Below are positions 1-64,000 of a DNA stretch of 64,000 bases, piece by piece. The stretch lies in NCBI RefSeq assembly GCF_009834535.1, contig NC_045696.1:33792001-33856000 (forward strand). The letters run 5' to 3'. Position numbers and translations under genes: made by a program. The stretch is from Camelus ferus. Lineage: Eukaryota. The notes beneath the pieces were generated by a model, which was given only the letters and a program-made list of their open reading frames with translations, was not told where the DNA came from and made no database searches. Numbering within the stretch: the stretch's first letter is position 1; each line of letters begins with the position of its first letter.

Positions 1-1259
1 AGTATATATCAAATTTTGAAAACTACTTTATAAACATACAAACATTTTCTCATCTTACTCTTTGGTTTTTATAACCATCATTTTTACGGACTGAAATTTC
101 TTACCTGAATAGCTAAGGACGTAAACAACTTTAATGCGGTTACTATTTTCGCTGTTTTCATTTTTTGGTTGGTTAGCAAATAACCCCGTAATGAACGTCT
201 TGACAGATTGATTTTTCCTCCACGTTTTATACAAGTATATTCTTTCTGCTTATATTTCCCTGGGACCTGTGCATGCCATCTTTGGACACCATTCTGCTCT
301 TGTTTTGTCCAAGAGTCTTCTTCAACACACTGAATTTTCTGCCAGCGGAACCATCATTGAATGATTTCAGAGGTGCCAAAGCGTGATGCCTCTGAGGTCT
401 CCTCCACCCATAGCTGGTAGCTGAAATGTCAAGGTTAGAGTCCCATCTTGTTCTCTCTTAACATGTGCATACCACTGCAGTACCAATACATTGTCTATCT
501 ACACATCCACACCTTGATGAGAACAGATAGGAAAAGAGCAGATGATAGGGGAAAAGAAGAAAGCAGGAGGCCAGTGGCCACCACAGTACCCTGCACCTAA
601 ATGCAAGCAAGTACATTTCTCTGTGTGTGTGCGTGTGTGTGTTATTCCTTGTTCTATCATTACTGAGAAATACCTGGTATGGGATTATCTGACCTCACAG
701 AATTTTATCCAAGTGCAAACGTGTGTAGTTGGCTGAGTAAAAGAAGAAGGTTTGAATCTCATTAGTGCAACATTTTTGCTCTCTGGAGTCAATAAATAGA
801 AGTGATTTTTACACATCATCAAACTGTTATAATTCTTAAGGGTATGAAAAAGCTGGGGATGGGGTAAGTTCATAGATTGCTACAATTGCAAAATCTAGTA
901 TAGTTATTTTATTTTCAGATAAAGGAGTTGAGGCCTGAAAAATATTGAAAACCTTGATCAAGTCATAAAAATAGTAAAATATTTCCATTCCAGTATTCTT
1001 TCAGCTATGGTTTACTGCCTTTGTGCCTTGGTATTTGGGCATTTTATAGCTACCTTTGGAAAAACTCTAAAGTCTTTCATCTTTTTGGAGGAAAGAGAAA
1101 TCAGTAGATCCTTTTCTTTAATTTAATTTTTTTCCTTTTGACCTGGGATCTTAATAATTTTTCTGAACTGCTTTATGGAACATACTTGATGTAAATGTGG
1201 AACAGGAGGGGAAAAGAAGAAGGAGAAAAAAAAAAGAAAGCAGAATGAAACAATAATTT

Positions 1260-1558
1260 AAAAGGGTAGGGAGGAAAGAGGGTGAGAAGGGATAAATTGG
1301 AAGTTCAATATTTACAGATACTATTATATATAAAATAGATAAATAACAAGTTTTTTTCTGTATAGCACAGAGAACTATATTCAATACCCTGTAGTGACCT
1401 ATAATGAAAAAGAATATGAAAATGAATATATGTATGTGTATGTATGTCTGAAACATTATGCTGCACACCAGAAATTGACACAACATTGTAAACTGACTAT
1501 ACTTCAACAAAAAATAAAAATAAAATAGTAAATAAATAAATAAATTAATAAATAAATA
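1260..1558 (+). mobile_element. L1 3'UTR end (young, lineage-specific type)
   Basis: aagggataaattgg...ctgtatagcacagagaactatattcaatacc...gaaattgacacaacattgtaaactgactatacttc plus A-rich tail. Confidence 0.92.
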
Positions 1559-2356
1559 GACATTGAGTGAAATAAGACTTTCTTCTTTAATTTATAACAA
1601 TATATAAAGCTTCAACTTGTGTTTTTGATACGAAAATTCAAGTTTAGTTTGCATTACATTAGAAGGAGCCATTCAATCAAGAGATTTTTGGGGGGGTCAT
1701 GCTTCCCAGGACAAAATGAATCATCACCTTTACCCTGTTGGGAGTTGAACCAGGCATGAACATTGGGTTTCATGAGGGAAAGTTCCCTCTATTCATAAGG
1801 AAGGCTAAATAATTTTCTTTAATTGCTAATGGACATAAGGGTCTGTTCAAACAGATGACTGTGCTCCTCTCCAAGAGTCCAATTGTCCTATTATGAGAGA
1901 AGAAGTAGAAAAACAATTTGTACGTTTACTTATGAGGGAGTAAAAGGGTGTGGGTAAAAATTCTTGGGGAAACTGGAAGGTTGGGAAAAGTTAAAGGCTT
2001 GTGGAAACCAAAGGCCAAATGTCTCTAAGCATGGTCCTATTGTGGGCAAGGAGGTGGGAACAGAGATCCTATAAGGAACAGAATTCTAGTGCCCAGGAGC
2101 TGTGCTGGACAGGAGACCCAACTTCAGCCCACACTCTAGTCATTACATGATGGAAATACCTCCCTTGCCTGCTATTGACTTAGGTTTGAGGTGACTGAGT
2201 GCAATGACTTGCACATATCAGTCCTGTCTTCCCAGGGAACATTATTTGGTTGCTCTATGAGATTGATTGTCCACAAATTCTCAGGGTATTTCTATGCTGA
2301 TGGATTATAAATCTCTTATTATTGCCCCAATTTAGGGGCAGAATGAAGTGTGTGTG

Positions 2357-2360
<4 letters not shown>

Positions 2361-2394
<34 letters not shown>
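2361..2394. repeat. (CA)n microsatellite
   Basis: Perfect CA run. Confidence 0.95.
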
Positions 2395-2396
<2 letters not shown>

Positions 2397-2469
2397 TAAA
2401 CCACACAGGACTGGACACACTTAAATATATATCATTGCTCACTTTTTAGTAACAGTGATCTTTTTTATA

Positions 2470-2990
2470 TGCTCTTCAATGTTAATAGCAGCACTATTTA
2501 TAATAGCCAAGACACAGAGCAACCTAAGTGTCCACTGACAGATGAATGGAAAGAAGATGTGGTATAAATATGCGATGGAATATTACTCAGCCATAGAAAA
2601 GAATGAAATAATGCCATTTGCAGCAACATAGTTGGACCTAGAGATGATCATACTAAGTGAAGTAAATCAGATAGAGACAGACAAATATCATATGATATCA
2701 CTTATATTTGGAATCTAACAAAATGATATAAATAAACTTATTTACAAAGCACAAACAGACTCACAGACCTAGAAAACAAACTTATGGTTGCCAAAGTGGA
2801 AATGAGATGGGAGGGATAAATTAGGAATCTGAGATTAACCAATACACATTACTATATATAAAATATATAAACAGCAAGGACCTACTGTATAGCACAGGGA
2901 AATATACTGGATATCTTATAATAACCTATAATGGAAAAGAACCTAAAAAAGAATATATATATATATAGCTGAATCACTTTGCAAACATTT
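2470..2990 (+). mobile_element. L1 ORF2 end/3'UTR fragment
   Basis: atagcagcactatttataatagccaagac...aacctaagtgtcca...atggaatattactcagccata...ctactgtatagcacaggga. Confidence 0.92.
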
Positions 2991-4414
2991 GATCTTCTTT
3001 TGCTATCAATTTTTCTGAGAGGATAACTGAGTACTTGGATAAAAGTAGATTTTTTTGATACTCTGAATATCTTTATTATCAACTCCTTTGGTTTTCAAAG
3101 GGTTTGTGATTAAAGAAGTTTAAGTGGGGAAAAAAGGCCACAGTGCCTTTGTAACGCACACACACAGGCATGAAGTAGCTGGCAATGCTCTGAATTAAAG
3201 ATGCCTAGGGAATGTTGCATGGTCACGATGCTGTACCAATAGGGAATATAATTTAGATTCCAATTTCAAAAAGAACAAGACTCTTCCCACCAAAATTCTA
3301 CACAGGATTACAGAATCAAGATAGAGGAGACAGAGCATAAAATGCATCCCCTCTGATTGTCTACAGTCATTAGCAATCAAAAGATGCAGCGCTGTAGCAT
3401 TACTCTGCTATCTTGGGGTTCACAAAAGGAGATCAAGAATTGTGATTAACAATAAGCTGTTTATGTAAAAAGATGCTTAGGAGATCAGACCACATGAGAG
3501 AGTCCAATACATTGTAGTATAAGTGTCTAATCATCACAGTCCTGATAAATTTCACCACCTCTTCCCCCTCCCAGAAAATACCCATGAGCAATCAATGTGA
3601 TTTGGTTTTGCTTTGCTTTAAAATACTTAGTTAAAAATTAATGTGGAATTTATCTTGATTCAACTGAATTGCTTAAATCATGTAAGACTCTTTCGGACAG
3701 AAATGAAGATTTGAACCATTTTCCCCCGACACTATTATAGCTTATTTTTTACTATTTACTGAAACATTAGTGGAAATAACAAAGTATCCTTTCCCTCTTT
3801 TTCTGTGTTTACTCTGCTATCTTGAAATGAGAGAGAGGGCGAGAAAGATAGATTATAATTCATTCTTTTTTTCTCTGCTCATCTTTCTGGACAATTATTC
3901 ATTCTTGAATAATGCATGTCAGCTGGATTTGCACATGTTCATATAATTTATAAACTGCCAGAACACAGTTTTGTGTAACTAGCAAATTAAAATATTATGC
4001 CCATTAAAATGCAGCATTCCTTATTTAGATTATGCAGTATTTCTTAGGGAATGGAAATGACTCAAAAGCATTTTATAATTATTTACTGGGGCCTACTTCT
4101 CACGTAAAATGCACAGGCCATAAGCTCCATGATAGGCATTATATGCTAAGGGTTATTTCCTTAAAAGGAAAATTTTAAAAATTAAATTTCTTAATTTTAA
4201 AGTTTAATATTTAAGTTGTAGTTATCAGAAACTATATCTAAATTTGGGGATTATTGTGTCCCTCCAAAAAAACTACAGATAAATGAATATTTCATTTGCT
4301 TTGTCATTGTTAATTTGATTACATATTTTTAGGTATCTATTAGTTTTTTAAATTATGTATTAAGTAATTTAAGTATGAAGTAACTTATGGAGGTAAACAA
4401 AATCTCCTATTAAC

Positions 4415-4980
4415 TAACATATATTGAGGCATAACTTGCATGCAATAAAATTTCTCCCTTTAGGGGTATAGTTTTATGAGTTTTGACAACCATACAGTTA
4501 TGTAACCACCATCAGAGTTAAAATATAGAATTCTCCCAATGTCCCTCTAAAATTTCCTCATTCCCTCTTGTAGTTAATGCCCTCCCCCACCACCGGTCTC
4601 TGCCAACTACTGGTCTGTTTTCTTTTTCCATAGTTTTATCCTTTCCAGAATGTCATATACATGAAGTAATATGGTATATAACCATTTAAATCTGGCTTCT
4701 TTCACTTAGCATAATGCCTTTGATAGTCATGTATGTTGTTACATGCATCATTAGCAGTTTGCTGATTTTTTGTTGCCGAATACTACTCTGGTGTATGGAC
4801 GTACCGCAGTGTTTTTCCATTCACTAGTTGATACCTATTTGGTTTCCTTTCTTGGTGATCATGAATAAAGCTGCTGTAAACATTAGCATTCAGATCTGTG
4901 TGGCTCTCTGTCTGCATTTCTCTTGGGTAAGTATCTAGAATCAGGCTTGCTGAGTCATAGTGCTGATGAACGTTTAATTG
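4415..4980 (-). mobile_element. L1M(B/C)-type 3' fragment
   Basis: attgaggcataacttgcatgcaataaaat...ctttccagaatgtcatata...ctggcttctttcacttagcataatgc...gaataaagctgctgtaaacatt. Confidence 0.9.
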
Positions 4981-4989
4981 CATTTACAC

Positions 4990-5330
4990 GTTTATTTACT
5001 GTCCCTTCCTGTAAGAGATTACACTCTTCTCCCTATGATATCAGGGTTCTTCATGTGACTTCTTTAGCCAACAAAATATGAGCAAAAGCACCTGTGCAGC
5101 TTCTGAGTAAAAGCTTTAAGAAACAATGCATGATTGTTCCTCATGCTTTCCCCCTACTGCAAGAACCACGTGTCCTTCAGCCAGGATCCAGGGAAGCAGA
5201 AGTTGCCTGGCACAGAGCCACTGTCCCCACACAGCCTGCATGTAACCTGAGTGAGAAACGAACATTTGCTGTTGTATGAAATGAAATGAGGGCTGCGATC
5301 TCAGCACAAGCTAGCAAAAGCTAACAGCTA
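4990..5330 (+). mobile_element. Old MLT1 (I/J-type) LTR fragment
   Basis: catgtgacttctttagccaacaaaatatgagcaaaag...catgtaacctgagtgagaaacgaacatttgctgttgta. Confidence 0.7.
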
Positions 5331-6029
5331 AACCTTGGAAATGGCGTCTTTCTACCCTACTTAACTTCACGTTACATTTGAAATTCACTTCCTTGGACTT
5401 CTTTCTTACTCCCTTGAGCTTGATATGTGACTGCCTTTCATCCCCAACTTCTTTGTTCTCCATTTTTATTTGCATTGGGGTCATCTTCCTGTTGCCGTTC
5501 TCTCCAAAACTAAAGCTTTAAATCACACTTTCACTTCTTTACACTAATTGTACTATAGTAGATGTTTAACTAGTCTCATAGTTTTGAATCTATAATCTGC
5601 TAGCTTAAATTATGTATTCTTGATGCTGTATGAACTTTTAAAAACCACAATACTCTCCTTATCTTTCTGCTAAAAACTTTCAGTAAGTACTCATTACTTA
5701 CAGGGTTATTCTGACCAACTCACTTCAGTTTACAAGGTACTTTCTGTTGGCTCTTTAACTTTTATTTTTTATTTTTAAAATTTTTAATTATTATTTTTAA
5801 TTGGCTCTTGACTTCCCTCCTCTGCCAATCCCACCATGACAGACATCTTCCATACTCCACTGAATGAACACTCTCTTCCTATCACATGGGTACACTCCTT
5901 GACTCAGAATTTGAAGCAGATATTTCTTTCTCCTTTGCACCCTGTTTTCCCCCCTTCATTTTAAATCCTCCAAGACTTACCTTAATTGCTATTATTTTAG
6001 GAAGAACATTCTACTGATTTCAGAGTTCC

Positions 6030-6790
6030 CATTGGTTCCTCCAAGCCATTCTCCACAAAGCAGTCCGAATGACTTTTAAAATCACATATCCACCGTCCCT
6101 TCTGTCTACTTAAATTATTTCACTGAGACTTAGGATAAGCACTAACATCTTGAGGTCCCATGGGTTGGCCTCTATCTACCTTTTCAGCCTCTTCCCTTAC
6201 CTCTCTTAGCATTCTGGGCCATAGTGGTCCTCTTTTTGTTTACTTGAACATCATGCTCCCTCCCACTGTGGGATCTTTGTGTTTGCTATTTTCTCTGCCT
6301 AAAATATTATTCTTTTATCTCTCCTTTCCTACTTAACTCTTTCTTATCCTTCAGCTCAATCCTATTATTGCTTCCTCAGAGAAGCCTTCCCTGATTTCTC
6401 TAAGCATGTCTAAACTTCTTAATATAAGCTTTTGTAGCACCATATATCTACCCCTCCTTCAGTGTACTTACCACAGTTGTAATTTTACATTTATCTATGT
6501 GATTATTGCATCAGCTACCTGTTTGGGCTTCAGTGTTGCAGATCCATCCCACCCATGGAACCATAATATCTGGCACATTATTTGCTGGATGTTTCTCAAA
6601 GACCTGTAGCCATGATACATGGACCCTTATCCCTGTATGTGCACCCATACTGACTTGTCGTCCTGTATTGATTTGTAATTTAGATCTCTCTTACTCTGTA
6701 CTGGTATTTCTTCTTATTTGCAAATCCCACCACTATACCAACAAATACAGGCATCTAGTAGGTTCCATACTATATGCTGAATAAATGATT
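6030..6790 (+). mobile_element. L2 3' region fragments
   Basis: ccattctccacaaagcag...ctttgtgtttgctattttctctgcctaaaat...tcctcagagaagccttccctga...ggcatctagtagg..gctgaataaatga. Confidence 0.75.
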
Positions 6791-6973
6791 TCTAGTTATT
6801 CTTGAATAAGAACACTCATAGATTGAAGGTTAGTCTATGTAGCAAAATTAACATATTTAAATGCATCCATATTCAGCCACTTCAAAAAATTTCAGTCCAT
6901 AGTTTCATTTACATACCCAAACGAAACTGTTTAAATAAAACCATTGAATGCCTACTATTATCAGCACTATTAT

Positions 6974-7131
6974 TAGAGTTGCCAGATAAAATTTCAACCA
7001 TAAATAAATGTTAGTATATGTTTTCAATATTAAATAGGGCAGAATTATACTAAAAATTTATCTGTGGTTTATTTGAAAATCAAGTTTAGCTAGGAATCCC
7101 TCATTTTTCTTTGCTTAGTCTGGCAATGCTA
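6974..7131. mobile_element. MER53-like hAT MITE (internally deleted)
   Basis: Terminal inverted repeats tagagttgccaga...tctggcaatgcta; internal tttatttgaaaatcaagtttagct. Confidence 0.75.
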
Positions 7132-8689
7132 ACTTAGATACTCCTTGAAATGATACTGGCTGCTCTCCATTGAGTGCTGTTTTTATTTCATCTTTACAAT
7201 CAAAGGAGTAGGTCCTATAAGCATTCACTTTGAACATATGGAGAAACTAAGGCTAGGAATAAAGAACTTGTTCAGAGTCACATGACTAACAAATGGTAAG
7301 TCTTATATACCTTTTAAGATATATGAGAATTCAGAGTCTGCACTTCTAACCACCATAATATATCACTATCTAAGCTATTGAACATATACCAGGCAACTAT
7401 AGAGACAACACAGAGACTTTTTCATTGAGTGCTCTGAATATTTTGTAACTATGGCAATCCAGAGATCCCAGTGTAAAACCTAACACTGGATTTGTGAAAC
7501 AGCAAATGAATTTCTGACACCCCCTCAGAAATTTCAGATGTTTTAGCCACTATATGGATTGTGAATTTACATAAATATGCTACAGTATCACCATCTGTTT
7601 AAGTTATAACCTTGGGTCTATTATTACTCATGAGTTAACTATTTTAGAACTTTTGATGACATAGAGAAGAATCTCAATATAGTTTTCATGTCCTTAAATC
7701 AATGTAATGGATACCTCCCCTGGTGACAAAAATATCTCTAAGATCAAGTTTTCTTTAAGAATGTATAGAGATTTGCACTAAATTCATCATTTTATTTCAG
7801 TAGGAACTTTAAATATTAAGAAACTACCCAGGGCTTTCCATCTTAATCATGTGAATACAATGTGAACAGGTCCATTTTTTTGGTGTGGTATTACTTTTGA
7901 ATCTCTTTTGTAAGTATTAATCCCCTCTCTTTATACTGAACTGTTAGGTGACTTAAAGTAATTTCTGAGTTCTATCTAAAAGGTAGCTTGGGTACAGTGA
8001 TGGGTTAAGTGATTTTTGTGCAGAGTTTAAATAGCAGCTTCAAAGATGAGAAGGAAGAACTTTTAAGGTATATCGTGTGTCAAGCATGTTGGGGCTTCAA
8101 GGTGTGGTGGATTCTATCATTCCTTTACAGTCTTCTTTGCAGGAAAAGAAGACTCCTTGGGTTTCATGCAAAGTAAATTTCTGAATCTGACCAGTGTAGG
8201 TGATTCCAATAGCCTTTGAGGTCAACACAAAAATGAAAACTTTCAGGGTTTTGCAAAAATGTATATATTTAATGCTGTGCAACTGCTAAACTATACAGTT
8301 TTTGTTGAAGAAACTTAAAATGATTCGCTAACAGTCTATAATTTTACATTCTTTTGGCTTAAAGGGAAAAAAAGAAGACTAGAATTCCAGCAGAATTCAA
8401 TGATTATTATTTACTATTCATACTTCTTATCACTTTGATTTTTCATCAGTCAATGAAGTTAATTTACTCTTCCATTAAAAAAATAAAACTTTCATCATTA
8501 GATAACTTTCACCAAGTAGTGAATTTCAGACGTAGATTGAAAATGGCTATAGCCCACGCTGAACTCATACACGTTCTCTCCCTGGCTCATTTATTGTAGC
8601 TCCCTCATGCTTTCTCACCCTTTTCACACCAGTCCCCCGAGATCTTGTCACTCAGCACACCCAGGGATAAAACGCCCTCCTAATCTGAC

Positions 8690-8925
8690 GTGGCGGCCAT
8701 AGCACAGAGTCAACAGTGCGCACTCTTGAATCAGTCAGACCTAAATTCAAATCCCAGGTCTGCTTATTAGCTGTGGCCAAGGGCTGAGTATTTAACAATT
8801 CTCCCCATCAATGTATTCACTCCATAATCACAAGTATATTATCACTGACTTCTTAGGCTGCAGTGAATGTTGAATGGATAATGCATGAGAATCATAGGCA
8901 GACAGTAAGCAGTCAGAATGTTAAC
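8690..8925 (+). mobile_element. MIR SINE
   Basis: agtcagacctaaattcaaatcccaggtctgcttattagctgtg...tgaatggataatgcatg. Confidence 0.75.
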
Positions 8926-11900
8926 CAACCACCATCATCATCATCATCATTTCATGTCAGGAAACTGTGAATAGCTTGCCTCTGTAAATAAGAAAAGAAA
9001 AAAAAAATCCCAGTTTTCACTTTCCTGCTAACCTATATACTTGAACCTCTCCTCTCAACTTTCCTATTAATGAGCTGCCTCTAATGTAGGTATTTCTTTA
9101 GATTTCAAAATGTATCACAGAAAAGCTATTAAATTTGATAATATTAGTGAAAAACAACAGAGCAGCATATATTGCTGATTTTGCTTGCTTATACCCATTC
9201 CCCACATGTCACTACTCTTTAACCAATAGACTGGATTTGCATTTGAGCACAGCCTCCAAAAAGAAAATAAATGTATTAATTTGCATAAATTATCAAAGGA
9301 GTGCTCATCCAGAATAAAATCATTTCCTGATTTAGAAAAGAGAATTGGAGCAAATATTTCTTATTTTGTTAAAAGCATTATCTTTGGGTTTTACAAAGTG
9401 TGTTATAACCTCAGTGCTCTTCAGTGAGAAATATACTAATGCCCTTTCTTCCATGTTAAATGTCACTTCACCACCCTGACTTTTTTTTTTTTTTTTCAAC
9501 CTGATGGAAATATTGCCCAGTCATCAATATCTTGAGAGAAATCCCATTGGTCTGTTAGATAATTATTCGTATCAAAACAGTCTCTCTCAGTCTTCTCTCT
9601 GTTTTTCTGTCTTTCTCTTTTCTTGCTCTTCTTCTGTCTTCAGACCTCATTGTCTATAACAAACCATTCTCTTAGGACACAAAAAATTAATCTTCCCTTC
9701 CTAGCGGTGTTGGGGTTATGCGTGTTGTTGGGTTTTTTGTTTGTTTCTTTTGTTTTGTTTATTTTATTTTATTTTATTTTTTGCTAGATATCCATGTATC
9801 CTTACACAAAGGAGACTTGTAAAGGTCTATATTTGCATACTCATTAGGTAGTTTCATGCATCTGCATCTTAAAAACTCTGTCAATACTTGGAGTAGCAGA
9901 TATTTTGCCATAAAATAAACTTGAAAATCTTTTGCAGTGGTGATTGCAAAAATATATCTGTTGGTCCAGTCTTTACTATAAATGTTGTTCTTAATAAATA
10001 ATAAATATTCAATATTTCCTTTTGTAGGAAAATTAAAAATAGAGCTTGGGAAGGTAGCACTGGTTTCTGTTTAGTTATATATTTTTATCAAAATAAGTTC
10101 CACAAATCTCCTGTGCAGAAATTCTGTGGTGAATATTTGAAAAAAATTGAAAAATTAATATGGGTATTAAGCATTCAATATTCAAGTTTGTTCCTTTAAT
10201 AAATATTTGTTAAGAGACTTGTACATGGCAAACTTTGAGCAAAGTAGTAAGGATAGAGTGTTGAGTGAGATACCATATCCAGGTTCCTATTTTCACATAG
10301 TTTGCATTCTAAGGAAGACACATGTCAATAACTAATATTGTCTTATGCACAACTCTGGGAAGAAATTGGTTCAATAAGAATGTCTACAGGACTAGATGGG
10401 GAGTAGGGGTGAATCAGAAAAATATGAAGACCTAGAATAAAATAAAATAAAAATAAAAAGAATAACAGACCATATGATTAACTAAAAATGGTTTCCTTTT
10501 GTGTGTGTTTTTTAAATTAACCTATCATATATATAGTTACAGAAAACTGGGTTCTCTCTGTTGTACCCAGATTAAACTAGAACGATCCTTGAAGGAAAAA
10601 TTTGTATTCTGAAGTCTGCTGTTTTCATCAGTTTGGGGATAGGACATAAATTCTTTAGGTGGATCATGGCTCCAAAACTTAAATTAACAAACATGATTTT
10701 ATATAGCAATACACTGTTAAATTTCTTTGACTACCACTACTTTGGGACTGTAACTCACATATAATGAAATTGCAATTATGACTAGAAGATTACTTACATC
10801 AGAAAGTCACATATGTAATGGAAAGGGACTCTAATTCATAAGTTGGCAACATTTATTAAGCTCTTCCTTTGGGCCAGATCTAGAACTTTGGGTTTGTAGT
10901 AGAGTATTTATCCCCCTCTAGGGGAAATCAGGAAGCTTTTCCCCAAAGAATATTTTTGCTAGGTTTTTAAGTGTAAATGTGACGTGAGGAATGAACATAT
11001 CAGGGCTATGGAGAAGCTGGGACAAACTCACCCGGGTTTGAAAGGGCTTTGCATGTTCAGAGGACAAAGGAAATAGAGCGGATCATCGGAAAGCAGCAGC
11101 GGCATTTTGTATACCATACTCAAGAGTTTACATTGTACTGTGAGGTTAGCTGGTGAGCCATTAGCAATACTTAAGTAGCAGAGTGACAAGATCCGATTTA
11201 CATTTTAGAAAGTTTTCTCCGCTATTAATGTGAACTATGATCTGAGGCTTGATCAGACCACGGTGAAACAGACAAACAACACAGCAGTAATCTGGCTAAG
11301 AGATGATCTCACTCTACCCAGTCCATAATCTGGAATCATTACACGTGTGGTAGGTATTCCTAATGTGAAATCACAGTGAAGTTTAATACATATAGGACGG
11401 TGAGATTACACCTTAAACGAACAAAAACACCAACTTGACTACTAAAAGTTAACATCATGGGTGAACAGTTTTTGATCAGAGGGGCAGGAAGCCGCAGCAC
11501 ATGGGGTATAACCCTCATAAGCAGCATATGAATTTTTATCTTAGACCCACACAGTGAAAATCAGGGCTTTAGATTTTATATAGCTTCTTAAACATCAAAC
11601 AAAAGCTAAAATGTTTAGACCCACTTATGTTCCTTTTCTTATCCTTTACAGATGACTTGCATTTCTGTATTTCTTTAATGCTGTGGTCACTATGTCAATT
11701 TCTTCCCAGGGGCAGCTGATGGGATCTAAAGTTGCCGGGCAAACTCTCTGCCTTGGGTTTCTAAGCAACACGCTGTGCATGCGGTCAGAGTTGAAGTTTG
11801 TTGTAGTCCAGGGTGCTTTGGCTGCTGCAGAAAGGTTTATTTGTGGTTCGGTTTTGTTTTAAAAATTTTCAGCCATGCTTATTGGTAGCTTATCATCAAA

Positions 11901-13159
11901 GGCATAAAACTGTCTACCATAAGGAAAGTTGCAGTTCTGCCAAAAACAAAGACATGAGCAAAATATTGATCTGAATAGAGTCAGATTCACTGATGCCATC
12001 TTTGAAACAATTTTCTTGCTTCTCTGACTTTAACATGTTTCTGTGTAATGATTTCCCCTGTTTGTCAAGAAAATCAGCGACATATTCCCAGGCACGGGGT
12101 AGGGGGCGGATACAAGGGGGAATGAGGAGAGTCTCCTTTTCCTGTGCTGCTAAATCTTTTTTAATCCAGCAGACCTCAGGTCCTGCTGAGGAAAGTAAAG
12201 CCTGCTGATTCCCCTTTTGCCATCAAGCGTGGACTGCCATTTTTGGGAGAGAAATGTCCTTAGAACATGGGAAGGGCATACCCGGCTCTCCGGCTCTGAG
12301 ATACAACAGAGTCTGCAAAGCCCACAAGATAATCTCAGGGGTGCCCATTCCCACTCTGTTGAATCCTGTCTGGGGACTGGGAATCTGGGACCTATCCTTG
12401 TTGACTTTCTGAATCACTTATTAGTTCTCTCAGGCTGTGAAACCAGAAAATCTAGTCATGGAAGGTGCTAATTCAGCCCCACCTCTCTTGTCTCAAACGC
12501 ATGCAAATGACCTCTGAATACAGCCCCTGAAATAGCCTTCTCTCTTGGGAAGAACTGAATAATGAATTCATATTTCGTAGTAAAATGGAATTTTGAAATA
12601 ATGTTGGAAGAGAGAAGACCCTTCTTCCCACTAGTAGATCACTGAATACCATCAAAGTCCTCACTGTTTCCCTCGTATCAGGTTCTTTCTTATTTTCTGG
12701 TGGACTGGACCCTCACTGGTACCTTATGACCAACCCGTCCACATGCTAACCTGTTTGTGGCTCAATGCAAGCACGCTGCTATGTCACGCCTCTCTTCTGA
12801 TTCTCTCTGTCCACTGAAAAGGTGTTTTCTTCTCCTGTTTTTTTTTTTTTTAATCTGGACTTTTACTCCAAGATGTTATTTTGAAGTCACCTCTTCTGTG
12901 AATTTATTTCAATAACTCATCCTTATTCTCTTTTAATTCCAAGATCCTAGCCCAGAGCTGTCACACAGAACCTATTCAGTACATATCTTTAGAAGGAATA
13001 AAAGAAACTCTTGGCTATAACCCCTGTTTTAATTATTTAGGTTATGATTTTGAGCAAACTCCTTCCTTCTGCTAGGAGTAAGATTCCACATCAGTAAAAT
13101 GGGTATAAACTGGATGATCTCCAAGATTCTGTCTATGGTAGTTGTTACGGTCTTGAGGG

Positions 13160-13445
13160 CTGTTTATATGTATTCTCCTCCTCCACGTAGCAGGCCATAG
13201 AAGGCTGAAGTATGACCTGGCCAAGTGACTTCAGTGGAAATGACATGTGCTCCTTGTCAATGTAAGACACTGCAATGCCCAATGCTCTCTTCTCCCTCCT
13301 CCCTTGTAACTCTGGAAGCTGAGGTTGAAATAGAGCTGTGCACCATGATGGCCTGTGTTGGACAAAGAGCATGAGTGAAAAACCTTTGCTGTTTCTCAGA
13401 TTTGGGAGTTATTACCACAGGATAGCACTCTTCCCTGACTGCATT
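13160..13445 (+). mobile_element. Old MLT1 (J/K-type) LTR fragment
   Basis: agcatgagtgaaaaacctttgctgtttctcagatttgggagttattaccacaggatagc...ccctgact. Confidence 0.65.
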
Positions 13446-15103
13446 CAACCCCTTCTATTCTTGCTCATTCAAGAGAATATACAAACTTCGATTACAAGTC
13501 TAATGTCAGGCCATAAAATTTCTGGTTTCAAAAAAATCTTTTACATTACTATGTACTATATAAGGGTTATTTTAAAACTATCGCCAACACTTGAGGCATT
13601 AAAATGTGCTTCTATTTAATGTTGGTAAGCAATTACAATAAAATAAAAAGACTTCAAAATTAGTTTTATACAAACCATAAAGAGAAATGGGGGTAGAATG
13701 GGAACTATTTTCCTCTTCTGCATTTAATTTGTATTCAGAAAAGATGGTTTAGTTTCTATATTTTGGAAAACAGTGTTGCACATGGACTCAATTTTACTAA
13801 AAATGCGGTGTTTGTATATATTATTTTCCAAGTCATTCCTCTTTCCATGAAATATGGCTAATTTTTCCCTTTTCTGCTATGATACATTTTCACAATTTCA
13901 TGAGTTATATGGTAATTTTTTTAATATTAGAGAAAATTTTAAATACATTTTCTCCAACTTTAAAGCTATTATCAGAAAGTTAGACCAGTGTTAAAATAAT
14001 CCAAATAAATATTTAAAAAATTCAGGCATACATATGTTTCTAGTTTTAGACACCAATCACTGAAGAGACTGAACCATCAAAAGATGACTGATATTTTTTC
14101 AATTTTATTTAGAAAAATTTTCATATCAAATTAACTTGTAATTTAGTTTATTATATTTGAGAAAATACATTTTCCTAGAGGAAAATTCTTCAGGGCTTTA
14201 TTAATAAGTCACATCCTCACTTGCCATTAGTTGTAAAACTTTTGCTTTTTCTGACTAGACTCTGCATAGCCAGAGAATGAAATTACCATTAGTTCTTGAC
14301 TATCAGTATTTTTCCCAAACACTCAGACTTAGATCTTCACTTTTCTTCATGCTAACTAGGAATAAATCAATCCTGCTTTCATCTGAAATCCAAATCACAC
14401 TAGTTGTTCACATACTTAGATTAAAGGGGCACTAAGACCATAAGAACAGACTTGTGATTTGACAAACTAAGTTCAGATTCTTGGTGGTTAGCCAACAAGC
14501 TGAGTATCCTTGGAGTATCCTTACTTTCTCGAAGCCTCTGGTTCCATGTTTACAAATGTGGGTATTGACAGTTATCTGCCTCACACATTTGTTACAAGAT
14601 ATAAGTGAGATGTGACATTTAATTCCAGAACCACGAGTTCCATAAAGACATTTTCCTGTTTGTTCATTCTGTAGCTCCACCCTGCCTTACACGGAGGAGA
14701 CTTGTCTAATGTTTATTGAGTCAATGATAGAATAAACATTGAAGGAATAAATGGATTAATGATTGAATAAACAACTTTACACAGTATAAAATGCATTGAG
14801 TAAGTTCTATGAATGATAGTTATCATTATTACTATCATTTCTATTTCATAATACACTATCTACTTTTACCCTTAAACTCACCTAAGATTTTGTGATTTGA
14901 CTCTTTAAAGAAAAGGTTTTGATCAGTTTTTATAATTTTGATAAATCACACTGCTGTGGCCCCAAATTCTAGACTACTATGAAGAAAATTCTTCTACAGC
15001 TCCAGTGAAAACCGTTCATTCTTCTCTGTATTCTAGGTCAGTCCACAGAGATTGTTACCATCTTTACTTTCAGGATTTAATTCACTTAAGATACATTCAT
15101 TCA

Positions 15104-15215
15104 GGGACTGGGGGGTATAGCTCAATGCTAGAGCACATGGTTGGCATGCATGCACAAGGTCCAGGGTTCAATCCCCACTGCCTCCATGAAGGGGGAGAAA
15201 GAAATTGAAACGAAG
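15104..15215 (+). mobile_element. tRNA-Ala-derived camelid SINE (Vic-1-like)
   Basis: A box tagctcaatgctagagc and B box ggttcaatccc; 14-bp TSD gatacattcattca at 15090-15103 and 15216-15229. Confidence 0.9.
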
Positions 15216-17609
15216 GATACATTCATTCAATACATTTTAATGAAATTATAAGGACTGATAATCAGAATTCATTTTGCTTAAAATGTATAAAGACACACAG
15301 CAGATTTCTTGCCTTCGGTCACACTCTTTATATTTTACTAAATGCTTCCCAAATACTTCCCCCAGATCTCACCACATGAAAACATAGACGGCCTTCTCAC
15401 TCTCTCTCTCCTCTTAAAAGCATCTTTCTGGAGACCTGGGGAGAGTGTGACAAGATCACGCTACGGAAAAAGCATCAGCATGTCGCCACACTTGTTCTTC
15501 ACCTCGCGTTGTTGGCCATCTCGCTCATGGTCTATAAAGACTGAAATGCTGGGTACCACACCCCTCCTGAGCTGACCCTTCCTGTCCGCCAGGCTTCTTG
15601 GCTCAGGACTGTTGCTGTTCCCTAGGATGTTCCATGATAAGCCAAAAAAGTAATGAGCAATGCTTTGCAGTCCCTCCTGGTTTGTGCTAAATGAGGATAG
15701 CAGAGCAAAGGCCACTCTTTGGGATACCAGACAAACCCAGAAACTTGAGGCTCTAGCAAACTCCCTCCTAAACCCAAAATGATGAGTAAAACTATGTTCA
15801 CACATTGTGAAGGAGAGGTTAAGGAACCAGACAGCATATGCTTTTGGTGTCTCCACACCTGTCTCCTCAAATACACCCCACTTATGTGCTATTATTTTAT
15901 CATTTGATGCTATTCTGGGAGAACCTGCCAGGGTGGCAGTACCTAAGGTGTCTGTTTTGCTACTGAACATAGCAAACTTTTATTTCCTCTGAAAATAGAG
16001 CTAAGTTCCAGCTGGAGTGCAACAGCTACATTGAAACTAGTCCTATAAAAAGACTTTTACAAGTCATGTGAAGAAATACTTTTTTTTTCCTGTAAATAAA
16101 CTAGCAAAAATCCACAGCAACATACTGGAGAAATGCAGGTAAGAAGAATAAAAGATTTCAGTTTACTGCAGTCCAGGATTTCTTTAGGGAAAAATGTGTG
16201 AATTGTTTTTACAGATCCATACTTCTAAATTATTGCAAACTTCATTGTTCTTGGTTAACTGGCCCAAAAGCAGTAAAGAAGATCATGGTGGGGACAGTTT
16301 CTGGAGTCTGGCTACCGAATCAGGAGGAGGGATGTCACACACCACATGTTCGCTAAAATTCTCTAGTCAGGGGTCCTTCCCAACCATGTTAATGCCACCT
16401 TTTGATTTTTATAAATGAGAGGAGCTCTTTGTTTTGGGCTTATCAGTATTTCTCCACTGCCTGCTAATATGTCCAACGCATAATAGTTACTAATGAATAC
16501 TTTGTGGGGTGAATGACTGAAAGAATATATTCTCTGATAAACCACTGGTTAAATAGGATTTCTGGATTAATTCATATGTATTCAGTTTCCCAACAGTCTG
16601 TGAACAACTTTAGACCCAATCGATTTCAACTTTCTAATGCCTGGAATTTTGCAAGGCCAGGTGCTTATTCTCAAATGGATAGGCATCAACATGGCTCTGA
16701 GAACCTTGGAGCTGTACTTCCAGAGAACTCATTTACATGCAGCATTGTACAAAGTAAGGGAAGAATTTTACTCTAGGTTTGATCGCCACAGGTTTCAGGT
16801 TTGTTAAAGTTGGTTTTCTCGATCAAGCCCAGTTCTTTGCTTTTAGTGCCAAATTTAGTCCAGTTTTGCAATGAGAAATTCCTCTTCTAAGAAAAAAAAA
16901 GAAATATATCGCAACTCTCTCTTGCTTTTCCTCCCACTTAGAATATAAATCCAGAATCAGCCTGAAGTTTTCTTCTGCTCTAAGCCACATACTTTCCATC
17001 AGTTCCCTGTGTTTCCTCCCTAACCACCCAACCCCACCTCCAACCAATCCTTTCCCAGACCTCGTTCTCAGGGTCAGGTCTTACACACAGTCAGCGAGCA
17101 CTTAGTGAGAGTCTGGCCACATGTGCACTAATTTGCAGCACTCACAATCCTTCCCATTCACACATCTGAGTCTGGGCAAGTAGGATGAGAAGTTTATAAA
17201 AGGCCAGGGACCCCTAGGCCACCCTTTCAGCTAAAATGAATGTGCTGTATTTCTCGGATTAGATTTTGTTACCTCCTGGAAGAAGCGTGAGAACTTAAGA
17301 GAGTCATTTCTGCCAATCTTAATAGTCACCTGCCTTATTCTCTAAATCCAGACAACAAACAATCAGTCCAGTGCCCAGTACATTCTTCTTCTTCAAGGAA
17401 AGTAAATTAAAATATTTTTTAAGCTGGATTTAGGGTATACGTTTAAATCTAGGCAGTTTGAGTAGAAAGAGAAAAGACTCATTGCCTATTTTTCAAATGT
17501 TTCATATCAAAAGAACGTTTATGAAGTCGGTCTTCTTTTAGTGAATATGCTGTACCTGATTTTTATTTTAAGAATTCTATTTTATTTATTTGTAATTCAC
17601 AAATTCTGT

Positions 17610-17746
17610 TTCTTTGTGGGTTTTTTTGTGGGGCGTAGGTAATTAGATTTATTTATTTATTATTTTTTAAATGAGGGTACAGGAGATTGAACCCAGGACC
17701 TTGCACATGCCAAGCACACACTTTATGACTGAGCTGTACCCTCCCC
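17610..17746 (-). mobile_element. tRNA-Ala-derived camelid SINE (Vic-1-like)
   Basis: gattgaacccaggacc...gactgagctgtaccctcccc preceded by the T-rich ggtaattagatttattt tail. Confidence 0.9.
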
Positions 17747-18965
17747 TGGACAACTTGGTTTTTCTCAAGAATGTGGAAAACTCGCTGTACCGCAGCAATA
17801 TACAAGTTTCAAATCTGATAATTTGTTTTCCCAAGTATTTAGCAAATGAATATGTACAAGAATTGTCAATCCATAAAAAACAATAATTTTCTAAGTATAT
17901 CAAAACAGATGATTAGACTCTAGGAAGAAGAGTTAAAAAATAATGTGGAATTGTACCCATTTGCCAGTTTAATAGCTGTGAACAGGATATAGCTCATTTG
18001 CAAAAACTCCCTTTTTTTATTTTAACAGCACAAAGAACAAAAAAGGAAGAAAGTGACTGTTTCTACTTGTTGCTGGAGACTTCAGGTTATATGTACATGG
18101 GAAGAATGAAAATACTATGGAGTGACAAATAGAGAGTTCAGGACTAAAGGCCATTCAAAGACACCATAGCCCAGGACTGGCCCCAACCAGAACAATGAGT
18201 CAAAGGTAGATTCATCCTCCTCGTGTTAGAAAAAAAAAAAAAAAAATGATTTAGCATGTGAATCTTCTGTAAACAGTCCAAAAACAGAGGCAAAAGTTAA
18301 GCTCACTAAAATGTCTGAGATTTATTCACTTTATTTAAATGTGTGATTCTATGTTGTGGGTCATCTGGGAATGTGGGAATACTATAAGGCGTTTATTAAA
18401 GCAAATGGCAGCTAAGTGCTTAGTCTTTTATAAAAGGCCAAGGACGCCACGACTTTGATCTCTTGTCAACAATTCTCCCGCTAGAGACTGTCAACTTTAT
18501 GCCACCCAAAAAGATTATGAGGTCATTCTTGACATATCTTTATACCTTTGACTAAAGTGTAGGGATTCTAGAATGAAACACAGGCAACTGTGAACCATTA
18601 CTTAACTGGTATCTTCCTACATGTTTGGTGAGATTATATTAGCATCAAAAGGATTGAAAATTATAATTATGACCCAGCTTCAATGGGATTTAGCACTTTA
18701 ACTTTTTTGGAAAAAAAGAGCAGTGCACGATAAATACATAACCCAGAGCATCAGCCAGGGCGCTGGTACGATAAATGCACTCAGATAAAAAATTGAAGTG
18801 GATTCTCCATGCTGGTTGTTGAATGAAGTTTCTGGTGCTCCTTGAGTGTCTAGGGAAGAGTGAAGGTTTCGCCCTCCATGGTGTACCCAGTCTCATCCAT
18901 ATGTTGTTTGGTGTATTTAACGTAACTTTCTTTCTACAGATTGGAAAGTTACGTGGTATGAGTGG

Positions 18966-18969
<4 letters not shown>

Positions 18970-18998
<29 letters not shown>
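18970..18998. repeat. (GT)n microsatellite
   Basis: Perfect GT run. Confidence 0.95.
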
Positions 18999-19141
18999 CA
19001 TTGTGTGCATGCATGCACTTGTGTATGTATGGGGGAAGGGGATATAATTTTTATGTGAAATAATTACATAAAAGTAGAAGGCTGATATTGTGGTCTCCCA
19101 GGAAGAAGCTGTCCTCATTAGCTAAGAAATATCAAAGACGG

Positions 19142-19566
19142 TATGGCAGAAAAAATAGTGTCTCCCCAAAGATGTCCATATTCTAATCCCTGAAACTTGT
19201 GAATGTGTTGCCTATGTGGCTAACAGGATATGATAACCATAAGAGGTGGAGATGCGACCATGGCAGCAGAGTTTGAAAGAGATTTGAAGATGCTACAGGC
19301 TGACTTCAAAGATGAAGAACAGGGTTCCAAGCCAAGGAAGGTGGGTCATTTCTAGAAGTGGGAAAAGATGAAAAAGAGATTCTTTCCTAGAGTCTTCAGA
19401 AGGTACAGAACACTTGATTTTAGACCTTTTGGGATACTGACCTCCAGAGGTCTCCCAAGATCCATGTCTACTTCTGACCTCAAGGACTGGAAGATAATAA
19501 ATTTATGTCGTTCTAAGCCTTTAGGTTTGTAGTAATGTGCTACAGCGGCAGTAGAAAGCTAAGGCA
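19142..19566 (+). mobile_element. MLT1C/D-like solo LTR
   Basis: ccccaaagatgtccatattctaatccctgaaacttgtgaatgtgtt...aagataataaatttatgtcgttctaagcc...tacagcggcagtagaaagctaa. Confidence 0.85.
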
Positions 19567-19569
19567 ACT

Positions 19570-19760
19570 GGGTGCCATGTATTAAATAGCTGTAAAGTTT
19601 CGGGAGCTAGACTGTTTGGGTTTGAATCCACATTATTGTGTGATACTGATCAATGTAATTTTTCTGTGTCTCAGTTTCTTCATCTGTAGAATAGGGATTA
19701 TAATATTAATTATTTCATAAGGTACTAAATGAATTAATGTATGTAGATTACTTAAAATAT
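19570..19760 (+). mobile_element. MIR SINE
   Basis: ggagctagactgtttgggtttgaatcc...ctgtgtctcagtttcttcatctgtagaatagggatt. Confidence 0.8.
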
Positions 19761-20630
19761 GAATCTAAAGTGAAGAAATCACAGTTGGAGGAATTGGCTT
19801 ATCTGGCAATTCCTTGATCCTCTACGGCTGCCACCTGCTCAGTTGATGAATGAATGCCAGTTTGGTCCACTGACAAGGTGATTTTCTGTCTACAGAGTGT
19901 GGAAGTATAATGCCTAGTCTATTATTTTTCTGCTTTGCTGGAATGGTTCAAGGTCTATTTCCTGCCATAAAGCAGGACAAGGTCATTTCAATCCATCCAG
20001 AGACAAGAGGATTATGTTCAAGATTCCAAAATTTAATCAAAAAAGGGAAAGTCCAGTAAAAGGCAGATTGGGACCAAAAATAAAGTCAGAAGCACAGGGG
20101 ATGTCAAATCTGAGCAGCACTGAAAATACTAGATTTGCTGCTTGATTCAAGGTTGAAGAAGGAAAGTGACAGAGAAGTAGGGAAAGTGTGGTGAAGATTA
20201 CATATATTGCAAAATCGGTACAAATTTACTCAAACCACACTTTGTGGTCATGGAATTTCCCCAGTCTGCTTTTAGTCCAGAAATCCAAAAACCTCTTTCC
20301 AATAGTCAACTGGTCATCTGTACATATCTCATCCTGATAGTCCTTATCTTGCTTGATTAATTATACTAACATTCCATTCAGAAACTGGGAGCTAGCATCC
20401 ACCGCTCCCTCACCACTAATGTCAAATATGCCAAGTCCCATCAATTAAATAAGCCAAGTACATTTCAACTGTCTTCTGTCCCCACTCCCACAGTTTAAAT
20501 CATAATAATTTCTCATCAGTTTCCTAACTGATCCGTCTGCCTTTATTCAAAGAATCCTACATGCTCTGCCTGAGTTAATTTTATAAAAGCCAGATTTGGT
20601 CAAGCTATGCCTCTGTTTAAAATATTTTTA

Positions 20631-20790
20631 GGGGAGTGAGTATAGCTCAGTGGTAGAGCACATGCTTAGCACGCATGAGGTCCTGGGTTCAATCCCCAGT
20701 ACCTTCATAAAAATAAAATAAACTACATTAGATAAACCTAATTACCAATCTCCCCCTAAAAATAAATAAAAGTAAACAGAAGCAAGTAGG
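20631..20790 (+). mobile_element. tRNA-Ala-derived camelid SINE (Vic-1-like)
   Basis: ggggagtgagtatagctcagtggtagagcacatgcttagcacgcatgaggtcctgggttcaatccccagtacc plus A-rich aaacctaattacc tail. Confidence 0.92.
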
Positions 20791-23700
20791 ATTATTAAAA
20801 TTTTTTTAATAAATCCTTATCAACAGTAGGACTAAATCAACACTTCTCAGCAGGGACTCTTAATGTTCCATCCAGTTGTGTCTGCTTTTCCATCCTCATG
20901 ACTCTCTGTCCACTAATTCTTAGGTGCCTGTGCTCCAAAGGGTATCTCTTGATCTTACTCATACACACAATTCCCTCTCTTCCTTTCATAGCATTGTGTG
21001 GACTCTCCCTTTCTCTGAATGCTCCTTATCCATTATTCATCAGGCACAATCTTACTCATCTTTCAGACTTTGCTCCGATGTTGCTATCTTTGCTGATAGT
21101 GTGAAGCCCTCCTTCACTGCAGGGTGTTGGCTTCCTGTGTGTTAATAGCAGATGTGAATATCAGTAAGTGTGTAAGAACTGTACTTTGTGTCACACACAA
21201 AGTAAGTTAATTTTATTTTGAGCACTCATTTTGTCAGCGCAGCAGAAAATTGTTTTATGTCAGTTTAGTCTTCCTGCTCCTTTCCCTGGGCTTGGGTTTA
21301 AGTTTGGGGAGACTTCAATAATTCCAAGTACTTAGAGGGTGGGGAACCACATCTTTAATAATTCCATTCATGTGTTGATGCCTGTGGCCCTTGGACAGCA
21401 GACCATTAAGCTCAGCACTGAAATTTCTACTCCCATGGCCCCTTCTAGTAGGTTTGTTATTTGCCATAAAATGACGCTTCCATGACTTGTTAGGGTTACA
21501 GAAATTGCTGCAATGACATCTATAGCATTTGGGCCTTGAAATCAACATTCAGGACTCTAACCATAGACATAAAGAACACAGTCAATCTCTCTCCACTCCC
21601 CACGTCCCTCCCAACCTTCATTCTTATGCAGTCTCCATCTCTCCTCTCTCCTGTTGGGAGAGTTGGTGGAAAAGGAAATTACTTTTTCTTCATGTATCTT
21701 TACATCTTGAATCCTCTTTGTTCCCTCAAGGCCTTAAGTATTTGAAAACAAAAGCCAAGAAGAGGCTCAAACATTCTCTTTTTATGAAATTGTTATTGTT
21801 TTGGTTGTTGTGGCTGTTGTGGTCATTGTGTTTTTGTTTTGACACTTCCCTCCTGGAAGAGATGAACACAGCCAAGTCTGTCTGCTGGAGTTGGGAAGAA
21901 GGGAAAGAATAAATCCAAGTGGGAAAAAGGAATGGAAACATAGTTAATGTCTTAATATTATTCTGTCCCCCATCACAACCAAGACAGGAGGCAGAGACAA
22001 AGGGCAGGATCCAAAACAACTAATTCCTGCTGGTGCTGCTGTGGGCCAAACTGTGAAGTGGGCAGAGGCTGGTCTTTGGACATCACGTCTCTTGTATAAT
22101 TTCATCAAGTCTTCCTCTCTCATTTTTGTTTGCCCGTTTCCTCCTGCGTCCATTGAGATATGCTTCCAGGAAAGACTCACAGTAGTAAATTGACAGCAGC
22201 TAATTTTTGCACGTTAATCTTATATATATTACAGTAAGTTGGAGTGATATTCTAACATAAGGCAGAAGCAAGAAGATATTTAAGGATGAACATATACTCT
22301 GATTCTGATGTAAAGAGTAAAATCTCGGTCCATGGTGCTTCGAAGGACCAGACCAAGAAGCTAGCTAAAAAAACCGGACGTACATGAGACTCCTAACCAT
22401 GCATTGTGTTGTCTGCTTGTAGGCAATCAGGAAACATAATTGCTAATAATTCTTTCTTTGACTAACTTGTTGTCCAGTTGCACCAGGGGTCACTTTGGGT
22501 TTAGTTTTTCATCAAAATTTGCAAGAATAATTTTGTGGGTCTTCTTTAACTGCCAAGCACCAGCTGCCCGGTTTGATATACGTGGTTACAAAAGATAATA
22601 TTTTTTTTACTATTACCATATGAGTGTTTATGCATAAAGATTCTTTTTATACCATCTTGGTATAATGAAGCATGTTAAATATATTGAAACATTCATTTTA
22701 ACTACATTGGAATATTAAACAGAAAATTATCAACTTCCAGATAAAATAATATGCCTAAAGATTTAATTGTAGGTAATGTCCAGACTTAGGAGAAAATGTC
22801 ACTTTCATAGAAAAGGAATGAAATATTAATATTCAGATCTATATATGTATTTCTCATCCCTTATTAAAGTTGCTCAATGTTAAATATTTTTAAATGGACA
22901 AATTCTATAGAAAATATGCACCAGTGAAACACTTATGTATTTGAAGGTTTTAAATTGTTATTCCCAAATTTAGAGGCCAAGGGCAACTTTTTGGTTCGTG
23001 CATAAGGCCAAGAACAAAACCTTGAAATAGACCCAAACCGTTTGAGGGTTTAAATATTCTTGTTTTTCCAGCTGTGCATTCTAGAAGAGCCTACAGATAT
23101 CTAACAGTTTACATTTTACAGATTTCACTGAAAGGGGAAAAATTTGTTTTTCATGACAGAAAACTACTTTTGGTAAATAAAAATGTAAATGGAAGCAGAA
23201 GGTGCACTTCAGTGTTTAGCTGAAGGGAAAATTTTATCTACTTACAAAATCCTTTTTATTCTCCTCTGATTTTGACTTGAATGGCTTCCAGTTCCATTTG
23301 CTGTCTTTGTTTAAGCTTCATGACTTCCTTCCCATAACCCATAGTTAAGGTAGTTGCATTTATTGAAAAATTTCAGAACCCGTGTCTTAGAAAGAAATAT
23401 TCTCATCCTTTCATCCATCACTTGTCTACCAAAAGGCATTCAGTTCAAAAGAAGGAAACCTATTCTGGTTCTCAAATAGCGCCCATACTTCAGAAAAGGA
23501 TTAGCTCCTTCTACTCCTTAACGGAAGAATTCAGATCACTTGACCAAAGAAATTGTGAATACATTCCATTTTACTTGGAAGGCTAGTTATCTGTAATAAA
23601 AACAGCTTGATTTAGTCCTGGTAGTTTTCTTTCAATGTTTGAGATTGACCAGCAGGCAGAAATTAATTCTATTTGCCACAGAGTGATGCAGAGTTCTGAA

Positions 23701-24289
23701 AATACATGTAAAATGCCGGGAACCTTAACCCAGTGTAATTTCCAAAATTGTGAAAGTCCATTATGTGGGAGACACTAGGAACACCCATAGATAAGTAAGT
23801 TCTTCCTCAATCACTTATTTCTGTTTTGTTGGACACATAAGTAAGTAAGAGTTGAGATTAGTATTTTCAAAACAATCTGTAGAATCTTCTGAATGGGTGC
23901 TTGGTTTCATAAGATAGTTAATATTGGATTATAAAACTGATTACTACAATTTTTTGTTTCAGGAAGAAATCCAAGAAGAAAGTATTTGACTGACTTACAC
24001 TTCAAATTTTATGTCTGTGTACCTGTATATTTATATATACATTCAGGAAGACGAAATAGCATTTGGTTATTGTGTGATACAATATTTTGTCCACTAGATG
24101 GGTCTCACTTTCATATTTTTCAAAATGAGATGAATTTCTCTGTATTCATGCTGGTTGACCTCACAGAGCTATGTATTGGAGTTAAAAACAATACGTAACC
24201 GGTACTTGTCCAAAGTACTCTTCATAAATAACAACAACAACAACTTCTTTTTTTAATTAAGGAATTATTTCAATGGTTCTAACTGGAAC

Positions 24290-24560
24290 TAGGGATAAAT
24301 TAAATAACAACTAAATGCAATGTAGGAGCCTAGATCCAATCCTGGAACAGAAATATAAACATCAGTGGAAAAACTGGTGAAACTGGAACGTCTATAGTTC
24401 AGAGTATCATACAGATACTAATTTACTGATTTTGATCACGGTGCATTGGTTATGTAAGGTGTCATCATTAACACAAGCAGGGTGAGGAAGAGGAAGAAAT
24501 TCTTCTATTTTCACAAGTGTTTTTTAAGTCTACAACTATTTCAAAATAAAAAAATTTTAA
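24290..24560 (+). mobile_element. Old L1M 3' end fragment
   Basis: caactaaatgcaatgtagg...atcctggaacag...catcagtggaaaaactggtgaaa...actatttcaaaataaaaa. Confidence 0.8.
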
Positions 24561-24974
24561 ATCAATGTAATAGAGTTAAAGTGAATGACAAATTAGAAAA
24601 ATAATGATCGGCTATACTAAGACTGTAACTAAATGAAGAGTAGAAAAGACTCAATAAATGAGACGCCAATACATGTTTAGCATATGTTTTTAAAATCCTG
24701 TAGAACATGATCATGTTTTTTATTAATTTAAGGGGTAGACCTAGTAAAGATCAGAACTATTGCTTTGGGATATGTGTCACACAGCTCTCTTATCATATAA
24801 TTTTCTAATTTTGAATTTTTTCTTTTTATTTTGAATTATTGCTCAGTCATTTAGTGCAGACATCTAATTTTTTTCCAGAAATAACATGAATAATATGTTT
24901 TCTGAACTCATAATTACAGGCAACAACAATTGTATAGAATTTATACATACACAAAAAGTGTATACAATTTATAC

Positions 24975-25180
24975 ACACATACAAAATATGAGTACAAATA
25001 AAACTGAGGAAATCTAAGTAAGATCAGTGCTGGTATCACTGCAAATAGTCTGGTTGTCATATTACATTATAGTTTTGCAAGATGTAACCATTGGGTAAAA
25101 CTGGGAAAAATATACATGGGATCTCATATTATTTCATGCAATTGCACACAAATCTATAATTATCTCAATTAAGAAAAAAT
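24975..25180 (+). mobile_element. Old L1M 3' end fragment
   Basis: tacaaataaaactgaggaaatct...atagttttgcaagatgtaaccattggg...aatctataattatctcaa. Confidence 0.8.
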
Positions 25181-25305
25181 TGTGAAGGCAAAATAAGGAG
25201 ACTCTCCAATTTTAAAAGAAGGAGAAGGGGGGAGCCAGAGAGAGGAGTCTGAAATATTTGCTGTTCTATCAGAGAAAAAGACAAGTTCATTTTGTGTGGC
25301 TTCTA

Positions 25306-25640
25306 AGGGATCAAGAAACATTTTCAATAAAGGGCCAGACAGTAAATATTCTAGACTTTGTCGGCCTTAAGTTCTCTGTTACAACTGCTCACGTCTGCCA
25401 TTATAGCATGAAAACACTTGAAGTGAATAAACAGATAATGACCACGACTATGTCCTAATAAAACTTTATATAAAGACGCTTAAGTCCAAATTTTATATAA
25501 TTGTCATATGTCATTAAATACTATTATTCCCTTGATTTTTCTCAACTATTGAAAAATGTGATATTCATTCTTAGCTTGCAGGTCATACAAAAATGCAGCC
25601 GGGCAGCATTTGGCCTGAGGGCTATCGTTTGTTGACACCG
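25306..25640. mobile_element. MER58B-like hAT-Charlie element
   Basis: taaagggccagacagtaaatattctagactttg...catacaaaaatgcagccgggcagcatttggcctgagggctatcgtttgttgac. Confidence 0.85.
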
Positions 25641-26391
25641 CCAGAGAGAGACAGATTTGGCTGAAAATGATGAAAATGTTTACAGCAGTAGAACTGAAGC
25701 TAGGTGGTCTCTCTGTCAAAATAGCAGAGAGGATCTTCATGAAAGAGATGAGACTGAAATTAGTCATTCAAGATGGCTTCCAGTTGGAAGATTGTGTGAT
25801 TCTTTGGTCTTGTGTCCTGAAATATGGTAATTTAAGGGTTAAAAAGAGATTTCTTACTTATTTTTAAATAATTTTTAAAATTTTGCCTCAAAATATTGAC
25901 TATTTTTTTTCTAGTATCTTAAAATTTTTTTTAAAAATCTGTTCTCTTGCATTTTTTGAACCCACCAGCTACCTCCAAACCTGAGTTCTTCTTTACATTC
26001 TGATTCAGGAAACTTCTTCAGTTACTTAAAGTTTGTAGTGGAAGCTGTAGTTTAGCAAAAGCCCTGGCATTTATTAGGTGTCCAATGATAACTAACTATT
26101 CTTGTCATTCTTGTTCTTATTATTTGCCAATTTTGTGCATAAGGAGGCCCAGTCATGCCACAGAAAACAAAGGAGAACAAGTCAAAAGTCCCCCGTGTAA
26201 ACGCAGCCCGCTGCGATGTCAGTGTGCAGATGCAGGAACACTTGCTCTCACACTCTGCAAAGGGTTTTTTTTGCTCCTCATTGCCACATACGTGAAATTC
26301 AGTTATAACAATTTCATCTCTTTATGTTAAAGCTTTGAGCTCCATGTACAAGCCCGGCCTTTGGAAGGGCTGCCCGATTAAACTGTATGAG

Positions 26392-26541
26392 TGGGGGCTG
26401 ATTCCGGTTTTGTGGGACCTGCAGGTCTCTATAAGAAAAATAATACACCATTATGAATAAAAGTTAGAAAAAGGATTTGGGGGGAGGGTGCTACATAACA
26501 AAGCTTAAATTTTATGTGCTTGACAGCAAATTCACCTCTGG
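26392..26541. mobile_element. hAT-Tip100 (MER69/Arthur-like) MITE remnant
   Basis: ggggctgattccggttttgtgggacctg..tctctataagaaaaataataca...gcaaattcacctctg. Confidence 0.5.
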
Positions 26542-27665
26542 AATCAAAAATGAATGAGTCTCAGATCCTCTACTAAGAGTATGTTTGAAACAGAAGAAGA
26601 AAGACCCCAAGGCTCAGAGAAATCGCCTTCCTGTGCCTGATGAGATTTTCAGCGTAGTATGTTGAGCAGGAAACACTGGCAACTGAGGAGGGGGCCGTGT
26701 TATCAATGACAAGCTTCACTGATGTCACCATTTATGTTTCCTCTTTTCCTCTTCCATCTTTTTCATTACAGGTGCTATGTCATCTAGCCACCCATCACTT
26801 AGCATCCCTGACCCCAAAGATTGAACAGGCAGATGAAATCAAAGGACCCAAAGAAATATGTCTTCAAAATAAATAAATCTGGATTTTCAGTCAACAAAGA
26901 CTATCATAAGATAGGAAGTAGTGATTCAGTTCATGAGCACATCTTTTGCAAAGGTATCATCTTCGGAAAACGATGAGAGTTTTAGGACCTGCGAAAGCGT
27001 GGATCTTGGAACCAGTGATCTCGCGTTCTCCAAGGCGGTTCTGGCGTTCATTCTGCTTGTCATTAAGCACGTGCACTGAAGCATGTAATGCCGGTGGCGT
27101 ACTGAGAGCTGCACTCCTGCTACCTGAGCATATGTCTTTTCCTAAAGGCCCTCTGAGCCACAGCTGATCAATGAGCATTTATTTGCAATCATGCCAGCAT
27201 TTCTCATGCAGGTCGGTCAGATATGACTGAGTCTTTAAAGTCCTCGCCGAATATTAAAATTTTAATCTATGTCATTAGGGGAATTACATCTATATTTGGC
27301 TGAACAGAATTTCATCAGCTTCATAGACTTTGAAGGACATTTTGGGTACAACATGACCCTGGCCCCATGCCTGCCTCTGGATGTGTGGATATCTACAGCA
27401 TCAGAAGCAAACGTTTTCTCAAATGGAACATAGCTGCAGCTGTGGGATAGATTTCAAGTCACTTTTCAAAAGCAGAAAAGGACAAAATGTACGATTAACC
27501 CTTAAAAATGATAGAAGACTCAAGAGTAGCTATAAAACGCATCAGTTTTACATGCTACATCATTAGATGCTTTCTGTAGCCAGAGAAAAGGGGTATTGTT
27601 ACAGCTACTGGGCCAGAAATTATGCAGAACCCACAGTATTGAAATATCGGTGAAGTCGTTACAGA

Positions 27666-27788
27666 TTATTTTTTGGTGGGGTGTCATTAGGTTTTTACTT
27701 ATTTTTTTTTCAGTGGAGGTACTGGGGATTGAACCCAGGACCTCATGCAAGCTAAGCATGTGCTGTACCACTGAGCTCTACACTCCCC
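27666..27788 (-). mobile_element. tRNA-Ala-derived camelid SINE (Vic-1-like)
   Basis: ggaggtactggggattgaacccaggacctcatgcaagctaagcatgtgctgtaccactgagct. Confidence 0.92.
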
Positions 27789-28766
27789 ACGTTTAAAGTC
27801 TTTAAATAGCTGCTTTTACTATTGACAAAATCATTAACTGCTTGTAGAATGACTACCTAAAACAACAATGGCATTATTTGATATGTTACATATCATACAT
27901 ATCCATAACATACAGCAAATAGGAATCTCATGCACTGAGACTATTACTGTGCACAAAGTTGGAGAACCTCTGGTTTAGAGAATCTGACAGCCATGTCTCC
28001 CTGCTATGTAGAAATTCATAGATGCACCAGGAATTGCCTAGAGATGAAATAAACTCGGTCTCACACTTACTGCCTCACACATAAACTTACAATATTTCAG
28101 TATGTTTTTTTTCAAAATTTAAGATAGTTTTTTAAAGTTCTCTGAATTCATGATAGATTTTTGGCCCTATGTGCTTTTATAATTAATGGACATGAAATAT
28201 ACAATTACTATCACATGAAGTTTTGTGAAATATTTTGAGATTAGAAAACATACCAGGTAGCCATCGAAAAGTGCTGAACATCTTCAAAGGTGGAGTTGGT
28301 AATTAGGTAATAATATCTACCTCTCCTGAACTCTTTTTCTTTCATGGGCTCCTAGGATTCTGGGTGGCAGAACTGAACTTCGTGAAGCACCTGCCCCTAG
28401 CAGAAATGCAATGATTGATTTAGATTGGGTATTTTCCTCTTTCTGTAATATGGATAGAATCATTCTCTTTTACTTTTGCTAATGGAATTCCTTTTCTCCA
28501 ATATGATTTATGAATCAAATCTTTGCCAAAAAACAAACAAACCAAGGTGTGTGTCTTCTCCAAGTCTGACTGCTTAAGGTAGCTCCTTTTAACCTGAATA
28601 ATCCCTCAGTGGCAGCTAGCTCATTTTAATGTTCTTTGATTAAAAACAATTGTGATTTATACAGTGGAGGTAATAGCTCAGTTTAAGATCCTACTGTTAT
28701 TAACAACACAGCAGGAGAGCTCTCAAGACAACAGCTTTTCAGCAGAGAATGTTACAGAGCAACTGT

Positions 28767-28810
28767 AGCAGGTCATCTTTCAAAGTACAGCAGGTCATCT
28801 TTCAAAGTAC
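28767..28810. repeat. Perfect 22-bp tandem duplication
   Basis: agcaggtcatctttcaaagtac x2. Confidence 0.95.
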
Positions 28811-31169
28811 CCAAGGAAAGAATGTTGCACTAATGAAAACATACATATCTAAATGGATTTCATGAACCAATTCTACGCATTTTGGTAATTTAGACTTTTT
28901 TAAAAAATCACATTGCACATATTTTTACTATAACACAATTTGGAAAGATTTATCATATAAGACACTGTCTTATGTATTCCAAAGCACTAGCATATTCCAA
29001 ATGAGCAATTCATCCCATTTTGAGTTTCATAAAAAAATTTCCTTTGCCTCAAAATAAAAACTTAATACAATTAAAAAAATTTTTTTACCTAATCATCAGT
29101 TTGTTGTTTAATCCTAAAACCCTGGCGACATCACTCCCCCTAATCCTAAAAGCTTAACATTCTAAAAAGGAGTATCTTTACTTACATTCTATTCTTAAAA
29201 TTCCATGACATTTGTCAGAGAAGTAAATGACATTGGGGTGGGGGAAGTAAATGTCCTTTTCCTTTTAAAAACGTTAGCTACGTGGCACATAATTGAAACT
29301 GTTATATTCCAAGAGGTTAAAAAGATCATCGTTATCTTGGGGCCTATTTATGCAAATATTCAATAAAGAATTATTGAATCAAGAATATAATGCTGTATTG
29401 AAGCACCAGGGAGAGCTGTTTTTGAAAATCTATCCTTTAGGCCTACGTTAATTAGTCACTGAAATTATTATGAGTAATATCCTCACCAAACAGATATTCA
29501 GAGTGCACCTCTAAGGCACGTCCAGAGGGCAGAAATGAATATTTGAATATAAGAGCTAAATGGATCCTCTGGTGGAATCTTCACATTTTACTGGCTGGGA
29601 AATCTCAGACCAGAGTGGTGAGCCCTCCAAGGTCACACAAAGGCCATGGCGAATCTGGCCTTTCATGATCACATATTTCTACTCTACCACCAATCCTACC
29701 CCTTAGCATGGGTTAAAACAGAGATCCAGAAGCTTCTGGGCAATTTTTTTAGCTGGTCTAAACTAGAACCTAATGTAACTTTTGCTCCTTCCAACTACAC
29801 TGTAAGTAAAAAATAAAAATCCACTCCTCAAATTTTTACTGAGTCAGACAAAATTTTGGCAGTGTTTCCTTTTCCCAAGGTTTTGTTGTTTATTATATGC
29901 TATTGTGATAAAGCCTCAGTTGGCAGTGGTCAGATACAGAGTCTGAATAAAAGACTGGCTCCTTGACCCCTCTGAATCAGCTGAAGGACCTGGGTAAAAA
30001 CATCTCTGGGGAGGATCCAAAGAGAATGGAATGGCAGGCCCTTTCACAGCATTGAGAGGGCTACAATACACCAGGACGACACTTTGGGGTTGCCTACCTT
30101 TGCTCCGGGATTCTAACAGATCTCATAGGAGGACATATGGCAGGGAAAAGAGAGAGAGAGAGAAGGGACGGACATGGCTTCCCTGAGCCCAGGAAGGGAT
30201 GTATTGGTCTTGCTCTATATGCAAAGCTGTAAATCATCTTTTCAGGATCAATGTTGTTTGAATTATTATTCACTGAAAGTGACCCAGGAGTTTTAGAACC
30301 ACAAGAGTTACAACCACAAGGTTGCTAAGCATTCCTCTAATGTACACAGAGAAAGACTAAAGACTTTTAACACAAGCCAAGACTATTCAAATAGAAGGAT
30401 CTCAAATGATCCTGAAAGCAACGTGACCTGAATGCTTCCAGAGCATTAATAGGAGTGGGTCCTGCTATTGTTGGCTTACAAATCAAACTACTATGCAATG
30501 GCCTTTCTAAATTAAAAAAAAAAAAATTCTGCTTTATTGCTCTCTAATTTTGTTCACCAACAAATTCTATTTTGTATTAATAGAATTATTATAAAAAATA
30601 AAGTTACATAATTGAAAGTGTCTCACATAAATTAGAGGCTTAATAAATAGTAAGATACTGCAATTTAAGCAATATTCTGTATTTCATTATACTAAAGTAC
30701 ATGACTCAATAATTCCTCAATTAAATTTGTATTTACTGTGTTATACTCAGTACCACGTAGCAACATGAACATTTCTCTGTCAGAATGTAAACAAAGCAAG
30801 CTAATTTGGTTAAATATAGGGAAATGCAGCTTTTTGTCTGTTTTTATAAACATTCCATTCAGTTAGTAGTCATATGTGTTTGCATATGTATATGTGTGTA
30901 TATTCAAAATGAAAGCACAGTGTAAGCTATGTATCTTCAATTTCAAAAGGGAAAAATTCAAAGGAAAATGTTACTAGTTCTTATTTTAGACCAAGCCCTC
31001 ACCATGACCCCTGAATATACTAAGCTTTGACAAATTATTTTTTAAGACTTTAAGATGTTTAAAGACAGATTGAGAAGTCAGAGCTTCCATCTAAACGACT
31101 CTTCAATCTCACCAACGTTTCTATCACTCCGTTGAACTTACATCAGAAAATCACCAGAATTTTGTTGAA

Positions 31170-32210
31170 TCTAACGGATCTTCAGTGATTCACTTTGAGA
31201 AAAACTTCTTATTAACTTTCCACTTAGTTGGTTTCTTCTTCCTAGAAATTCTCTCTTAACTTGGCTTTGAGGACACTAAATCTTCCTGGATTTCCTCTTT
31301 TCTTTCTTTGGCCACTATTTCATAAATTTTCTGCTTCCCTTCTACTCAATGTTTAAATGTTGGAACTTCTCAGGACTCACTATCATACTCTCTTCTGTTC
31401 TCAACTGTAAATCCTTACTCCAGGTTAACCTGCAGCCTTCAGCATCATTTTAACATGGGAGGATGGTCGCAATCATCCATCCCACAAGCATTTTAATGGG
31501 AAGAGAATGTGATTGAACTAGGTGAAAGAAACAAGAGACTGAAAAATCCGTGATGCACCAGGTTGAAGAAACTTAAAGACCTAAATGTCCTCTCATGGCG
31601 AAGGCAGTAAGACTGTACCAAGTGAAATGGCTCAGATTCACCATTTTTATGACCAAGAGGACCAAAAATAACTGGATCCCAGAGAAGAAGTCAGAGGTTT
31701 AGAAAGATGAGGTGGAATGTGAGGGGAGAGGAGGAGATGGAGGGAGGCCATCTGTGCTCATGAACAGCTCATGGAAAGACTAATCTTCATTTGCTACATT
31801 TTCTGGTAATTGGTTCTACGTGTGCACCATCCCAGATGCTGAAAGCATAATGAACGAGTCACATCAGTGCCCAGTACTCCCAGTTATCTCAAGCCTAGAT
31901 TCTCCTTTGAGTTCTAGACTCTTATACTGAGTCATTACTTGGAGCTCCAGTGGTGCAATCAATTAGTGCTCAGTACTTATACTGAGTCATTACTCAATAT
32001 GTCCACGCTACCTCCCCCTATGTAATTATGAGAGAGAACATGTATGTGGTGATGTTTATCACACTGCTGCTCATGAAGAAGATTAAAAGTTAAAATTGAT
32101 GATTCAACATTCCTCATTCTCCTTATCAAATCTATTCATTCTCTTCCATCTTTGCCATCACTACCCTAGTCCAAGCCACCAAGATCTCTGGCCTGGATTA
32201 TTTCAATAGA
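31170..32210 (+). mobile_element. L2 fragments (interrupted; host of the tRNA-half insertion)
   Basis: cttggctttgaggacact...ttaaatgttggaacttctcagg; ccatcactaccctagtccaagccacc..ggcctggattatt. Confidence 0.65.
31944..31981 (+). pseudogene. Tailless retropseudogene of the 5' half (5' exon) of tRNA-Ile(TAT)
   Basis: gctccagtggtgcaatcaattagtgctcagtacttata matches GCTCCAGTGGCGCAATCGGTTAGCGCGCGGTACTTATA at 32/38, and most differences are CpG transitions. It is flanked by the perfect direct repeat cttatactgagtcattact (31921-31939, 31976-31994). No poly(A) tail. Confidence 0.88.
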
Positions 32211-32219
32211 CAACGTTTT

Positions 32220-33240
32220 AAAAATCATCTTATTTATATTATTTATCAAAGTTATATGCGTACATGAATGTCACCTGGATTAGAGTCAAATAGTTCTACG
32301 TACAAGGGTTGCAACACAGACACACATGCACGCACACACAGGGTATCCTGGCATCTTCCTCCTCATTCTTCATCTCCAACCATTTTCAACTCTATTAGCT
32401 AACTCTTTGGGCATTTACCTCTAGACATCTACAAAATAAATATATATTGTTATTTCTTGATTCAGAGTAGAGCATTAGTTTCTTGCATAACATTTATATT
32501 CCCTAGGGTTTGTAATTGTCTATTTTTAATTTGCTTTTATCATTTTATTTTCCCTCCATAGTTTTTTCTTCAAATTGCTTCTTTTATTTGTTTGTTTATT
32601 TTGGTCTCTATTTTTCAAGTGAAGAGGTCTCCCTCAGATGTCTGATAATCCTCAGGTGACTGAACTCCTTCAACAGTGGGGGGTTAAACTGAATGACATT
32701 TCTGAGTGTGGGTGGGACTTTGCCAATATGGACTCAGTAAAGAGACCTGACAGCACCATACCTTCAGGAAACCCCAGTCACTATCTTTAGGCTTTGCCTT
32801 CTTAGTCTTGTCAGATTGCCCAAGGGCCCTTTCTCATGCTCAATGCTTAGCTAGTAACAGCCTGGCTAACAGAATTCTTGAACCCAAGTTGAAGAAAAAG
32901 ACTGAGAGTTTCAATATCCAATACATTTTTGTTAGTTTTGCTACCTTCTTATTAGTACAGATTTACCACCTCCAACTCATCCTTGCAACTATGCATGGTG
33001 TCTCCCAATATGGAGATTTTGTGTTTACTGCTCCAGGCCACTATATACTTCTGTGCTTCTGCTCTTATGGGAGCGGACATGGGGGTCTAACTGTAAACCT
33101 TAATTACCCCCTCCTCTTTTGTCCCTACTTCCGGGAAACCTGGAAAGACTAATTCCTGAGACACTGGGAAACTCAGTGGCACAAATGTGCTTGGTTCCTA
33201 CCTACCTATACTGTGCGTTTAGGATTCAGCTTTCTCCTTT
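32220..33240 (-). mobile_element. HAL1/old L1M-like element inserted in an L2
   Basis: caaccattttcaactctattagct...ggcatttacctc...tattgttatttcttgatt and tccctcagatgtctgataatcctc; L2 sequence resumes after it. Confidence 0.6.
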
Positions 33241-33244
33241 TTAA

Positions 33245-33510
33245 AGAAGCCTTTCCTAATTGCACAACCAGATTTTATCTCTCTTCATACACTGACCAAA
33301 ACTCTCTACTTCTTCTGAGTACTAATTGCAATTCCAGTTAAACCCATTTGAATAATTACTTGTTTAACCTCTGTCTTTCCTACTGGATTGAAAGGAACAT
33401 GACAGCCGTCCATGGTTGTCTTGTTTTCAGCCCTAGTGCAGGACCTGGCAAATTTTCCAGTACATGAGGAGTATACAGTACTAATTTTTTAAGTGACAGA
33501 ATGAATAAGA
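33245..33510 (+). mobile_element. L2 3' end
   Basis: agaagcctttccta...ttacttgtttaacctctgtctttcctactggattg...ccctagtgcaggacctggca...gaatgaata. Confidence 0.7.
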
Positions 33511-34880
33511 AAATAAGAGAACTGAGACAAATATCACTAAAAGCCTCAAGACAGTGGCCCACAGCACTTTTAATGATTATGTCAAACTACAAAATCACTT
33601 CAAAGCCTTACATAATCTTATTATGCTTGATTTGAAATACCTGCTAGAAATAAAACTTGAAATAACTGCAAGTTGATTCAGTTTTAAAATAAATAAACTA
33701 AAATTTGTAATTTAATTTTATGAAGTTAGATGGCTTCAAGAATGATTAATAACAAAAAGCTAATAGAAAAGTATTAAAAATAAATACATATATATGCCAG
33801 GTAGTGCTAAAGAATATGAGGCAGAGTAAATCAGAGTGCAGGAGAGAGCGATGGAGGACCTATTTTAGACAGGGGGCCAAGAAAGTTCTCTTTGTTAAGT
33901 ATATATTTGAGCAGAGATCAGGAGGAAATTGGAAATCAATCTATGAAGCTATCTGATTCTTCTTTATTTACACACACTTACACACACACACACACACACT
34001 TCTTACCAGAATAAATGTCAATTTTGAGTGGCAGCTCAGTTATAAAATGAGAAAAATATTTTCCTATTTTGCAATTAGGGGAAATATTTTCCATAATCTG
34101 CAATGTACTTTTCTCAGCATTGATTCAGTTGTTACGATTTTTATAGTCAGCACGTGTTAGTTCTTTTCCTTTTTCCCCAGATTCCTTTTGAGTTTGCTAG
34201 GAATAAGATTAAGGTCCGTATTAGACCACATACCCATTGTTGCAGAAAGAGAAGTTTTTAGATAACTGTTTCAGAAGAGTCACAACTAAATTCTTTGTCA
34301 GCAGTATGCAGACCTCACTGATTTTCTAAGTGAAATGATGATCTTGGCTTATTCTTTCCATCATATTGATATAGGCAGCCCCGAGGAGACTTGCTGATAA
34401 AAGTTTCTAAAGGATCACTACCTTGCAGATTTATTACTGAGCATGATTCAAAGCTGAGAATTCCACTAGTCATCTTTCTTTCCTGATTTTGCCTGTAAAC
34501 CTTCAGTGGTTCTGGTATGTAATTCCATATGACTCCTTGGATACATAGCATCATTTCACATATGCATTTTTCCACTCCAAATGCAAAGATCTTGAAAGAG
34601 AAAAAGAACAAGAGAGAAACAGAGAGAGAAGACCAGAGAAATCCAAGTACCATTTTAAATGTCAAGCTACAGCCTGAACAAGATGCAGCCAAATGATTGA
34701 CAGCTGCACTTTGTCACATCTTAATCTCAAATTTCATATACACTGCATACCATATTCCATTACCTATGGGTAAGAGTACTTCTCCACATTATTAACTAGC
34801 CTGCATCATTGTCTCCCTACCCTAAGTTCATCAATAGTTAGTATTAGTTGAGTATTTATTAGGTATTATTATAAGTGCAG

Positions 34881-34908
34881 TACATACATACATACATACA
34901 TACATACA
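34881..34908. repeat. (TACA)n microsatellite
   Basis: Seven TACA units. Confidence 0.95.
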
Positions 34909-34929
34909 ATAGATAAATAGATTATTTGG

Positions 34930-35125
34930 TATAAACTCATTTAAACATCACATCAACTCATAAATTAGGGATTGATTTACTCCCACTTTACAGAGAAGGT
35001 AAAAACTGACATACAGACAGTGTAAGCAATTTACCCAAAGTTGTGGGCTAGTAAGTGGCAAACCTTTTATTCAAACCCAAATACTCCTGAGCCAAAGTCT
35101 TACTACAGAACTTTAATCGCTATCC
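34930..35125 (-). mobile_element. MIR SINE
   Basis: cccactttacagagaaggtaaaaactgac...agcaatttacccaaag..ctagtaagtggca..attcaaaccca. Confidence 0.75.
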
Positions 35126-36329
35126 TGTAGCTCAATCTCCCTATTGGTTTCTCTTCCATCTAGCATCGTTCACAATCCCATTCCTTCTTCTATCAGTCAG
35201 GAGAGTTGAATAACATTTTTTGTCAGTCACTTCTCCACCTTCTACAAGAAAACCCTTCATGAAAATCTTGTCCCTTTGTTCCAAGCCTGCCCCGACAGAT
35301 GTCAGTGATTCTACCATTTGTGGGTTTTGAGCATAAGCTTCTATGGCTACCATCTTAGTCCTGAAATAAACATTGACTGACAAGAAAATTGAATACAGTA
35401 ATAATTGACTCAACACATCCTTTCCTTTTTAACATTATTTTTCATTTCATATTCATAATAAATTCTGAGAATAACTCTGCTTTCCAATGATTTAATTAAT
35501 ACTTTTCAACCAGGTGGTGAGGCCAAGAGCTTGTGATACATTAATCTTGTCAGTCTCTTTACTTTTTTTCTATTTCTGTATAATAATCATAATGGGAAAT
35601 TATTAAGCCAGGGTTGAAAGAGATAATTTTAGAGGACATCAATGTGAACTCACTAGATATTTATGCAGATCATCCAAGTTTTAGAAAGGAAAAAAGTAGA
35701 CTTAGAAAGAAAAAAAAATTAAAACCATGAAATGTGTTACAGACCATTATACTTAAGACAACGAGTCTGATTCTAATCCCAACTCTATTTCTAACTTGCT
35801 GTAAGGATTTGGGCAACGTTACTTACTTTGTCCACTTGTTAAAAGGGAATGTTGAAATTTATTACCATAGATGCTCATTTCTATGCTAAAATTCTATTTC
35901 TGTATTGTTACAAAACAGAGGAAGTGGCAAGTTGGTAGAGATGGCCTCTTCCAGAATTGACATCTAAAAAATCAAATGGTTTTGACTTTCCCCTCAAAAA
36001 AAATTGAAAAAGCAATAGGAAATATATTCAAATGCTCTGATCAAGTTGACATAGGTCAGCTACTCACACCCTACGCAACCCAAACCTCTGCCACTCATTT
36101 TTGACCATGTAGGCTTAGTTAATTCTTGCTCATTTATAATATAAACTACATGGATGAGTAGATATTCCTTAAGAAATAACTTCTACTCTTTCTAAAGAAC
36201 ATGAAAGGGCAAATCTCCTCTAACTTCTTCATCACCCCCAATTGCTTTCAATACAGTCAAGTGCTGTTGACAAGACAGCATTTGCCCTCTAACTCGTCAT
36301 GAGTGGAAGCATCCCAGTTTTCTTTAGAT

Positions 36330-36511
36330 CAATCATTCTTGACTTTGGCTGAACACTGGAATCATCTGGGGAACCTACCTTTTAAAACTACTGATGCCTG
36401 GGTCCCCCCTCCAGTGACTCTGCTTTACTAGGTCTGGCATGGGACCTGAGCACTGGGATTTTTTTAAAGCCCCCCAAGTAAGCCTAATGAGCAGCCAATA
36501 CTGAGAATTCT
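36330..36511. mobile_element. MER5A-like hAT MITE
   Basis: ctggaatcatctgggga..ttttaaaactactgatgcctgggtcccc...ggtctggcatgggacctgagcactgggattttt. Confidence 0.85.
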
Positions 36512-38599
36512 CAAAAGTTCTAAAAAAATGTATTGAAGGACTTCAAACTGTGGATCACTGACAATTCTGTGCTCAGCTTTCTATATAAGCCTCCCTGCTC
36601 TTCCCCTGGTGCATTCTGAGTTAAAAGAATGAGTATATGCTTCCTTTGTGGCTATAAGAAACTACTGCTATTTTAAAAGAAAGAAAATGACTGCAGACTT
36701 TTCTATATTTGGGCAACTGCATAATTCCTCTTAGGTAAAAAAAAAAAGGGCTTCTTTCGTTTAAAAAAAAAGATGCTATTTTTTTCCTTATTAAAGGCAA
36801 GACAGGGCAGAGCTTGAATGAGAAAACTGTGAAACGTAACTAACTGCTTTGCATAATAAAAATAATATTTGCTGTTGCTTACATAGAGAAATTATTTTAG
36901 CATAAAATAATGCTAGCTTTGAACAGATAAACTCAGAGGTAAGAAGGTGTGTGTGTGTGTGCGCACTTTGCTGTCTTTTTTTTTTTTTTCACTTTTGCTG
37001 AAGGTGAATGCTGTGGAGGATGAGAAACAGGCAAAGTGGTCAGAGATACAGAATATAGAGGAAGAACTAGGAGAAAAAACTTTGCAAAGAGAGAATAGGT
37101 CCCAGTAACAATGGTGATTAAGCCAAAATTTGGGAAAAACTTGGCTATTATTTAAATATTTCCTGAGACAGTATGTGATCAAGAAGTTTAGAAAGAGCAA
37201 TTTCCTATTCTATGCTATAATTTTTAAACTCTAATCCTCCCCAAATCTTTAATATAATTTTAACTACTAACTCAGTAATGATTTCTCTTCCCTCTGCTTT
37301 GTGGAATAAAGTCTACATTTACATTCTGAGGTAAGGTCAGAAAGGCTAGAGGAATATGCGAAGGTGTAGAGAGATGGCCAGAACGACCAGGGAGAAGCCA
37401 GCCAAAACCAGGAATTTGGCACAAGAGCCAACAAATAACCACCAAGACATGTAGGCACCATCTCCAGGAATTCTCAAAGGTATCTAGGAGGAATAAGAAT
37501 TTCTTGTAGTCTATGTGATTGGAATTCAAATCATTTCATTTAGAAATTAAAGAAAAACTTGCACCCCCGATGGCTAGAAAGTTCAAATGGGTTACACGGT
37601 GCTCTACTTAAGAAGAGGCAGAACGCCTAGTAGCAGACTGTTACTTATTCCTTTCTCATCAGTCCCCTCATCCCTTTTGGGGTGAATTTAGAAAAACATC
37701 ACAAAGTTCAGAAAAGATCCTCGTCACTTTCATCATGTAATGGACAGTAAGAGCTTAACGTGTGCGTTTTACTGAAGGCCTAAGACCTTGAAGGAACTCC
37801 TAATTTCTAGATTACAGTCATCACTTTTTTGAGCCTTGTAAGAAGTCCCACAGGAGCAGCAATATCTAAAGGTATAGTTGATTCTTGTTGTTTTTGTAAA
37901 TGAAATGGAAATCCTATCAAAAGAAGAAAATAAGCTATAAATGGTGCAACATGAGGGCAATAATAGGATGCGAGTTTCCAAGCCTATAAATAGGGTATAC
38001 CTTATTGAGTTATGAAGTTTGTGTCTAGATATTTTTCTTCCTTATAAGGGCCTTAAAACAGATGTGCTTAAAGTCTCACTAGTGGTCAGTTTTACTATAG
38101 TCATGGGATATTCTTGGTGCTAGGTCACATTTCTTTCTTTTTCTGAGAGAGATTATTTTCTTATAGAAATACTGGTATAATTTCTAGTACACTGGTTCTA
38201 AAAATATGTAAAACACAAAAATACGTAAAATACAAAAATTACATAGCCAACCTATGTAAGAACTACCTCCATGGCTTATTAAAGCTACAGATGCCAGCAT
38301 CCCAACTACAAGGCTGAGGTGCAAAAATCAATTTTTTTAGAAAAACACAGAAGAATCAGGTTTGAAAACCACTAAGCTATGTGACAGACCCCTCAAACAA
38401 TCTATCGTTCTGGAGTTTAAATACTTTTGCCACGAATAGCAAATTAATATATTTGGCTTGTGTTGTCTGATGATGTTCTTTGTTTATTTCTAAATTTCTC
38501 TGTCCAACTCCCTCTTTCCTTTCTCCCCTTCCTCCTCCTTATCTTTTTTTCTCCTCCAGTCTTCCATCTGAAATCTACATGATGAACGGGAGTCAAATA

Positions 38600-38960
38600 A
38601 AGGAATATCTGAGGAAATATCATTTCAGGCAGAGGGAATAACAAGTGTAAGGTGATAGGCAGGAGCAAGGTCCAAGTGTTTGAGAAACGCCAGGAAGCCA
38701 TCCCTAGTGAGTGAGAAATGCCTGTAGTCAGCGGGGCAGAAGTGGTAGTTGGCTAGATCAGAGACACAGGCAAGTTTTAGATACATGCAGATTTGGAGGC
38801 CATGGTAAGGATTTGGATTTAATTCTACTTGCAACAAAAGGTAATTGGAGGGTTCCGAGAAAGGAGAAAAGGTGGGATTTCTGACTTGTTTTTAAAATAT
38901 TACTATGCCTGCTTTCTGAGGATGAGTTATAGGTAATCAAGAGAAAGTTCTGTCAAGAAG
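38600..38960 (-). mobile_element. L2 fragment
   Basis: atttcaggcagagggaataacaagtgtaagg...gtgtttgagaaacgccaggaagcca...ggccatggtaaggatttggatttaattct. Confidence 0.8.
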
Positions 38961-38984
38961 CAGGAGTGTAAAAATGGGATATAG

Positions 38985-39385
38985 TGTGACATCACTCATA
39001 TGTGGAATCTTAAAAAAAAAGAAAGAAAAACTAAGACACTAATGAACTTATCTACAAAACAGAAATAGACTCACAGACATAGTAAACAATCATATGGTTA
39101 CCAGAGAGGAAGGGGGTGGGAAGGGATAAATTGGGAGTTCGAGATTTGCAGATATTAACTACTATATAAAAAATAGATTAAAAAAACAAATTTCTTCTGT
39201 AGAACACAGGGAACTATAGTCAATATCTGGCAGTAACCTATAATGAAAAGGAATATGAAAATGAATATATGCATGTATATGTATGACTGAAACATTATGC
39301 TGTACACCAGAAATTGACACCTTATAACTGACTGTACTTCAATAAAAAAATAAAATAAAAATAAAATTCACCATTAAAAAAAAAA
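38985..39385 (+). mobile_element. L1 3' end with TSD
   Basis: catcactcatatgtggaatct...gactgtacttcaataaaa plus A tail; flanking aaaaatggga(t/c)at duplicated at ~38970 and ~39381. Confidence 0.92.
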
Positions 39386-39419
39386 TGGGACATGATTGGA
39401 CTTGGGCAGCCCTGAAAAC

Positions 39420-39891
39420 AGCGTGTGTTGTTTACTACCTTTTGGCACTCAAGTGTCATCCCTACCTGCTTCTGTCATCTCCCCTTTACTGTGGGTGCAG
39501 CATACTGAGAACTATGTTTTTCCAAGCCTTAGCAGTAAGTCTCTGGTTTTGATGCTACCTACTGTAGGTACTCACACAAGATTCAGGAGAAGGAAAAGAG
39601 TGAGAAATCATTTTTGTTCCAGTATGGAGCTGGTGGCCTGGACTACTGGGGTGGTGGCAGTGGTTTCACGCAGCTTCTTAAAATCCCAAGTCCACTGTCA
39701 GTGTCCTGCTTCACAGGCGCAGTTTCAGTATGAGCTTCTTGCAGTTTTATAATTTCTAGACAGTCTCTCCAGTGCTTACATTTATTACTCATCCCTCTCC
39801 AATGATACCACAAGCGATTGATCTTGTGCAAATATTTCTGTTTGAAATACATAGATTGATTTGTTCTCCTAGCTCAACTCTGACTGATACA
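39420..39891 (+). mobile_element. 5' LTR of ERV-L provirus (LTR33/LTR16-class)
   Basis: Ends in ctctgactgataca, the typical LTR16/33 terminus, and is followed directly by ERV-L internal start sequence (caggagtagttcc). The 5' boundary is approximate. Confidence 0.65.
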
Positions 39892-41572
39892 GTATTTTTC
39901 TTTGCACAGGAGTAGTTCCAAAAACAGTCCCTCAAAGATGGGAATCTAGAGTAATTATCTGTCCTGCTTGGGGGTGTGAAGGTGGTGATGATCTCAGCTC
40001 CAGGAGAAAATGGGATAATGGTCACACGTCTCATTTAGACAAAATGTCCATTAGGGTATAAGTGACAATTGCAAGGGCTCTGTGTGAGCTAGTTACTTCT
40101 GGCAACATTGGAAGGATGGCATGAAGAAAATGATGAGTTCAGAGCTTCAAATTCTCTGTTCAAGTTGTAAGCAGAGAACCAGAGTGTTTCAATGACTGAT
40201 CTAAAATGATCTTTTATCTACAAGGGATAAGATGACAACATAGACAAAAACCAAGGTTTGAAAATTCAATTCCGTGGGCTTAAAAGATTATAATGTAAAT
40301 TGAATTCAGAGTATTAATAGAACTCTAATTTGAAAATTGTAGTACTTATTAAACAGGTAACAAACATAGAAAATTGGATACAGAGAAGTTTGGTTTACTT
40401 GGATAAATCAGAAACTGGAGCCTCTAAGTCAATCCCACTGTGCTTCCTGGAAGAAGCAGCCCCTTCTTCCTTGGGTGAGAGGGACAATCCTTTCTTATCT
40501 CATCTTACTGAGGCAGTCATCTTACAGAGTGACCAGTGTCTTCAGATCTGCTCATCACCTCTCTCTTTCCAGATCCGTAATTAGAGCATGGCCCACGATT
40601 AAATATACACAGTCTGCCCATAAGGAAACACATTATACTCCAAAATAACTACAAAATGTTGCTAACTATTACTGACAAAATCATGGGGTGGGGGATATAT
40701 GTGGAAATGGCCAGAGAAGAAGATACATAGACTGGTTTGGGCCAAGTTTAAAAGATATAGTTGCCATGGATCTGTAGAATTAACTTAAGGAGCAGAAGAG
40801 GCTCCAACAATTTACTCAGGTGGTTGATTGAAATCTTGACTCAACAGTGTCCTCCATGAAAGTTTAGGTGTCAGAAATGTACTAGTATACTGTAAAGGAC
40901 AGGATCTCAAGGTCAGGGACAAGGGAACTCTGGAGTGGCTCTATTCTCATACTGTGGTTCCTGGAAGGCCCGGAGAACTACTTCGACAGATATTACAAGA
41001 GAAGAGCATTGATACTGTGCTTCTGGGAAAATGTGCCTGATGTGATTTTTGTGTAGATAGAACTGTGAGATGATGCTGGCAGCATGGAATCTCTGGTTTT
41101 ATGAGGGATGTGGTCCAAGAGTGACAGCATCTAAATGCCTGAGACAAGGGTGGCAAGACAACCAAAATAGATCAGAGGGCTGGCAGGGAGTCAGAATGTT
41201 TTCACCTGCAGGCATCTTGATAACGTTCTAATGATCATGGCACAGTCTACCAAAGCATTAAATGGTGTGTTTAATCAAAAACTCTTGGTCTTACAAACAG
41301 GGACCTGACCCAAGTTACCCAAATGAAAGTTCTCAGCCTCTCACTGAGATCCTAGACCTCAACCAGTTCACACACCTGAAGCCCCTTGAATAAAGAACCT
41401 TGAGAATCTGTCAAAAGCCTTTTTTGTAGATCATCTTCCTGGCCTTCCCCAAAAGACCTGTAGACATTTGCCCGAGTCACTGCACAGAGGAGAGGGAAAT
41501 ATCCAAGCCTTGTGGAGGTTATAGGACATTGAACCTGAGCTGGTATTTCCTAAGGACGCAGAATACTACTAT

Positions 41573-41930
41573 TGAAAGAAAAATACCATATGATATCACT
41601 TATATGTGGAATCTAAAAAAATAGAACTTACTTACAAAACATTAAACAGACCCACAGACGTAGAAAACAAACTTATGGTTACCAGGGGGTGGGGGGATAA
41701 ATTGGGAGTTTGGGATTTGCAGGGATTTGCAGGTACTAACTAGTATATATAAAATAAACAACAGGCTCCTACTGTACAGCACAGGGAACTATATTCAATA
41801 CCTTGTAATAGCCTATGATGAAAAAGAATGTGAAAAGGAATACATACATGTATATAACTGAACCACTGTGCTGCACACCAGAAATTAACACAACATTGTA
41901 AACCGACTATATGTCAATTTTTAAAAAAGT
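41573..41930 (+). mobile_element. L1 3' end nested in ERV-L protease region
   Basis: tatgatatcacttatatgtggaatctaaaa...cacaacattgtaaaccgactat plus A-rich end; same 3'UTR as the other young L1 ends in the window. Confidence 0.9.
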
Positions 41931-42883
41931 CTCTATCATCTACCAGTCAGAAAGAGGATTTACAGTCATGTAACAAAGATTTAGCTTCAATCCATCAAAG
42001 TTGAACCAAACTGACCTGTCAATCAGTCTCTTCCAAATCTTTAAATGTAGCATTAGTCTGTGTTTTATTGGAGACGTAGAATTATGTTTGTTTTTATAAT
42101 TTTCATAGGGATAACTAATTCAAGATCCTTATTCTTGATCCTATTTACCATAATGGTCTTAATTTTATTGCTTTTAAACTAGGGAAATAATATCAGATTA
42201 TAGAAAGAAGCATTTTTTTTAAGGAAAGAAACTTGCCTCTTCAGTGTATAAAAAGATAGGTTATATATAGTAAGTAGCAGTAAACTTGAGATCAGAGTAG
42301 GTGATGCAACTAATTGCAGCTGATGTTCCAGGTGTGATCTCTTTGCTAGAGTAAATTAACAGATCCATTCTCACTGAGATCAGATTTTGATCTGGCCAGT
42401 GCTCCCTCACCCCAGTTGAAATTAGGAAACATCATCTGGCAAGGGTAGTGGGAACAGTTCCTTCTTTTACTTCAGAAGTATTTCAAGTTTCTTGTTATCT
42501 GTCATTATCTAATGTCAGGGCACTTGATCACGGCACCATCCACAGTACATTATACTGGCCCCCACATCCATGACCTCATCGTGATCAGACCTGGTGAGCA
42601 GGAAGCAGCAAATATCCTAAATGTGTAGACATGACATATGCATGCCAGAGGGAAATGATAAAGCTCATGAAAATGTAGAGAGATGTCATCTTCATGAGGT
42701 TCTGGGAAGCCAGTAGAACTGAGGAATGCCCAGATATCCCCTCCAAAATAAAAGTCAGGTTGCTTTGTCCTGCATCTGTATAACTCAGGAAGAGACACAA
42801 TGCTTAGTGTGCTTCCTTCCCTTTTGAAGGCAATGTGCACTATGTGTAATATGTGCTCTGAATCATGCAGCAGGCAGTTTTGG

Positions 42884-43347
42884 TATTCTGCACAGTGATG
42901 ACCCTCCGTAGATGCCCATATCCTCTGGAACCTGTGAATATATTATATTACTTGGCAAAAGAGACTACAATGATACGATTAAGTTGAGGACCTTGAGTTG
43001 GGGAGGGTGGTCTGTATTATCCAGGTGGGCCCAATCCAATCACATGGATTCTTAAAAGCAGAGAGCTTTCCCCAGATGTTGTAAGAGAGGGAGATGTGAC
43101 TATGGAAAGATGGAGAGATGCAGCACTGCTGGATTTAAAGGTAAAGGAACAAGGTCACAATACAAGGAATCGGGGGGACCTTGAGTAGCGAGAACCGGCA
43201 AGAAAATGCCTCCTCTAGAACCACCTGAAAGAAACATAGCCCTGACGAGCCATGCTGGATTTCTGACTCACAGACCTGTAAAGATAATTTTTCATTTTAG
43301 GACACTAAGTGTGTGGTGATTTGTTACACGGTACAGAACTACTCCAG
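42884..43347 (+). mobile_element. MLT1D-like ERVL-MaLR solo LTR nested in ERV-L pol
   Basis: ggaacctgtgaatatta...cttggcaaaagagact...ccaggtgggcccaatccaatcaca...cactaagtgtgtggtgatttgttaca; pol homology resumes on both sides. Confidence 0.85.
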
Positions 43348-46300
43348 GACCAGAGCAGTCAAAAGTTCTGAAGCCGGTAGGTACGGAGTGAAGTGCTTTC
43401 TTGCTTGGGCTTCATGACCCTCCCTATTCAGCAGATGCAACAGTGCTCTGAAGGTCTATTGCAGGGACGAACGCTGATGGACCATTGGAGAATCCCTGAA
43501 AGGGGGATTATGATTCAGACCCCCAGATTTTTTGGATGGCAGCTATGTGTTAGGACACACAAAAGCTTCCCCTTTGAGAAACAGCTCCTGGGCTTGCTAG
43601 TGGGCTCGGATAGAGACCCAGCACCTGTTCTGAAAGACCAAGTGAACACGTGACCTGATCTGCCTGTTTATGAACTGTTGTGACCTGACCCCCCAAATCA
43701 CAAAGTGGGGTGTGGCATGCTGAGAAGCACTCCAATCACAAGTGGAGTTAGGTAAGTTTATTTCCAGTCTCTGAGAGCACAAGGAAACATTTGGTTCAGG
43801 GTCTCCTGGCAACTGCTGCTCCTGCATTGTCCCATCTCTCTCAACCTGAATCTCTTGGTAAGTTCCCTGCCATGATTGGTTAAAAAAAAAATAAAAACAT
43901 AAAAAAACTTCATTTAGATTTACCGATGCTCAGTAAAGTCACTGATTACAGAGGAGGGGCTTAATATTCACACAGACGATATGATCGGTTCTGAGGGTAT
44001 CACTCAGCCACTATTGCCACGGTTCATAGGGAAAAGTGTCCATATTCACAAGATTATAAAAGTTATGAACAAAAATAAAGTTATATGCTCAACAATATGA
44101 TGTTCCCCATAGCAAGCCTTATCTGAATACTGCTCCTGCTGTATTTCCAATCTGCAACAGCAGAAGTTAAGGCTAAGCTCCTAATGTGGCTCTATTCTCC
44201 AATGGATGGATCTGCCACCTGCAGGCAGCGTGATTACACTGGAATCCTCACACCCAGGAGATTACAAAATTTTGTCTCCAAGGTATTTATTACACACATG
44301 CTCTGGACATGGGTATGCCTGCCTAGTCACTATTACCCCTTCCAGCATCACCATCCATTGCCTTACTCGTGATTATCATATCCCATCCATAGTCTCTGTC
44401 TGAGGAACTCATTTTTCTGCAAAATAAGTGAGGCAAATGGGTTTTCCAATTCTACTATGTGTCTTGTCATCCCAAAATAGCTCCCTTATGGAATGTCAGA
44501 ATTCCTGGTGAAGACTCAATTATGGAACCAGTTAAAAGAACACTTGTGAGTTCGGGCTGCTGTCCTATAGGAGGCAAAATAAGCTTTGAACATTATTTCA
44601 ATCCTATAAACAATGAATGGAGCTGTTTCTTCCAAAGCCAGAATAAACAGATCTGGGAAGCAAAGAGTGGAAGAGGAGGGGGCTGGCTCCTCTCACTGTT
44701 GCCTCTAATAAATCACTCAGATAACTTGCCCCTTGTACCCAGAACTTTGGGTGCTGAGATCTCAATGCACATAATCACCAAGAAAGGAGTGCTTTCACCA
44801 GGGAATATAATCTTTTAATTGAAATAAAATTTGCACTCTTGCTAGTGAGTATGCTGCCTCTTCTCAGCTCTGCTACCTGAATTTCCCTTCTTCTTGTCCA
44901 TTTGTTGGGATTAATCTGTACTTCTAATCATATGTAATAGTTCTATGAAACATAAATACTAAATTCCTCTCTCTTAGCTCCTATTGCAAACTTTTAGGAA
45001 AACCTGAGTGTGCTGGGGTCAGAGTCTAACCCCAATTTGACTAGCAAACGCCAGAGAGCCAGTGATTAAGGTCAGAGGCCCAAGAGAAAAAGGGGTCATC
45101 ACAGACACCCCAAAATGTGCCGCCACACCCGGAGATTATGTTCACTATCTCATTAAGTCCTCACATCCAATGCAACTTTGATGTCAACTGAGGACCCTTT
45201 GAGTGATGACTGACTTGAACCCCCAACTCCATGCTCTGTGGAAGTTCCATTTCCTCCACTTGATATCAGTATGTTGTCCACCCCGGGGTCCTGCTTCCAT
45301 GTAGTTATCTATGCTCCATTCCACTTTAACCCAGTGTAAAGCTCAACAACACATTTAATTTCCACTAAAACAAAACAAAAACAAAGTCTATTCACTTACA
45401 TCATTCATCACCACAGTAAGAGGCTGGAATTATAGAAAAGTTCACTTTACAACAAAACGTCAACAAATCCCACGATACTCTTTCTCATGAGATTTTTAAT
45501 AATGTGAACATTGGTCTTTCAATTCATGCACTGTTGGTTCCTCTCTGATCAATTTCCACTTAGAGACCAGAAAATCAAAACAAAATCATCAAATTTTCTC
45601 ATGTTCTACAAGTTAATTTCCCCTTAGCTATATTGCTAAAAATGTCATCTTCAAATTCAATACATTAATCAAGTTTTTATCTCCCCCAAACAGAAAATCT
45701 CCTCTTTAAAATTCTATCAAGTATTAAATGAGTAATATGATATATTTATCAAATGATAATTTTATTAAAATGATCGGTCTTCATAGTTAAATGATCGCAA
45801 GATATTGAAATGAACTGCCCCTGTGTTAAAGAGGAGGGATGTGAGACCAAGCAATGGTAAGTGCCACTTTAGGAAGTGATCGAATTTTAACCCAAGTATG
45901 TTTTAATCCCCAATTCATGCTGTTTCCACTGCAACGGACTTCTTCCCAGACGTTTATTGATGCCTTGCTATCTTCTTATTATATTTCACTTACTCTTTAC
46001 AGCAAAATTTATAAAGTCAGCAGTCAGGATATTTTAAATTTTGGCATCTAGTCAAGATGTATTCTAATTAACTGTGATAACTTTTTGAAGCTCCGCCTGT
46101 AAAGCGAGGCATTTGGACTTAATTATCTGAGTGGCCACTTTTGACTCTCATCTTAGGGGACCATATTACGGATGCTTTCATTCTTTCTCATTCTGTCTGT
46201 AGTAGCAACTTTACTCTGGTTTGATAAATGCTTCATTTATAACATTTATATTAGAGTTAATTTTCCCTGTGTATGTCTGTTAGTCAGATATGTTCTGGAG

Positions 46301-47944
46301 GACAAACCAAATATTTATCTTACATTCCCAATGCCTGTATATAGTAAAAACTTTGTGAATATGTGTTGGTTAACAAATGGATGAATACATATGGTTTAAC
46401 TGTATAATCTACAACTGTATATGAAGAAATGATTTATGTACATTATCAGGCTAATGTGAAAGCTGCATTAATGCTGAGCACAATTCAAAGGAAAAGTACT
46501 TCCCTTTAGCTAGCTAGATTTTAACAAGTGAAGCACACACACACAAAATCCAATTACAAAAGTGAGAGTTATTTCTTTTGTGAATGTGTAGAGCATTTTT
46601 TTTAATCTTTTTGTTTCTTTGTTGGTTGGTTGGCTGATTGTTTTTTGTTTGTTTACATTGTAATATGGGTACGAAAATATTGTGTTCACATTGGACGTTC
46701 ATGGGGTTAGTCCAATGGATGATTAGTTTCTCTGGCATCCCATAATGCATTGATATATGTGTTTCAGGCCTTTGTACAAAGGAGAATAGCCTAATTCTCC
46801 TTTGAAAAATAAGAGAAGTAGGCATCTGTGAACACGACAACAGGACTGCCTAGAATGACATTTTTTAAAAAACACTTTTTTGTTTCTGCTGCTAGTCAGC
46901 TGTATGACTTCTGTGCTATATGTTTTACCACTTTCTAGGGGGAGAAAAAAGATAAATTTTTACTTACGGAACTTAGAGGAAAAATTGAATTAAAATCTTA
47001 ATTGTATGTTTTCTTTGCTGTGTCCTATTCTGTTGCCCGAACATCTCCTGGGCGACGTGTGCCTAGCGCGGTGCCACGTTGTAGAGCAAAGCTCACGATC
47101 CAGAGTCAGCTCAGCTGCCTTTCCTGAAGTGGGTCGATTAACTTTCCTGTATATGTATGTGAAAGCTTAGAGTGTATTAGCATTTCCTTTTACCAAAAAT
47201 ATATGAAATGAAATGTAATGAAATAAAAAGTAAAATAAAACAACAGAAAAAAACCCCAGTGTTCATCTCATTAGACGTTGAGTTTTTCAGCTCTTTTATA
47301 ACAGAATGTTTTGGATGTAAATGTTATTGGCAATTAAGTTTGCTTAGTTGCCTTCTCTGTTTTCTTCAGTCAGAAGCATTATCTCATAGATAACATTATT
47401 TGGTGGAGCTGACTGGAAATAAGTGAAGAAACAATTTTACCAGCCAGTGTGATTAGCCGAGATACATAATTGCCTGCCTATTTACTTTGAAGCTGTCATT
47501 TAATGAAGTGGTTCTAACTAAAGCTCTAATGGAGAAAAACTCTTTAATTCCTTTTTAATATTTCCCTATGTCTGGGAATGTAATTTAAAATAAATTTGAA
47601 TGTTGATTGCTAAATTATATTCTTTCCCGCCAGCACATCAAATTGTTCCTCTGTTTATCGGCAACAAAACAGATCATTTAAGATGTTATACAAAACAAAT
47701 AGCCAATCATTAGAAGATAATCAGAACAAATGCAACCAAAATGCCAGTTCCTCTACAGTTAATTTAAATGTGTTTTTTTCATCCAGTGCTCTTTATATAT
47801 TTATTCCAGAAAAGGGTATCAATTCTCATACACTTTCTGCTATATGTTATTTATAAAATAATATTCAAATTCTTTATTATAAAATCAAATGGAACTTTGT
47901 CCACAGAAATTGTACAATTAACATGTTTAAATTTCCCCATTAAA

Positions 47945-48393
47945 CATACATGTTCAGCATTATGCTGAGTGAAAAACCTCAATCACAAAAGGTCAGCTAC
48001 TGTGTCATTCCATTTATAAAACATTCTTGAAATGAGGAAATTATAGAAATGGAGAACAAGCTGGTAGTTGCCAGGTGGTAGGGATGGTGAGGGGTGGAGG
48101 CGAGGTGTGTCTACAAAGGGGGAACCATGAGGGAGCTCCCTGGGGTGATGGACTAGACCCGTGTCTTGATTACAGTGGTGGTTACATGAACCTACACAGG
48201 TGACAAAATGGCATAGAAACTATATACAAACTCTGTACTTTGTGCTTTACTTATATAAGTTTGATATGCTTTACTTTGATATGCTTTGCTTATATAAAAT
48301 GTAAGCATTGGGGAAAAATTTTAAAAAGAATGTGATACCTCTTTGTACTATCTTTGTAACTTCCTATGAATCTAATTACTTCAAAATAAAGTT
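47945..48393 (+). mobile_element. L1M(B/C) 3' end
   Basis: cattatgctgagtgaaaa...tactgtgtcattccatttata...aattatagaaatggagaacaag...atgaatctaattacttcaaaataaa. Confidence 0.88.
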
Positions 48394-48949
48394 AATTTAT
48401 ACATGTATATATTGTAGAGGTATAGTATATAGCGAAGTCCATGAGACCTAGAAACAGGTTGTCTGGATTGGCATCTTTCCAGCTTTACCTCTTGCCAGCT
48501 GGTTTTATGTATTATCAGCTATAAGGCCTTAAATAAATTCAGAAAATTGGGACTGTAGTTATCCTTGTCTGCAAAACGTAAAAAATAGTATTCCCTGTCT
48601 CTTATGTAAATAACTTAAAACATTGCCTGCCCTCTAGGAAATGCTATGCAAGTGATTTCTCTCATCATCATCATCATCGCCAAGAGTATGGATGCCATGA
48701 TTCATGTCACTGTTTAGGACAGTTGTCCCGACCTACTTTTGCTCTTAAATATGGCCTTTTGAGGATTTATAAATAGATATAAAATCTATGGGCACCAGTT
48801 TAAAAGTCTATTACATCTGGATCCAGGGCATGTTGGTCCTCTCCAGCCCACCAGTCCATGTCGTGTAAACTCTGCCTAACACTAATCAACAATAAAAGTG
48901 TAGTATCTCACAGCAGTCTAGTCTAGTTTGAGGCATCGCTAATTGTCAG

Positions 48950-49400
48950 ACAGCTCTTTTCTTTGATTGAGTTGACATCTGATTCCCAAAAATGATCACT
49001 CCATTCCCATGCTCCTACTCTGTCTTCTGGTACTACACGAATGAGGCTGATTCCTCTTTCACATTACGTTTTTCATACCTCTGAAGCCCACTAGATCCAT
49101 CACACTCTCAGTCCTGCCTGCTCACTGCCCACTCACCTCAGCACTTCTGCTTCCTTAGCCTTCATAGTTTCCATTCCATCTACCATTTCTAATGAGCAAA
49201 CGTTTCACATTCTCTTCGCTTTCCCCTGGAATAGTTTGCCAATATTTATCTTAAAATGTGGTGTCTGGAGCCACATCCACCCAGATGTGATCTATGTGCT
49301 GTATACAGTGGGACTATTATCTGCCTTGTTTAAAACAGGACCCATTCATTAACGCAGCTGAGTACTTCATTTGCCTTTTTGGCTGCCATGACGCAGTGTA
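48950..49400 (-). mobile_element. CR1/L3 LINE fragment
   Basis: tcttaaaatgtggtgtctggag...ccagatgtgatct...tacagtgggactattatctgcc...ttggctgccatgacgcagtg. Confidence 0.7.
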
Positions 49401-50767
49401 TAGGTGCTTCTGTAATTAATATTTGAACCTAGATGTTATTACTTTCTTGACATATCCCATAATATGTTAGAATAATTTTCCCGAATTGAATGTCATGACA
49501 TTGTATGAAATGTACATATATTTCATAAGTACATAGATTAATATATAATAAATCAGACAAATTATCTGGTCAAAATAATAAATCTGGTCAAAATTAAAAT
49601 ATCAAATATAAGTTAATAATTAATATCACAATAGTTATTAACAATTATTAATTAATTATATTAAATACAAATGTATAATAAATCCTAATGATGCTATTAT
49701 AATTCAAGTAATATTTGTATATTTTTATACATATGTATAATAATCTACTTGGGAAAATAATCTAAAGTTACATAATATTTTAGCACGTTTATCAAAATGT
49801 AGATGATGGGGATACAGTACACACAACTTCAGTTGTGGAGCATAAAGATGTTTTCAAAGAAAATGACTCCAAGCTTCCACCCTGAAAATAATAGCAGCTG
49901 TGTATGGAGAACCTGCTGATGAATGTTACATTTCCACTGCATATTTGATGTAAAAGTATTTCTTACTGAAGCTGTTTAATCTATCACAATGAAACCAGGT
50001 TCTACTACTTATAATTCATACAATCACCTTCTAGCCATAAAATATCCCAACACACTCCCCATGGTTAGCCATGTTTTATTAGTACCAGCCTATAATAGCC
50101 TGTCTAGAGATGTCTTTGTCACTGCTTTACATTAAGATATATCTGAGTGCAACAAGAGAGTGTCTGGAAATTGGGTGGTTAAATCATCCCTGAGAAAATT
50201 TACCACATAGCAACTCTTGTTTGCATTGCCTGCAAAAGAATCTTGACAAAGAAGCAGAAGAAAAAAAGAATAACTTGGTACCATTAATTTAAAATAAACT
50301 GACATGATACATATTATATAAAATGAATCAAAACAGAAACAAAAAAAGTGTGTGTGTGTGTGTAGGGTAAATAGTGGATTGTAATCCTATACTTCTTAAA
50401 ATATTTAATAACACATTTACACGTGATTTTGGTGTAATCTTTCTAATTTGCAGCTGGACAGAGTGGTATTCAGAAGTACTGTCCTTGGCATTAAGAACAG
50501 TAATGAAACCACGTAAAAAGCATGGCAAGAGTGTGGACCTGGATTCTTGAGCCAGATTGTTTGCAAATGAATTATCAGACAACAAAAGTCAAAGACTTGA
50601 GTCTCACCCCTGCTGTGTCGTAACGAGTTATACAAATAGGGGAAGTGTTTATATTGACTGAGCTTCAGTGTGCTCCAGGGCAAAGTGAATATAATGAGAT
50701 GGTAAGTGTATAACACTTTGCTAACTATAAAAAAAGACAAGATTCTTGTAAGATGGCCAGGTGATTT

Positions 50768-50898
50768 AAAATGAAACATTGAAAACAAATATGTATATGT
50801 ATAACTGAAACATTATGCTGTACACCAGAAATTGACACAACATTGTAAACTTACTATACATCAATAAAAAAAGGATGCAAAAAAAAAAAAAGAGAAAG
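50768..50898 (+). mobile_element. Short L1 3' tail
   Basis: tataactgaaacattatgctgtacaccagaaattgacacaacattgtaaac plus poly(A). Confidence 0.9.
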
Positions 50899-52408
50899 AA
50901 ACACTGAGACTTTGGAGAAAGAACTGGCAGATCGATTATACGAAAGTTTGAAGATGGAGGTTCTCTCACCATTAATTCTTCTGTTTCTAGAAAAGTAGCT
51001 CAATTTATCTGGGACTGAGTTCTCTCATCTCAATCATAAAGTTTAATCAAGTGATCAGTACAGCTATTTTCAAGTCCAAGGTTTGACAAATCAAACATAT
51101 ATAATTGGGACAAATATGCACTGAAGGAAGCTTCAAAATGTGGCTATGAGTACAATTACAGGAAACAATGAAGAGAAGGTTATAAGTAAAACCTTAAGGT
51201 CACAGGAGGAGACTCCAAGGGAAATCCAGCAGGAATGGTTAGGGTAGTGAGTAGAAGGAAAACACATCTTAACAAGTAGGAAAGAGAAGAATTCTGTGTT
51301 CATTCTGCACCTTGGTTCTTCCAAGCACATGGCAGATTCTTTACGTATTATATCTGATTCCACTCACAATAAAACCACGTGCTGCATTTTTACTATTGCC
51401 AGTTCATACAAAGGTGACTCGGGTCCAGAAAGGGCGAAGCTGCAATGAATATTCAGGTCCCTTTTCTATTTGATGCTGCCCTCCACTTGCCAGAAAACAT
51501 GTGGAAACCAAGTTTATAAGTCATTAGAGTGGCTTCTGGTGAAACATACTCAGAAAAGTTTTTGGTAAATAAAATAATGGAGTAAGAGAAGTGATACTGA
51601 AGTAGAATTGAGAAGAAATAAGTGTGTGAGAACAATGGACGAATCTGGCAAGAATTAACTTGGGAAATAGACTAGGATTAGGCAGAAACAAATAGGAATT
51701 GTTAAGAACAGTGAGAACCCGGCTGTGATTAGAGAATATGAAATACTAGTGGGTCCATTTCAGCGGCTATATTAATACACTTTGGTAATATTTCTCATCT
51801 GAAGTATAGAAACAGAGGGTGGCAGTGACCCAGACATGAAATTTTCAAGATGTTCCCTGAAAAATCTAAGGGGAGAAAGGAATAGGTCACATCAAAAGTA
51901 TTGGCCTTGGATTCCCAGATGGGTAGGAATTAAGAAAGTGTGTGAGGGACTGAGAAGTTACAGAAATGCTGAAATTATTTCCAGTGGAAAATATTTCCCA
52001 TTATTTTGCTTCAGCACCACAATCCTGAGCACTAACCGTTTGAACAAATGCTTTGTTCCCTTTCACCAGTAGCAGTAACACATCTTTTTCCCACACGTTT
52101 TTCATATAACCTGTAAGTACTGGGAATATAAACGTATGTAACATGTTACATTGACTTTCTGGTCAGCAATTCCTTATTTTGCAAGCCCAACCAACAACAA
52201 AATGCACACTTTAAGAGTGGAAAAAAAAATGTGAGCTCCACTTTTGTCCTTATTAACCAGAGTCAAATGAAGTCTAATGAAAAAACTCTTCCTTCTCTTT
52301 CCCTAATTTACTAAAGAAGATGAGTTTATCTTTTCTTATGAGAATTGATTGTGTGCCTTCCTTCAAGGTCCTTAACAAAGGAGTAGGGCATAACTTTATA
52401 ACTGACTT

Positions 52409-52539
52409 TATTTTTTTTAAAGTATAGTCAGAAGTATAGTCAGTTTACAATGTTGTGTCAACTTCTAGTGTGCAGCATAATGTTTCAGTCATATGTATAC
52501 ATACATAACTTTTTACTTTTAATATTTTTGTTTGTTTGT

Positions 52540-52582
<43 letters not shown>

Positions 52583-52701
52583 TTTTTGGAGGAGGTACTG
52601 GGGATTAAACTCAGCACCTCACGCATGCTAAGCATGCGCTCTACCACTTGAGCTATACCCTCCCCCCATACATTCTTTTTCATGTTCTTTTTCATTATAG
52701 G
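52409..52701 (-). mobile_element. L1 3' tail containing a nested SINE
   Basis: aagtatagtcagtttacaatgttgtgtca...ttctttttcattatagg; TSD ttt(a/g)taactgactt at 52395 and 52702. Confidence 0.88.
52521..52666 (-). mobile_element. tRNA-Ala-derived camelid SINE with (TTTA)n tail, nested in an L1 3' end
   Basis: ggaggtactggggatt...gctaagcatgcgctctaccacttgagctataccctcccc; L1 3'UTR on both sides with catacat..cttttt duplicated. Confidence 0.92.
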
Positions 52702-54297
52702 TTTGTAACTGACTTAATTTTTTTTTACCAGATTTCAAGATTTATTGTAAAGCTACAGTATAACTGATTTTAAAAGGTTAATAGTTTTCTGCTTTTCTTT
52801 AATTGAAAAGATTTTAGTTAAAAATTGTCTGCTGTTGCTACTCCTGACACTAGACTTTTTCACTTTTGATGAAAAGACTACACTAACTTGTCTTTCTGCT
52901 ACTAATTCTCCCAATCTTCCCTCCTCCCTACTCTACTGATAAACACATAACTTTCTTTCCAAAGCCAACTTTAAAGGACATCACTCTTTAAGCCTCTCCT
53001 AACACTTACCAACAGTCCCCACCAGGAACTAACCACTCTCTATTGCACCAAAGGATCCAGGCATGTTGGTGCTGGTTGTTAAGACAACAGGGCTGGGCTG
53101 GGCTGGGCAGAGCTGTCATCAGACCCTGGCTCTGCTATGAGATGTGCCATCTTGGGAAAGTCATCATTCTCTCTTTGGGCCTTGGTTTCCTCGTGATGAA
53201 TATCATAATTATAGTTATTTCTCTGCACATACTTCCACACAGCATCTAATCTGTAATCATATATGCATCCCTATGTAATAAATCAGACAATATATTAGAT
53301 ACATGTATACAACATATTAGACAAATAAACTCTACTATTTGTTGTCCTGATCCTCAAATTCTAATATAGCTCCCCTAGTAATAAATGTAGTTAATGAACA
53401 GTTTTTGAATCAGTAAGTGATTAATAAAAACAACAGCAATCTATCATTTGCTGAGAGCAAGGACCCACGGCATTGTGCTATGCACTTGACCCACATTCTT
53501 ATTTAATCTGAAAAACCATTAAGTAATGTATGTAGTATTTTCATTTTACTGTTGATGTTGGTGAATTTCAGAGAGTTGAATAACTTATATTTATATAGGG
53601 TCATATGTAAATATGTGAAGGAAAAAAAATTGAGTCTGTGCCAATCTGATTCCAAAACTTATGTGGTGAATGAAACAGATGGGTTATTCAGGCTAGTTAC
53701 TTCCACGCAGTCCCAGGGGAAGAGACTCAGATGGGCCCTGGTCTCTGTCTTCCAGGTATGCCCACCCAGTGCAGCCTCTGTCTCTCAAGCCCACCTTTGA
53801 GCCACTGAGGACCTGGAGAGACAAAATGAGTGACTTGCCCAGCAAGCAGCCTGGGCGAGTACAAGGACAAAATTTGTTTTCAGTAGGTGGTGTTCATGAA
53901 ACTGGTCTAAACAAAAAGCGAATTAGATTGTAATCTCTTTCTAAAAAAAAATCCCTCTTCAGCTTTTTTAATCTAGTGAACAATTCCTCTTTATGGATCT
54001 TTCAAAACTAATTTTAAAAGTTACTTGTACTGGATTGGTAAGTTTAAGTCCATCCTTTAGGATGCCTTAAAAAAAATTCCTTATCAGTTTGACATGATTA
54101 AGTTCCTTAAGATGCTTTTAAAAATCTCAAATCAGTTTTGTAGATTTATGTAATTCCACTCCCAATGATTTCAAAGTTTTAAAACCTTTCATCACTTCAA
54201 CTATTGGACAAAATCGTCTTCTAACTCGCGTGCCCTTCCATTTCAGCGCGCTGGACTGGCTCCTAGAACTGCTGGGCGCGTTCCGAGGCGTCGCGTC

Positions 54298-54311
54298 CCC
54301 CCAGGTGGCAC
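54298..54311 (+). promoter_or_regulatory. Candidate CTCF site in a small CpG-rich patch
   Basis: CCCCCAGGTGGCAC, one mismatch to CCASYAGRKGGCRS, with clustered CpGs at 54227-54312. Confidence 0.55.
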
Positions 54312-54549
54312 GCAGAGGGCTTAGTCTTCCCAGGGGAGCCCCTTGGAGGGAGCTGTTCTCCTACAAGGGTGTTTTCTCTCCAGGACTCGTTTGTGTTCTC
54401 TTCCCAGGGCTGCAGGAGATTGCGCCCAGCAACAGAGTAATCCACCCAGTTCACAGCGCACAGAGGTTAATTACATAGGTCCACCCATCACACGTGCAAG
54501 GGCATTCCTTCAGACTCGCCAACCCGCAAACCTGCCACTTGACTGCATC

Positions 54550-54890
54550 AACCCCATTCGTTCTTATCTCTGTAAAAATCCCTCCGTTCCCACTTTAGGG
54601 CTCTTTAAATATCCAGTCCTCTGCCTAGAAAGGTCTCCTTTCAGATCTTCACAGAACTAACTCCTTTTCAGGACCCAGTTGTGTCCTCCCTGGAGAGGCC
54701 TTATCTGACCCTGACAATTATACCCCATTCCGCCTCTACCTCATTACCCTGTGTTAGTTTCTTCTTAGTAGGTGGAATTATTTGGAATTATAATTTATTA
54801 ACTTCTTTACTTTTAACACTTTCCCCCAATAGAATGTAAGCCTTTTGTTCACACCAAGGTGACATCTAGGCCATAAATCAGCCAACAAAT
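54550..54890 (+). mobile_element. L2 3' fragment
   Basis: cctctgcctagaaaggtctcc...tcctccctggagaggccttatctgacc...tagaatgtaagcc. Confidence 0.65.
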
Positions 54891-55600
54891 TTGAGAGAAA
54901 AGAGACATGTTACAATGACTTGTTGTACATTTCTGAGTTCTCATAGCACCTTGCTGAAACCTCTACTAAAGCAAATACTATTTGCAAATATATAAATATA
55001 TAATTTCTCCAAGAGACTCTGACCTCAGAAAACAGTAATATTTTATTCATTTCACACAATTTATAGATAATGCCCAGTAAATGCTTTTAGTTTTATTAAG
55101 TAATAAATATTCAAGAAAATATAGGCTGAATAGAGCTTTTTTTTTTTTTTTAAGCAGAGCTTATTTTAAGTCAAATTCTATGAATCATTACCTCTCACTG
55201 ATCAAGTGGTCATCAGTGTTTTAACCCCACTGAAGCCTTCTCCTCGGTTCTGTGTACTCACTCTATACCCAAAGGTGTGTAGGTAAAGCTAAACTTTAAT
55301 AAAGTATAGTTTCCTCAATCTCTTAATTTTTTTTCTTTTGATGATGCTGAAGAGAGAAGACTATAATGAATAAAGTAAGTTTCTGTACCTGACAATCAAT
55401 AGGAAAATGATACTAAATAATGTCCGTAATACTGGTTTTAACTATTTTACACTCTAAGGAAATGCCCACAGTGATTGGTTAAAAATGTAGAGTGAATTTT
55501 AGGTCCTCTACTTTATGGTACAGAAAACGTCTCCTGATTTTGTGCATCAAGAGGACATTCCTTCTGTAGCCTGGGTACACTGGGATTCGGGAGGTTAAGA

Positions 55601-55614
55601 GTGACCTCTGGTGG
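55601..55614 (-). promoter_or_regulatory. Candidate CTCF site
   Basis: Reverse strand reads CCACCAGAGGTCAC, one mismatch to CCASYAGRKGGCRS. Confidence 0.45.
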
Positions 55615-56053
55615 CAATGGTATTTCTCATTCACCTTTACTCTAAAGGGGAGAAATCTGACTTGAGTGCTTTTTCCACATCCTAAGAATGACAGAGTTTA
55701 TGGTTAAAGAGGATTGATTAAAATCAGCGTGTGCAAGTCACAACAACCGTCGGGGGACCTTGGAGGTTGAAGGGTAGACACGACTTTGATGCCTAGTGTT
55801 TGTCTGTTTCTTTGGTCTGTTTCAAGCTATGACTGAGACAAGGCTGAACACAGGGTGGGGAAAAGATGCTTACGATCAGCTCTAGCCTGCTAGTAGGATC
55901 TGGCTCCAGCACACCACTGGTTGAAACCCTTTCTTGGATTTTTCACAACCTTCTCTCAATACACCTTCAAGGCTGGTCAAATACAAAACAAGGAGAGTAA
56001 CTGAGAGCAGCGAGTTTTATGTTCCTATTGTGAATAGAATGATGCCTCCAGGA

Positions 56054-56245
56054 TAAAAGTTGTCAGATAAACACAGGATGCCCAGTTAAACCTGAATTGC
56101 AAATAAACAACAATATATATTTTTTATTATAAGTATGTCATAACTCTTGCACAGAGCATATTAATATTAAAGTATTATTCATTGTTTATAAAATTCAAAT
56201 TTAACTGAATACCCTGTATCTTTATTTGCCAAACCTGGCAGTCTC
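56054..56245. mobile_element. MER53-like hAT MITE, near full length, palindromic
   Basis: gttgtcagataaacacaggatgcccagttaaacctgaattgcaaataaacaa...ttgtttataaaattcaaatttaactgaataccctgtatctttatttgccaaacctggca. Confidence 0.85.
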
Positions 56246-56684
56246 AAAAGGGCCACAGAATTAAAATATTACTTAAGAGACGATGAAATATATTCAATAG
56301 TTGGCAACCTGCAAATCCTCCCAACCAGGGCTTCACAACCTATGGGGCATCCCAACCACTGCCCTTGAGTGATTTAAAGGTGAGGCAACATGGATTCCCA
56401 GGGTGTTTGAGGCACTGGGAAGTGATGGAGAGGCTGGAGCCTTACAGCATCATCACTGGCCTCTGAGGGCCTAGGGTCTGTCCCCTGGGGTCCTGTGATA
56501 TGGTCTCTGTCCATGTCACCATGTTAGGAAGGCTGGGGGGTTCTCTTCTACTGTTCTTGTCCCTTTCTGCCACTCACACTAAGATCTGTCCTGGATGTTG
56601 GCCACTGCTGTGGTTCCAGGCAGAGTGTCCACAGAGTTCTCAGACCTGGCAACATGCTGGGGCTCAGCTGTGGCCTCTGAGGCC

Positions 56685-59112
56685 ATGGAGAGTCACCTGA
56701 CGGCTGTGATGCTCTGAGTCAATCAGTCCTAGAGAGACTGAGGCAGATGGTGGCAGGACTCACATGAGACCTTAGACCAGCCCCAGATCCCTGAAGATTT
56801 CTGTAGGACAGGGTAGGAATTTTAGTAATAGTAGGATTCTAGAATCATTAGAGCCTGACTTTACACAGTTAGAGACAAAGAACTGGCCGTTGGATTGTCT
56901 GCCCTTCTGAAGGAATGAGAGCACATCTTTGAGTGAGATGGTTATAAAGAGGAATTTGCAGGAATTGAATTAAGTTTAATGCAAGCCAGACTTAAGGACA
57001 CTTTAATAGAAATACAGAAGTTGGAGGCCATTAATAAGGACCTGGAATCTCTCTTTCCTTGAGCTCAAGAAAAGAAACTTAAAAAAAGACTGAAAGAAGA
57101 GTAATATAAATGCTTAGAACAAGTTGGGCTAATGACAAATATAAAAAGAGTCTCTTTTTAAATGAAAAATGGTATATCGACTCTTAAAATTTCAAGTAAC
57201 TGCAATTAAATCCACCTTCATTATATGTCAGAAAAAAATGAAGCACAACTTTAGACAACATTTTTTAAAATGCTTTGAATGAAAACTTCAGTCTTAAGGA
57301 GAGCATAAAGTCACTTCCACACGTTGAAGGATAGAAAAGAAGTGACCATTACACAAAATGTAATGCTACAAAACTCTGAAGTGGCATGTAGTAAGCTATA
57401 AAAGTAAAATATCATATTTCTGAGTGAATTTTGCTAACAGTGATCTGTTCTTAGAAAAGACAACATGGATTGTGAGAGCTGGGAATCCCATAAAACAAAT
57501 GTATCAGAAATGGAAATCTTGTAGTAGAATTTTAGAAGAAACAGATTGATATGGCCAAATAAAGTAGGCTGAATAATGGCCCCCCAAAGATGTCCACGCC
57601 CTAATCCCCAGAATCTTCCATGGCAAAAGGGACTTGACAGATTTGCTTACGTTAAGGATCTTGAGATGGGGGAGAGTGTCCTGGATGATCTGGGTGGGCT
57701 CAATGTAATCACACAAGTCCTTAAAGAGGGAGGCAAGAGTGTCAGAGTTATAAAAGGAAATGATAGAAAAACAGGTTGAAGTGATGTGGCCATGAGCATG
57801 GAATGTAGGGGGCCTCAAAAGCTGTAAAACATGAGGAATGAATTTTCCCTTGGCCTCTAGAGGAAACACCACCCTGGATGACACTTCGATTTTAGCCCAG
57901 TGAAACTAATTTCAGACTCCTGCAGTCCAGACTGTAAGATAATAAATTTATGTTGTTTTAAGCCACTAAGTTGGTGATAATTTGTTATAGCGGCCATAGG
58001 AAATTCATGCACTTCTTTAAAAATTCTTGGAGGAAAACAGAAACCAATGTATACTAAATTAACTGAAGAAGACAGGATACTCAGTGCACTTAAAGATCAC
58101 ATGAAAAGTCTCCAAATGGAGAAATGGTTGCTGCAATCAGAAAACCACAGTTAGAAAGTAAAAAGCAAATACTCCAGCTCAAAATTTGTCCCTCCAGAAC
58201 TGCCTTAAGAAGGAAAAAAAATGAATCTTCATGAAATATTCAATTTAGAGTGAATTTACCACAAAAGAGAAGAGAATCTTTCCAAAGTAATAGATCAGCC
58301 ACACATGTGAAGAGCTGGACACATATAAAATAGAAGTCAAAATCTTTCAGAAAAATTGGAAATAATCAATGGCAGTTATCAATGTCAAAGTATTTCCCAT
58401 GAGAGAAAAGCCCAGGGTAACAGGTATGGAATACTGATGGTTGAGAGTAACATTGATGGTTTAAGAAAGAAAAAATGGAAACTTCAGCCAAATTTTTTTT
58501 GACTTAGTATTTAACGTGAATGTTTTGAAAAGTATCTTTATGTCCCTGCTGTTCTAAACAGGACATTTGGCATAGCCTCTAGAATACCGCTAGGCAATTC
58601 TCTGTATGACAGATCATGAGGAAGGAGGAATATGATGCTGTAATGGGATGGGATCCATGGTTCATGACTGGTAGGGACCAGATGTCACCCCTACAACCTC
58701 AGAAGGAGATCCAGCAGCTCCTCCATGTGGCAAAGAAAGAGCTTGTCCTGATGCTCTTGCATGCCAGAGACTGAGGACCTGCCTTTGATTTAACCCTCCC
58801 ACGGGAGTGGACGGTCTGGCCCTCCACCTTATCCTCCCATCAGAAGCCATATGTTGCAGAAGGGGCCCAGCGGAAATTCCTAAGAAGAAGATTGCCGGCC
58901 TGCCTCCAACCCTGGAAAGAAAGAACAAACCTCCCCAGAAATGCCCTCCTTCAAGGGAATTCCACGACCCACGTCAGTAAACGTCTCTACATCAAGTGCT
59001 GAATTCAGTTTCCCCCTCATTTATCTTGAAAACAGAAGTGTTTCAGCTTCTGGGTTGATTTCTGCCTTCCGATATGCTTATCTCTGAAGATCCAGAACCA
59101 CAGTAAGACACT
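56685..59112 (+). pseudogene. CTAGE5: Processed pseudogene (retrocopy) of cTAGE5/MIA2, degraded by stops, frameshifts and deletions, interrupted by an MLT1 LTR at 57564-58011
   Basis: Colinear intronless peptide blocks match human cTAGE5 as I recall it. gccATGG at 56685, then VLERLRQMVAGL (cf. VLEELRRVVAAL); LYTVRDKELAVGLSAL (LYVGREKKLALMLSGL); KRLKEE*YKCLEQVGLMTNIKR (KELKEEKSKHSEQDELMADISKR); NALNENFSLKES (DALNENSQLQES); SLKILGGKQKPMYTKLTEEDRILSALKDHMKSLQMEKWLLQSENH ([46 protein letters not shown]); ISHTCEELDTYK (ISHATEELETYR); SYQCQSISHERKAQGN (SYQGQIISHEKKAHDN); C-terminus ENRSVSASGLI..SEDPEPQ*DT (EGRSEFPSGLI..TEHPEPQQET). Confidence 0.92.
57564..58011 (+). mobile_element. MLT1D-like solo LTR inserted in cTAGE5 retrocopy
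   Basis: gtaggctgaataatggccccccaaagatgtccac...aagccactaagttggtgataatttgttatagcggccataggaaattcatgca; inserted between the KKQIDMAK and SLKIL codons (cTAGE5 KKLIHAAKLN|ASLKTL). Confidence 0.9.
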
Positions 59113-59900
59113 TTCTTCTCTCTCTGCTAAAGTTATTTTGATTTTTTTTCTCTCAGTTTTATTGTTATCGATTAAGTGATTATACATTCACTCAAACGAA
59201 ATTTTGATAGAATCATAAGTCTTAAGAAAATGGTTTATAACTTGATCTAAAGGTGAATTTTGTAAGTTAATTACTTCATCTTAACTCTACTTGCAAATAG
59301 TGTAATTATAATATTTTTGTTCTTGTCAACAACTCTACTAAAATAATCCAGAAATATAGCAAGTTTTTTTGATCTTCTAAAATAATTTTGAACTTATTTT
59401 ATTTTGACATTATTGCCATTATTTAAGTGATTATACAATAGCTCAAATAGAAATTTCATAGATTATAATTTTTCGGATAGTCATTTATAAATGTATATTA
59501 TATAAATGAGAAATTTATGAGTAAACATTTCCACTTAATTTTTATATAATGTAATTACAGTATTTTTGTTGTTGATATTTAGCAAGGCTCTTCTGTTGAC
59601 CCAGAAACATAGCAATTTTTTGTTTCTTCTAAAGGAGGAATTTTTCTCTTGTTTAGTTTCATTATGGCAGATAAGTGACTATCCAAGTCCTCAAATAAAA
59701 AAGTATAACTTTCAGAAATTAAATTTTCAGTTTCCGTTACATTTTTAAAATTATCATACAAAAATATACTTCTTAGGATAGCATTTCATAGTGGTCGTTT
59801 ATTTAAGAGTGAGTTTCTTGAGTAAATTATTTTCTTTTCTTCTATTTGTAGATAGTATATGGATAGTATTTTGATTGATGGAATTTTAAAAATCCCCTGT
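59090..59900 (+). repeat. Degenerate ~250-bp tandem triplication of the cTAGE5 retrocopy CDS-end/3'UTR
   Basis: Anchor taagtga(t/c)tat..ctcaaa at 59173, 59424 and 59672. Anchor ccagaa...ct(g)ctaaa/cttctaaa at ~59092, ~59348 and ~59601. Confidence 0.75.
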
Positions 59901-60182
59901 AACATAGACTCTGGTAAGAGTTTTACAGGAACATTGTCACATCTGGAGATATTCAAAATTTCAAGTTTATTTATTTGTGTATAACAAAGGCTGAATATAT
60001 TCTGGTTATGAGACTAATATGTTTATGTAAATAAATTTTAGTTTAAAAGAAATATTTGTTCATGGGTTGCATTGTGCTCAGCAGAAAACCCATTAAACCC
60101 CTCACTGGGTTCCTGCAAGTGCCTTGAGGGGCCCAAACTCCTTCTTCTCTTTTGCTCACTCTGCTCCTTTGGCTAGAAATGC

Positions 60183-60243
60183 TTTTCTTTTTCTTTTTCT
60201 TTATGTTTTTTCTTTTTCTTTTTCTTTTTCTTTTTCTTTTTCT
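60183..60243. repeat. (TTTTTC)n polypyrimidine tract
   Basis: Hexamer repeats. Confidence 0.9.
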
Positions 60244-60556
60244 CTTCTCTTACTACTTCATGTTCGAAATAAGAAGTATTTGAAGAAGCTTTCAGTGATT
60301 TCCCATTTGAAATTAATTCTTCCTGCTCCTCTTTATTTTCACACCCTATGCTTTTCTGTTTTTTCTTGTTAACACTTACGACAATGTGCAATTATGTAAT
60401 TATGTATGTGATTGTTGAATGTGCGTATCCAGCCCATGTGTCCATGTCTTCTGAGACTAGACCCATTTTGCATCATTTACTCTTTCCAGTGTTTTTAGGT
60501 CAGGAGATGGCAGGCATTTAGGGCATTTGGATGGGACAGTTCTTTCCTGTGAATGT

Positions 60557-60828
60557 GTATTAGGCAGGTTTCACTGTGGTAACAACAACACATAACATAC
60601 ATAACAAACAATCTTCAAATCTCAGGAGCTCATAACAATAAGCATCTACTTTTTCAAACACAGTTCTTTCCATCAGTACCCTGGACTTGGCTGGGCTTGG
60701 GTTTCAGGTCTGCTTCTTTCAGTCAGATCTGTTTCTTATTCAGAGGCCCAGGATAAAAGAGCTACGTAGACATCTTCTTACAGCGGGTGTCCCAAACACA
60801 GTAGGGCAGGCAGAGCAGAGCCCACACT
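60557..60828 (-). mobile_element. Old MLT1 (I/J-type) LTR fragment
   Basis: tgtattaggcagg..tgtggtaacaac...caaatctcaggagctcataacaataagcatctact..gggtttcaggtctgct is the reverse of an MLT1 3' end. Confidence 0.6.
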
Positions 60829-60830
60829 TC

Positions 60831-61275
60831 TTTTTTCATTAAAGTACAGTTGATTTACAATATTGTATCAGTTTCAGTTGTACAGCAAAGTGATGCAGTT
60901 ATATATTTTTTTCAGATTATTTTCCATTATAGGTTACTACAAGATATTGAATATAGTTCCCTCTGTTATACAGTAAATCCTTGTTGCTTATCTATTTTAT
61001 GTAAGTAGTTTGCATCTGTTAATCCTATACTCCCAATTTATTGCCTCCACCTTTCCTTTGGTAACCATACATTTGTTTTCTATGTCTGTGAGTCTCTTTC
61101 TGGTTTGTATACAGATTCATTTGTATTATTTTTTAAATTCCACATATAAGTGATGTAATATTTGTCTTTTACTGTCTGATTTACTTCACTTAGTATGAAA
61201 TTCTCCAGGTCCATCCTTATTGCTGCAGATGTCAGTATTTCATTCTTTTTTATGGATAAGTAATATTCTATATAA
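60831..61275 (-). mobile_element. L1 3' end
   Basis: aagtacagttgatttacaatattgt...ttattttccattataggttactacaagatattgaatatagttccct...ttccacatataagtgat...tccaggtccatcc. Confidence 0.92.
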
Positions 61276-62439
61276 ATATATTGTTGAGATCCCATGTCGG
61301 CTGCTCAGCCCCTTCTGGAGGACAGAGCAGAGGGATTTCTGGTTAATTCATGTCCTGTTCTGTGTCTGAAAAGAAGGTTTTGAGAGCCGCTAAGCCCACG
61401 TGGCTGAGGAGGACCCTGAGGAGGACCCACGGTCTGGAAGGTGCCAGCTCTCTGCCCAGCACTTGCAGCTCCCAGTCGCCTCCCCTGAGTCCCGGTGCGT
61501 CCATCATGGCGGAGCTGTCCCCTCATCCTGGCCAGGTTGGACCAGGAGGTTTGTGGCTGTCTTGCAGGGCAAAGGGCAAGTTCCTAGCTTAGGGGCTCCC
61601 AGCTGCCAAGAAAGGGTTAAGTTCCCTGCTGAAAGGCCAGGCTTGGGTCAGGAAAACCGAGAGCCTAGGAAGCAAACTGAGGGAGGCACGTGGCCCTAGT
61701 GGCGTGTTCTGCCCTGGCTCCAGACGCGCATAGAGCAGCAAAGGGCCTGGGCAGACGGACAGCGCGGGGGTGGGAGGGAGTCCGGGGGTCCAGCAGCAGC
61801 TCCTACCCTCACTCTCCATCCTGCCCAGCCCCTCCCGAGCCCATCAGGCCTGCCACGGACACTCCTAGGGTCAAAAATGGGAGATTGGGACCTGTGCTGG
61901 ACATTTGGTCAGTCTCAAGGCAGCGCGTGACAGAGGTGACAGCCATTCCTGGAGGAGGGGAGGAATGTACCTCCAAGAGTCTCGGACTGCGTGTCAGGAA
62001 GCCCCATGACCCTGCTGACCCTGCCACTTGCCCCTCTCTTTCTCCGAGGGATCAAGTTCTTAGTTGTCACTTTCTGCTAAGCGGATATTTACAGAGGGCT
62101 CCCTGCACGCTGGGAGCTGCGCTGTTAAGACAAAGACAAAGACAAGGGATCAGCTCCGGGAAGGCTCTTCCTTTGTGGTATCCCCCTTCTTCCTCTGTAG
62201 TCGTGACTTTAATAGACACCCCAAACACCCGGTGATGGTGACCAAGCTAGGATCAGCCTGGCAGTGCCCAAGCAGGCAGCCTCAGGGACCAATGGTGGGC
62301 TGATATTTTCAAGCACAGTAATTAGTAAAAGCAAGTGAAACAAGGATGTACATCAGAATTTCACTGTATGACCTGAGCGATTTCCTTATTGATTTGGATA
62401 ATACTTTTCCAGTGTGATTTGTATATGTGGGCACTGTCC

Positions 62440-62890
62440 ACAGTATGACTACAGACCCAACACATGTTTACATTTAATCTGTGTTATTAGAACCTATTCC
62501 ATTAATTTCTTAAGTCTAGAAAATCAACGAAACTATAAGTCAAGCCCTGATTTGTAGTATTTGCCTGGCACTGTGTGCAAATACCCATCATAGCCCATTT
62601 TAACTTTTACAATGTGTAGTCACTGAATACAGGTTTGGGAAGAAATTCACAGTTGCACACCTTTGCTTCTTATTTTTATCATAAAGATACAATAGACATA
62701 AATAACCGCAAGAACACAGACAACAGCAAAATTTAGTGAGATAATTATGTAGAGATGAAATTTGAGTAACTATTACCTTTCTAAGTAAAATTCACTTAAC
62801 TGTAAGTATATATAATTTAATTGTGGTTCAGAAATTTCAGTAATTTTAACACGACTCTGGTTAGCTAGTCTGAGTCATCTCCAGCACAAA
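62440..62890. mobile_element. MER63-like hAT-Blackjack element
   Basis: aagccctgatttgtagtatttgcc...agatacaatagacataaataacc...ctccagcaca; a short copy of the same terminus (ggctccagcacaccactg) lies at ~55902-55919. Confidence 0.7.
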
Positions 62891-62994
62891 ATCCTGTCCC
62901 CAAAAGAGGGATTTTGTGGTTTATATTTCTATTTGTATCTGTGTTTACTAGAACTCATACAAAAAACAAAACAAAACAAAATTAGCCTGTATTA

Positions 62995-63135
62995 ACATAT
63001 ATAAATGTATATATTTTTATATGTATATATACATTAAAGTGTACATATACACTTAAAAAGTATATATATATACTTTTGTATGTGTATATATAGCACATAT
63101 ATATGTGTGTGTGTGTGTATATATATACACTTTTA
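62995..63135. repeat. (TA)n/(TG)n low-complexity tract with short palindromes
   Basis: aagtgtacatatacactt and aaaagtatatatatatactttt. Confidence 0.85.
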
Positions 63136-64000
63136 ATTAATAGTCACTTTTCAAGGGTCCATTCTGTGCCAAGAACTGTACATCTCTTCAAATCAGTATC
63201 ATCTAGTGCAAATGTCAGCTAACTAAATGGGCCAAATCTAGGTTATTTTCGTACTGCCAGAAAGCAAGGTATGGCAAATATACATTTACATTTTAATTGA
63301 TTGTCCTTTGCACAAGGATGGTTGCTTGAAGAGTTGAGAGCAGCACTAACAATCACCTAAAGAACAAAGTTTCCAGTGTCTTTAAATGAATAGACAGATG
63401 TTACTAATAATGCTCAGCTATCCCTGTGAGGAGTTGATGCCCAGTTTGAAGTGACTAAAAAATTCTCTATCAGTAGTCTGCTTAGAACAGCTGTGTATCA
63501 GAATATTTTTAAAGAAGTTGAGAAAATACTAATTCAGTACAACCTGAAGTAGAATCTGCTAAGACATATTTCAACTGATGCTGGGAAAAATGTGTGGAGC
63601 AGAAAAAAAAATTGGATACATTTATAAAATATGTGAAATATAAAGTGTTTTAGTCTGTATTTTTTCATTTTATTATTCATCAGAAAGTACCTTCCATAAA
63701 ATATTTGAATCTATCATGTGTTATTAAACCAGCATTGTCATTGGTGAATTTCATTCACTCTGGTAGGTAGTTCTGTGATCTTTTTTGTCAGAAATTGGAG
63801 CTGAATAACCTGACTTTTGTTACCACTCAGTAGTTTGATGGGTTAGCATTCATGATGTTTTCTTGCCATTTTTTTCAGCTCAAGGGCAAGATTGGAAAAT
63901 TGCTCTTAATGAGAAGAATTGCCGTTGGCCTATGTTCATGACCACTGAATAGCCTTGGGAATTAGCTTTTGCTACAGATTCGAAAATACTTCTTAATAAA

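Follow-up and report, generated by a model that had tools for sequence, protein, structure and literature searches.

Tailless retropseudogenes of therian mammals were reportedly described by Schmitz et al. in 2004, and Hanada is said to have reported 5' leader-exon fragments of tRNA in CLP1-deficient cells in 2013. A survey of the human genome lists 2,402 "perfect" tailless retropseudogenes that are truncated at single-stranded regions (Noll 2015, PMC5322556). According to the criteria given there, such a copy is 5'-(almost) complete, has lost at least 10 nt at its 3' end at a loop or single strand, is at least 30 nt long, lacks oligo(A), and lies between duplicated sequences of 8–35 nt with at least 70% identity; its target is complementary to the terminal 2–18 nt of the RNA and follows the L1 consensus TT/WAAAAWW. 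The same source weighs truncated RNAs against internal priming and favors the latter, names "unprocessed tRNAs" among the nuclear templates, and allows tRNA sources 20 nt of 5' sequence "for potential precursor sequences" (Noll 2015, PMC5322556). In its main text, tRNA introns, leaders, and pre-tRNA are not discussed by those words.

We analyzed a copy of this kind in a 64,000-nt stretch of the Camelus ferus genome (the window). A preliminary description of the locus had claimed that a 38-nt match to the 5' part of tRNA-Ile(TAT) lies inside a perfect 19-bp direct repeat, that no poly(A) accompanies it, and that the last 6 nt of the tRNA piece are also the first 6 nt of the repeat, and all of this was borne out by our analysis (Table 1).

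Table 1. Coordinates of the insertion and of tRNA-model matches elsewhere in the window
Feature	Position in window	Strand	Basis
5' copy of 19-nt target-site duplication (CTTATACTGAGTCATTACT)	31921-31939	+	100% identical to 31976-31994
Four extra bases, tgga, most likely pre-tRNA 5' leader	31940-31943	+	Gene and family leaders
38-nt tRNA-Ile(TAT) 5' part, up to A37	31944-31981	+	32/38 identity to gene 5' exon
6-nt overlap CTTATA of tRNA end and duplication start; presumed primer-template pairing	31976-31981	+	
3' copy of 19-nt duplication, without preceding poly(A)	31976-31994	+	Repeat search, sequence
Rfam tRNA-model match	15111-15186	+	35-58 bits across the five matches
Rfam tRNA-model match	17672-17743	-	Within 35-58 bits
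Rfam tRNA-model match	20636-20707	+	Within 35-58 bits
Rfam tRNA-model match	27714-27785	-	Within 35-58 bits
Rfam tRNA-model match	52590-52662	-	Within 35-58 bits

A 19-nt repeat is expected by chance only about 5e-7 times in 501 nt. The insert is 42 letters in size and consists of tgga followed by 38 nt that span the 5' strand of the acceptor stem, the D arm, the 5' strand of the anticodon stem, and the loop as far as A37, with TAT at the anticodon place. These 38 nt include the A box and nothing of the B box, the intron, or the 3' exon; a 19–20-nt intron and a 36-nt 3' exon are thus missing from the copy, and with an A box alone it is presumably not transcribed in the manner of a tRNA gene. 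There is no A-run after the tRNA piece, and the second copy of the duplication overlaps the tRNA end directly. ARAGORN made no tRNA call at 31921-31994, and Rfam returned four weak non-tRNA matches at E<=10 and no tRNA call at the gathering score. This silence is expected because only half a tRNA is present, and it is not evidence against the finding.

The copy has the same 5'-complete, loop-truncated, oligo(A)-less, duplication-flanked form as the class described by Noll 2015 (PMC5322556). It starts at G1 with four leader-like bases before it, keeps 38 nt and ends at A37 within a loop, and has a duplication of 19 nt at 100% identity; its terminal complementarity is the 6 nt CTTATA, and its identity as Ile(TAT) extends to the anticodon. 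Nothing of substance differs from the class as that source defines it, apart from the species being another one and the match to the target consensus being only loose. The copy fits as one more member of the published L1-made tailless retropseudogenes, in agreement with the preliminary description, which had called it a tailless L1-type retrocopy with a target-site duplication and microhomology.

We searched the Camelus ferus genome (2.09 Gb, 2043 contigs) with a degenerate pattern, 26 letters long and drawn from the 5' part, and obtained 24 matches, compared with 0 for a reversed-pattern control. Among the loci found, L005–L009 are five intact genes; their 38-nt 5' exons are identical, and each has an intron of 19–20 nt and a 36-nt 3' exon. 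When introns were allowed, ARAGORN called tRNA-Ile(tat) in three of the five, and in two of these three it set a 20-nt intron between ..ttata and atgcc... The remaining two genes share this 5' exon, and their 3' exon is either a match or off by one T-arm base; for these two the program gave the intron a different placement. The window copy departs from the gene 5' exon at six positions, of which five affect the exon's five CpG dinucleotides, one in each, and one is a non-CpG G>A. A duplication that is still perfect, taken together with five CpGs that are all lost, suggests that the insertion is old but not ancient. On this sequence comparison, which was made with the genome's own Ile(TAT) genes, the assignment of the source to tRNA-Ile(TAT) stands.

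In addition to the five genes, the genome contains at least 26 3'-truncated Ile(TAT) copies, the window copy included. Nineteen were found with the 5'-part pattern and seven more with a second pattern covering tRNA positions 9–38, which gave 30 genome matches and 0 control matches (the set comprises L003, L004, L010–L026, L047, L051, L053, L056, and L060–L062; L017 was matched only by the 5'-part pattern and not by the second). These copy counts are lower bounds, set by the search patterns. A 30-letter pattern of the 3' exon matched the five genes and one lone copy, and the Ile(TAT)-derived sequences of the genome, apart from the genes, thus appear to be almost all 3'-truncated. The lone copy (L032, G000:C2:77305268-77305297 plus ~6 nt upstream) is a whole 3' exon, 31/36 identical, that starts near A38; it has no 5' exon, intron, CCA, poly(A), or flanking duplication of at least 6 nt, and it mirrors the 5' copies. 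One of the 26 truncated copies, L011, sits inside a tRNA-Ala-like SINE-type element elsewhere in the genome.

Flanking duplications, which were found by automated search and then checked by eye, measure 7–20 nt in 24 of the 26 copies and only 5 nt in L014 and L061. The calls for these two, and in part those for L016 and L017, are unreliable; the copies are counted among the 26, and their duplications carry no weight in the argument. If the junction is expressed as the tRNA index at which the downstream duplication starts (index 39 being the first base after A37), it lies at 33–45 in 24/26 copies. Eight duplications start exactly after A37, at index 39. Indices 33 (the window copy and L051), 34, and 40 account for two copies each, index 41 for three, and indices 35, 36, 37, 38, 42, 43, 45, 55 (L014, unreliable), and 58 (L013) for one each. 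The target sites are mostly pyrimidine-rich and then A- or purine-rich (for example aatt/TAAAAC, tctt/GAAAAT, and cttt/ATAAAG), and as sequences they fit the L1 endonuclease and the TT/WAAAAWW consensus. At the window site the outer boundary reads gact/CTTATACT, a nick at ..CTT/ATACTG is possible inside the microhomology, and the match to TT/WAAAAWW is loose.

These features bear on an origin of the copy at the DNA level, as a decayed local tRNA gene that has lost its intron and 3' exon, as a DNA duplication, or as break-repair filler. We found nothing specific in favor of such an origin, which appears extremely improbable in view of the perfect 19-nt duplication that abuts both ends, the recurrence of the same architecture at 25 other unlinked places, the flanks, which are single-copy in the genome save for short old matches at ~32150-32210, and the absence downstream of any trace of the 3' exon. 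The decayed gene was rejected on these grounds. Chance resemblance was considered and likewise rejected. Searches of the genome with the flanks did not place the insert within a recognizable young repeat or segmental duplication.

That an insertion took place is read from the duplication. Of 23 sequencing runs found, 20 contain all sampled words of the stretch; these 20 are filed under two organism codes, with one run unlabelled. We looked for an empty allele in four of the 23 (X1, X3, X20, and X23) and found neither a read nor a contig in which the insert is bypassed. In X1, X3, and X20 the contigs include it with 0 differences over 601 nt, and the raw reads of X23 cover 15/29 bins at a depth of ~1.

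The preliminary description had suggested that the extra bases before G1 could be pre-tRNA leader and had proposed comparing 31940-31943 with the leaders of Ile-TAT loci. The comparison upholds the suggestion. The gene leaders end in ..gccgaa (L005), ..agcgga (L006), ..accgga (L007), ..aagcat (L008), and ..agtgtg (L009), and a single C>T change at a CpG would turn the cgga of L006 and L007 into the tgga of the window copy. Across the 25 copies that are 5'-complete, the triplet at -3 to -1 is GGA in 10, GAA in 8, GTA in 4, AGA in 2, and GGC in 1. The bases before G1 are therefore GGA or GAA, with which three of the five gene leaders end, in 18/25 copies (P ~3e-22); A occupies -1 in 24/25 and G occupies -3 in 23/25. 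In L015, the bases ccgaa equal the last five leader bases of L005. Polymerase III usually starts ~3–5 nt upstream of the tRNA, and from these sequences we infer that the templates began at such a start. Carrying leader-type bases from a start ~3–5 nt upstream, they would therefore not yet have been cut by RNase P.

GTA stands before G1 in L011, L017, L053, and L062 and is absent from all five present genes (L009 has gtg), which suggests that the GTA-leader copies may derive from an older or lost source gene. In L011 and L062, the GTA leader occurs together with an A after A37, as an intron of the L009 type (AGG..) would give. Leader type and intron-start type are not always concordant with the extant genes, as in L012 and L019, where GAA occurs with CAG.

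The leader also bears on whether the template could have been a mature, spliced tRNA-Ile(UAU), present either as a 5' half (e.g., produced by angiogenin) or as a whole molecule that was internally primed, with the four bases added without a template. An end within the anticodon loop would agree with this, and the next bases in L025, L051, and L062 are A or AT, in line with the mature tRNA; however, random addition would not give a match such as that of tgga to cgga or GGA/GAA in 18/25, and 20/26 copies have a pyrimidine directly after A37 (P 0.005), not the mature A38. A mature 5' end would lack a leader, whereas the window copy has four leader-matching bases. We regard a mature template as very unlikely, and a mature cytoplasmic half is disfavored because the leader is present. 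Stress-induced angiogenin 5' halves have the same length and the same anticodon-loop end as the window copy, but they lack a leader, and what follows A37 in the family resembles intron and not the mature tRNA.

The preliminary description had the copy end exactly at the intron 5' splice point and derived it from a free 5' exon or 5' half that stopped there. Such a template is not supported as stated: in the window copy the 6-nt microhomology covers the junction and hides the last RNA-derived base. In the window copy CTTATA is followed by C, which is common to the target and amounts to a one-in-four coincidence, and nothing shows any intron sequence there. The window copy by itself cannot decide between a cut exon and internal priming.

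Other members of the family run past A37, two of them clearly and 4–6 more probably. In L013 the exon is followed by a 19-nt intron and then by the initial 3'-exon bases ATGCC, which overlap its own duplication (ATGCCTAC), and L010 contains TGGC(AG), 4–6 bases that equal the start of an L007-type intron. Intron-like bases, 1–6 in number, that are absent from the upstream target copy were found in L015 (TA), L016 (CAA..), L056 (C), and L061 (TGA), and the bases that follow A37 in L011 (AC) and L062 (A) fit mature tRNA and an L009-type intron equally. Several of these "intron" bases are single letters and open to mimicry by one later mutation (L056). The introns of the five genes start TAG, CAG, TGG, CAG, and AGG, with Y-A in three of the five. 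All eight duplications that start right after A37 begin with Y-A (CAG in 3, CAA in 2, and CAC, TAG, and TAA in 1 each), and over the whole family the first pair after A37 is Y-A in 14/26 copies (P 5e-6). In the predicted folds of two leader-bearing precursors, UAUA/CAGC and UAUA/UGGC (the slash marking the end of the exon) lie within an 8-nt loop; the fold z-scores, -0.6 and -1.7, are not significant. Taken as sequences, these bases suggest that many family templates still held part of the intron, a result in favor of internal priming in the nucleus with unprocessed precursors as templates.

We consider it most probable, at about 0.6, that the window copy arose by internal L1 priming on an unspliced, leader-bearing pre-tRNA-Ile(UAU). 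A possible but clearly less probable explanation retains the same enzyme and anatomy and takes as template an already cut 5' leader-exon fragment of pre-tRNA-Ile(UAU), generated when the tRNA splicing endonuclease cleaves before RNase P removes the leader, so that the ..CUUAUA end pairs with the target. The tRNA part of the window copy ends at A37 at the latest, and the leader is present; tgga fits the leader-exon form and not an end-matured 5' exon. The sharp mode of the junctions at A37 (8/26, with 8 more overlapping the exon end) is also expected from a pre-cut 5' exon, and at least 16/26 copies have their junction at or before A37. However, L010, L013, and the probable copies hold post-A37 bases that are absent from the target, which argues that a cut is not required, and the free 5' exon or half of the preliminary description is correspondingly weakened and unneeded. 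A 2',3'-cyclic phosphate end is not known to be a feature of L1 templates, and this also counts against a cut fragment. The eight duplications that start after A37 begin with Y-A, as introns do, and not with A, as canonical L1 duplications do (Noll 2015, PMC5322556); human copies of other intron-bearing tRNAs end at many intron positions in the table of the same paper, which reports that truncated 5S rRNA and U2 RNAs were sought and none found.

Leader-exon fragments are nevertheless a described RNA species: in CLP1 mutant cells, as reported in PMC4052509, they have the same composition of leader plus 5' exon as the window copy. They are RNAs, whereas the window copy is a DNA fossil whose intron-bearing sisters show that cutting was not needed. 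We found no publication that links splicing intermediates to L1 templates, judging from search listings. It is doubtful that cleaved 5' leader-exon fragments of pre-tRNA-Ile(UAU) gave rise to all 26 copies. If they did, cleavage of leader-bearing precursors by the germline splicing endonuclease would go back tens of millions of years, and such cut ends would be usable by L1.

Internal priming on the unspliced precursor would proceed as follows. The template would be an unprocessed tRNA-Ile(UAU) precursor with a 3–4-nt 5' leader, most likely unspliced. The nick of the L1 endonuclease would fall in the bottom strand, at or inside ..ACTCTT/ATAC.. (31921-31926), and the freed DNA end would pair with the A/U-rich anticodon loop, CUUAUA(C), through 6–7 nt of microhomology. 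From there ORF2p would copy the RNA past G1 and along the leader to its 5' terminus, and a second nick 16–19 nt downstream would give rise to the 19-nt duplication. The product would be a tailless retropseudogene, dead on arrival, in which all five CpGs have since been lost. The anatomy, the source genes, the 26-copy family, and the identity of the leader are shown by the sequences, and the participation of L1, the position of the nick, and internal priming in place of a pre-cut RNA are inferred.

The human catalog offers for comparison insertions that occurred independently in a different lineage. In its Table S2, Noll 2015 has 667 "trna" strings, among them IleTAT 51, ArgTCT 32, IleAAT 23, TyrGTA 16, LeuCAA 7, and LysTTT 3. 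IleTAT is over-represented in that table, on which the main text makes no comment, and four distinct IleTAT source names occur among the 30 rows listed, out of 506 tRNA genes used (Noll 2015). Among these 30 of the 51 IleTAT rows, 25 span 37–43 nt and 13 exactly 40 (end minus start). Compared by coordinates alone, they share with the window copy the source tRNA and the size class and have apparently ~2 more matching bases. The rows for ArgTCT (11/32), TyrGTA (11/16), and LeuCAA (7/7) are spread over 36–87 nt (Noll 2015 Table S2). The cause of the IleTAT excess may be an A/U-rich loop that lies beside a purine-rich intron start. As for the other three tRNAs, we take the 36–87-nt spread, on the 5' exon lengths that we assume for them, to reach well into the introns, and it fits unspliced templates.

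The tRNA-derived SINEs are likewise tRNA-related sequences spread by LINE machinery. They have both promoter boxes and a tail that the LINE recognizes, and their master copies amplify, whereas the window copy keeps the A box alone, lacks a tail, and can have no offspring. The five mutually similar tRNA-model matches elsewhere in the window (Table 1) look less like genes than like head sequences from a family of tRNA-derived SINEs; ARAGORN calls tRNA-Ala(agc) for two of them.

Two sites in the 38-nt exon are changed more often than the others. At G9, 7/26 copies are changed (5 G>T, 1 G>C, 1 G>A); at U36, the third base of the anticodon, 8/26 are (6 T>C). Neither site is part of a CpG, and the remaining sites show a mean of ~2.25 changes per site. 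The six transversions at G9 have P ~2.5e-5, or 7e-4 when corrected for 28 sites. U34 shows no excess (1/26 changed), and the window copy has neither the G9 nor the U36 change. The copies with T9 and C36 do not come from one source gene, because their leader types differ. m1G9 causes misincorporation by reverse transcriptase, according to the report in PMC8062790. The two hotspots could be frozen reverse-transcriptase misreadings of m1G9 and of a modified U36, or, alternatively, they could be lost gene variants. Judging from search listings, we found no publication that makes the link between modification signatures and tRNA retrocopies. If the misreading explanation is true, the copies would constitute a genomic record of ancient tRNA modification.

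The window copy alone matters little, as it is an inert ~40-nt tRNA fossil of a class that has been catalogued by the thousand in human. The family adds modestly to this, in that its templates appear to have carried the first bases of the primary transcript, with a leader ending in GGA, GAA, or GTA. If orthologous empty sites are scored, the tailless copies would be usable as clade markers.
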